Part shown: in pieces, positions 1-64,000 of the stretch
How positions within the stretch are numbered: position 1 is the first letter of the stretch
Layout of the letters: every line of letters starts with the position of its first letter
Assembly (NCBI RefSeq): GCF_035084215.1
Contig: NC_090340.1
Coordinates: 4,588,001-4,652,000, forward strand
Source: Heptranchias perlo
Taxonomy: Eukaryota
DNA length: 64,000 nucleotides
Direction: 5' to 3'
Notes under the pieces: generated by a model
Told to the model about the DNA's origin: nothing
Seen by the model: only the letters and a program-made list of their open reading frames with translations
The model's database searches: none
Made by a program: the position numbers and the translations under genes

Positions 1-1077
1 GCGCTAAACAGTCTAGCACAGGTTATCAGTAAATGTTCACGTGAACTATTCAGTCCATTGGTTGTATACGGCCCAATCGTAATATTCCATCCATAATATA
101 ATACGAGTGAGGGTATTGGTATAATTCATACCTTTTTGATTTTACCATATCAGCAAAAGTGTTCGCCACAAATCATAACCAATCGCAAAGGCCTCGCTTT
201 CTTAAATTCCGAATTAGCAACGTGTGCTCGAAAGTTTAGTTCTATTGGTGTAGAATTTGAACTTGCCGCCCAGGCGTAAAACTTGCCAAGGGGATGGGCC
301 GCCCGTTATAGATACCGCCCGATTTCCATTTCCATTGAAATTAGCAAACCCTGTTTTACGCCCGGGCGGAACATTGAAAATCCACCCCATTGTATCCAAA
401 TTCAACTTTACTTCTGAGTTCACAATAAACAGAAAGTACCCTAATGTCTTATTCAAATGTTTCATTTCCTCTCCATTCGCAACAATGACTGTATTGTGTA
501 TCGGTTTTACTGAGCTAACAGGGAGTATATTAATATTCAGCTCATATCAAGTTACTGGTTTCCTCACTTTAGGATTGGGATCCGTGGTTTTACACAAAGG
601 ATGGGCTACCCTATGACATCTGATTGCGTCATCGGAAGTGTCTACTCAGGTTATTATTGTGGTAAATGCTTAGATTGTATTGTTCTAGATTCAGAACAAT
701 CCACAAGTAGAGTGTTGATTTGGCACGTATATGAGGGGGTAAGATAGGGAGAAAATCGAGACGAGTCTGCAGAGCAAGAACCCTGCGAGTGCTGCATGTT
801 GTGCATTTTTAATAGGCAGCGCTAAAGTGGATCAGCACACGATGTCTACATAGAGCGACGTCTTGAGTGATTACAAAACACACATTTATGATTGCATTTT
901 CCTTTTGCAGAAACATCTCAGAATAAATTATGGCTTTTTGAACGTACATGAATTGTGAGTGAAAAGTTATTTTGGCCGAGTTGAGATTCTGCAGCAACTG
1001 GTGATATTTCAGCAGAAGCAAAGAATATCACTTACACACTCTTCTTGAACATTCAACTGATCTATAGCATCTGAATG

Positions 1078-1262
1078 ATCTTTTTATTGGTTCTTGTAAT
1101 GTGGGTAACTAGGACTAGGCCGTATTCTCTTCTTGTACCGGAGGGCATTAAAATCACCCTCATAGTCTAGTCACATGTAGGGCAGGCAGGGCAGGGGGTA
1201 CAGCCCTTCCCACCCCCATGGACATTAGTGATCCATTTGGTATTTTATTACAATCATGCAGC
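1078..1262 (-). mobile_element. Degenerate short SINE-like derivative of the tRNA-headed LINE family (5' core joined to 3' tail)
   Basis: Reverse complement resembles the LINE 5' core at 20215-20335 (ggacattagtga, agtcacat, gagggca.ttaa) placed next to a tail like 23300-23345, with no ORF between. Confidence 0.5.
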
Positions 1263-1597
1263 TTTAAAGGGGTTAATATTTTCTAATTCCGCTCGAGAAA
1301 TTGAATTCTCTTTCATAACGTGATGTTGTGCGGGCACCGATGCTCACATCTGGAGTTTACACCTTAAGTGTCTTCATGGATTAGTTGGGAGGACTCTACG
1401 GTTATGACCGTTTCCCTGGGCATGTACATTCGCTCCGGAGGAGTGCCTGGGATTTCGGCGAGATTCTTCCGATCTCCTGCGGTATCTTTGGCGGTAGATT
1501 GGCGCATGCAGGTTTCTCAAAGATTTCCAAAGATCACCCACCAAAGAAAGGGATGAAATTCAGGAGAACCCCACATAAATTCTCCACCATATTCTCG

Positions 1598-1937
1598 ACA
1601 GTATTGAAGGGGTGCTGCACTATCGGCGGTGCCCTCTTTCGGAAGAGATGTTAAAAACTTGTCCCAGCTTACCACCGAAGTTTACGTAAAAGATCCTGTG
1701 AGAATATTAGAGGAAGAAAAGAGGAGTTCTCCCGTATCCTGATCAAATAACATAATTAATGTAGCTTATCTGGTCATTCCTCCTATTACTGCTTGTGAGA
1801 CCTTGCTGTGTGAAAATTGGCTGTATCCTTTTTCTATATTACATCAGTGAGTGCGCCTCAAAGGCACGTCATTGACAGAGAAGCGCGTTGTGATCGCCCG
1901 AGCGAGTGAAAAGTGCTCTTAAATGCATGTTCTTTTT
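1598..1937 (+). mobile_element. DeuSINE-type SINE (SacSINE1/AmnSINE1-like), 5'-truncated
   Basis: Deu-domain-like blocks gtgctgcact..ggtgcc.tctttcgga.gagatgtt, gtaaaagatcc, ttatctggtcatt, accttgctgtg..aaattggctg; L2-type tail aaatgcatgttcttttt (recognised from memory of the consensus). Confidence 0.6.
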
Positions 1938-2534
1938 TAGGTTGGTATTTTAGTGCAGAGATTGCTGCATTATTTGATGTATCAGCCTTGAAATTACGGG
2001 TGGGGATTTTGCAGGTCCCCTGCAATAACGTCTTCGGGACACAAGCGAACCGCTCGGGAAACGGCCGGGTTCTGTCCTTTATCGCCTTATGCTCTCCACC
2101 GAAGATAGGGTGGGAGACCGTGAGTGCGGCTCCCCGCATGGAATTTCAGGCCGTCATCTTTGAAATATGAGGTTAAACGTACGAGTGCATTTCATTGCTC
2201 CTTTCCAGTTAAAAAGATATCGGACAGCGGAAAAGCAAGACATATCACTGTAGGTGGGAGTTTCCAGGAGAAAGCCATGTTACCGTGGGAATTCCATTTA
2301 GTGGAGTTGATTGAATAAAATATCTATGGAGGTAAACTAACCATCATCCTTCTCAACCATCAAGGTTGAAAAATCCAAATAGGGAACTACCATAAACTAA
2401 TCATGACGTGTATGTGGTGAATATCACAGCAGACAGATATTTAATTAAGCATTCAGGCGTCTTGCAATCCCATTTTTCCACATTAGTAATAGTACTTTCT
2501 CAATTGCTCATATTGTCCCACATCTCTCTTCAAA

Positions 2535-2862
2535 GGCACTGGATACAGCAAAGGCTATGGGCCCCTACAACATCGCGGCTGTAGTGCTGAAGAATTGTGC
2601 TCCAGAATTAGCCGCGCCTCTAGCCAAACTGTTCAGTACAGCTACAACACTGGCATCTAACCGACAATGTGGAAAATTGTCCAGGTATGTCCTGTCCACA
2701 AAATGAGGACAAATCCAATCCGGCCAATTACCGCCCAATCAGTCTATTCTCAATCATCAGCAAAGTGATGGAAGGTGTCGCGGACAGTACGATCAAGCGG
2801 CACTTATTTACCGATAACACGGCTACCGATGCTCAGTTTGGATTCCGCCAGGACCACTCGGC
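2535..2862 (+). mobile_element. Internal RT fragment of the tRNA-headed LINE family
   Basis: Closely matches 21778-22105 (KAMGP, DKSNPANYRPISL, QFGFRQDHSA). Confidence 0.85.
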
Positions 2863-3915
2863 TATCCAATTAGCCCTACTCCTCTGCCCTTTCCCCATAG
2901 CCCTGCAAATTTATCCTTTTCAAGCATATATCCAGTATCCTTTGGCAATTTACCATTGAATCTGCTTCCACGATTTTTCAGGTAATGCATTCCAGATTAT
3001 AACAACTCGCTACATAAAAAAAATGTCATCTGATTTCCCGGTGGATTTTTGGCCAATTATCTTAGATCTGTGTCCTTTGCTTGCCGACCGTCCTGCCAAT
3101 GGAAACAGTTTCTCCCTATCTACTCTATCAAGACCCCTCATATATTTAATAAACTCTACTAAATCTCCCCTTAACCTTCTCTGCTCGAAAGAGAACAATC
3201 CCAGCTTATCTAGCCTTTCCAATTAACTGAAGCACCCCATCCCTGGTATCATTCTGGTAAATCTCCTCTGCAACCGCTTTAAAGCCTTGACATTCTTCCT
3301 AAATTATGCTGCCCAGAATTGGACGTAATACTTTAGCTGAGGCTCAACCAGTGACTTCTAAATGTTTGCAATGACTTCCTTGCTTTTGTAATCTATGCCT
3401 CCATTTACAAAGCTAAGGATCCCGTTTGCGTTTAACAGTCTTATCACCGTGTCCTGCCACTTTTAAAAGTTTTTGTATGTGAACCTCAGGGGTCTCTGTT
3501 CCTGCACCCACTTTAAAATTGCAAGATTTAATTCATATCGCTTCGACTCACTTTTCCATCCAAATGTTATGAGTTCATACTTCTACGCATTAAATTCCAT
3601 CTGCCACGTGCCTGCGAATTGAACACATTCTGTGTACTCCGGAATTCTGCTGCTATTTTTATTGTATACTATAGTTACAAGCTTTGGGACAGCTGCAAAT
3701 TTTGGAATGATGACCCCTATACTCACATACAGATCAGTGACTTATATCAATAAGAACAATGGTCCGAATACCGACTCCTGGGGGATATCAGTGTATACTT
3801 CCCTCCAGTCTGATAATCAACCGTTCACCATTACGCTCTGCTTTTTGTTTCTTTGCCAATATAGTAGTCATGTTGTAACTGCCCCTATAATCCCATGGGC
3901 TTGTCCTTTTCCATA
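2863..3915 (-). mobile_element. CR1 LINE 3' fragment (ORF2 C-terminus and 3'UTR)
   Basis: ORF 3010-3222 LGLFSFEQRRLRGDL..DREKLFPL, typical CR1 ORF2 end. Confidence 0.85.
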
Positions 3916-4720
3916 ACGACTCTAAACCTTGTAATGCTGTGAACAGTGTTTCCCAAATGCTATCCCAAAGAAGCATGTTCCACTTTCCATCTAACTTCCA
4001 AGAGCCAGTTCCAGCTCTGCGTCCTCCCTCATTGCACTAGAAACATATTGATGAACAAAGTTCTCCTGCGCATATTTCAGAAATTCCTCCATCTCCTTGC
4101 CCGTTAAACTGCTTCTTCCCAGTTATGTTAGATCAATTGAAGTCCCCCTTTATATCTGCTTTTAGGTTATTTTTTAGTGGCGCTATAAATTCCTTATTTT
4201 TTATGTAAAATGTGTTATTATTTTAAATCATTAGGATTAAAGTCTTTTTTTTGAACTGCTCTGTCTTTTGTAAATATTGAGTATACGTGATGTCCTCTTG
4301 CCTGGAAATATTCGGTGGGCAAATCAACAGATTTCACTACAAATTAATGTCATCAGTATTTTCTCCAGTACCTCGCTGCAGTGTAGAAGGACATAGGATT
4401 AGAATTTCCGGAAGGTTTGCCCACTTTTCCACCGTAGTTACACCAAATATTCGGCAGGACATCCGTGAGAGTTATTGGCATTAATGATGTCAGTAGGCGT
4501 GCCAATGTAAATCCTTCCCTCATTTCACTCATATATTCCACACAGCCCGAGAGGACTTTCTCTTCACCTCATGACTATTAACCTTTCCCACACCGCAATT
4601 TCCATAACTGCCCATAAGTCAGTAGAGAAGATATTGCTGCAATTCCTTTTTGTTAGCATTCACACCATCAAAAGCTGCTGCCCCCTTTTTCTTGTCCTAA
4701 TTATTTAATTCTTCCTGTAG

Positions 4721-5034
4721 TCGTGCACACTAGAGTCAACTAAGTTATACATGGTAAGGGTTGAACGCGCTTCCCGAGGCTACATCTTACCGAATTCAAC
4801 TCTTATTTCAGTGGAAGCTGGCATACAACTCAGGGAGACAAACGGCACAAGCAGAGTTCCTGAAACACTGCAAACACACAACACTGCGGAATAACCCACT
4901 GCTGAACTGAAATGAAATGACTGTTTTAAGGATGATTGTATTCTGTTCCTACATTTTTATAGAAGCAACCTTCAAAGAAAAACCTAATTAACACTGACGA
5001 AGCCTTTTATTCAATTACAGGAACATTGAGATAG
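4721..5034 (+). other. Two possible cytoplasmic-tail exons (4721-4753, 4963-5034) of an upstream receptor gene
   Basis: ttcctgtag|..atg|gtaagg and atttttatag| join in phase 0 to SCTLESTKLYM-KQPSKKNLINTDEAFYSITGTLR*; splice signals only, no homology support. Confidence 0.3.
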
Positions 5035-5434
5035 AGTAACACAGATGAATTGTCGGTCACTTGCGAATATCTGAGTTAAGCCACGTCCCATTGTTGAAAC
5101 CATGTTAATTATAACCTATATGTCTGATCTAATGGTGCTTAACCTCACAACTGTAACCCTGGCCCTCTCCCCTTCTTCCAGGTCAATCAGGAGTCTCAAT
5201 CACCAGTGCCAGGCAGACTAATGGTGTAAACCCTAATGACAATTTAATGTCACTCATTCTTTACCTGCCAAGCACTAGCATAGATATTGTCACCCTACTT
5301 GACTCAGCTAGTGAGTAAGAGGGGACAACAGAGGGGGATCCACCGGGCACAACTGAACAGGACCATATGTATATAACGAAAATGGCCAAAGGAAGTGCTG
5401 TGCCGAAGGCCAGCTCACGGCCTAGTTTTGCAAT

Positions 5435-5800
5435 TGCTCGTTATTCACTCTATCAAAACCCCTTGTAATTTTGAACATCTCTATTAGATTTCCCCTTAAC
5501 CTTCTCTGCTCCAAAGAGAACAATCTCAGCTCTCCAATCTCTCCACATAACTAAACTCCCTCACCACTGGTAACATTCTGCTAAACTTCATCTGCACCCT
5601 CTCCAAGGCCTTGTGTGGTGCATTAGGGTTAGGGTTGGAGTTACGGTTAGTATTGTTCCTAGAATTGTACGCAATACTCCAGCTGAGGCCGAACCTGTGA
5701 TTTGTAATTGCCCAGTATGAATTTCTTGTACTTGTATTCAATATTTCTATTTACAAAGCCACCTATCCCATGCACTCTCTCAATCAGCTTATCAACTTGC
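5435..5800 (-). mobile_element. CR1 LINE ORF2 fragment
   Basis: VRPQLEYCVQF and ALERVQ..F.RMLP motifs in ORFs 5526-5741 and 5659-5847. Confidence 0.8.
5623..5658 (+). repeat. Short degenerate telomere-like insertion
   Basis: TTAGGG TTAGGG TTGGAG TTACGG TTAGTA TTGTTC in hexamer register, interrupting the CR1 motif gtggtgc/c.agaattg. Confidence 0.5.
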
Positions 5801-8800
5801 CCGTAGCAGAACGTTGGGAGAGCGCGGAGCACCGCTGGAGCGGCCATAACAACTTAAACCGATCGCGGCAGGAAAGGGGAATCAAACTTTGAGAGAACTC
5901 TCAAAAGTAACGTCACAGTCGACGCAGCGGAGGAGCCCACGAAAGCTAAGGTAAGTCAATTTACCATGTACTCTATAATATTAATTGTAGTTGGTTATCA
6001 CTGAGAAATAACTATCTTAAAAAGGGGTAAGTAAATCAAGAAATAATTTATTAATAATTATGCAAATTAATTAATTACTAACTGATTTGAAATCAAGCTA
6101 AATGCATTTGCCAATTATAATTCAGACCTCTAGTAACGCTATCACTTGTAGAAATAAAATATTGCTAACTAATGAAAAAAAGTAATATTTAGGATAAAGA
6201 TTACGGGAAAGTAGCTAAAATAAGTAGGGGTTGCCAAGAGTAAAGGGATCAAAAATTCTATTAAATAAGAATCTTGTATGCACGAATATTAAATGAGGAA
6301 ATAGGAAATAGGCGCCAACGGGGTACTAAGATAAAACATATGAATAACGTAAGAGGCATATATATATATATATATATATATGATGCAAGTAGACCCTAAA
6401 TAGAATGGAGGTAAAGCTGAAACTCGTTATCTGCAATTCCTGTGCCATGTGTGTTGTACAGAACACTTCAGGTATCTTGGATGACCATATGTGTAGGAAG
6501 TGCCTCCAGTTGCTCGAGCGCAGCGTTTCTGAGCTTGATGTGCAGCTGCAATCACTGCAGCGCATACGGGAGGATGAGAATTTCCTGGATCGTCCGTTCC
6601 AGGAGGTGGTCACTCCACATCCACAGAGAGCTCAGGACAGTAAGTGGGTGACCATCTGGCAGGATAGGAAGAGCCCGGCAGTGCAGGAATCCTTCAGGAG
6701 TGTGTCACTCACTAATTGGTTTTCAGTATTCAATACTGGTGAGGGTTGGAATGCCTCGAATCAATGTAGTGTGGAGCATGGCACTGTAGGGCAAAGGACT
6801 GCACAGGGAGGCACACAAAACTATAGAACTGCAATGTTTATAGCTGATTCAATAGTCAGCGGGACAGACAGGCATTTCTGCAACCGACGATGTGAGTCCT
6901 GCATATGGTGTTGCCTCCCTGGTATCAAGGTAAATGACATCACTAACATTGTGCACAAATTTTTGAGGGGGGAAGCAGAACAGCCAGAAGTCGTTGTCCA
7001 TGTGGGAATCAATAACATAGGGGGGGAAAGGAATTAGATCCTGCAGTTAGAGTTTCAGGAGCTAGGGAAGAAGTTAAAAAGCAGGACCTCAAAATCAGTA
7101 AGCTCTGGATTACTCCCAATGCTACGTATTAGTGAGTATAGGAATAGTAGAATAAGAAAAGTTAATGCATGACTGGAAAATTGGTGCATGACGGAGAATT
7201 TTAGATTCCTGGGGTATTGGCACCAGTTCTGAGGCAGGAGGAATCTGTTCAATATGGATGGATTGCACCTCAACACAGCTAGGGCCAATGTCTTCGCACG
7301 GAGGTTAACTAGTGTTGGGGGGGGGGGCGGTGGGGGTGGGGTGGGGGGGTACTAGCATGAAATATTGGAGAGGAGAATCAAGGTGCACCGTGTTCTGGGA
7401 GAGTCAAATAGTAGTAGACGAAATAAACGTTCAAAAATATGAGGGATCGAACAGGGGGCAAATTCCAGGCAGTCTAATTGTGCATTCATGCACATTGCAA
7501 GGTAAATAAGGTTGGTGAGATGCAGACACAATTCGCCACATGGAACTATGATATAATGGCAATAACAGAGACCTGGCTCAAAGAAGGGGAGGATTGTGAA
7601 CTTAATATTCGTGGCTACAATGTATTCAGGAAAGATAGGGAAGGAAGGATAGGAGGGTGGTGGCAGTATTGAGCACGTAAACTATCATATCACTAGAAAT
7701 TGATGATGTCGTTGAGGGGTCAGGGACAGTATCTGCTTTGTTCGAATAAAGGAACAATAGTGGAGCTGTTATGCTACTGGGTTTGTACTATGGCCCACCG
7801 CACAATGGGAAAGAGATGGAGGAGCAAATTTGCAGGCAATTCAAAGAACGATGCAATAACTATAGAGTACAGGTAATGGGTGACTTTAATTATCCCAACA
7901 TAGATTGGAATAGTAACGGTGTAAAGAGCAACGATGTGGAGGAATTCCTGAAATGTGCAGAAGTGAACTTTCCTGATCAGTATGTTTCGAGCCCAAAGAC
8001 GAAGGAAGCAGTGTTCGATCTAGTTCTGGGAAATGAAGAGGGGCCAGTGGAGCATATTTCATTGGGGGATCATTTGGGGAACAGTGATGAAAATACCATC
8101 AAGTTTAGAGCAGTTATGAAAAAGGACAAGGAACGATGAAGTGTAAAAATACTTAGCTGAGGAGGGCCAATTTCAGCGAGTTAAAAAGGATCATGCCCAG
8201 GCCGAATGGAATCAAAAATTGTTGAACAAAACAGTGATTGGAAAATAGGAGACCTTCATGGAGGAGATGGTTCAGGTACAGACTAGACACATTCCCAGGA
8301 GGGGGAAAGTGAAGTCATCCAAATCTAGAGCTCCCTGGATGAATAAAGATATAGAGATTAAAATGAAACAGAGAAGGAGGTTTCTGACAAATGTAAGGTT
8401 CATAATAGAGTAGCGAACCAAGTTGAAAACAGAAAGTACAGAGACGACCTAAAAAAGGGAATAAGAGGTGCAAAGAGAGCGTGGCTAACATAAAAGGGAA
8501 CCTAAACGCATTTTATAAACACATAAATAATAAAAAGTAGCAAAAGGAAGTGTGGGGCCGAATAGGCACAAAAAAGGAAAACTTGTGGAGGCAGAGGGTA
8601 TGGCTGTGGTACGAACTGTATAATTTGCATCGGTCTTCAGTGGAGAAGAGGGTGTTGCCTATGTATCAGGAAAGGAGGGATAGTAGCGATATTGCATCGG
8701 ATAACAACAGATAAAGAGAAGCTGCTTAAAAATTGGCAGTGTTCAAAGTAGCTAAGTCACCTGTTGCGGATGCGATACACCCTCGGTTACTGAGGGAAGT

Positions 8801-10265
8801 AAGGGTTAAAATTGTGGAGGATCTCGTCACAATCATCCTAACCTAATTAGATATGGGGCCCGTGCAAGAGGGCTGGTGGATTGCAAATGATACATCTCTT
8901 TTCAAAAAAATGGGGAGATGGATAAACCCAGTAATTACAGACCAGTCGGCCGAAAGTCTATGGTGGACAAACCTTTAGAGACAATAATTGGAGATAAAAT
9001 TATTTGTCACTTGGAATAGTATGGGCTAATAAATGAAAGTCAGATCGCATTTGTTAAAGGAAATCATATTTTACTAACGTGATTGAATTATTTGATGAAG
9101 TAACGGAGAGGGTTGATGAAGATTGTACGGTTGATGTGTATATGGACGGTCAAAAGATATTTGATTAAGTACCACGTAATAGAATTGTTCGCAGATTTAA
9201 ATGTCATACGATTAAAGCGACAGTGGCAGCGTGGATACAAAATAGGCTAACGGACAGAAAGCATAGGATTCGTAGTTAACGGTTGTTTTTCAGACTGGAA
9301 GGAATTATGAAGTGGTATTCCCCGGCGGTCGGTATTAGGAACACTGAACTTTCTGATATATATTAATGACTTGTACTTGGTTATACAGGGTATAAGTTCA
9401 AAGGTTGCAGATGACACGAAACTCGGGTATGTGGTAAATTATGTGGAGGATAGTAACATACTTTAGGAGGACATAGACAAACTAGTGAAATGAACAGACA
9501 CATGAAATTTGACGCAGAGAAGTGTGAAGTGATACACTTTCGTAGGAAGAATGAGGAGAGGCAAAATAAACGGAATGGTACAATTTTGACGGGACTGCAG
9601 GAGAGGAGAAACCTAAGGTTTTTTTGAAGGTGGCAGGACAAGTTAAGAAGGCTGTTAAAAAATCATATGGCATACTCGGCTTTGTTAATAAAGGCATAGA
9701 GTTTAAAGCAAAAAAGTTAAGCTAAACCATTATAACACACTGGTTAGGCCTCAGCTGGAGTATTATGTTCAATTCTGGCCACCACACTTCAGGAAGGATG
9801 TCATGGACTTGGAGAGAGTGAAGAAGAGATTTACGAGAATGGTACCAGGAATGAGGGACCTCAGTTATGTGGAGAGACTGAAGAACCTGGGGTTGTTCTC
9901 CTTAGAGCAGAGGAAGTTCAGAGGATATATGTTTAAAGTCATGAACAGTGTTGATAGAGTCCATAAGGAGAAACATGTTACAATGGCAGAAGGCTCGATA
10001 ACCAGAGGACACAGATTTAAGGTTATTGGCAAAATAACCAGTGGGGACATGCAGCCAGTTGTTATTATCTTGAATGCACTGCCTGAAATTGTGGTGGAAG
10101 CAGATTCAACAGTAACTTTCAAAAAGGATTTGGATAAACACTTGAACTGAAAAAAAAATCAGTGCTTTTGGGAATGGATGGGGGAGTGGGTCTAATCGGA
10201 CAGCATACCAACGAACAGGTACGGGCACAATGGGCCGAATGGAGTCCTTGTGTGCCGTGTCATGT
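5800..10265 (+). mobile_element. Near full-length decayed CR1 LINE (5'UTR, ORF1 zinc finger plus SGNH esterase-like, ORF2 APE-RT, 3'UTR)
   Basis: ORF1 from 6405: CNSC..CRKC, ADSIV, VHVGINNI, DGLHLN; ORF2 ~7470-10150: AITETWL, MGDFNYP, FDLVLGN, LEQRK; many stops and frameshifts. Confidence 0.88.
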
Positions 10266-10284
10266 TATGATATTAATTGAGTTA

Positions 10285-10605
10285 TTTCAGACGAATAAAG
10301 GACTGAAAGGGTAGCGAGAGACAAGCTATTTCCTCTGTTTGTGGAATCGAGAATAAGGGGGCATAACCTTAAAATGAGAGCGTGGCCGTTGAAAGGTGAT
10401 GTCAGGAAGCATTCCTTCAGGCAAAGGGCTGAGGTTAGGTCAATTGAAAATTTCAAAATGCAGATTGGTAGTTATTTTTTAGGCAAGGTTATTAACGGGT
10501 ATGGAACCAAGATAGTTAAATCGAGTTAAGATACCGATCAGCCCTGATCTAATTGAATGGTGGGACAGTCTCGCGGGACTGAATGGCCCACTCCTGTTCT
10601 TATAT
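10285..10605 (+). mobile_element. CR1 3'-end fragment
   Basis: SRIRGHNLKMR..F.QR and CR1 3'UTR (gaatggcc.actcctgtt). Confidence 0.75.
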
Positions 10606-11584
10606 GAGACAAACGTGACAAGATTAAGGAAACAGTTCAGCAGATCTCATTGGCAATATTTGAATTTGTAATTATATTGAATTTTATCGGCCAACAATAA
10701 ACCCTCTTATTTTCTGAATGTTGAACAAACAACCCCCGCAAAAGTTAGCTCATTCGCACAGTGTGATTCAAACCACATTCAGCAGTGTTAAATTTAATGT
10801 GTGGTCGTTCGATTTGTCACTCTTACTGCTGCAATATGCCCACAGGAAGTTGGTATGCTTTCTATTGTACTGTTTGTTTCACTAGACTTGAACGTCTTAC
10901 AAGTATTGATTCTATTACAATGGCATTGTAATAAACAAAGGAAATGGTTTATTGCCTCATCGCACGCACTAACAGTCGAACTATCCAATTACAGCCATTA
11001 GTTGCAACATAATGGAACATACGTATTGCTGTTGTACATCATGTGCCTCCACTAAATTTCCGCAATTAACAGCGACTTACTATCATTGTTTTCGTTTTTC
11101 TACGACCCTTAGGCCAATAAAGTACGCGCTGAGCACCAATTTCAGTTCTGAACTCTCCTGCTTCCAACGATCCTCAAATCCCCCACACTATTTTGTTTGC
11201 GCTTGAAATCCTACCACACGACACCATCGTTCAGGTTTTCATCCCTTTCGCACCGCCTCCTCAGTACGCCGCTTTGTGGAGCCGTTAACCTTTATACTTT
11301 GAACTAGTTAACTGATTTCTTTTTTTGCAAGGCAACAACAAGGCTGCGACAGAATACATTGCCTTCAATAACAGAATCTCTTGCAATCGAAATTATTGCC
11401 ACAGGGTTTTACATTGAGCGACAGAGAAATTGTCATATCGATTCCCTTAATGTATTCTAAACAATTCTCCAAAATATCCGAACAATAGAATTAAAGTGCA
11501 GCTTGTTACTTTGAATTACTTTCTAATCGTACACGTTTCAAAGGGAATGGCAAAAGTTTGTGTTCTAGCCGCTGTTGGAATGAA

Positions 11585-12635
11585 AGAATCATAGACTGGT
11601 TACAACACAGAAGGAGCCGTGCTGGCTCTCTGCAAGATCAATCCAGTTAGTTCAACTCCCTCACCCTTGCCCCTTGGCTCTGCAAATTTTGTTCCTTCAA
11701 GTGCTTATCCAATTTCCTTTTGAAAGCCATGATTGAATCTGGCTCCACTTTCCTTTAGTCAATGTATTCCAGAACCTAACCATTTCCTGCGTAAAGAATT
11801 TTTTCCTCATGTCGCCTTTGTTTCTTTTGCCGGTTACCTTAAATCTGTGTCCTCTGGTTCTTGAACCTTCTGCCAATGTTTTCAACTGCTCTCCATCTAC
11901 TCTTTCTAGACCCCTCATGATTTTGAACACCTCTGTCTAATCTTCTCTCAACCTTCTCTGCTCTAAGGAGAAAAAACCCATCTTCTCCAGTATATCCATC
12001 TCAAGCCTGGAAACATTCTATTAAATCTGTTATGCACCCTCTCTAATGCCTTCACATCCTTCCTAAAGTGCGTTGCTCAGAGTTGGACACAATACTCCAG
12101 CTGTGGCGGAACCAGTGTTTGAGAAAGGAAGATCATAACTTCCTTGTTTTTGCAATCTATGCCTCTATTTATAAAGCCCAAGATCCCGGATGCTTTTTAG
12201 CCGGATTCTCAACCTGACTTGCCAACTTCAGCGATTTGCGCACATATACACCCAGCACTCGCTGTTCCTGCAACACGTTTAGAATTGTACCCTTCAGTTT
12301 TTATTGCCTCTCGTCGTTCTTCCGATCAAAATGTATCAAGTCGCATTTCTCTGAGTTCAACTTCATATGCCACGTGTCCGTTCATTCCCCCCAGCCTGCC
12401 AACGTCCTCTTAAAGTCTATAACTATCCTCCACTGTTCTCTACACTTCTAAGTTTTATGTCACCTGCAAATTTTGCCTTGTATTTCCAAGTCCAAGTCGT
12501 TAATATACATGGAGAAAAGCGATAATCCTAGTACCGACCGAAGGGGAACAACACTCTATATCTTATTCCAGTCCAAAAAGAACCGTTCACCACTGTTTCC
12601 TGTTACTTAGCCAATTTCGTAACCATGCTGTCACT
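11585..12635 (-). mobile_element. CR1 3' fragment
   Basis: ORF 11697-11930 FKIMRGLERVD..SRTRGHRFKV; gaatcata tail. Confidence 0.85.
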
Positions 12636-12771
12636 TATGAGATTTTACTCTCAGTGGCCATTAATTGACCTGTCTACAATTTGATAAAATGGTGCTTTAT
12701 TGAAATTCACAAAAGGACCAACACACACAATGTTGGGGCAATAGTTAACAACACAGAGCAAGAGATCATTT

Positions 12772-12955
12772 TTAAATTATTATTCGTTCATGGGATGTGG
12801 ACGTCGCTGGCGAGGCCAGCATTTATTGCCCATCCCTAATTGTCCTTGAGAAGGTGGTGTTGAGTCGTCTTCTTGAACCGCTGCAGTCTGTGTGGTGAAG
12901 GTTCTCCCACAGTGCTGTTCGGAAGGGAGTTCCAAGATTTTGACCCAGCGACGAA
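12772..12955 (-). mobile_element. 3' end of the tRNA-headed LINE family
   Basis: Reverse complement matches 23165-23345. Confidence 0.85.
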
Positions 12956-13589
12956 TATCACCGATTCCGCAGTAGGTAGAGTCGTGTCTGTCTAGGAATC
13001 TTGAAGAAAGTACGCTTTCCTCCCTGCCTGGGGTATCTTCGTTGATTCACACTGCTTCTGCCCCGCCAGTGGTGACCCCTTAGACTCCTTGTCCTCAGTC
13101 CTGCTCCGCTTGGAGCCACTTATTTTTCTGGATCGTTCGTCAAAATTACTGTTGGGTTGGTCTCCAATGCTACCAGTCGTTACTCCTGCCAAGTCTCTAC
13201 AACTTGATATCAGTGCAAGGTGCTGTTTTTTATGCCTCTTTTGGGGGAGTACTCCGTGTTAGCTATTGACATGGGCCCTTACCCTATTGGGGTGTCCCAA
13301 AAAGGCGAGGTGTCCAATGGTCCCTCGTGCTGTTGTTTCTTTAAGGGTAAAGTGTCGGCCTTCCCCACTATCTTCCACCTTTCAGCGGTCTGCAAGAACA
13401 ACAAGTGTCCCACCTGTGGTCTCAACCAACCATCACGTCTACAGAGTGGCTTAAGACTGTTTTTGCCTCACCTTATCTATTTTTTTGCCTCCGATTGGGC
13501 TGGGAATCCATCTTTCCCCAGGCCTTCTTTGACTTCTTCAACTTCCAGGCCAGATGTCATTTACCAGCCTGTAAGGCTTCACTGTTTTA

Positions 13590-14168
13590 CTGTTGAAACT
13601 TTATAAAACACTGGTTCTGCCACAACTGGAATGTCATGTCCAATTCTAGTAAAGATGTGAACTTGAGGAAGGATGTGAATGCTTTACAGAGGGTGCAAAA
13701 AAGTTTTATTGGAATGGTTCCAGGGATGAGGGAGTTCAGTTATGTGGATAGAGTGAAGAAGCTGTGGTTGTTCTCCTTGGAGCAGAGAAGGTTGAGAGAT
13801 CTTTTTCAAAATCACGAAGGGTTCAGATAAAGTAAATAAAGGGGAACTGTTCCCATTGGCAGAAGTGTCGAGAACAACAGGACAAAGATGAAAGGTGATT
13901 GGCAAAAGAACCAAAGGGGACCTGAGGATTTTTTCTTTGCCCAGTGGGTAGTTATGATCTGCAATGCATTACCTGAAGGTGCGGTTGAAGCGAATTCAAT
14001 CGTGGCTTTCAAAGAGGAAGTGGATAAATTCTTGAAGGGAAAATATAAGCAGGGCTACGGGGAAAAAGCGGGGGCGTGGGACTAACTGGATTGCTCTTAA
14101 ACAGAGCCGGCATGGGCTCAATGGGCAGAATGGCCTCCTTATGTGCTATAAAGATTCTATGATTCTAG
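13590..14168 (+). mobile_element. CR1 3' fragment
   Basis: KDVNALQRVQ..LFSLEQRRLR; (gattctat)n tail at 14152-14168. Confidence 0.85.
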
Positions 14169-14375
14169 ATACAATTTAGGTTCTGAAATATTTCGGGTTT
14201 AGTGGTTCAAATGCATGACAGTCTTTATAATACAGGACTATTCAGCTCCACGGCGACTGGAGATATTTGTGAAAGTAGTGGAATTGCTAGCACCAAATAT
14301 TCAGTGGAAGTTGCGTGCTCCGTAACCAAGAAACTCACAGTTAAGTTTTGCATTTTTGAATTTTACTCGGCACAG

Positions 14376-14410
14376 AGTCAAATCAAGACGGATCTCATTC
14401 TGAAGAACCG
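14376..14410 (+). pseudogene. Candidate short cytoplasmic exon (x-SNQDGSHSEEP) of the decayed inhibitory receptor
   Basis: ttttactcggcacag| acceptor, ccg|gtatgt donor; 35 nt, phase 1 to phase 0, matching the phase-0 exon at 18480. Confidence 0.4.
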
Positions 14411-15229
14411 GTATGTTCATATATATCACCATTTTGTTGGGAAGTAGGCGATGTGAAGTTGGAAAAAAAGGACATCCATCTAACTTCCATAGTTTACCGA
14501 ATGACTTACACTTTTATCTTTGTTTATGTGTATATCTTCATTCTGATGTATGCTGTGAGATTTAGAAGTGAAACCAATCTATTTAGTTCCCTTTAGCCGT
14601 ATCCGCGTCAAGTAGGGGACGTATTTTAATTGAAATTCAACCAACTCTATCTTGATTACGGGTAGCAAGTCCATGATTCAGTAACGGACACGCTCCATTA
14701 TAGTCCCCCACTTTGTACTTCAGGCATTTTGGTCTATATGTGCAAAATTGCAAGCCAGTCTTATTAGCGTGAAATTGCTGATCTCGGTACGTCCACCCAT
14801 ATCTTTTAGGTGGTTGAGATTGAGGAAGCTAATTTAATTCTACACGATAGGTAGATAAATAGAAAGAGAGAGAGAAGAAGCGACAGGAAAGTTATAGTGA
14901 GGATCCCCACTTCCCGGGAAAATTATGGCGGAGGAATGACGGGGATACTGAAGAAACAGCATCAACGACAGTTTTTTTTTTACCTTCATGCTCATTCTTC
15001 GGGATTCCACCAATCTTCCGGCTAAGAATTCCAGCGAAAATTTGGAATAATTTACTCCATGAATTTGGGTGGCGTATAAGGTCTGGCATTTTCTCCCTGA
15101 GTGCCTTTCTGTTTCAGATGGGGAAAGATTATACTTGGGGGTTACTGTTGATAATGTTGTTGAAACCATCAGCATAATATTCAGTAGTGATGAAGTATGA
15201 AAATACGATTATGCATTTACAGCCAAGAA

Positions 15230-15960
15230 GGATGGACTCGAAGTTCGAGTGGTAATGGCTTGGACATAAAAAATAAATTTAAATTGGTCAAATTTACAGA
15301 TGGAACCAAACTTGCAGTAAAACTGAAATTGGGCGAAGCAGCAAAAATTATAGAATGGATCGGATGAAATATGCAAATAGCTATAATAATGTCAGATACA
15401 CGTTAATACACACAAATGTATTCTGCTGCACGTAAAAAGAAACAAAGGCAGCTCGTGAATGGTGTTGAAATAAGTAAAGGTGAGCTGAAAGGCACAAGAG
15501 TCTTATTTGGCATGATGCTAAACAAGTTGACTCATTCCAGAGGAGAAATCAATGATGCCAACACGATGTTGAACCACGTAGACAAAACAATAGAATGCAA
15601 TTCATTGGAAGCCATGATAAAACTGCATAGTCCTTCAATTATAATACATTCTGAGTGTTTTGTCGAAACCTAGAAAGATGGGTGAAATGCAAGCATTGAA
15701 TGTAGTGCACAGAACACATGACTGATACCTAATCTTAGATGTCCGAGTTATGGTGAATCAATGAAGAAACGTGGTGTTTTAAGTCTTAAAAAATGCTTCA
15801 GGAAGTTGTGATCATAGAGGTATATTTGATTCTAAACAGTATGAAAATGGTAATTCCGGAAAATTACTTGAAATAAAATCAAATTAAATTGAAATGCGAG
15901 AGTAGGAAAAGGGTCGACATATTCAAAACGACAAAAGGCAAATCGGTGACTGAGGTCACA
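15230..15960 (+). mobile_element. Very old CR1-like RT fragment
   Basis: Degenerate KF.D.TKL and AN.ML motifs and a CR1-like C-terminal pattern. Confidence 0.5.
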
Positions 15961-15984
15961 TCAGGGAAAATAGTAAAATGTTAA

Positions 15985-18305
15985 AATTAAAGGTGCTGAT
16001 CTGAAGGCACATAGCATTTGTATCGTAATACATGAATTAATGACACAAATAGAGATAAAATGGGTTTGATCCAGTAGCCATTACTGAGACGTGTTTGCAG
16101 GGTGACCAGGGCTGGAAAGTAAATATTCCAGGTTATTTTACTTTTGGAAAAGATAGTCGAAGTAGAAAAGAAGGGTGGGTAGTTGGCCGGGGGGGGGGGG
16201 GGTGGTGAAGAGGGTGGGGGGTTGTGTAGGCCTGATAATAAAGGATTAGATAAAGGCAATCGTGAGAAAGAATCTTAGATCAGAAAATCATAATGTAGAA
16301 TCTTTATGGATGGTGCAAAGAAATAACAAGGGGCAGGAAACATTGGTGGGAGTAGTTTACAGGCCTCCTAACAGTAGTGATAGCGTTGGAGAAAGTGTAA
16401 ATCAGAAAAGTAGGATGAACATGTAACAAGGGTGAATAATCGTGGTGGAATTTAATATTCTTATTGACAGGCCAAACCAAGCATTCGAGGCAGTTTTCTA
16501 GAAAAATATTTGCAGCAACCAACTGAGGAACAGATTCTTTTAGACCTAGTATTCTGTGATGAGACATGGTTAATTAATAAACTTATACTTGAGCATACAC
16601 TGGAGAGGTATGAACATAATATGATAGAATTGCATATCGAGCTTGAGAGTGATGCAGTTGAGTCCGAAACTAGGGTCTTAAATTTAAACAAAGCCAAATG
16701 CACAGTTATGAGGGGCGTGTTGGCTAAGATAGATTGGGAAATTGGGTTAAGAGATATGACGGTAGATCAGCAACGGCAAACAGTTAAATAAATAATGCAT
16801 AATTCTCAATGAATACACATTCCCGTGAGGAAAAATAACCTCCACGGGAAAAATGATCCAGCAATGGGTAACTTGAGAACTTAAAAATAGTATTAGATTA
16901 AAATAAGAGGCTTACAATGTTGCCAAGAAGAATAATATGCCTCAGGATTGAGAGGGTTTCAGAAATCAGCAATGGGTGACCAAAAAATTGACAACGGGGC
17001 AGAAAATTGAATATGATTGTAAACTAGCAAGAAATATCAAAACAGATCGTAAGAGCTTCTACAAGTATGTAAAAATGAACAGATTAGTGAACGAAAACGT
17101 GGGTCCTTCAGAGGCAGAGTCAGGAAAAAAAATAAAATGGGGAATAAAGAAGTGGCAGAGACATTAAACAAATATTTTGTATCTGTTTCACAGTAGAAGA
17201 CACAAAAAACATACAGGCACAATGGGGAAACAATGGTCTAATGAGAGGAAGGAACTTAAATTAATTAAGATTAGTAAAGAAAAAGTACTGGAGAAATAAA
17301 TGGGACTGAAAGCCGACAAATCTCCTGGACCTGATGGTTTACATACTCGGGTTTTCAAAGAGGTGACTGCAGAGATAATGGGTGCATTGGTTTTGATCTT
17401 TCAGTATTCCCTAGATTCCAGATCTGTCCACGTGGATTGAAAGGCAGCAATGTAACCCCGCTGTCAAGAAGGGAGATTGACTGAAAACAGGGAACTATAG
17501 GCCAGTTAGCCTGACATCAGTAGTAGGGAAAATGCTTGAATATGTTATTAAGGACGTTGTAACAGGACACTTAGAAAATCATAAAAAGATTAGCAGAGTG
17601 AACACGGTGTTATGAAAGGGATGTCGTGTTTGACAAATCTATTAGAGTTTTTTGATGATGAAATTAGCAGGTTAGATGAGGGGGAACCAGTGGATGTAAG
17701 GTGCTACACAGAAGGTTGTTACACAACGTTATGGCTCATGGGATTGATGTTAGCATGGATTGAGGATTGGTTAACGGAGAGAAAACAGACTATAAATAAA
17801 TGTGTTATTTTCAGGCTGGCAGGTTGCAACTAGTGGGGCACCGCAAGGATTAAAGCTTCGGCCTCGGCTGTTTACAATGTATATCAATGATGTAGATAAG
17901 GGGACTGAGTGTAATGTATCCAAATTTACTGATTACACAAAGCTAGGTAGGAAAATAACCTGTGAGGTGGATGCAAAGAGGCTGCAAAATGATATAGACA
18001 GGTTAGTTAGTGGCGAGACGGTGACAGGTGCAATATAATATGGGGAAATGTGAAATTATCCATTTTGGTAGGAAGAATAGAAAAGCAGAATATTTTAAAA
18101 CTGTCAGAGACTATGAAATGTTGATATTCCGAGGGATATGGGTTTCCTTGCAGAAGAATCACGGAAAGTGAACATGAAGGCACAGTGAGCAACCCGGAAG
18201 GCAAATGGTATGTTAGCCTTTATTGCAAGGGGTTTGGAGTATAAGAGCAAGGAGTTCTTGCTCCAATTATATAGGGCTCTGGTGAGACCACACAGGGAGT
18301 ACTGT
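15985..18305 (+). mobile_element. CR1 ORF2 fragment (APE to RT)
   Basis: QPT..QILLDLV, KLARNIKTD.KSFYKY, SCLTNLLEFF, PQG..L.P.LF.MYIND, KFTD.TKL. Confidence 0.88.
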
Positions 18306-18479
18306 GCCAATGTATAATACGGTGCAACTTCCAATATTGATATCACACTGATATCCACAGTTACGTTCAGTAAGATATCATAATCCTGGTAAACACTTTG
18401 CAACCAAAATCTGTTTTATATATTAATCTGCGAACTGATGAGGAAAATGAATTAACCGGATATTCCTTTACTTTTGCAG

Positions 18480-18652
18480 ACCATGCAATAAACAGATGAC
18501 AAAAAGTTGACTTACGCTGCTCTAAATATGGTTGGGTCCGAAAGAAGAGGAATGCACAAACAGAAGGGAAATGTACCGAATATGCAGCAATCAGGTTACA
18601 GCGGCAAGAACGAGAGACACGGCCGGTCTACAGCGATCCAGTTGTCAAATGA
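18480..18652 (+). pseudogene. Terminal cytoplasmic exon of an inhibitory Ig-superfamily receptor with ITIM (LTYAAL) and ITSM (TEYAAI), disrupted
   Basis: Strong acceptor ttcctttacttttgcag|; reads TMQ*TDDKKLTYAALNMVGSERRGMHKQK, then 1-nt frameshift, then KCTEYAAIRLQRQERETRPVYSDPVVK*. Confidence 0.7.
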
Positions 18653-20179
18653 TTTCAGATACGGACATTGCAGTACGTTTTCTGTAAGGTGCCGACCTGT
18701 TGATCCACGTTTCCAGGGGAGGAATCACTCCAGTGTCACCTCAGTGTGAAGAACAGTATGGCCCTGAATATGTGTACGTGCTATTACCGTATAATTATCA
18801 CATTAGTTGTTTTTCGTTTATTAAGTGCTGTTGCTTGATCCTGAAATGTATATTATTTTTGCATCACTCAATTAAACTTAAATTATTTAAAACATTGAAT
18901 ATTTATAATACCAATCATTTTGAGGTTTAGTGTTGTACCTTCATACGAACATGGTGATCTCTTTACTCTATCCATTCAACATGCCGCAACTCCAGTTTCA
19001 GACAATTTTCCTCGTGTACCTGTGTACATTGTCGTATTACTCAAAACAGCATTCTTCTGGTTGTAAGACTCCAAATGTTTTCTTCCGTTCCTCTGAAATG
19101 TTGACACTTGAAATATAAACCCAGAGACCAAGAAAAGCTGAGGGGGATGTTTTAACTTATCTCCACGGAAAGACTGGATAAAACTCACTAGATGTAAACC
19201 GCCTCATTTAATTGCCAATTCAATCAATGTGCCCAACGCTGAGTACATGGGGAAGAAATTGTACCTTCGCACAATCGCAAAGCAGGCGACAACGATTGAA
19301 ATCAACAGAAAAGTAAATCGATTGGATGTCTACCAATTCGCTATAACGTGTTTTGCGTTACCATCGAAGACAAATTGGACCGCTTGGACTTCACACGACA
19401 CGACATACTTCCCACGATTTTCTCTCTATTAAGGATCATAAATCAAATTCAAGATGATTGTTATTCCTCAGACCAGACAAGCCGTACCTGCGGAATAGGC
19501 CAGCAATATTTATACCTTCAATATTTCTTCTGCTCTACGGGAGTGTTGTAACATGTTGCTTAGATTCAGCTTCAAGGGTTATGCATACCATTACAAGATA
19601 CGTCCATATTGCTTCTCATTACCACCAAGTATCTGTATGGCTTGTGAAAGCTCTTTTGATTCTGCCTGAAGCACATTACAGCAGATTCTGATGCGACATT
19701 ATTGATGAAATCAGAGGTCATCTGCAATGGGTTCCACTTACAGTCCATGAACTTAGATCTATTTTCCACTGGTTAGACACGCCTCGAATTTCTGCTAGGG
19801 CTTTACTGCTCTTCAATAACTTCGGCGGTGATTCGGAGAACCCTCGGATAAACAGTGTAGGCATCTAACAGGAAAGGTCGTTTACGCAGTTCTGGCAGTG
19901 TTTATTTCGATATTCCGACACAGTTAAGTTGGGTTATCTGGAATAACAAGGGCATATTCTCTCCCAGTCTGTTTTTGGCGGTTTTAAGCAATCTGGTGTG
20001 AGATATCTGCTCCTAGAAGGATCAATGGTTCAGTATATCTGAGATATCCCGATCATGACCAGAAATATATTTCCACCGCCTTACAGATGAACTTCTGACT
20101 TGCATTTGTCAGTCATGAAAGTACACGTCCACATCGAGATGGTAACAGCTTGGGAAAAGTATGCTAGCGGCAGCTAAAG

Positions 20180-23100
20180 CCATCAGTAATGATGGCCATG
20201 AAACTACTGGATTGTCGTAAAAACCCATCTGGTTCACTAATGTCCTTTAGGGAAGGAAACCTGCCGTCCTTACCTGGTCTGGCCTATATGTGACTCCAGA
20301 CCCACAGCAATGTGGTTGATTCTTAATTGCCCTCTGAAATGGCCTAGCAAGCCACTCAGTTGTAAAATCTCGCTACGAAAAGTCACAATAAGAATAAAAC
20401 CGGACGGACCACTCGGCATCGGACCACTAGGCACCGGACACGACAACGGCAAAACACCAAGCCCAGTCGACCCTGCAAGGTCCTCCTTACTAACATCTGG
20501 GGACTTGTGCCAAAATTGGGAGAGCTGTCCCACAGTCTAGTCAAGCAACAGCCTGACCTAGCCATACTTACAGAATCATACCTTTCAGCCAACGTCCCAT
20601 ACTCTTCCATCACCATCCCTGGGTATGTCCTGTCCCACCGGCAGGACAGACCCACCAGAGGTGGCGGTACAGTGATATACAGTCAGGAGGGAGTGGCCCT
20701 GGGAGTCCTCAACATTGACTCTGGACCCCATGAAATCTCATGGCATCAGGTCAAACATGGGCAAGGAAACCTCCCGCTGATTACCACCTACCGTCCTCCC
20801 TCAGCTGATGAATCAGTCCTCCTCCATGTTGAACACCACTTGGAGGAAGCACTGAGAGTAGCAAGGGCACAAAATGTACTCTCGGTGGGGACTTCAATGT
20901 CCATCACCAAGAGTGGCTAGGCAGCACCACTACTGACCGAGCTGGCCGAGTCCTGAAGGACATAGCTGCTAGACTGGGCCTGCGGCAGGTGGTGAGCGAA
21001 CCAACACGAGGGAAAAACTTACTTGACCTCGTCCTCACCAATCTACCTGTCGCAAATGCATCTGTCCATGACAGTATTGGTAGGAGTGACCACCGCACAG
21101 TCCTCGTGGAGATGAAGTCCCGTCTTCGCACTGAGGACACCATCCAACGTGTTGTGTGGCACAACCACCGTGCTAAATGAGATAGATTCAGAACGGATCT
21201 AGCAGCTCAAAACTGGGCACCCATGAGGCGCTGTGGGCCATCAGCAGCAGCAGAATTGTATTCCAGCACAATCTGTAACCTCATGGCCCGGCATATTCCT
21301 CACTCTACCATTACCAACAAGCCAGGGGATCAACCCTGGTTCAATGAGGAGTGTAGAAGAGCATGCCAGGAGCAGCATCAGGCGTACCTAAAAATGAGGT
21401 GCCAACCTGGTGAAGCTACAACTCAGGACTACATGCATGCTGAACAGCGGAAGCAACATGCTATAGACAGAGCTAAGCGATTGCACAACCAACGGAGCAG
21501 ATCAAAGCTCTGCAGTCCTGCCACATCCAATCGTGAATGGTGGTGGACAATTAAACAACTAACGGGAGGAGGAGGCTCTGCAAACATCCCCATCCTCAAT
21601 GATGGCGGAGTCCAGCACGTGAGTGCAAAAGACAAGGCTGAAGCGTTTGCAACCATCATCAGCCAGAAGTACCGAGTGGATGATCCATCTCAGCCTCCTC
21701 CCGATATCCTCACCATCACAGAAGCCAGTCTTCAGCCAATTCGATTCACTCCACGTGATATCAAGAAACGGCTGAGTGCACTGGATACAGCAAAGGCTAT
21801 GGGCCCCGACAACATCCCGGCTGTAGTGCTGAAGACTTGTGCTCCAGAACTAGCTGCGCCTCTAGCCAAGCTGTTCCAGTACAGCTACAACACTGGCATC
21901 TACCCGACACTGTGGAAAATTGCCCAGGTATGTCCTGTCCACAAAAAGCAGGACAAATCCAATCCGGCCAACTACCGCCCCATCAGTCTACTCTCAATCA
22001 TCAGAAAAGTGATGGAAGGTGTCGTCGACAGTGCTATCAAGCGACAGTTACTCACCAATAACCTGCTCACCGATGCTCAGTTTGGGTTCCGCCAGGACCA
22101 CTCGGCTCCAGACCTCATTACAGCGTTGGTCCAAACATGGACAAAAGAGCTGAATTCCAGAGGTGAGGTGAGAGTGACTGCCTTTGACATCAAGGCAGCA
22201 TTTGACCGAGTGTGGCACCAAGGAGCCCGAGTAAAATTGAAGTCAATGGGAATCAGGGGAAAAACTCTCCAGTGGCTGGAGTCATACCTAGCACAAAGGA
22301 AGATGGTAGTGGTTGTTGGAGGCCAATCATCTCAGCCCCAGGACATTGCTGCAGGAGTTCCTCAGGGCAGTGTCCTAGGCCCAACCATCTTCAGCTGCTT
22401 CATCAATGACCTTCCCTCCATCATAAGGTCAGAAATGGGGATGTTCGCTGATGACTGCACAGTGTTCAGTTCCATTCGCAACCCCTCAAATAATGAAGCA
22501 GTCCGAGCCCGCATGCAGCAAGACCTGGACAACATCCAGGCTTGGGCTCACAAGTGGCAAGTAACATTCGCGCCAGATAAGTGCCAGGCAATGACCATCT
22601 CCAACAAGAGAGAGTCTAACCACCTCCCCTTGACATTCAATGGCATTACCATCGCCGAATCCCCCACCATCAACATCCTGGGGGTCACCATTGACCAGAA
22701 ACTTAACTGGACCAGCCATATAAATACTGTGGCTACTAGAGCAGGTCAGAGGCTGGGTGTTCTGCGGCGAATGACTCACCTCCTGACTCCCCAAAGCCTT
22801 TCCACCATCTACAAGGCCGCAAGTCAGGAGTGTGATGGAATACTCCCCACTTGCCTGGATGAGTGCAGCTCCAACAACACTCAAGAAGCTCGACACCATC
22901 CAAGATAAAGCAGCCCGCTTGATTGGCACCCCATCCACCACCCTGAACATTCACTCCCTTCACCACCGGCGCACCGTGGCTGCAGTGTGCACTATCCACA
23001 GGATGCACTGCAGCAACTCGCCAAGGCTTCTCCGACAGCACCTCCCAAACCCGCGACCTCTACCACCTCGAAGGACAGGAGCAGCAGGCACGTGGGAACA

Positions 23101-23345
23101 ACACCACCTGCACGTTCCCCTCCAAGTCACACACCATCCCGACTTGGAAATATATCGCCGTTCCTTCATCGTCGCTGGGTCAAAATCCTGGAACTCCCTT
23201 CCTAACAGCACTGTGGGAGAACCGTCACCACACGGACTGCAGCGGTTCAAGAACGCGGCTCACCACCACCTTCTCAAGGGCAATTTGGGATGGGCAATAA
23301 ATGCTGGCCTCGCCAGCGACGCCCACATCCCGTGAACGAATAAAA
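20180..23345 (+). mobile_element. Young near full-length single-ORF APE-RT LINE (CR1-group-like) with SINE-core 5'UTR
   Basis: APE motifs TNIWGL, ILTESYL, DR..RGGG, EPTRG.NLLDLVLTN, SDH; RT motifs QFGFR, FDIKAAFDRVWH, GVPQGSVLGP, FADD; A-rich tail; few lesions. Confidence 0.95.
20366..23287 (+). pseudogene. LINE endonuclease-reverse transcriptase ORF (~970 codons; frameshifts ~20884, ~22817, ~23098; stop at 21178)
   Basis: Track ORFs 20507-20920, 20989-21180, 21223-22908 and 22832-23335 join into one APE-RT frame. Confidence 0.9.
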
Positions 23346-23654
23346 TTTTAAAAAAACAAAAAACTTCTTCCCCCGACAGCAGGAAACAGTTTTTTTTTCA
23401 GGCAAAACACCAACTATTGTGCAACGGAAGAAAAAGGAAATAAGAAAACACCTTGCCATTTTCTGATGAATCAGCTAATCCCACCTCATGGATGTTCCTC
23501 ATATTCTTATTGCGGTTCCTTAGCAATTGTGTGAAGTAGCGTAAACTCAAGTTCAGTACCATTTGGTTGCTATTGCGACATTCCTGACCCTTCTGTATCC
23601 CGGTGCCCCAATGTCTCGAATTTAAAATTAATTTAATCGGGATCTATTCCCTTA

Positions 23655-23982
23655 TTGGCTTCGCCCACCCTGTCCCTGTAACCTCCTGCAGCCGTACAAC
23701 CTTCCAAGATCTCTGCGTTCCATCAACTGTGCCGTTAACCTATCATTAGCTGCAGTGCCTTCAGCCGTCACGGCCCTTACTTCCCCAAACCTCTCTGCAG
23801 TTGAATCTTTTTCCCTGCTTTAAGACCCTCATTAAAACATACCTCTTTGACCAAACTTTCAGTCACCTCTCCTAATATCCCCTTTGTTGTGAGTCCGTGT
23901 CACTTTTCTGAGTTGGGTACCTTACTTGAAACGCCTTTGGACGTTTCTCTCCTTTAAAGGCGCTTTAAATGCAGCTTTTGTT
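23655..23982 (+). mobile_element. L2-like LINE 3' end
   Basis: gccttcagc, tttaagac.ctc.ttaaaac.tacctctttgaccaa, aaggcgct.taaatgca tail. Confidence 0.6.
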
Positions 23983-25114
23983 TTAATACGTGCGTTAACT
24001 TTTCAAAGAGGTCTGCGAAATACACGCCATTGGGACATTGTACCTCGATAGTATTTCACTGGGTCCCAATCGAAATTTTAACTTAGTGGTACAAAGGAAT
24101 AATCGATTGTTAAAATGTCTGTTCGTGTAACTTTAAATTTCCTTCATCGACACCTTCTTTAGTTCATCACCAAGAGTTAATTAATTGTGGACCTTCAGTA
24201 TAGGTGACATGAAAAACAATTACCAGGTAGGAGTGCAGTATTTTTGTACAATGTATTTGCATGAAACCATATTCAGGCACAGCTGTGCACACACCACAAT
24301 TTAACAGGCCTTAGCAATGCATACCATTGATAACCTGAAGGCAATCAATTCTTCCTTCTGATTTATAACTCCAAGAGCCGGTCTACCGTTACCTTGTAGT
24401 ACCACACTTGAAGTTATTTTGCCTCAACGCGTGAATTAGGTCTTCTCTGACTGGTTTATCGGTAGAGCTACACCATGAGACTAAAGCTTAGAAATTATGC
24501 AAGAATCATGGAACATGATTCCCAATAGGTGATCATTTAAGGACACGTATTGCACGAGCAGAGCTAATAATAGGCGAACAAAACGACAAACAGAATAAAG
24601 GAGACAGTGAATGAAGAGACTTATGGAATGAATGTTCGCGGGGGCTCCCCCAATTGTCAGCTGAAGAGTCAGATAAACACTTTGTGGAAACATCAGTTTG
24701 TGCTGTCTTATCGGGCTTTCAGCGAAAGAGAGACATTCGTAAAAGATTCTCCAGATGGTTTGCTGCAACTTCGAAGGAAGATCAATATCGAGGCAGGGCA
24801 AGTACAAACATCATTTGTACCGTTTCTGTGGAGTTTCCGCTTACCTTCCACCCAAGTTCCGGTGGAAGGTCGCGGAAAATCCGTAGAAACTCTGTTGCTT
24901 TTGGCAGAATCCACTAAAGGAAACACATCTTTAAAACTAAACAGCAAAAACAGACCAATAAAATTAACATAAAGTAATGAAAGCCATGGCGAGGCCTCAC
25001 GAGGACCGGTTATAAAATCTTGATTACGATTGGCCTGCGTTTAGAACGATGAGAGCTTTTTTAATAGAGCTGCTTAAAATGATCAAAGGGTTCGATAGGG
25101 TAGCTATTCCCTCG

Positions 25115-28100
25115 AGGAACATAGGAACATAGGAAGAAGAGTCGGCCATTCAGTCCCTCGTGCCTGCTCCGCCATTTGAGAAGATCATGACTGATATGTG
25201 ATCCAATTCCATATACCTGCCCTTGGCCCGTATCCCTTAATACCTTTGGTTGCCAAAAAGCTCTCTATCTCAGATTTAAATTTAACAATTGAGCTAACAT
25301 CAATTGCCGTTTGCGGAAGTGAGTTCCAAACTTCTACCACCATTTGTGTGTAGAAATGTTTTCTAATCTCACTCCTGAAAGATCTGGCTCTAATTTTTAG
25401 ACTGTGCCCCCTACTCCTAGAATCCCCAACCAGCGGAAAAAATTCTCTCTATCTACCCGATCTGTTCACCTTAATAGCTTATAAATTTCGACCAGATCAC
25501 CCCTTAACCTTGTAAAGTCCAGAGAACACAATCCCAATTTGTGTAATCTCTCCTCATAACTTAACACTTGAGGTCCGGGTATCATTCTAATAAACCTACG
25601 CTGCACTCCCTCCAAGGCCAATATGTCCTTCCGAAGGTGCGGTGCCCAGAACTGCTCACAGTACTCCAGGTGCAGTCTAACCAGGGTTTTGTATAGCTGC
25701 AGCATAACTTCTGCCCCGTTGTATTCTCGTCCTCTAGATATAATGGCCAGCATTCCATTAGCCTTATTGATTATTTTCTGAACCTGTTCATGATACTTCA
25801 ATGATCTGTGTACCTGAACCCTTAAGTCCCTTTGGACATCCACTGTTTTTAACTTTTTACCATTTACAAAGTAACCTTTTTTGATCCAAAGTGGGTGATC
25901 TCACATTTGTCTAAATTGAATTCCATTTGCCACAGTTTTGCTCACTCATCTGATCTATAAATATCCCTTTGTAATTTTATGTTTTCATCTACACTGCTTA
26001 CAATGCCACCAATCTTTGTGTCATCGGCAAACATAGATATGAGACTTTCTATGCCTTCATCTAAGTCGTTAATAAATATTGTGAGTAATTGAGGCCCCAA
26101 GACAAATGCCTGCGGGACTCCACTAATCACATCCTGCCAGTGTGAGAAGCTACCCATTATCCTTACTCTCTGCCGCCTTTCGCTCAGCCAACTTCCTAAC
26201 CAAGTCCGTACTTTTCCCTCGATTCCATGGGCTTCTATCTTAGCTAACAGTCTCTTATGTGGGACCTTATCAAATGCCTTCTGGAAGTCGATATAAATAA
26301 CATCCATTGACAATCCCCTGTCCACTACTTTAGTCACCTCTTCAAAAAATCCAATCAGGTTTGTCAGGCACGTCCTACCTTTCACAAATCTACACTGTCT
26401 CTCTCTGATTAACTGAAAATTCTGGAGGTGTTCAGTCACCCTGTCCTTAAATATAGACGCCGGCATTTTCCGCACAACTGATGTTAGGCTAATTGGTCTT
26501 TAATTCCCTGGTTTCCCTTTCTCTCCTTTCGTAAAAAGCGGAGTGACATGTGCAGTTTTCCAATCGAGAGGCACAGTTCCTGAATCTAGAGAACTTTGAA
26601 AGATTAGAATTCGGGCATCTAAAAATGCGCTCACCTATTTCCTTTAAAACCATGGAATGGAAACCATCTGGTTCTGGGGGTTTGTCACACTTTAGTGCTA
26701 TTATTTTCTTCATTACTGTTGTTTTACTTATGTTAATTTTATTGAGTCCCTGTCCCCGATTCAATATTAGTTTTCTTAGGATTTCGGGCATGCTTTTCCT
26801 CTTTTTCTACTGTAAATACTGACCCAAAGTAATTATTCAACATGTCTGCCATTTCCCATTGTTAATGACAATATTCTCACTTTCAGTTTTTAAGGGGCCA
26901 ACACTGCTCCTGACTACCCTCTTTTTCATTGTATAACTGTAAAAGTTCTTCATATTTGTTTTGATATCACGTGCAAGTTTCTTTTCATTACCTCTTTTTG
27001 TACCTCTTACGATCTGTTTTGTTACCATTTGTTGATCTTTGTATCTTTCCCATTCGCCAGGATCTGTGCCATTTTTTGTCTTTTTGTATGCCCTTTCCTT
27101 ATGTCTTATACTGTCCCTTACCTCTTTAGTTGTCCGTGGCTTTTTTTTGGCAAGTAGAGTTCTTGCGCCTCGGGGGTAAAAACCGATTCTGTAACACGTT
27201 AAATGTGTCTTTAAACATTTCCCACTGACCATCAGTCGTTTTACCCATTAATAGATTTGCCCAGTTTACTCTGGACAGTCTCTGTCTCATCCCATTGAAG
27301 TCGGCCTTACTCACGTCTCGAATCTTAGCAGCTGATTCACTTTTTTTCCTTTTCAAACATTACATTGAACTTGAACATGTTATGATCGCCATTAGATCGA
27401 TGTTAACTCACGGTTAAGCTGTTAACTAAATCTGGTTCATTACTCATTAGTAAATCTAGTATGGCTTGACCCCTTGTTACCTTTGGGACATACTGCTGTA
27501 GAAAATTATCCCTGGCACACTCAAGAAATTCACCAACTTTCTGACAGTTGCTCGTCTGCCTTTTCCAATCCATGCGAAGTTTAAAGTCCCCCATTAAGAC
27601 CACTATGCCTTTCTTACACGCTTGTCTAATCTCTGCATTTATACAATCTAGCACTTCAGAGCTGCTGCCAGGGGTCCTATACAGAACTACCACTATAGTC
27701 TTAGATACTTTCCTATTTCTCAATTCAACCCATAAAGTCTCTGCTGGCTGGAAATCTCTCGTTATATCCCCCTTTATCATTGAAGTGTTTAAATCTCTAT
27801 TCACTAAGGCTACTCCTCACCCTCTTCCGTTTTCCCAATGTCTCCTGTCGACCTTATAACGCAGTATATTTAGTTCCCAATCCTGACCATCCTGCAGCCA
27901 TGTCTCAGTAATAGGTATCATGTCATAGCCTCCAATTTGAATTTGAACCTGTAGTTCATTTAATGTATTCCTTATACTCCGTGCATTTGTATATAGAACC
28001 CTTAGTTTGGCCACACACCCTATCCTGACCTTCAGCTTTGATGCTGGGTTAATCGCTTTTCGCCTTCTAGTTTTCACTTCGTGCCTAAAGTATACTTTCT

Positions 28101-28685
28101 TTCTGTTACTCTATACTTTTCTCTTTCACTTGTTCTTTAACAACTGTTTGTACTCGTTGTATTGTAAATTTCCCCTGGGTCTTCCCCTGTCTTGCTGCTC
28201 TCAACTTTACTCCCTTCTGACTCCCTGCTCAGGTTCCCATCTCTTTGCAACTCGAGTTTAAACCTTCCTCAACAGCACTAGCAAACGCCCCCGCGTGGAC
28301 ATTGCCCCCGGTCCTGCTCGGGTGTAACCCGTCCCTCTTGTACAGGTCCCTCCTTCCCCAGAACCGGTCCCAATGTCCCAGGAATCTAAATCCTTCCATC
28401 CTACACCATCCCTGCAGCCCATGCATTCAGCCGGTCTATTCTCCTGTTCCTATACTCACTAGCACGTGGCACTGGTAGTAAACCTGAGATCATTACCTTT
28501 GAAGTCCTGTTTTTTAATTTAACTCCTAACTCTTTAAATTCACCTTGTAGGACCTCACCCCTTTTTTCACCTATGTCGTTGGTCCCGATATGGACCACGA
28601 CAACTGGCTGTTCACCCTACCCCTCCAGAATGCCCTGCAGCCGCTCCGTGACATCCTTGACCCTCGCACCAGGGAGGCAACATAC
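25115..28685 (-). mobile_element. CR1 LINE (partial ORF1 esterase, ORF2, 3'UTR) inserted into an older + strand CR1 tail
   Basis: VHIGTNDI, DGLHPSRTG, YTNARSI, ITETWL, FQKAFDKVPH, FADDTKIG; (ataggaac) tail; flanks 25050-25114 and 28686-28870 join as one CR1 3' end. Confidence 0.9.
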
Positions 28686-28870
28686 CCTCTGGTGGAGGAA
28701 TCCAGAAAAACAAGACGCAATCTTGGCCATTCAGGAGTGAAATCGGGAAGTTCCTTTCTCACATGAATGATCGTGAAAATCTGGAATTCTCTCCCTCCAA
28801 AGGCTTTGACCGCTGGGCCAAATTATTTTTTTCAGATTGAGATCGACAGATTTTTATTAGTTAAGTCTTT
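28686..28870 (+). mobile_element. Older CR1 3' fragment (continuation of 25050-25114)
   Basis: gccattcaggagtgaaatc, tggaattctctccc, gagatcgacagattttt. Confidence 0.6.
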
Positions 28871-31800
28871 CCAGCATGACAACAAATTTTAAAGTTAGAG
28901 AGAGCTTTGAAAATAGGTGTAATGATCCAGTGCACATTATGGATTTTGATATTATAAACTGTGCTACTTTCGTTGCTTATAATTTGCTGCTTCAACTCTA
29001 CCAGAAAAATAACAGACTACCAAAAAGTGCACTGTAAAATTAACATAGAATCAGTAGTAGAGTTATAACATTTCGAGTACATACCTTTCATCAGATATAC
29101 CTGAAATGTTATACCATGCATTTTCATTTTATCACTGGTTAATGGTCTGCTGTGTATTTCCAGTATTTCTTGTTTTTAAGTGAGGTATGAACCGTTTGAA
29201 TTTCCATATATTTTATTGCACTACGGGAATTCTGCTTATTTGGAGACAATATGTATATTATGAGAGACAATGACAATTAATGTAATCAAATCTGCTTCTG
29301 GACGCAGCTCTAGATGAGGAGGGTGTGGTCCTTTGATCAAGAGTGCAAGATGCTCAAACAATTACCGAAACTCTCTGATAAGTTTGTGGCCTCACAACTG
29401 CCAATGTTGCCCCAAGGGTTGGAAAGACAGGAACTGCAAACATCCAACCAGTCAATCATTCACTAGGACAGCTGTTCAACCGTGAGTGAATTACATTGCA
29501 GTGCGGCATAGCACAGAGGGGGAGGGGACATCACAGAGCTGAATAATTCTTTGATTGATAGACTGTTGTTGAGTGGTTTTGGCACGGAAAAAAACTGAGT
29601 GAGATCTGGCAATGCTTTGGCAATGGTAAAGGTCTGAAATCGGCCTTAAAAAAACTGCAGCTGAATTGTCCTTTGAAAACTATATACGCCTGGAATTTCC
29701 GCCGAAGTCTTCAGTCGAAGGTCAGCAAAAACACTCACGAAACGGCATAGTTCAGAAACAAAAAGTAAAGCAAATAAGGCTAAGGTGCACTTTAATACGA
29801 AAAATCTTCCACCTGTTTACCTACTCACTTATGATAATGCCAGAAAAGCTATTTCAAATAAATGAATGTAATAACATTTATTAATTGGACATTTATATTT
29901 TTGTACCTATCATTACGCTAGTATATATGTGAAATTACGCTCAGTGCAATGGGTCTGTGGAAAATAGTTGATAACACTTCCTTTCTAGTGTGCATTTTAC
30001 ATCTGCACTTTTTGGAATGTTCCGTTCGCTGATGTCATTTCATTTAAGAAAATGATCGATGTGTCTTTTGTAAAGATCAGCCGTTGGGATTTATTTTGAG
30101 GAACACAGGCCTGCTCGTAAAAAATCGACATCAAGTTTTACAGCTTTAAATACGCTGACACCTTAAAAATCCACGGCCAACGATTTGTATCCGATGGTGC
30201 TTTCACAGAACACCGATGCAGTACCTGAAGAACGGCGACAACGTTTGATAATGGCCGTTCACGCAGTTTCGCTGTATTTTACACCGGTATTCCCAAGGTG
30301 AGGGGAAAGAATAGTAAGAGTCCGACGTGAGTTCCAAGCCTGAATATATGACCGCCCTGCTCATTCTTTTTCTTGAAGGATCGCAATCGACTCACAATTT
30401 CCTGAGCGTTCCGTAGATCTTCCGCCATAACTTCGGTGGGAGGAGCAATTTTAATTTGGCGATAAAGTAAATCGGGCGATATCGGATCGGCCGCTGATTA
30501 TACACCTAGCTAGATTTTTTTTCCATTGAAATCAAAGAAAGGAAATTCAGGAGGTGTGCAACAGGCGGCCGCTCCGATATCGCATGATCTGAAAAGTTAA
30601 TATTACCCCGATGATGGACAGAAAACGAGAGAACCGAGGTGGCCATTTCCGGTTGAAGAGATTTTTCCGAACTCTCACAAAAGTTAGGCCATAAATTCTT
30701 CCGCACTGTCCATTAATGATTAACCAATCTATAAAGATCAATTATACAGGATAATAGAAATGACTCGTCGTGGTTTAGATCCCATGAGTCAGTTTTTTCC
30801 TCCAAATAAGAGGTAAGAATCATGCGCTATTTGCATCTAATTGGTAAACTAGTTTAGAAACCATTCATAACAAATATTTTAAGATATTTAATTTGAATCC
30901 CCACCCACGAACAATGGGGCGAATTTCCGAGGTGGTATTAGTTACCACAATTCACCCTATGTCATCCGGGTGATTAGGCCACTCAGGGAGACAGGGCCAT
31001 GAATTTTATTAAAGTGCAGTCATGTGAATTTGAACACTTGCTGCAAAAGTGAAGGTTGAAGTGCCTGTATTTGCTTTATAAATTTGCACTAAACTGGTGA
31101 ACTAATTGCTAAGGGCTAAGCTGCTGTAACGCAACCTGTGAGCTGAGTGGGAGAACATAACGGTATCATCCACAGCACTTGATTCTCTGAAGTTCATTGG
31201 GGTATAAGTTCATGCTGGGTGGTAGTGCAATACGGGCTGCAATTCATTCTTGCCCGTTTTACACTACCGCTGAAGAAGATATTACACCGTACAGCATCGA
31301 AATAATGCTCGGACTCGCGCTAACTTTAGTCGTTTACCAAAGACGAGCGGGAGAAAGCCCGCGAAAATTCACGTCCGTTGTCTTGTGAAAATGCAAATGA
31401 CCTGTATAATACTTTTGAAGTAGGAAAAAATCATAGAAGAAGGGGTCACTCGGACGCAGTATCTGAGCACAGCACATTGCGAAACATATAGTTGCACAAA
31501 AGATACGTTTTTTTGAAGAATGTGGTAAAAGTATGTTGCGGATATATTGGGCAACATCTGTACAAAATACGTCTCGGCTTACACAGGGCTTGCAGAGATC
31601 AAATGAATTAGTAAAAGCAATGAAAGCGATGTACAGCTGCCCATGGCTAATATTAAATGGACACAGGCTGATAGACAACCAATTGCGGCTTGAATGCTTT
31701 GTCATAAACCTGCTAAATTGTTTCGTTCAGCCTAACTTTGATAGTCCTATTTTTTTCTGCAACTTTTTTCAGGTCTTGTCTTTAGTTTTCACAGCATTGA

Positions 31801-33071
31801 ACTTGCCTACTATCTCCCATTGGAACATAGGAATTGCTGGATGAAAAAATACCAGGGTCCATCGAATTCTTCTTCCACCCTGGTAGTCGCATGATACAAT
31901 TATGATAGAGCTGGTAACTATTCATGGCAATCAATCTCTATCAATAAGTCTGCAGCAGACCCAACCATGAAGCGAGAAAAACACCAGTTTTGGGAACCGT
32001 AGTTCCAAAATCACGTGTTCCTACCAAGAATGCTACACTTACCTCTCAAATTATCTCCTCTCAAATTAGTCATGTAGTATATTTTAAAATTTTATTTTCT
32101 AGAAGAAATGTATCAAACTTGTATTTGCATGAAGCAACACTTTCTGCTTAGACCGAGTCCCAGGAAGCCTGTTTCATAGATTTCGCCCACTCAAATAATA
32201 TTCCACGGTATAGTTTTGAATTAACCCCCTCTCAGGACAAAGAGAGTGAAGAGAGACAGGCTAGAGCAAGAACACCCAGACCAACTTACAAACACCAACA
32301 AGTCTGAAGCACTGGCCCCCTGTTGAAAGGATGCTGACGCATACCAAGGCCATCAAATTGACGACAACAGCACGAATATCCTGAAGTGGGTCAGGGGAAT
32401 TTTATCAATTCAGAGCGGATGTAGCAGTGTTACAGTGGTTAGGTGCTCATATTTATAATTTACTCACCAAATTAATAGGGTTGGTAAATGTTGAATATCA
32501 GTCGTCACGTATTTATGAAGTATGCGGTACATTTAAATTAGTGCTTAAACATACAACTAAAAACAATACTTACAACAAAGTCTTGCGGGTTTAGTTGAGG
32601 GATTCAAACGCGTCACAATTCGAAGCTAGGCATATGGACTGATTAGACCTTATCGAATCCAAAAACTCATTACAAACGCCAAATTTGATACATTTCTATA
32701 ATTCCATCCACGTAAAACTCACCAGAATTGTACATTAATTAATAAACTCCATATACGGAGCATTTTAATGACCGAATCCTGCATCACTAATTTAAGTTTG
32801 AATAAGTTATTTTACCGTAAACAAGTAGAATTCTCCTACTTTGTTATCTTATCGATAGTTTCACACTCGTTACATATAATTGCTTTTCTACCAAGTGAAT
32901 CTTTTAATTATAATATGTCTTTCATTCAATACCATTTCGTATCGGTTTTCCTGCATTTCATCAACTGAAGAAAGTGTTCTTCAGGTTGCACTGGCATGTC
33001 TTTTAATTAGTTTTACTGATGTGACTAAACTGATGATTGTTTTAAGGTTAGCCCTGTCTGAATAGCCCTAA

Positions 33072-33162
33072 GGGTACGTTAACATAGTGGTTATTTTACT
33101 GGACTAGTAATTCAGAGGCCTGAACTAATCAGTCTGGTCAGTCGATGAGTTCAAATCCCACC
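33072..33162 (+). promoter_or_regulatory. tRNA-derived Pol III internal promoter head (A box, Thr(AGT)-like anticodon arm, B box)
   Basis: A-box-like TAACATAGTGG 33080-33090; CTGGA-CTAGTAA-TTCAG arm 33099-33115; B box GAGTTCAAATCCC 33147-33159. Confidence 0.7.
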
Positions 33163-35432
33163 ACAGCAGCTGGGAATTTAAATTCAAATAATTAGATAAA
33201 ACCTGGAATAAAAATCTAATATCAGTAATGGTGGCTATGGAACTATCGGATTGTCGTAAAAAACATCTGGTTCACTAATGTCCCTTTAGGGAAGGAAACC
33301 GTCCTTACCTCGGTCCGGCCTATATGTGACTCCAGACCCACGGTAATGATTCTTAGTCGCCCTCTGAAATGGCCTAACAAGCAATTCAGTTGTACAATCT
33401 CGCCACAGAAAATCACAAAAAGAATTAACACCAGATGGACCACCCAGTATCAAACTGGGCACCTGACACGACAAAGGCAAATCAAGCCCAGTCAACACTA
33501 CAAAGTCCTCCTCACGAGCATCTGAGGAATTGTGCCAAAATTGGGAGAGCTGTCCCACAGAGTAGTCAAGCAGCAGCTTGGCAATGTCTTACTCACGGAA
33601 ATATTCCTCTCAGCCAATGTCCCAGACTCTTACATCATCATCCCTGGGTATGTCCTGTCCCACCAGCAGGACAGACCACACGTGGCGGTACAGTGCTATA
33701 GAGTGAGGAGGCAGTGGCACTGGGAGTCCTCAACATTGACTCCCGACCCCATGAAATCTCATGGCAATAGGTCAAACATAGTCAAGGAAATCTCCTGCTG
33801 ATTGCCACTTACCCCCGTCCCTCAGCTGACGAATCAGTCATCCTCCATGTTGAGAAGCACTGAGGTTAGCAAGGGCACAGAATATACTCTGGGTGGGGGA
33901 CTTCAATGTCCATCACCAAGAGTGGCTCGATAGCATCACTACTGACCGAGCTGGCACAAGTGCTGAAGGACACAGCTGCAATACTGGGCCTGTGGCAGGT
34001 GGTGAGTGAACAAACAAGAGGGAAAAGCCTACTTGAGCTCGTCCTCATCAATCTACCTGTGGCAGATGGATCTGCCCATGAGAGTATTGGCAGGAGCGAC
34101 CACCACAATGTCCTCGTGGAGAGAAGTCCCGTCTTGACACTGAGGATACTGTCCATTGTATTTTGTGACACTACCACCGTGCTAAATGGGATAGATTCAG
34201 ACCAGAGTTAGCAGCTCAAATCTGGGCATCCATGAGGCGCTGTGGGCTGCCACCAGCCGCATAATTGTATTCCAGCACAATCTGTAACCTCATGGTCTGG
34301 CATATTCCATTACCAACAGGTCAGATTATCAACCCTGGTTCAATGAGGAGTGTAGAAGAGCATGCCAGGAGTAGCACCAGGCGAACCTATAAATGAGGTG
34401 CCAACCTGGTGAAGCTACATCACGGGACTACATGCATGCTTAGCAGCGGAAGCAACATGCTTTAGACAGAGCTAAGCGATTCCACAAACAACAGGTCAGA
34501 TCAAAGCTCTGGAGTCCTGCCAAATCCATTTGTGAATGGTGGTGGACAATTAAACAACTAACTGGAGGATGAGGCTCTGTGAACATGCACATCCTCAATC
34601 ATGGCAGAGTCAAGCACGTGGGTGCAGAAGACAAGGCTGGAGCGTTTTCAACAATCTTCAGTCAGAAGTGCCGAATGGATGATCCATTACGGCCTCCACC
34701 CGATATCCCCATCATCACAGAAGCAAATTTCGATTCACTCCACTTGATGTCTAGAGATGGCTGAGTGCATTGGATACAACAAAGGCTATGGGTCCCGACA
34801 ACATCCCGGCTGCAATGCTGAAGACTTGTGCTCCAGAACTAGCCGCGCCTCTAGCCAAACTGTTCCAGTAGAGCTACAACATCGGCATGTAACAGACAAT
34901 GTTGAAAATTGCCCAGATATATCTGCCCACAAAAAGGAGGACAAATCTAATCTGGCCAATTACCACCCCATCAGTCTACACTCCATCATCAGCAAAGTGA
35001 TGGAACGTGTCGTCGACAGTGCTATCAAGCGGCACTAAATGAGCAATAACTGCTCACTCATGCTCAGTTTGCATTCCGCCAGGACCACTCGCCTCCAGAC
35101 CACATGGTCCAAACATGGACAAAAGAGCTCAATTCCAGAGGTGAGTTGATAGTGACTGCCCTTGACATCAAGGCAGCATTTGATCGAGTGTGGCACCAAG
35201 GAGTCCTAGGAAAAGTGAAGTCAATGGGAATCAGGGGGGAAACTCTCCATTGGCTGGAGTCATACCTAGCACAAAGGAAGATGGTAGTGGTTGTTTGAGG
35301 TCATTCATCTCAGCCACAGGATATTGCTGTACGGTTTGTTCAAGGCAGTGTCCTTGGCCCAACCATCTTCTGATGCTTCATCAATCACGTTCCCTCCATC
35401 AGCAGGTCAGAAATCTGGACGGTCGCTGACGA

Positions 35433-37345
35433 TAAGGAGAGAGAAATTCGAGTACGAGAGAAAGCTAGCTAGAAATATAAAAACAGATAGTAAGAGTTTC
35501 TACAGGTATTCAAAAAGGAAAAGGTTAAGTAAAGTGAGCGTTGGTCCTCTGGAGAATGAGTCTGGGGAAGTAATAATGGAGAATAAGGAAATGACGGTTG
35601 AATTGAATGAATATTTTGTGTCCGTCTTCAATGCAGAGGTTACAAATAACATGCCAGAAGTAATTGTGAATCAAGAGTTCAAAGGGAGGGAGGAACTTAA
35701 AACATTTACAATCACCAGGGAAAGTGTTTTGAAAAAAATATTCGTACTAGAAGCTGACAAGTCCCCAAGTCCTGACGGACTTCATCCTCGGTTCTTAAAA
35801 GAACTGGCTGCAGAGAAAATAGATGCATTGGGATGAATTTTCCAAAATTCCTTAGATTCTGGAAGGGCCCCTTCAGATTGGAAAGTAGCGAATGCAACGC
35901 CTCTGTTCAAGAAAGGAGGGAGACATAAAAGCCGGAAACGACAGGCCAATTAGCTTGACATCTGTCATTGGGGAAATGCTAGAATATATTATTAAGGAGA
36001 TAATAAAGGGCACTTAGAAAATGTCAACGCATTCAGGCAGAGTCAACACGGCTTTGTGAAAGGAAAATCGTGTTTGACTAATTTATTAGAGTTCTTTGAG
36101 GAAGTAACATGCAATGTGGAAAAATGGGATCCTGTGGATGTGGTGTATTTGGATTTCCAGAGGATTTTGACAAGGTACCACATCAAAGGTTACTACACAA
36201 AATAAGTGCTCAAGCTGTAGGGGGTAACATATTAGCATGGATAAAGGATTGGTTTGCTAACAGAAAACAGAGAGTAGGCAGAAATGTGTAACTTTCAGTT
36301 TGGCAAAATGAAACGAATGGTGTGCCACAGGGATGAGTGCATGGGCCTCAACGATTTACAACCTATATCAATGACTTGGATGTAGGGATCGAATGTATGG
36401 TTGCTAAATTTGCTGATGACACAAAAATAGGTAGGAACGTGAGGTGCGAAGAGGACATAAGGAATCTGCAAAGGGATATAGATAGGTTAATGAGTGGGCA
36501 AAAATTTGGCAGATGGAGTCTAATGTGGGAAAATGAGAACTTGTCCACTTTGGCAGGAGGAATAGAATAGCAATATGTTATTTAAATGGAGAGAGATTGC
36601 AGAACTCTGAGGTACAGAGGCAACTGGGTGTCCACATACAAGTATCACAAAAAGTTAGTATGCAGGTACAGCAAGTGATTAGGAAGGCAAGTGAAATGTC
36701 ATTTACTGCAAGGGGAATGGAATATAAAACTAGAGATGTTTTTCTACAGTTGTACAGGGCATTGGTGAGACCACATCTAGAATACTGAGTGCAGTTTTGA
36801 TCTCCTTATTTAAGAAAGGACATAAATGCTTTGGAGGCGGTTCAGAGAAGGTTCACTCGACTGATTCCTGGGATGAGGGGGTATCCTACAAGGACAGGTT
36901 GGGCAGGTTGGGCCTGTATAAACTGGAGTATAGAAGAATGGGAGGTGATCTTATTGAAAAATATAAGATCCTGAGAGGACTAGAAGGGGTAGATGCTGAG
37001 GGGGTGTTTCCCCTTGTGGGAGAGACTAGAACTAGGGGCCACAGTCTAAAAATAAGGGGTCTCCCATTTAAGACGGAGTTAGGAGATGTTTTACTCTCAG
37101 AGTGTCCTGAGTCTGTGGAACTCCCTTCCCCAGAGAGTGATGGAGGCAAGGTCATTGAATATTCTTAAGGCTGCGTTAGATAGATTCCTGATTAACAAGG
37201 GAGTCAACGGTTATAGTAGGTAGACTGGAAAGTAGGGCTGAGTCACAATTAGATCAGCCATGATCTTATTAAAAGGCAGAGTTGGTTCGATGAGCCAAAG
37301 GGCCTACTCCTGCTCTTAATTCGTATGTTCGTACGTTCGTATGTT
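35433..37345 (+). mobile_element. 5'-truncated CR1 nested in the LINE RT domain
   Basis: ERKLARNIKTDSKSFY, KSPSPDGLHPR, FADDTKIG, RTRGHSLK; (ttcgtatg)-type tail. Confidence 0.9.
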
Positions 37346-38759
37346 CATTCCCATTCGCAACCCTTCAGATGACGAAGCAGTCCATGCCAGCATGCAGCAA
37401 GACCTGGATAACATCCATGCTTGGCTGATAAGTGACAAGTAACATTCGCGCCAGGCAAGTGCCAGGCAATGACCACCTCCAACACGAGAGAGTATAACCA
37501 CATTTACTTTACATTCAACGGCATTACCATCACCGAATCCCCCACCAGCAGCATCTTGGGGATGGCCATTGACCAGAAACTTAACTGGACCAATCACATA
37601 ATACTGCGGCTACAAAGCCTGGGTATTCTGCGGCGATTGACTCACCTCCTGACTCCCCAAAGCCATTCCACCCCATCTGCAAGGCACAAGTCAGGAGTGT
37701 GTGAATGACTCTCCACTTGCCTGAATGAGGGCAGCGCCAACAACATTCAAGAAGCTCGACAACATCCAGGACAAAACAGCCCACTTGATTGGTACCCCAT
37801 TCACCACCCTAAACATGAGCTATTTTCACCACCGGCGCACCATGGCTGCAGTGTTTACCATCCACAGGATGTATTGCAGCAACTCGCCAAGGCTTCTTTG
37901 ACAGCACATCTCAAACCCGCGACGTCTACCATCTAGAAGGACAAGGGCAGCAGGCACATGGACACAACACCACCTGCACGTTCCCCTTCAAGTCACACAC
38001 CATCCCGACTTGGAAATATATTGCCGTTCCTTCATCGTCGCTGGGTCAATATCCTGGAACTCCCTTCCCAACAGCACTGTGGGAGAACCGTCACCACACG
38101 GACTGCAGCGATTCAAGAAGGCAGCTCACCACCACCTTCTCAAAGGCAATTAGGGATGGGCAATAAATGCAGGCCTTGCCAGCGACGCCCACATCCTATG
38201 ACGAATAACAAAAATAGCCCTACTGTGATTTCAATTAACTTGAATTTCCCTGCGTAACAGAAAAAGATAATTTTTTAAAATAACTACAATATGAAAATAA
38301 AACAGTAGGAGAATAACATCAGCAGATTCCAGGACAGTCGGAAGATCTCTGCTGATCTCTGCTGATCTCTGCTCCACTGGAAGCTGCTGCAAGTGGGAGA
38401 TGGAAAAGGCACGGGGCCCTCTGCTGGGCATCTTGTATCATAACAGGACAAGCAATTGTATGTCTCCTTAGCCAATCAGATTGAAGGATTTTGAAATGAA
38501 CAGCGCAGAGGCTGAACTTGGATGTGCAAGGAAGATTAACGAATTCAATGTCAAATCATGTACGGAAAGCGAAGGAAAGAAAGATTGGATTACGAGAGAC
38601 AGAAAGAAAAATAAGTGGGGCAAAGGAAGCGCATGAGAAAATATTAGTGGGTAACAAAAAAGAACACTGAAAGGAACAATGAAGTATTTCAGATATATAT
38701 ATATAAAGTGTAAAATAGCAGTCAAAGGAACGTACGGCTCATTCGAGACCAAATAGGAC

Positions 38760-41285
38760 ATGTTCTACAAGTGGCAGACGGCATGGGTGAGTTACTAAAT
38801 AAGAACTTTAAATCTGTCTTCACAAAACAAGAGGTTGCTGCCAATGTCACCGTAAAGAAGGAAGTAGTAGAGAGACTTGATAGAATAAAATAGATAAAGA
38901 AGAGATACTTAAAAGGTTGGCAGCACTAAAAGTAGAAAAGTAACCAGGTGTAGATGGGATGCAACCTTGATTGCTGAGGCCAGTATGGGTGGAAATAGCG
39001 GAGGCTCCAGCCGCAATCTTTCGATCATTTGTCGATATGGGAGTGATGCCAGAGGACTGGAGGATTGCAAACCCCTGTTCAAAATAGAGAGAGCGACTAC
39101 AGGCCAGTCAGCTTATGGTCGGTAGTGTGGAAACTTTTAGAGATAATAAACCTGGACAAAATTAATTGTCATTTGGAAAAACATGGGTTAATATATGACA
39201 GCTAACACAGATTTGTTAAAGGCAAATCGTGCCTGACAAACTTGGTTGAGTTCAATAATGAAGTAGCGGCGAGGGTTGATGAGGGCAGAGCGGTTGATGT
39301 TTGGACTCAAATGTAGGGGGCATGACTAAGAAGTTTGCAGGGGATACAAAAATTGGTCGTGTAGTTGACAGTGAGGAGGAAAGCTGTAGGCTGCAGGAAT
39401 ACATCAATGGACTGGTCAGGTGGGAAGAAAAGTGACAAATGGAATTCAATTCACAGAAATGTGAGTGTAATGCATTTGTGGATGGCAAAAAAGACAAGGG
39501 AGTACACAATAAATGGAAGGATGCTGAAACGTATAGGCGAAGTGCGGGACATTGGAGTGCATGTCCACAGATCCCTGAAGGTAGCAGGACAGGTAGATAA
39601 GGTGGTTAAGAATGCATATGGGATACTTTCCTTTATTAGCCTGGGCATAGAATATACGAGCAGGGAGGTTATGCTGGAAATATATAAAACATTGGTTCGT
39701 CCACAGCTTGGGTATTGTGTACAGTTCTGGTCACCACATTACAGGAAAGATGTGGTTGCACGAGAGAGGGCACAGAGGAGATTTACGAGGATGCTGCCAG
39801 GACTGGAGAAATTTAGCTATGAGGAAACATTGGATATGCTGGGGTTGTTCTCTTTGGAACAGAGGAGGCTGAGGGGCGATTAAAGTATGAGGGTCCTAGA
39901 TAGAGGAGATAGGAAGGGCGTATTTCCCTTAGCAGTGAGACCAATAACCAGGGGGCATAGATTTATAGTGATTGGTCGAAGGATTAGAGGGAAGTTGAGG
40001 AAATAAACTTTCACCGAGTGGGTAGTAGGCGTCTGTAACTCACTGCCTGAAAGGGTGGTAGAGGCAGAAAACCTCAACTCATTTAATAAGTACCTGGATG
40101 TGCATCTGAAGTGCCGTGACCTACAAGGCTACTGGCCTTGTGCTGGAAAGTGGGATCAGGCTGAGCGGCTCATATTCGGACTGCACTGACACGATGGAAT
40201 GAAAGGCCTCTTTCTCTGCCATAAATTTTCTATGATTCTATGTTGTATAGGCGGACTTTTAAAAGGCGTTAGATGAAGTAACATATACTCGACCTGTTAG
40301 CAAAATTGAAGCCCATGGGATTAATGCAAAAGTGACAGCTTGGATATGAAATTGGCTAAGGGAGAGAAAGCAGACAATAGTGGTTAACGGTTGCTTTTGA
40401 GACTGGAGAATGATGTCACGTCCGGGTGATATTAGCACCACTGCTATCTTGGTGTTTCTCTATATATTTATATATTAAGGACCTGGACTTTAGTATACAG
40501 GGTATAACTTCAAAGTTTGATGGTGACATTAAACTCGGCAATGTTGCAATCAGTGAGGAGGATAGCAGCGGACTTCAGGAGGACAGAGACAGACTTGAGA
40601 AATGACAGAGGAACGTTAATGCAGAGCATTGTGAAGTGTTGCATTTGGGGAATAAAAGGAGGAGAGGCAAAATGAACTAAATGGTACAATTTTATAGGGG
40701 GTGCAGAAACAGAGAAAACTGGTGGATGACGTGCACAAATCTTTGAAGGTGGCAGGACAAGTTAATGAAGCTGTAAAAAAGCATATGGGATCCTGGGCTT
40801 TATAAACTGGTATATTGTATAAAAAGGAAGGAAGTTATGCTAATCCTTTATAAAACACTGACAGGCCTCAGCTGGAGTACTGTGTCCAATTCTGGACACT
40901 ACACTTCAGGAAGAATGCCAAGACCTTCGAGGGAGTGCAGAGGAAATTTACTGGAATGGTACCAGGGATGAGGGACTTCAGTTATGTGGAGAATCTAGAG
41001 AAGATGGGATTGTTCTCCTGAGAGCAGAGAGTTTAAGGGGAGACTTATTAGAAGTGTTCAAAATTATGAGGGATTTTCGTAGTGCACATAGGGAGAAACT
41101 ATTTCCACTGACAGCACTGTCAGCAAACAAGGGTACAGATTTCAGATAATTGGCAAAAGCGCCTAGGAGGAAATGAGGAGATTTTTTTTTCCGCAGCGAA
41201 TTGTTATGATATGGATTGAATTTTCTAAAAGCGTGATGGAAGCAGATTCCGTTGTAACTTTCAGAACGGAATTGGATATATTAAT
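38760..41285 (+). mobile_element. Cluster of nested or rearranged CR1 ORF2 fragments
   Basis: ORF 39365-39883 YKTLVRPQLGYCVQFWSPHYRKD; 3'UTR ending ~40240; another RT and C-terminal segment 40245-41285. Confidence 0.85.
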
Positions 41286-41289
41286 AATC

Positions 41290-41432
41290 TCGTCAGAACG
41301 ACTCTGACGAACGGTCATTGACCTGAAACGTTATCTCTGTTTCTTTCTCCACAGATGCTGCCCGACTTGCTGAGCATTTCCAGCATTTTCTGTTTTTATT
41401 TCAGATTTCCAACATCCGCAAAATTTGCTTTT
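41290..41432 (+). repeat. Penelope-like terminal repeat fragment with minimal hammerhead-core motif
   Basis: CTGACGA-acGGTC-att-GACC-t-GAAAC at 41304-41329, followed by ctccacagatgctgcc.gac.tgctgag.atttccagcattttctg. Confidence 0.55.
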
Positions 41433-42337
41433 CACAAACGACCCGAATAGCCTGCAGGCAGAAGACACTTTAATCTCACTAACGTGATCGGAACCCAAGT
41501 CAAAGGGGCGAACGAACCATGACTAAATCACTGCTTCACTCCGCCTCCTCGATGTTACTGGTTATTGGATCATTCGGTTGTCGTGATGTTACAGTATGGT
41601 GTCCAATGCCCACTGCGCTGTGAACATCATGTTTTATTACGTGAAATAAAAACACTAAAACAGCCTAATTATCGATTGAACCTGGGTACCATTGTGCACA
41701 CAGGGCTACTACTGCTTCAGCTTGCTCTTGGTGGTAAAGAACTGAGACTTTCTAGTATGCATCTCGCAGGCCTGAAATGCTATCTAATTTATACCGCTTT
41801 CAACCCGGATCTTGAATGAGCCACACAGGCTCAGAAAAGGGCGTTTTCTGAAACGTGAAAGCTCTCAGCCAACGTTGCCGGCTCTCTCAGCATGGCGCAG
41901 TGGGCTGAGAGGCGCCTGCGACTCGATGCAGTCTCTCTATATAGAGAGAAAATGAATGGATTGATCTGGACGGAAGTGTAATGTAAATCAGAAAGATAGC
42001 AGTGAAAGAGGGGAGAGCGATAGAAGTGCTGGCGGAGAAAGTGATAGGTAAAAATAGAGAGAGAGAACGAATTGATGCCGGAGATTACTGCCCAATTGAA
42101 GGAAAGAAAAGATGCGAAGTATGTCGAATTGACAGCTTCATCACCTGGACTACAGGAAACACAAAACGTTTGGATGCAGAATGAGGTATTGAATCTGATT
42201 CTCTGACTAAGACATGACTCATTCGCTACTTGTAACACCGATGGGATCGTGATTATCACTGGGCTCCCACGAAGGCTCAGAAATGGGGTATCGAATAGTA
42301 ACAGGGCTGCCGCAGCTTTACAAGTATCACCGCAATA

Positions 42338-42577
42338 TAGAATCGTTGAACTTAGAAGGAGGCCATTCGACCGATCGTGCCTGAGCTGGCTCTGAAAGAG
42401 CTATCCAATCAGTGCCACGCCCTCATTCTTTCTCCATAAACCTGCAATGTTTTCCATATATATATATATATATAATTTTCTTTTGAAAGTTGTATTGAAT
42501 GTGCTCCCACCACTGTTTCAGACAGTATATTCCAGATCACAACAATTCGCTACATAAAACAAATCCTCCTCATCTCA
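42338..42577 (-). mobile_element. CR1 3' end, host site of the ERV (continues at 53541-53960)
   Basis: cctcctcatctca at the left junction continues as cttctattgttcttttgccaatt after the ERV, as in uninterrupted CR1 tails (compare 11800-11835). Confidence 0.7.
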
Positions 42578-43175
42578 TGTAAGACTGTTTCGCCCTGACA
42601 CCAACTGGTCATGTAATCATCTTTCATTTAAACAAAAGCAAGGATTAATACATGCAAGTATGTAAACATGTAATTATCGATGAACAAGAAATCGTATTAC
42701 CCCGTTGTCCTTTAGGTAGAGATCGTTAACTCTGTCACTGCCTCGAACCCTGCCTTCTTCCTTCATGCTGAGCTGCTTTCCTTCTCTACAAATAAATGTT
42801 CGTTTGTTCTGGCATTTCAAATGAACGTAAGGTATCTCAAACACAGCGTGGGTGCTTGATGTGTTTCGGGGCCGGTCTGTCTGCTAGTGTATTTTTTCAA
42901 TGGCCTGGCTAATCTCCAATATTAGCACATTTTAGCAGACATGGGATGCCTTCCACACACTCTGTGGAAGGGGCCGACCTGTCTGCTAGTCCATGTTTTT
43001 CCAATGTCCCGGCTAACCTCCAATATTAGCATCGCCTTATCTGACAATGACCTCAGAATGTGTTTAATTATTCTTGAAAACAACTTTAAATAATTCATCT
43101 TTCTCGTCTGCAGCCTACTCGTGGTGGAAAATATTGAGTCTCTGTTAGAAAAACACGAAGTGCTAGATAGATGAC
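42578..43175 (-). repeat. ERV 3' LTR (inner end probably deleted)
   Basis: Direct repeat of 52702-53446; terminal TG on + (CA on -); internal ~100-bp duplication 42871-42930 / 42973-43032. Confidence 0.85.
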
Positions 43176-43189
43176 CAACCAAAGAATAA

Positions 43190-45740
43190 CGTCCACCAAT
43201 GGTGTTCCGCTCGGTTCGTAACTCACTCAAGAACCTTCGAGATCTGTATTCCAGCTTGATGGACATTTGAGGTCATTACTTTAGCATCTATATTCTAGCT
43301 ATACAAAACCCTGGTTAGACCGCGCCTGGAGTACTGTGAGCAGTTCTGGGCACCGCACCTTCGGAAGGGAGTGCAGCGTAGGTTTACTGGAACGATACCC
43401 GAACTTCAACGGTTAAGTTACGAGGAACGATTAAACAAATTGGGGTTGTGTTCTCCAGAGTTTCGAAGGTTAAGGGGTGATCTGATCGAAGTTTACAAGG
43501 TATTAAGGGGAACAGATAGGGTGGATAGAGCGAAACTATTTCTGCTGGTTGGGATGCTCGGAGAAGTGGGCATAGTCTGAAAATTAGAGCCAGACCTTTC
43601 AGGAGCGATATTAGAAAACATTTCTACACACAACGGCAGGTAGATGTTTGGAACTTTATTCCGCAAACGGCAATTTATACTCGCTCAATTTCTACATTTA
43701 AATCTGAGATTGATAACTTTTTGGCAACCAAAGGTATTAAGGGATGTGCGCCAAAGGCAGGTATAAGGAGTAAGATCGCAGGTCAGCCATGATCTGACCA
43801 AATGGCGGAGCAGGCACGAGCGGCTGAATGGACTACTCCTGTTCCTATGCTCCTATGTTCCTATGTACTTTATGCAACAGTTTCATTGACTCCTTATACT
43901 GTAAAAGTTATCGCAATAGATCCAGGTTCATTCCTAATTCTACAAGTTCTATGTGTTTATACAAATATAATGCTCATGTCCATGATGGTGGACCCATTTT
44001 AATATCATATTCCCGCATCGTATTCCAATCGGAATGCTCTATGAACACTTCATTAATAGTTATGACACCTGCTTCCTGTGCCTTCTTGGGTAAAACAACG
44101 ATCACCGTTCTCAAGCCTACGTCCTTCCCAAATAATTCCAAGACTTCCTTCCTGTATGCATGCCTCCACTGACATGAATTCCCATCGTCCATCTGTCCCT
44201 TTAGTTGCCAATGAGCGATGATCACTTGGAATTACGATTGTCACATTTTCCTCTAATCATAGACTCATATAGCATAAATGGAGAAGTAGGTCGCATGGTT
44301 CAAGTTTAGTACATCCCTACATCATGTGGAAAGTTTACGATATGCCAACAAGTCTGCCATTTACGTTCAAACTCTTAGGCGCTATCCCATATTATCTTTT
44401 GCATCTCTGGGGATCCAATTCATTTTTCCCCATCCCTTACCATATCCATGACCAAAGTTTGTAGCCATTCTTGGCCTTTTATGTTGAAATTGTAAAGAAT
44501 AAGTTCCCTTGTTCCATCCTTGGTGCTTCCAACAGCAACTAATGAACCTTTCATTCTCGTGATCCCAATCGAGCAACAGGTGCTCTTGCATCCATTAACC
44601 CATTGCCAATTTCTCCAAACAGGTTACCAGGGATTTACCCATATGCCTTATTGAGTGAGCTATTCTCTGTAATTTATTCATCAATGTTTCCACATTCATC
44701 CTATTCAAAACACCTACCGCAGCACCTCTTCCCCCCAATACTGTACCGAGGAAATAACGTTGACGACCTGTAGGCGATTTTGAACATTGATATGGCAGCG
44801 TGAGCAACTAATTATTCTAACCTGTATTTAGTGTTTGAATGAAGGGGGCGCACGTCGGTTTTATTGAGGAGATATCAGTTCCTTTTAGGGATATTGCTAT
44901 TTTCTTCAGGATCCGACTTGGATTCTCCATTGATCCTTGTGGCGTATTTGTTTGTACACAAATACGTATGGTCCCACCCATTTTACATTTCGAATCATTG
45001 TTGCTAAAACAGGAAATTACTCTGTAAAAACGGACGGTCCATAAATAGTCCCGGTCCATAAACAGTCCAAATCCCTCCCATTTCTGTTCTCATGCCCGTC
45101 TTATTTGCACCTTTATACCACACATTCAAGTGCACTTGTTGGGTGTTGTTACACCATCGATAATCACATTTATACCATGGTCCCGAGGCAACCATTTATG
45201 ACTGGGAGTATTACCTAATCTATGTTGCACAATTCAAACTAAAATTCAGAACCTGACCATCTGGACTCACCAACGTGATGTTATAATTTGGCCCATTTAA
45301 TTTCTTAGGTCCTAATTGACGATATCGCACTTCTGTTCAAGGTCCTTATCACGTTTTGCACATAAGTGGTTATTCCATGTTATAAACTGACATTTATAAT
45401 CTACGGCTACCCAAATGTCAATCAATTGTCCACATATTTTGAAGTGCGATGTCCCCAACATCCTTGAATCGTTTGCCCTTGCCATACCCTCGCACCAGAA
45501 GACTCGTAAGCTACGGTGTATATAGTTGTTGTATCAAGGACCAGTCCAGAACGACGTCTGGCCACCGAGTGTGACGCCACCTGACGTCCGTTGATTTTCT
45601 ACGAAGGCAGGGGCATATTGCCATGACTTGTCCAAATTATAGAGGTGTTTTGCCCTTCGTTACTTGACAACGTTATTTCACCCAGCCCAGGGGATGCCTC
45701 TCATCTCCAAATGATGATCATCATCAGGGTGTTGTTGGTA
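43190..45740 (-). pseudogene. env: ERV env, class I fusion glycoprotein-like (interrupted by a CR1)
   Basis: Basic site and Gly/Ala fusion peptide GRQRY-FLGTVLGGRGAAVGVLN then heptad-like NVETLMNKLQRIAHSI (44650-44770); Cys-containing segments CAPFIQTLN, VEACIQEGSLGII, YICINT. Confidence 0.65.
43293..43866 (+). mobile_element. CR1 3' fragment inserted in ERV env
   Basis: LSYEERLNKLGL..RRLRGDLIEVYK; (tcctatg) tail. Confidence 0.88.
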
Positions 45741-45765
45741 TCGAAACTTTATGGTGCCATATTAG

Positions 45766-45878
45766 GCCAGAGGAGCATACTGAGCATACCGAATGCAGAC
45801 ATGGATATGCTCAGTATGCTCCTCTGGCATACTGAGCATATCCAGTATGCCAGAGGAGCATACTGAGCATGCTCCTCT
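45766..45878. repeat. Nested perfect inverted-repeat (fold-back) insertion
   Basis: 45766-45788 is the reverse complement of 45806-45828 (23 bp); 45802-45819 of 45827-45844 (18 bp); 45807-45834 of 45843-45870 (28 bp). Confidence 0.9.
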
Positions 45879-45959
45879 CTCCATAGACTCACGAATATCC
45901 GTAACATCTTTCTTCGTGTGGGTAATTTGCTCTCTGTAAAATAAACCACAGTATCTGGT

Positions 45960-48900
45960 TATCGTTCAGTATTATCATCTGCTGCTACCGATTTGAGCTC
46001 GTTCACATGGTATCATTTAGTAACCTTTGTATTTCCTTTTCCCGTGCATTGCATTAAGTATACACCCTGATTTGGTCGGTGTACTAGGGGAAAGGGTACA
46101 TTCCATAACTAAAGCTCCTACCTCATTCAGAGGATTTTATTTCTTTGTGGAAATACCCTTTACTCTGATTTTTAGATTTCTCAATATTACATGCCGCAGA
46201 TCGGTTAGTTTTGTTTACATATTCCACCACCTGATTTAACTATATACTTCCGATCGTTCCTAACAGCAAACGAGTTGCAGTGGGCACTAAAATGTGTTCT
46301 GGCGTGAGCATTAGTCTACCGTCATGGTATGATACCTGTGGTGGCAGGAGGGATTGATCGAATTTCCATAAGACACATGGGCAGCATGTTTACCCATTGA
46401 GTGAAGTGATCTGCACAAAACTTCTTTAACATAGTTTTTTAATGTCCGATTTGTTCTTTCTGCCTCACCCGACGATTGTGGGCTATGTGAAATATGCAGT
46501 TTGTTCTCTATTTTCATCAGCTTTTGGAGTTCAGTGAAGATTTTGCCTGTAAAATGTGACTCGTGATCACTGTCTACTTATATCGGTACTCCCCACCTGC
46601 AGAACACCTCACTCAACAATATTCTAGCTGCAGTAATGGCGGTGCTTGTCCGACATGGAAATACTTCCATCCACTTTGTGAATGTATCAATAATGACCAA
46701 ACGATGCAAGTAGAATGAAGGCGGTTGGAAAAAGGGCCAATGAAATCAATCCGTAAATGCTTCCAAGTTAGTTCAGGGGGAGGTGTACCTCGAAGCAAAG
46801 TACGATTGATGTGTATTGCTGGATTATGTTGTAGGCATATTAAATGTCTCGCTACACGGTGAATGAAGTCGTCGTTGCATTCAGGCCGCCATGCAACTTT
46901 TAGCGTTTAATGCGCTGTGGTCTCTGCAGAAAAAATGACCACCCACGGCATGACCGTGGAACATGTTAAAGATTCCATCCTTCAAAGTCGGCGGAACACA
47001 CACAATTGGGAAAGATTTGGACTTGGATTGATACATAAGTAAGGATTGCATTATCGCCAAGCATGGTTTCGGGATACCATCTTGTGGGTTGAGGTAGCAG
47101 TTTATTTTCTTGGTGCGGAGCCAAGATTTGCTAATTCGATGACCTGGACATTAGTCGATCGAAATTGAAGTTATGACCAGCTATGGCACAAACACGGCCA
47201 TTGGAGAATGGACAAAAAGGCTGCCCAGTGTTGGCGGCCTCTTTTGAAGCCCTGTTGGCTTGGCAATTACCGACTGAGTGTTGACCGGTTCCTTTGGTGT
47301 GGGCCTTTACCTTACCTTTGAAGCATGGCTGTCTTTTATCTCTTAATGCGTCCCACAACATTCTAAATTCATCACCATATACTAGTAATTACGCATCAGA
47401 GGTATGGTAGTTATTCTTGCAATACAGAGCAAGTGACAACATAGTATTGATAGTATTGGCACTGTCAGACCAAATAGTAACAGGTTGATCGGAAGTTTCA
47501 ATTACAGCTGGGATGCATGCTAGGTTGCTGAGGGAAGTAAGGGTGGCAATTGCGGGAATATTGGCCCTAATCTTTCAATCATCCTTAGAAACGGTGGTGG
47601 TGCCAGAGGACAAGAAAAATGAAAAATGTTACACACTTGTTCAAAAAAGAATTTAAAGAAAAAACACCAATTACAGGCGAGTCAGTTTAATCTCGGCGGT
47701 GGGAAATATTTTAGAAACGCTAATTCGGGACAAAATTAATAGTCAACGGAAAAATGTGGATTAATTAAGGAAAGCCAACACGGGTTTGTTAAAGGCAATT
47801 CGTGTTTAACTAACTTGATTGAGTTTTTCGATGAGGTAACAAAAAGGGTTGATGAGGGCAATGCGGTTGATTTAGTGTATACGGACTTCCAAAAGGCGTT
47901 TGATAAAGTGCCGCATAATAGGTTTGTCAACAAAGGTGAAGCCCATGGAATAAAAGGGGCAATGGAAGCATGGATACGAACTTCAAAAGAACAGTGAGGA
48001 CGATAGTAATAGACTTCAAGAGGACATAGACAGGCTGGTGGAATGGGTGGACAAGTTGCAGATGAAACTTAATGCAGTGAAGTGCGAGTGGTACATTTTG
48101 TTCGGTTGAACGAGGAGAAGCAATATAAATTAAAGGGTCCAATCCTCAAAGGGGTGCAGAAACACAGCGATCTGGGGGTATAGGCGCACAAATCACTGTG
48201 GCAAGGCAGGTTGAGAGAGTGGCTAAAAAATCATAGCGGATCCAGGGATTTATAAATAGAGGCATAGAAGAACCTTTATAAAACACTGGCTCGGCCACAA
48301 CTGGAGTATTGTATCGAATTTTGGGCACCACACTTTAGGGAGGATGTGAAGGCCTTGGAGAGGGTGCCGACGAGATTTACTAGAATGGTTCCAGGGATGA
48401 AGGACTTCCGTTACGTAGATATACTGGAGAAGCTGGGGTTGTTCTATTTAGAGTAGAGAAGGTTGAGAGGACATTTGATCGGGGGATTCAAATTGATGGA
48501 GTGCCTGGACAGAATATATGGAGATAAACTGTTCCCATTGGCCAAGGACCAAGATCCAGGGGACATCGATTTAAGGTGATTGGCGAAAGAAGCAAAGGTG
48601 ACATGAGGAAAAACTTTTTTAGACAGTGAGTGGTTATGATCTGCAATGCATTGCCAGAGTGGGTGGTGGAAATAGATTCAATTGTGGCTTTCAAAAGGAA
48701 ATTGAATAAGTATTTGAAAAGAAATAAAATGCAGGCCTACGGGGAAAGGGTGGGAGGGTGGGACCAGCTGGATTGCTCTTGCGAAAAGCCGGCACGGACT
48801 CGATGGGCCGAATGGCCTACTTCCGTTCTGTAACCATTCTATGGTTCTATGATTCTATGAAAAGAACACTGCGATTTCAGCATATTGCGCTGAGTGTGGC

Positions 48901-50330
48901 ATGCACCTCTGCTGGATAATTTATTCAGGGAGGACGACTGCAAAACCCATAAATGGCACCCCCTATTGTGAAATGAGGAACCATCGAAGTAGACATCTGT
49001 AACATCCTCCAACGAAGTTTTCTGAACTGGGTTATTAACGAAGTCCATTAGCGGTAGTGGACATTCATGCGATTCTCCCTGGTATTGTATCACCTCTAGT
49101 GGAAGAGTTGCTTGTTTTGGCGTAATGCCAAAATGTCATTCCATCAACAACAACATCCAAAAGCTCAAACGAGCAGATGATAACAACGTATCTCCCGGTT
49201 TCATCAAAAGGTTAAGTGGAGTGTGCGGGGAGTGGAGCACCAAAGTTTGCAATCCTGTGATGTACTTAAAGTATTTCGCAGTCCAAAAGGTGGCCAACAA
49301 ATGACTTTGTCCTCCATGAACGCATCCAATCCTGTCACTTTCCGCGATGCATCGGCAGTAGATAAGAGCTTATCTTGGACAACTTGACAGAGGACTGCCA
49401 CCATAATCTGGCCGGTGCTCCAACTTCCACATGGAAAGGCACCTATGGATCTGGAGTGATCAGACCCGTTGGTTGTATGACCGCCTTCTTTAGCTGTCGA
49501 ACCGCTTTGGTGTGCTGTGAGATCCATCTGGACAGCACAGCGCCTTCCTTTCCTTTAAATAACTCATACAATGGTTCCGCAAGAACTGCAAAACGTGGTA
49601 AAACAGCAATCTGGTATCCCAACAACCCGAACAATGAACGGAGCGCAGTTTTAGACACCGGCAATGATAATCGCTGTATATTTTTTACTTTGTGCTGATC
49701 TGCATTTTATCCAGCAGCAGAGATGGACACGCTCAGAAATGTCACTTTTTCCTGTAGCAGTTGAAACTTTCGAGGGTTAAGTTTTAATCTCACCCCTTTT
49801 AACATTTCGAACAGTTCTTCCAACAATTGGAGATGTTGCTTCTTTGGTTTTGTAGCTAGCGTCAAATCATCTAGTAGGCTTAGAGGAACTATGATGGACT
49901 TTCTCATTCGCTTGTGGAGGATCGTTGAAGCGTTATGAAATCCCTGGGGCAGACAAGTCAACGTACAACTCTGATTTTCTAAGGTAAAAGCGCATTTACA
50001 CTGATCTTTTCTCATGAGTATACCCCAGAATCCATTTGCTATGTTTGTGGTCGAAAACCATTTGGCTCTGGGTGGAATTAGAGATAACAACGTTGGTGTT
50101 TCCTTTACGACCGGTGGGCAAGCGGGAGTGACTGAATTTGACTTTCGATCATTAATAACCATCAACCACGGTCTGTTATATTAACGGGCCAAATAGGAGA
50201 ACTTGTAGTCAGCGTGCCGACTCCAACAATACCCTACCAGACTAACGCCCGAACTGTGGCCTCCACATATGGATGTTTTGCCTTGTGAATTGGATAAAGT
50301 TTTGCGAATAGATGCTGAGGTCTATTCACT
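45960..50330 (-). pseudogene. pol: ERV pol: RT (~49700-50330), connection, RNase H (split by CR1), integrase (~45960-46960)
   Basis: SSPIWPV, KWFSTTNIANGFW, LPQGFHNASTILH, LLDDL, LRSLFGLLGY, VYFDGSS, KVKAH..GN..AN.ASKEAA, WKHLRIDFIGP, PQSSGEAERTNRTLK. Confidence 0.88.
47505..48860 (+). mobile_element. Internally deleted CR1 inserted in the ERV RNase H
   Basis: IEFFDEVTKRVDEGNAVD.VY.DFQKAFDKVPH; (ttctatga) tail. Confidence 0.88.
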
Positions 50331-50499
50331 AACGATTTTCCTTCCATTCGTCACAATCATATGTTCTGCGGGCAAACGCGATTGCCCATTTTTGAAGCAT
50401 ATTTTGTACCTCCAGTTCCTGATGGACCAGAAATTCGCACACCTGCTCTTTCTTAATCGCGAACACTGAATGCATACCTGAAAGCTCTACAACCGACTT

Positions 50500-50872
50500 C
50501 CTATCATGCCAACCATAGACATTGTTTGGAATAGTCAATAATGACACCGCATTGATCTGAACATCAGTTCCCAATAAACCTCGCCCGTCGTTAGTTCGCA
50601 TTGATACCGCAGTATGCAGTTCAAACTCCGCACCATGTGAAGATATCTGAGACAAGCTCAACTGATAAGCCTACTCTGACAATCCATTAAAATCCTGCAG
50701 CCGCAGCATCGTGTTCGGGAAATGGAGTACGAATGATGGTTACCGGTGACCCGATGTTTATTAACATCATTTGTCGTTCGGCCCCACCAATAACAACAGA
50801 GACTGCAGGTCTAGTATGGGCATCACGTCGGAACTCCACTACCGACTTTGTAGAGGGGCCGACTCCCTTCAT
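50500..50872 (-). pseudogene. pro: ERV aspartic protease (degenerate)
   Basis: V.IGG..RQMMLINIGSPVTII (decayed LIDTGS) and GLLGTD motif. Confidence 0.65.
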
Positions 50873-52600
50873 TGCTGGCCCGGATTTTGTCCTTCAGCCT
50901 CAGCTGAAGGAGTGGAAGCTGTATCAATTGACGCCACTTGTTCACGTTGGCCCATAATGTTGCTGGTTGTCAGTAATTTATTCAATTTATCCTTGGTCCC
51001 TTGTCTCCAGTTTTCCGGAGTACCGACATGGGGGAAGGGCTGGGCAGCAGTTCCTTCCCTGTATACAACCTCTGGCAAAATGTCCCATTTTGCCACAATT
51101 ATAGCATTGTGGTCCTCTATTTCCTGATCATGACCTTTTATTTGGTCCCAGTTATTCCTATACTTCTGAGGTCCCTCGTCCACTGACATTGGTTTTCCCG
51201 CAGTTCTCGAATGTTGCTGCCCTCCCTTTGGTCTGGTGATGTGTCTTTTTACATCACCCCAGGCCTCAATGGTGAGTCTCAAAATTTCGTCCCACCTATC
51301 ATTTTTACAGATAGATACTCCCAGTGCAGTTTCCATTAACGGCTGCAAATGACTTATAAACGTTTGTTTCAAGAACTTATAGTTTCGCCGATAAGGCATC
51401 ACTTGGTTTGGTTGTACAATTGCGAGCTGACGTGGCACAATGGGTGTGTCATCTCATACACATCAAGCAATCGACTGTTGAACGCGATCGCTTGCTCTGT
51501 AGGTCCCTGTACCGCTAGTGCACAAATGTGCATCAGATTTAAGGTGTTTACTCCCAATAAATCCAATATTCCTCCAAGCAGCACATCGGACCTATTTACT
51601 GCATAAGCGGCAGGGTAATACATGGTTGTAAGCCCTCACCCAGGGCGGCAAATAAAATAGTTTTTAAATCACCGTCTTCCAGCTCTCCATGACCCCGTTT
51701 AAAATCTCCCCAAGCTCGAGTGAGCACAGTAGGGTCATTTCCGTTAATGGGCCCTAATTATGTCGCCAAAGTAGCTGCTTCATCCAGTTTCTTGGGTTTA
51801 CTCTCATTGTGTCTTGATGTAATCGCACCTTATTGATCACGGCTCACACTGGTGATGATCACATTTACGGGCTGGCTTTCCCAGGCATCGGTGTCGGTAT
51901 TATTATTATATGCTGTTTCTCATTCTAACGGTTGCCAATATACTCCATCCCCTCCTCCGCCCGCCTTGTTAGCTGACACCAGGGTTGTTTGTTGTTCCAA
52001 TTCTCCCTGTAGCTCATATATTTTTAACTCGAACTTGGTGTAATCTGCCTCGCGAGCAGGCCTATTCACCATTTTTCTAAGGGCTCCTAGCGCGTCTTTT
52101 CGTTGTGGGCTCAAAACATTGTTCTCTTGCAGGAATTCATTAATCTTCTACTTCACCTGCTGCGCTACTAACCCCTGGGCGGCTGCCTGAGCAGCTCCAG
52201 CCTGTATTTGTGACAGAATACATGTCAGATCCCTATTCCATTCTCCAGTTCCTCACACTGTTTCTTCCCTTGTTTTAACTGTTTTACACTCTTGGTCTTT
52301 CTTTTCCACCAATTCCACCTGCGGTTGTTCCCTTTCTTCCTGTTCTTTGTTTGTCTTTGCGAAGATTTGCTCTCTTCTGCGTGCAAAGAAATGGGCTGCA
52401 TGGACTAACAGTTGTCTGCCTATTTTTATTTTATTTTCATTCGTCTCCTCCTGAGTCCATTGCACGGTGCATTCAAATGTTCCGCCGTCTCCTGCCGTTG
52501 CAAAGACCTTCTCTAACTGGTTCTGTAAGATCATTTCGGTCTCGGTTAACTCTGCCACAGTGAGTAAATAGATTACCGGTAGGAGGTACAATCCCCTACA
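50869..52600 (-). pseudogene. gag: ERV gag-like region
   Basis: Broken ORFs with coiled-coil character between PBS and protease (52253-52591, 51920-52114, 50869-51438); assigned by position. Confidence 0.55.
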
Positions 52601-52682
52601 CTCCCTAAAGTTCCTTTCCTGAACTCAATAGGTCGATCCTAGGACCTTCCTTTTGCTCAATTGATCATCAACTATTTGTCAG

Positions 52683-52700
52683 GTCCTGCCACGGACGCCA
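52683..52700 (-). promoter_or_regulatory. Primer binding site TGGCGTCCGTGGCAGGAC
   Basis: Starts TGG one base inside the 5' LTR end (..TGACA g TGGCG); primer tRNA undetermined, partly Ser-like. Confidence 0.7.
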
Positions 52701-52701
52701 C

Positions 52702-53540
52702 TGTCAGACTATTTCGACCTGACACCAACTGGTTCAAGTAATGATCTTTTGTTTGAATAAAAGCAAGGATTAATACATGTAAGTATCTAAGCGATAATTA
52801 TCAAAGGAAAATGAATCGTATTACTTGGTTGTCCTCTGGGTAGAGATCATAGCTTTGGCATTGCCTCGAGTCCGGCCTTCTTCCTTCACGCTGAGCTGTC
52901 TTCCTTCTCTACAACCAGATGTTGATTTATTTTGGGCTCATATGCAGCCCATTAAGAACCCGAAACCTGAGCCATCAAAATTGTCAGTGGTTAGCACCTC
53001 CCCAACTTCATCTGCCTTCAACCGATAATGACAACTCTGATGTCTTAATGCGAAACATTTTAACCTGATGTTCCCTGTCTGACATTTCAAAGGAACATAA
53101 GATGCTGTAAACACAGCCCGAATGCTTGATGTGGTTTGGGCCGGTCTGCTGCTAGTTTCTGCTGCTCGATTGTCCCGACTAATCTCTAATATTACCACAT
53201 CTTAGAATATATGGGATGCCTTCCACACACCATGTGGAATTGGGTCGACCTGTCTGCTAGTTCCTGTTTTTCCACTGTCCAGTCTAATCTCAAATATTAG
53301 CATATCCTTACATGACGAAGACCTAAGGATATGATTAGCTCTTCTTGAAAACAACTTTAATTATTTCATCTTTCAGTCTGCAGCCTGCCCGTGGTGGAAA
53401 AAATACTGAATCTTTGATAGAAAACACTGAATGCTGGATAGATGACTGGATAATGACAGTAACAAACTAACCTTCTAATCGATTGAAAAAACCTTAATCT
53501 ACATTTCAAAAAACCTTATTACAAAAGATATTCCCTTGCA
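52702..53540 (-). repeat. ERV 5' LTR
   Basis: Direct repeat of 42578-43175 with an extra ~135-bp segment (~52930-53065); adjacent PBS; outer end approximate. Confidence 0.8.
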
Positions 53541-53960
53541 GTCTTCTATTGTTCTTTTGCCAATTATGTAAAATATGTGGAACAGTTTCTCTTCATTTAC
53601 TCTGTCAATGCCCCTCAGGATCTTGCACACCACTATTAAATCTCCCCTTAGCCTTTTCTGCTCTAACGAGAACAATTCCAGCTTTTCTACTCCCTCCACA
53701 TAACTGAAGTCTTTCATCCCTGGTATAATTCTTGGACTTCTCCCCTGCACCGTCTCCAAGGCTTTGGCATCCTTCCTAAAGTGTAATGACCAATAGTGGA
53801 CAGAAATCTCCATCTGCGGCATATCCACATATCTATAAAGGCTAAGCATTACTTCATTGCTGTTGTATTCTCTGCCTCTATTTATAAAGCCAAGGACACT
53901 GTAAACTTTTTTCAACAGCGTTACCAACTTGCACCGCTACCTTTCAATTTTCGGGAATTG
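53541..53960 (-). mobile_element. CR1 3' fragment (right half of the ERV host site)
   Basis: ORF 53499-53927 LFSLEQKRLRGDL. Confidence 0.8.
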
Positions 53961-56064
53961 CACGATGGAGGTCCAAGACGTATCTGTGGCTTTGTAAGTT
54001 ACTGGAGCACACTGCAACACCGCCCCCACAAACCAATTCTAGATCATTAGGAATGTGAACAATATACTTTGTGTGTTTGACGTGGAACACCGAATAAAAA
54101 TGGTCCAAATACTGATTCTTGTTATGTAGGTATCCTTATGCTTCATACTCACATGAGGTTGATAAGCGGTTCCTATCTCGTTTCCCTTCATTACGTTGCT
54201 CAGAAGTTAATTCTCCTGCAGAAGACGCTTTTGGATAGGAATGGCAGCTCTATCGACGGTTGTTTGGAAACAACAAGTTTTACCAAAAAAGGCAAAATGA
54301 CGAGGCAGTATCTCGACAGCAGCCGTATCTAAGACGTCCACAGGGAACTGTTACTAAACGAAGACTGCCTAACAATTATTGTCATGTTGCTTGAAGTGGC
54401 GTGCAATTAGTTTTTCTCCATGAAGCAGTTCAATTGCTTGGAAGTACTTTTAAATTAGTGAGCCTGACGGTCACCTATTCAAACACATAACGAAGGTTTT
54501 CTACATTTTCTGGCTTCGTGCCACACTTATATATTCTATATGGCAGCAATTTCCCATTCCTCACAACATACAAATTTATCTTCAATGTATCTTTGAATAG
54601 CACCAAAATACTTTGCCATAACTGGATGAGCAGGACAGCACGTAATGCTCCAAATGTGACTCGAAAGATGCTTTGTGCAAAGTCAACAACGCTTCGTTTC
54701 TTTTATATATCGTTCGCGATTGAACAAAACCCAAAATCCCATCTGCCTTTATATGGCCTTTTATACTTGCACTTCTAACTCTTAACTATTACAAGAAAGC
54801 CTCGAAATGGATGCACACTGAAGCTTCCAATATGTAGCCCAATGCATGAAATTCTTACTCGAAACCATGAAGATAAAAAAATCCTTTTTTTTTCAGGATA
54901 TGCTGTAAATATACTAATAATAATATTATAAATACACCAGAACTTGCGGTTCAGCATTTCCACACAAAGTGCAAGATTGAACAACGGTCATAGAATCATG
55001 GAAGTTTACAACATGGAAACAGGCCCTTCTGCCCAAAATATCCATGTCGCCTTGTTTATACCACTAAGCTAGTCCCAATTGCCTGCACTTGGCCCAATAG
55101 AATAGAGTCAATGGCTGTGTGTTGCTACTGGCCTGGCTTGACCCACAGGAAACATCTGCACAGCGTCCTGTTTTGAAACACATCCTATTCAGCCGAGCAC
55201 AAAAGCAAATGGAAACATTCTAGTGCTGACCACAGTCCAAAACGTGCAATTTGCAGATTTTATCGGTGAACTGCAGAATCGCGAGTGCTCTTTACAAACA
55301 AGAACAAAACAAATCAGTCCTTCTCTCAGATAGAGCATGTCAATTCAATACTAAATTCAGCTGATCCATTAGCTCCGGTTCGGTGAGAAATGTGCAGCAA
55401 CGGACTGCAGCCATCGCTGATACATTACGTCACACGCCTTCTGTGACAAACCTAATGTCGTGGCCGATGAGGGTTTACTGAGCAAAATCAAATATTCGCT
55501 ATGGCTTTCTCAGGAGTTCCCGCCGATGTTTCGCCAATCTTGCGGCGGGAGTTGGGAGGAAACGCTGCGGAAATTCCAGGACAATTAATTGACACAACGC
55601 TGAAGAACGGTTTATCTGCTACACCAATTAACTATACAGGACTGTAATATAAATTAATAACAATCGTGTTTTATGTTAAATCTACACACATTAACCCGAT
55701 GCATGAGGCAAGTATTTCGATAAATTTAAATTTCTGATTCGTGTCAGTTGCTTTGTTAGCCATGGGACGATCCGAGAATCATAGAATCAGAGAATCGTTT
55801 TAGAACAGAAGAAGGCTATTCGGCACATCCAGCCCACGCCGACACTTTGTAAGAGCAAACCAGTTACATCAGCAGACAGAAACTGCGAAAAAAAATCCCA
55901 TTTTCATATTGGGCTATGGGCTAAAGGGGTAATTTCAACTTCTGGTGATAGCGTTAATAGGAAAACACTTTTCTTAAACTGCGCACCAGGTATTTTTCGA
56001 GAAACGGTTTAAAGTGACTCAACTGTGAGAAATCTACATCTCAATTTTACTCCATAGCTGCATT

Positions 56065-57630
56065 GGAACAGTAATTGGCTATTTAGCCCCTCTAGCCTGT
56101 TCCGACAATCAATGAGATCATTGCTGATCTGTATCCTGACTCCTTGCATCCGCCTTGGCTCTATAAACTTTAATACCTTTGGCTAGCAAAATTCTATCGA
56201 TATCAGATTTAAAATTATTAATTGATCTAACATCTGCTGCGTTTTGTGCAAGAGAGTTCCACACTTCTACCACCCTTTGCTTGAAGAAGTGTTTCCTAAC
56301 TTCTCTCCTGAATGGCTTGGCTCTGATTTTAAGGTGATGTCCCGTTGCCGTAGACTCCCCCAGCCGCAGAAAAAGTTTGTCTCTACCTACCCTATCAATT
56401 CCTTTCAAAAACATAAAAACCTCAATGAAATCACCCCTTAACCGTTTGTATTCCAGGGAATACAAGACTGGTTAATGCAATCTCTCCTTCTAATCTAACA
56501 CTTGGAGCACTGGCAACATTCTGGTGAATCTGCACCGCACTCCTTCCAAGACCAATAAACCCTTTCTCAGGTGCAGTGCCCAGAAATGTACACAGTACTC
56601 CGGAGGTGGTCTAACAAGGGCTCTGATTCCCTGTCGCAATACTTCCTCACTGTTATATTCTCGCCCTCCAGTTATAAAGGCTAACATTCCATTCGCATTT
56701 TTGATTATTTTTTTACCTGACTACTACATTTTAGTGATCTGTGTATATGGACCCCAAAATCTCTCTGTATCTCCACTGTTCCTGGCTTTTCACGTTTGGA
56801 AAAATGCTTGGATCTCTCCATTTTTGTTCCAAAATGGATGACCTCACACTTTCGTTCAATGAAACCCATTCGCCACAGATTTACCCACCAACTTAATCTT
56901 TCAATGTCTCTTTGTAATTTTATGCTCCCATCTACACAACTTACTATGCCAACAATCTTTGATTCATCAGCAAATTTGGATATATGTCTCTCAATTGTGT
57001 TCTCTAAGTCATTAATAAATGCAGTGAATCGTTGAGGCGACAGCACAGATCGTTGTGGGAAACCACTAATAACTTCCTTCCAATTGGAACACATAGCCAT
57101 TATCCCTACTCTCTGTCTTCTACCGCCTAACCAATTTCCTAACCAGGTCAATAATTTGTTTTCAATTCCATGAGCTTTCATTTGAGCTGACAGTCTCTTG
57201 TGTGAAATATTTTCAAATGCCTTTTGGAAGTCCATATAATCGATATCTATAGACAGTCCCTTGTCTACGACTTTAGTTACTTCCTCAAAACGTTCAATTA
57301 GATTCCGTAGACATGACCTACCGTTTAAAAATCCACATTAGCTCTCTCTAATGAGTTCAAATTTCTCTAAGTGCTCAGTCACCCTGTCCTTAATTATAGA
57401 TTCCAATAACTTCCCCACAACAGATGTTAGACTAATAGGTCTATAATTTCCTGGTTTCTCTCTCTCATCTTTCTTTAATAATGGAGTTACATTTGCAATT
57501 TTGCAATGGAAAGGCAAAATTCCTGAATTGAGAGAGCTTTGGAAGATTATGGCTGAAGGATTTGAATATCATCACTTACTTCATTCAATACCTTGGTTTG
57601 GAAACCATCAGGTTTTGGGGAGTTGTCCAA
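56065..57630 (-). mobile_element. 5'-truncated CR1
   Basis: DFQKAF, FIND, FADESK, LVRP..EYCVHFW, RLRGDFIEVF. Confidence 0.88.
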
Positions 57631-58355
57631 TAGTTTATTCAGTGCTCGGGAGATCCAAACGACCTTATAGACCAAGCCTCAATTCTTAGCGGGCTGATTC
57701 TCCAAGTGTAGGGAATCTCACACTGGAAAAGCTTGTCTCCAGCTATCTCTCGATTAAATTCGGAAATTGACTGACGAGCTGTGTTTCCACTTTAGCCATA
57801 ACCTGAGGTAACTGTAGCTGCAGAGTTCATAACAAAAGACCTAATTCCAATGGTACAGAGACCGCTCACAAATTTGTCATAGTAGCCCGAAGATAAATTT
57901 GAAACTCTACACATTTATTACATTTACATTCAATTACCTCCTCTACCACAATCTATTCGTGCCATCAGGTCAGGTCATTTTGACGCTATACAAAAATCGA
58001 TGGGACATCCTTCTGTCCAAAGTTTTATTTGATACACGAATGAACCCGATTGATGGAACCATGAGTACTCAAGCGATCCTCTTCAGGTCAACTATGCAAA
58101 CATTAAAGAGATTCTTCAGAATCAAAAATAGTAATGACTTGCAATATTCGTCCATCGTGGCGGGCAAAAAGACGATGAATTATGGACTTATGAGCTCATG
58201 TATAATATTAATAAACTCCCCCTACATTTGCTGCAACTACAGCTTCTTATTTTCTGTTACCCTTTTTGGTCACAGCTGCACCCACAAATCTTACTCTAAA
58301 GGGCACGTTTTTCTCCACTTTAAGCCACTGCGCAATTAAACAGTCATGTGACATC

Positions 58356-58363
58356 TGACGTCA
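58356..58363. promoter_or_regulatory. CRE palindrome TGACGTCA, promoter of the duplicate
   Basis: Perfect CRE starting 115 bp upstream of leader ATG 58471; conserved in both duplicate copies. Confidence 0.55.
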
Positions 58364-58470
58364 CAGATAATTATTAAATTATATTAAGTACACAGCCGCC
58401 CATTCTCCGAAACTTCATCCATTCGGTTCTCATTCACAAGGGGTGTTATACTGTACATTCAGTGCACGAT

Positions 58471-59063
58471 ATGTCTATGAGGTTGTCTCTTTGGAGCATT
58501 TGTTCCTTGGGAATTTTCATTCCAGGTGGACTTTTATTTTTGTTGTGATCAATCAATTTTTCCCGAACAAGAAACAACACATGAAGTCGATCGGGAATTG
58601 TTTTGTGCTGGTTTAATTTGATATAATTGTTATCCTGTCCCTTGCCAGAGGGAAGCATCTAGTTGAGAAAGTCATGTTACTTATGATCATTCAACGAGGA
58701 AACCATATCAACAGATGGATAATAATTCTCAGGGTTAGGTACAATGAATTACTAATGTATCAATAGATTGGATGGACGATCTTATTTTAGCGGTTCAGAT
58801 CATCTTCCCTGGATATGAATTATTTAACCTTGTAGCTTCGTTTGTTGATAGTTGCTGTGCACACTTCAGGCAAATTGATTCCGGATATTGTACAAAATAA
58901 GGCGCGAAGAGGTACGAACATTACCTTGAAATGTCCTGTTCCCTTCGATCTCAATCATTCATACTTAAAGGTTCACTGGTGGAGAGAGGGCAACGGTACC
59001 TTTCTACAAAAAGAGAATAGAAAACAGTTTCAAGTAAAGAAAGGCTGCGCCTATCTACAGTAA
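58471..59063 (+). pseudogene. Truncated tandem duplicate of the receptor: leader exon 58471-58525 and partial V exon 58852-~59056
   Basis: MSMRLSLWSICSLGIFIP|gt..gatag|VAVHTSGKLIPDIVQNKARRGTNITLKCPVPFDLNHSYLKVHWWREGN..KKGCAYLQ*; cut before the F-strand Cys. Confidence 0.85.
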
Positions 59064-59072
59064 TTTGGAATT

Positions 59073-59080
59073 TGACGTCA
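59073..59080. promoter_or_regulatory. CRE palindrome TGACGTCA, promoter of the intact receptor gene
   Basis: Perfect CRE starting 115 bp upstream of ATG 59188, followed by an AT-rich TATA-like stretch. Confidence 0.55.
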
Positions 59081-59187
59081 CAGATAATTATGAAATTATA
59101 TTAGATACACAGCCGGCCATACTCCAAATCTTCACCCATTCGGTTCTCAGTCACAAAGGAAGATATACTGTACTTTCAATGCACGAA

Positions 59188-59242
59188 ATGTCTATGAATG
59201 TGTCACTTTGGAGCATTTGTTCCTTGGGCATTTTGTATCCAG
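59188..59242 (+). CDS. VJ-C1 Ig-superfamily receptor (SIRP-like), exon 1: leader MSMNVSLWSICSLGILYP
   Basis: Hydrophobic leader ending phase 1 at cag|gtagac; ATG and donor conserved in the duplicate at 58471-58525. Confidence 0.7.
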
Positions 59243-59587
59243 GTAGACTTTTATTTTTGTTGTTATCAATCAATCTTTCCTGAAAAAGAAACAGCGCATG
59301 AAGTCGGTATTATATTTGAGGTACAATTGGATATTGGTTTATGCTGGTTTAATTTGAAGTAATTTTATCATGTCCCTTGCCAAAGGGAAACATCAAGTTG
59401 AGAAAGGTGATGTTATTTATGGTCATTCAATGAGGAAACAATTTCAACAGATGGAGAATAATTCTTAGAGTCAGGTACATTCAATTATTAATGTATCAAT
59501 GGATTGGATGGAAAATCTTATTTTGGTGCTTCAGATCATCTTCCCTGCATATGAATTATTTAATCGTGTGGCTTCTTTTGTTGACAG

Positions 59588-59899
59588 TTACTGTGGACAC
59601 TTCAGGCAAATTGGATCCGGATATTGTACAAAAGAAGGCGCTAAGAGGTTCGAACATAACCTTGAAATGTCCTTTTCCCTTCGATCTCAATCATTCAAAC
59701 ATAAAGGTTCAATGGTGGAGAGAGGGCAACGCTACCTTGCTGCAAGAAGACAGCAGAAAACAGTTCCAAATAAAGAAAGGCCGCGCCTATCTTGATCTCC
59801 AGAATGTGACTGTCCTGGACAACGGGACGTATCGTTGTGCAATTAAATATCAGAAGGAAAGTTTTGGAAAAGGAACTCGTGTTCAAGTTGTTGTATATG
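59588..59899 (+). CDS. VJ-C1 receptor exon 2: V-type Ig domain with germline-joined J motif
   Basis: ttcttttgttgacag| acceptor; NITLKC, VQWW, AYLDLQNV, DNGTYRC, FGKGTRVQV; tatg|gtaagt phase 1. Confidence 0.9.
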
Positions 59900-60766
59900 G
59901 TAAGTATGAGTGGAGCTGGAAACGTGAAGAGTTTAGTTGCTGTCGATGCTCAAAATGCGTTTGACATGGAATTCCAATAAGGAAATGCACTGTGTATAAA
60001 AGAGTACAGCTTTCTACTTGTTCATAACGACACGCGTTCAACTATATGGAAACTTTCCCTCTTCCAGAGTCTCTGCAAAATGTGACAAATGACCTATATC
60101 TTCAATTGTTACTTAATGTTATGTTCATCAAGGAAAGTATAATCAAGGCCGGGAACAAAAATGCTTCTTTCCAATTTTAGCACTAAGTATCCCTATGAAA
60201 CACTTCGTGGTTATTTGCAATATCATAGATCTTTAAAGGGCCAGTGGACAGAAGAGTTTCGAAGAGGAAGATCCCCATCCCCTCATTTCGACGGCGCACT
60301 TCCCGCTTCTGCGATCCAGATAAAATTCCTGAATCGATGGAACAGAGGAGACACACACGATAAATCAGGTGTCGGAGTCCAGACCGAGGTTTAAACTGGA
60401 TCCTTTCCGTACAAAGGAAGGAAATGATCTCGATGTAACAACTGAACGCGTTCTGTACTATTTCAACTGTTTACGCGCAGCATGGCCATTCGTACACCAT
60501 AATATTAATAAAAAGAGGTCCAACTTCGCAAATAAATGTTGTTGAATTCAACAGGGATACATCGGTACTGCTGGGGAGGAAATTGGGTAATAATACCTGT
60601 AGATACAGTGAAAAAAAATAGGTTGATTTCCATTCATGATAAATAATTATTACAGATACAACTACAATGCCCCATCACAAGCATTTGTTAATTAATGAAA
60701 ACAGAGTGTAGATAAGATTACAGGCCAAATATTTTGCTTTATCTCTTTTTGTTCTTTACCATTCAG

Positions 60767-61072
60767 CTGTTCCCGCTCCGCTGAAGATTGTCACCATAAC
60801 ATCCGAAGGGGCTTCTTCCGCTTTTCTGCGACTCGAGTGCAGAACGGCTGCTTTTTACCCGAAGGACTTCAACCTCATCTGGCAAAAAAATGGTACCGAA
60901 ATCGTGACTGGAGTTGGAACTGAACAACAGGCAAACACAGAGGGACTGTATGAAGTTATTTGCTCCATAGAAGAGACACGGCCAATCGAGCGCGGCACAA
61001 TTTACACCTGTCAAGTATATCACGTTTCAAACTCAATTCCAGCAAGTGCCAGCTACACCGTTGGAAACGATG
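60767..61072 (+). CDS. VJ-C1 receptor exon 3: C1-set Ig domain
   Basis: Long pyrimidine tract..attcag|; LECRTAAFYPKDFNLIWQKNG, NTEGLYEV, YTCQVYH; gatg|gtaata phase 1. Confidence 0.9.
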
Positions 61073-62881
61073 GTAATATTATTGCACACGTGGTACTTGT
61101 ATTGATTTCTGTGTTTCTTCGCGCAGTAATTGAGCTTCCATCGCAGATAGTGGGTAAATACAAGAAAATGCGGGAAGTGTTTACTGCAGTTGTTTGCATA
61201 TCATTCTTTCACATCCGAAGTCTGGGTTTACTCCATCTCCCATCAATCGGGTGAAGATTCCCTTTCTGTTGGTTATTGGGATATGGTGAGAAATAATTTG
61301 GACACAAGCAACAGAGCCAATAGTGAACACCAGTCCTCAGCATAGTTTCCATAATTCATGCTAACTGTCAAATAATATTGCAAGTTCACTGAGAGGGCAC
61401 GGTGACGGGTGATGCCGGAAAAGGAACCATGCGTCATTGGGATTGGAATAGTTAGTGAGGGTTGACGGCGTGGACTGGGGGAATTGATTTCTTTCACGTT
61501 CCCGCAACCATGTCGCAATCCAAGGTCATTCCGCGCATCATCAGATTCACAGTGCGGAGCCGTCGACAATGCACCAAGAATACTTAGGTTGCTCTTGTGG
61601 AAAGATGGAAAAAGATTTCGTGAGCATTTGCTCCGAATGGCAATTCTAGCGCATTTGTAAATACGTCCCATTGTCTTTAAGAGTTCGCCCTAAATAAGCA
61701 ATTGTTATTTAATGTTATGTTTATCAAGGAAAGCGGTATGAAGGGAACGTGGCAGTGGAAGGGTGAATAGATCGGAGTTGGTCGAGCAGCAAGTGGGTGG
61801 GTGAAGCATGAATAATTGCGGAGAGAATGGGAAAGCAGCCACTTAAGGCAAGTGTTTCCCTGCAACATTACCTAAAATATAGGCTGCAGCCATTAGTTAG
61901 TCATTTCTCTTTCACATCACACTGTGCCAATCGTCACCTACCGTTCGCGCAATAATGCAGAGAAGATAGCAAAAGAGGTTAGAAAGAGAAACAAAGAGAA
62001 CTTAGGTGCAGGTAGCAAAAGAGGAAAGAGAACGATTCAGAAATAAAAGAGGGGAGAAAGAGAGAGAAACAACAATGACAAGAGAACTGACAGGGAGAAG
62101 GGAGAGACGACGACCTTGAAATGACATGGCGTACAAGTGATCTAGCGTCAGAATTCGGATGCGAGCCCAGCGAAAACCCCAAGAAACTAACACGCCTGGA
62201 CATGCAAACCCTAGAATGATCGCCTAGAATTCTCCGGCTGGATATCGGCGAATGCAGCGGAGAATCATCATAAGCGTTAGGAAGGAGATCAGTGGAACTA
62301 GCGTAAATTCGTCCCTAATTGTAGACGTTCAGCAGAAAAGTCGTATTGACGGCTGATCTAAGATAGGGCAACGTCAACCCACGGCAGGAGACACAGCTGG
62401 AATGTTAGTCGGTGAAGGCTCTGCCAGGAAATGCAAGACTTTTACGGTTTTACAATCACGAAACACGACGTCCAACATCAGTATTCGCAAATTTAAGATT
62501 TAACGAACGTGTGTCACGAAGTATACACGGATCTCTCCTCGCTCAAGTACGTAAAGATGTCTCATGCTCATTGTTTCTAGCAACATTTAAAATCATTTCT
62601 TTTAGAATGTATTTATATTATTGCGAGAAAAAACGAACAGAGAAAATCTTCACCAAAGCATTGACAATATCACGCACACGGCCAGCAATGGAATCCTTAT
62701 TCCAGTGGATTGTATAATTGCAAATGATTTTCTGTGGTTTTGTTATATAAAAAAAAGAAAGATAATGGGACAAGCATGAAGTGGATAATGTTTGATTACG
62801 TGGCATAGTCAGAAATATCATCAGATTGACATGGTTTCTGGTTTTGAGTGCTTATCATTGACCAATTTATATCTTTTCCAG

Positions 62882-62994
62882 ACGATCATTCTGTCCTACC
62901 CATCCACCTGATTTATCGATCTACAGTGGCGTTATTGGTCATTATTCTACTGACGATAATCATCCTCAACCATGTTACATCAGATAACTTTTAA
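62882..62994 (+). CDS. VJ-C1 receptor exon 4: transmembrane segment with Arg and a short tail, ending in a stop
   Basis: tcttttccag|; DDHSVLPIHLIYRSTVALLVIILLTIIILNHVTSDNF*; TAA at 62992-62994 lies 2 nt before an AAG|GTAAGA donor. Confidence 0.75.
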
Positions 62995-63184
62995 AGGTAA
63001 GAGATTATTCAATCTTAAACAACATTATTCAATTTATAACATGGAAGAAATATGTGACATTTCGTAATCAATTGTAGAGATTTCTACTCAATAAATACAA
63101 AATAATGAAATGCCTGAAACCATGAAAACCAACAGGAAGTCCTATCAGGGCCGCTGTTTAATGTTGGCTTTAGAAAATAAGTTA

Positions 63185-64000
63185 AAATAAGAAATATGAG
63201 CAGGAGTAGGCCATCCAGATCATGGCTGATCTTCTACCTCCACTTTCCCAGCCTATCCCTATATCCCTTGATTATCTTGAGTACCAAAACCTATCGATCT
63301 CAGTCAGAATATACTCAACGACTGAGCATCCACAGCCCACTAGGGTAGAGAATTCCAAAGATTTGCAGCCCACTGTGTGAAGAAATTTCTCCTCATATTA
63401 GTCCTAAATGATCGATCCCTTATCCTGAGAATATGCCCCCGAGGTCGAGACTGTCCACCCAGTGGAAGCAGCCTCTCAGCATCTACCGTGTCAAATCCAC
63501 TCAGATTCGAATATGTTTCAATGAGATCACACATAATTCTACACAACTCCAGGAAAACACATTCTGCTCAATCTCTCCTCATGGACCAATCCTCTCATCC
63601 CAGGAATCAATCCCGTTAACCTTCATTGAAACACATCTGAGGCAATTGTATCCTTCCTTAGGTAAGGAGGCCAAAACTGTACACATTACACCAGGTGTGG
63701 TCTCACCAAAGCCCTGTAAAATTGCAGCAAGACTTCCTTACTCTTGTACTCCAACCCCCTTGCAATAAAGGTCAACATGTCATTTGCCTTCCTAATTGCT
63801 TGCTGTGACTTCCTGTGTTTCGTGTACAAGGACACTCAAATCCCTCTGAACAGGAACATTTAATAGTTTTTCACCGTTTACAAAATGTTAAGCTTTTCAA
63901 TTCTTCCTACCAAAGTGAATAACTTCACATTTCACCACATTATACTTCATCTGCCAACTTCTTGCCCACGAACTTAACCTGCCTTTATCCCCTTGCAGTC
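63185..64000 (-). mobile_element. CR1 3' fragment running off the window
   Basis: DLIETY..L.G.D.VDAERLLPL..SRPRGH.LRIR..FFTQ. Confidence 0.85.

Follow-up and report, generated by a model that had tools for sequence, protein, structure and literature searches.

The locus described here lies in a 64,000-nucleotide window (the whole stretch of DNA analyzed) of the Heptranchias perlo genome, and it raises the question of what a germline gene that resembles a rearranged antigen-receptor chain encodes. Cartilaginous fish are the oldest living animals that possess immunoglobulins (Ig) as well as T-cell receptors (TCRs) and MHC, and we know of no large family of activating and inhibitory receptors that has been established for their innate cells. 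The gene alone is an ordinary member of a V-C1 family, and the more informative feature, absent from a first-pass annotation of the window, is the paired activating/inhibitory design of this family. From sequence comparisons, the gene probably belongs, as an activating member, to a family of paired innate-immune receptors found in cartilaginous fish, with docking of an ITAM adaptor predicted via its transmembrane (TM) arginine. It likely functions as an activating receptor of innate immunity rather than being the direct remnant of a chain from an antibody or TCR.

The gene comprises four exons, leader-V-C1-TM (Table 1), and is real: the exons are joined in phase 1 into a 261-aa frame, as had been annotated, GT donors and AG acceptors are found throughout, and the frame is open to a TAA codon (62992–62994). 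A splice donor at 62997 follows the stop codon, and a fifth, untranslated exon is therefore likely. Pfam assigns a V-set (41.4 bits) and a C1-set (37.1 bits) domain to the protein, confirming that a true C1-set domain follows the V domain. Two Heptranchias proteins align with it end to end at 69% identity, and these are colinear, 261 aa in length, and retain the TM arginine. The exon junctions, for which a transcript check had been proposed, are spliced in contigs from close relatives (86–96% alike) whose source runs are guessed to be RNA, and no transcript of the exact gene was seen among these contigs. Neither the leader exon nor the V exon was covered in the three sequencing runs examined, and a run search with 59100–61100 listed no RNA run. 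The TM arginine, the truncated paralog, the donor at 62997, and the broken ITIM-tail exon had all escaped the first-pass annotation.

Table 1. Features of the V-C1 locus, with positions counted from the first nucleotide of the window
Feature	Position	Strand	Remarks
Broken terminal cytoplasmic exon, inhibitory-type member	18480..18652	+	profile E 3e-6
Truncated paralog	58340..59063	+	adjoins intact gene's promoter; 84% identical
CRE palindrome TGACGTCA	59073..59080	+	115 bp before ATG; conserved in upstream paralog
Leader exon	59188..59242	+	18 codons + 1 base, phase 1; start column matched by relatives P0007, P0008
V-type Ig exon	59588..59899	+	Cys46-Cys102 spacing 56; G114 kept, R116 at family's second Gly
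C1-set Ig exon	60767..61072	+	Pfam C1-set, tree placement
TM exon	62882..62996	+	Arg237 near outer helix end; 8-aa tail; coding end 62994

The V exon ends in FGKGTRVQVVVY without an intron, and no RSS-like heptamer/nonamer pair was found in 58300–63100, where the same loose scan yields 12 across the window; both the exon reading and the scan thus agree with the annotated absence of an RSS or intron before the J-like end. The J motif itself holds for the family but not for the gene. At the family level a J-like G strand is present, in which NGTGSxLxV aligns to FGxGTxLxV, and the G strand of the family profile aligns with SGAGTELSV of SIRP-alpha. By contrast, the FGKG motif of the gene is shifted by two residues relative to the J-homologous G-x-G of the family. 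The J-homologous register in the gene is K113-G114-T115-R116, in which (F/W)GxG is absent and the second glycine of the family is lost. F-G-x-G occurs at the place of FGKG in 3 of 63 relatives, and the J-Phe column contains F or W in none of the 63 and N in 41. The end of the V model aligns to lambda residue 106A, which is the end of an alignment range only.

The V domain is also short: its cysteine spacing is within the family range of 54–60, and it has 8–19 fewer residues between the cysteines than the measured SIRP-, B7H6-, UrIg2-, and IgH-like V domains. In a structure model (pLDDT 87.5), C′ is represented by a single bridge and a C″ strand is absent, a single-sequence AlphaFold model having been set aside as poor (pLDDT 55); C′ and C″ strands are likewise not known from VNARs. 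Fold searches with the good model gave a tie at Z 12–12.8 among titin/NCAM I-set domains, VNARs, lambda chains, TCR alpha, and B7-type V domains, so that no relative is named by fold, and neither SIRP nor NKp30 was among the best 50 matches. A CRE palindrome is present upstream of the ATG, as annotated, but its occurrence is within chance: two copies are found in the window against 0.75 expected, at least two occur in 16 of 100 shuffles, and both copies represent one site in duplicated DNA. The decamer motif, searched for as AGTGA(C/T)(A/G)TCA, was not found, nor was an octamer or TATAAA near the gene. With its motif out of register, its V domain short, and its CRE count unexceptional, the gene does not bear out the description of a receptor built like a rearranged antigen-receptor chain; as read from the sequence, its antigen-receptor look is partly coincidence. 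An FGxG-looking motif in a single gene can arise late by coincidence.

The family to which the gene belongs comprises more than 50 sequence clusters and is monophyletic, and all members with an organism name are from sharks, rays, or chimaeras, in agreement with the proposal of a non-rearranging, SIRP-like or uncharacterized V-C1 family of cartilaginous fish. Its members carry either a TM arginine with a short tail, as in the gene (R237, 8 aa), or ITIM-bearing tails. Heterodontus P0006, for example, has the same V-C1 ectodomain, lacks the TM arginine, and contains four LTYAAL motifs, and the ectodomains of ITIM-tailed relatives are 59–65% identical to that of the gene. A TM segment was called in 56 of 74 relatives, which a crude rule divides into 12 with arginine only, 24 with ITIM only, 3 with both, and 17 with neither, these 17 being unclassified and some Arg-bearing ray proteins being misbinned. 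A V+C1 tree (43 rows, 32 labeled) requires 10 type changes, against a mean of 9.9 after shuffling, and at least 7 are demanded by well-supported branches. The scattering of types across the ectodomain tree is the signature of paired receptors, described as similar ectodomains in ITIM-bearing and in short-tailed, charged-TM members (PMC3533184); ectodomains shared across types and a TM arginine with a short tail are both found here. The TM pattern R-x16-(D/E/N)H is common to the gene and 11 relatives, one of which is ITIM-type and likely a chance match. Several members within a species have the same longest contig. P0026 and P0074 have near-identical ectodomains and different TM segments, and might reflect alternative splicing of a single gene instead of a pair of genes. 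Neither the family nor four member identifiers are described in the supplements of PMC3964593 and PMC10751288, and the literature searched contains no account of the family; Ohta 2019, Flajnik 2023 (UrIg), and Fu 2019 (PRARP) lay outside this coverage and could describe it.

An inhibitory-type trace is also found in the window itself. The broken cytoplasmic exon, approximately 40 kb upstream of the intact gene, encodes LTYAAL followed by TEYAAI in another frame, with an early in-frame stop and one frameshift. No V, C1, or TM exons belonging to it were found in the window, nor were further V or C1 exons detected there by tblastn and family profiles. The window thus contains three family loci: the intact gene, the truncated paralog, and the broken ITIM exon.

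The product is a type I membrane protein that combines a short V-type Ig domain with a single C1 domain. On the paired-receptor reading, the V domain may bind a cell-surface ligand and the TM arginine is predicted to dock an FcR-gamma/CD3-zeta-type ITAM adaptor. LILRA and DCAR resemble the gene in having a TM arginine and a short tail, and it is their arginine for which PMC3533184 gives pairing with FcR-gamma. Siblings of the inhibitory type would recognize a self ligand and signal through recruitment of SHP-1/2, while those of the Arg type, including this gene, may act against decoys from pathogens or against altered self. Ectodomains were likely swapped between signaling types through duplication, conversion, and deletion in a tandem cluster. 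Teleost NITR and mammalian KIR/LILR/PIR clusters are likewise multigene and contain both activating and inhibitory members along with broken copies, although the analogy is functional only, and the NITR ectodomain is V-I, unlike the V-C1 of the shark family. The MHC-linked NKp30 has a VJ domain, a TM arginine, and no known C1; the arginine is found in both NKp30 and the gene, whereas the C1 domain is extra in the gene, and neither the sequence matches nor the fold matches listed for the gene include NKp30, a result compatible with kinship. With dozens of divergent V-C1 members of both types, the family is a candidate that can be tested for its ligand (MHC class I, CD47, or pathogen proteins) and cell type, and it adds one more germline VJ-C1 lineage for reconstructing the origin of antigen receptors. 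It is unlikely that the family is an undescribed, chondrichthyan-wide set of germline VJ-C1 paired receptors that both supplies the missing shark counterpart of KIR/NITR-type NK or myeloid receptors for self MHC class I and, as an independent VJ-C1 lineage, diverged from the Ig/TCR precursor ahead of RAG insertion.

Phylogenetic analyses of the kind that had been proposed separate the family from known groups without choosing its sister. The V and C1 domains each form one clade (89/87 and 100/100, respectively) outside the SIRP-like clade, and the family is apart from the tested SIRP-like, B7H6-like, UrIg2, and IgH sequences, its C1 domain not being nested among IgH/IgL/UrIg2-like rows in a set without TCR rows. 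AU tests single out no sister group, as grouping with SIRP (p 0.38), with Ig/UrIg2 (p 0.43), or, on C1, with B7H6-like sequences (p 0.41) is not rejected. It is possible, although doubtful, that the SIRP lineage gave rise to the family by divergent expansion in sharks, with one C1 lost, a shortened V, and arginine for lysine, and that the family acts via a CD47-like self marker. Both families have a J-like V followed by C1 and include ITIM-tailed and short-tailed, charged-TM members. Among PDB entries other than antibodies, SIRP-alpha gives the best match to a 4-sequence profile (55.6 bits), the G strand and linker of the family align well with it, and the nearest language-model (ESM) clusters of an inhibitory member are SIRP-alpha-like (0.96). 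Several members are named SIRPA/SIRPB1-like among conflicting automatic names, and the family tails (LTYAAL...TEYA) are reminiscent of SIRP-alpha. However, a true SIRP-like protein that reaches 182 bits with SIRP-alpha drops to 30 bits on the V profile of the family and to 55 bits on its C1 profile, where the gene scores 114 and 137 bits, respectively. Besides the separate clades, the V spacing is 64–66 in SIRP-like proteins, and full-length SIRP-alpha, -beta, and -gamma carry a V and two C1 domains, whereas the gene has one C1 followed by the TM exon. The charged TM residue of SIRP-beta is lysine. That of the family is an arginine near the outer TM end. SIRP-beta uses DAP12 (PMC3533184).

Little weight is given to the reading of the family as a surviving germline VJ-C1 lineage near the Ig/TCR precursor, similar to UrIg or PRARP, with the gene as an invariant antigen-receptor-like chain. 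PRARPs are said to be the chicken non-rearranging VJ/V-C1 genes of Fu et al. 2019, reportedly a small bony-vertebrate gene set of V-C1 proteins with ITIM/ITSM tails and a canonical J. They have been grouped with SIRP, NKp30, NITR, CD79, and CD8 as non-rearranging VJ members of the Ig superfamily (PMC11599192), a type shared by the family, which is set against PRARP by description only. UrIg and UrIg2 are elasmobranch proteins with a single-exon VJ, a split leader, and C1 domains, three in the secreted UrIg and at least nine in UrIg2 (PMC12227049). The single-exon V with its family-level J-like strand, the true C1, and the split leader agree with this reading, as do the Ig light chains and UrIg2 among the best deep-profile PDB matches, the AU result, and the fold tie of VNARs and lambda chains with I-set domains. 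Against it are the J-Phe column, the lost second glycine, the short V without C″, and a signaling design of the paired-receptor type; furthermore, UrIg and UrIg2 differ from the gene in V spacing (74–75 versus 56) and C1 number (at least three versus one), and both the V tree and the C1 tree place UrIg2-like sequences in clades of their own. That the product is a B7-H6/NCR3LG1-like ligand is very unlikely: the V + C1 layout, two relatives automatically named NCR3LG1-like, a weak B7-H6 match (44.9 bits), and the C1 AU test point that way, but B7H6-like V domains make up their own clade (99/99), which excludes the family, have a spacing of 68–75 without GxG, and score at most 30 bits on the family V profile, and the ITIM and Arg signaling types indicate receptors. 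An Ig light chain or TCR chain joined in the germline, suggested by FGKGTRVQV closing the V exon and by the leader-V-C1 layout, is exceedingly improbable given the family-type TM exon, the short V, the register of the motif, a C1 outside the Ig clade, and the lack of RSS relics; the family trees rule it out for the outgroups used.

Whether this activating-type gene is still in use is a separate matter, on which the truncated paralog bears. The paralog retains its CRE (58356–58363), leader (58471–58525), and splice sites, and has kept the 5′ two thirds of its V exon, which begins at 58852, is cut at approximately 59056, and reaches an in-frame stop at 59061–59063; dN/dS of the V fragment is approximately 1.2, a weak estimate over only 67 codons. 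The promoter of the intact gene starts at this cut, so that paralog DNA stands in place of the DNA of the gene upstream of about −130, and expression may therefore be altered. A copy decaying in a birth-and-death cluster, silent or weakly expressed after distal promoter deletion, is nevertheless rather improbable. The truncated V exon approximately 17 bp upstream of the CRE, the two broken neighboring relics, and private changes at conserved columns (R116 and C188) are consistent with decay, whereas the frame and every splice site are intact, the gene matches its relatives in length, the end branches are short (0.10 for C1 and 0.19 for V), and 126 bp of proximal promoter are retained.

The four-exon leader–V–C1–TM gene is real, and it is an ordinary member of a paired-receptor family of cartilaginous fish that is apparently uncharacterised. 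The exons named in the first-pass annotation are linked in phase 1, with canonical GT-AG ends, and the 261-aa product is confirmed; Pfam assigns V-set and C1-set domains to it, and a scan of 58300-63100 found zero RSS-like elements. The last coding exon specifies a hydrophobic helix, in which Arg237 sits close to the outer end, and a tail of 8 residues. The product is 69% identical to two Heptranchias 261-aa proteins in an ungapped alignment and about 60% identical to Scyliorhinus and Heterodontus proteins. C1 sequence joined to the TM exon is found in three contigs, 86-96% alike the gene, from one run that is presumed to be RNA. The proposed 61072/62882 junction is borne out by two of the three, which skip the 1.8-kb intron there; one departs from within the C1 exon rather than its end, and the loose 5′ end of one matches the V-exon end at 22 of 25 bases. 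These contigs are transcripts of relatives; they back the exon model but are no evidence that this copy is expressed. Furthermore, a splice donor lies at 62997, 3′ of the stop codon, and a relative's contig runs past it into different sequence, which makes it likely that an untranslated fifth exon follows. In one contig, 96% alike, mid-C1-exon sequence runs directly into the TM exon (60927-60932 / 62879-62882), as would fit use of a GC donor at 60931; such a join would break the reading frame. Residue 188, in the C1 exon, is a private Cys (Ser in 16/16 aligned relatives) that is probably buried and would be left unpaired.

Features of the gene and its related fragments (window positions)
Feature	Position	Strand	Remarks
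Intact gene	59188-59242, 59588-59899, 60767-61072, 62882-62996	+	stop 62992-62994
Truncated paralog	58340-59056 (in-frame stop to 59063)	+	84% identical; CRE, leader and splice sites intact; two thirds of V exon
Broken terminal exon of inhibitory ITIM/ITSM-type member	18480-18652	+	40 kb upstream of the gene

A profile search gathered 17 family proteins, and every organism-named entry is from a shark or ray; one entry shown without an organism is taken to be from Callorhinchus, and another search gave a C1-bearing Callorhinchus entry. Their automatic names clash (SIRPA-like, SIRPB1-like, NCR3LG1-like, MHC class II beta-like, uncharacterised). An index-free search returned 56 clusters with E below 1e-30, including a few multi-domain outsiders; these are nameless, and the taxonomic range is read from the named proteins only. 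Profiles made from 57 members, the gene itself left out, score it at 114 bits (V) and 137 bits (C1), against 30 and 59 bits, respectively, for the best outsiders. Three outsiders were labelled via PDB (SIRP-like, UrIg2, B7H6-like) and the remaining outgroup rows by eye from motifs. The family forms one clade in C1 trees of 45 rows (SH-aLRT 100) and 16 rows (100/100) and in a V tree of 43 rows (89/87). C1 AU tests rejected none of the candidate partners (SIRP, p 0.38; Ig/UrIg2, 0.43; B7H6, 0.41), trees and tests alike being made without TCR, NKp30, tapasin or PRARP rows. Unlike SIRP, the gene has one C1, and its family sits in a separate clade, which rules against its being a SIRP; membership tests likewise did not place it with UrIg, B7-H6 or Ig/TCR chains. 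No description of the family was found in the literature searched, including supplements of PMC10751288 and PMC3964593 (for the latter, possibly not the main one); subscription papers may cover it. The protein models P0014, P0023 and P0026 have duplicated V-C1 or C1 units, and may be fusions of neighbouring genes or true multi-domain members.

The FGKG at the end of the V exon had been taken for a J motif. The family does align to J-like strands, but FGKG itself lies two residues ahead of the J-homologous register. Of 63 aligned relatives, 59 have Gly at gene column 114 and 56 have it at column 116; at column 113, 41 have Asn and none has Phe or Trp, and three have F-G-x-G across columns 111-114. 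A deep profile aligns the family's NGTGSxLxV to Ig lambda FGTGTKVTV and SIRP-alpha SGAGTELSV, and the last residue of the V model aligns with lambda 106A in the established Kabat numbering (a range end only); together these indicate K113-G114-T115-R116 as the J-homologous register, with the second Gly lost in the gene (codon CGT). A 4-sequence profile aligned one kappa chain in the alternative register, so the call depends on the deep profile together with the structural range end. The family is part of the known joined-VJ IgSF class, for which PMC11599192 lists CD79, NITR, SIRP, CD8, NKp30 and PRARP. The Cys-Cys spacing is 56 in the gene and 54-60 in 66 of 74 relatives with both cysteines aligned, and 64-75 in SIRP-, B7H6-, UrIg2- and IgH-like rows. 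An AlphaFold model of V (pLDDT 87.5), built on a 64-row alignment, shows strands A′, B, C, D, E, F and G, with C′ reduced to one bridge, C″ absent and A not ordered; its fold search tied between I-set domains, VNARs and antibody/TCR V domains. As modelled, the domain is compact and VNAR- or I-set-like, and not assignable by fold alone.

Paired receptors are defined by a mixed Arg-type/ITIM pattern, and the TM Arg of LILRA and DCAR is linked to FcR-gamma (PMC3533184). No TM was called in 18 of 74 relatives (partial models or splice forms); a crude rule sorted the other 56 into Arg only (12), ITIM only (24), both (3) and neither (17), the last bin taking in some Arg-bearing ray proteins. The ectodomain tree, in which 32 of 43 rows carry a type label, shows 10 changes of type, as many as shuffled labels give (9.9); at least seven changes are forced by well-supported branches. 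Closest to the gene stand two rows of Arg type and one of ITIM type. Alternative TM exons of one gene possibly lie behind some near-identical pairs. The gene product is predicted to be an activating receptor signalling via an FcR-gamma/CD3-zeta-type adaptor, and in function it would resemble SIRP-beta, LILRA or NKp30-type activating receptors. A subgroup of four family proteins (P0049, P0051, P0055, P0116) have neither TM Arg nor ITIM and are possibly a third signalling type; P0049 and P0051 have a Cys-rich juxtamembrane segment and a basic tail.

The truncated paralog ends abruptly at the start of the intact gene's proximal promoter. Its frame is open despite 11-17% divergence, which favours a deletion between two tandem paralogs over old decay of a local duplicate; an assembly error is also possible. 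Compared with each other, the two V copies give a dN/dS of about 1.2, but 67 codons are too few for a test. The paralog might give a short leader-V transcript with an in-frame stop, or its leader might splice to the intact V exon. The CRE reported at 59073 is present, but its count is not above chance: the window holds two copies, a number that 16/100 shuffles reach, and both are a single site within duplicated DNA. No V, C1 or TM exon matching the inhibitory-type tail exon was found in the window. By eye, the rest is chiefly repeats with reverse-transcriptase-like fragments: a young LINE with a 575-aa reverse-transcriptase-like ORF is present in two copies, 87-90% identical (21181-23335 and about 34300-38000), and older CR1-like fragments are numerous elsewhere. 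Broken fragments like LTR-retroelement gag/pol lie on the minus strand at 49707-52624.
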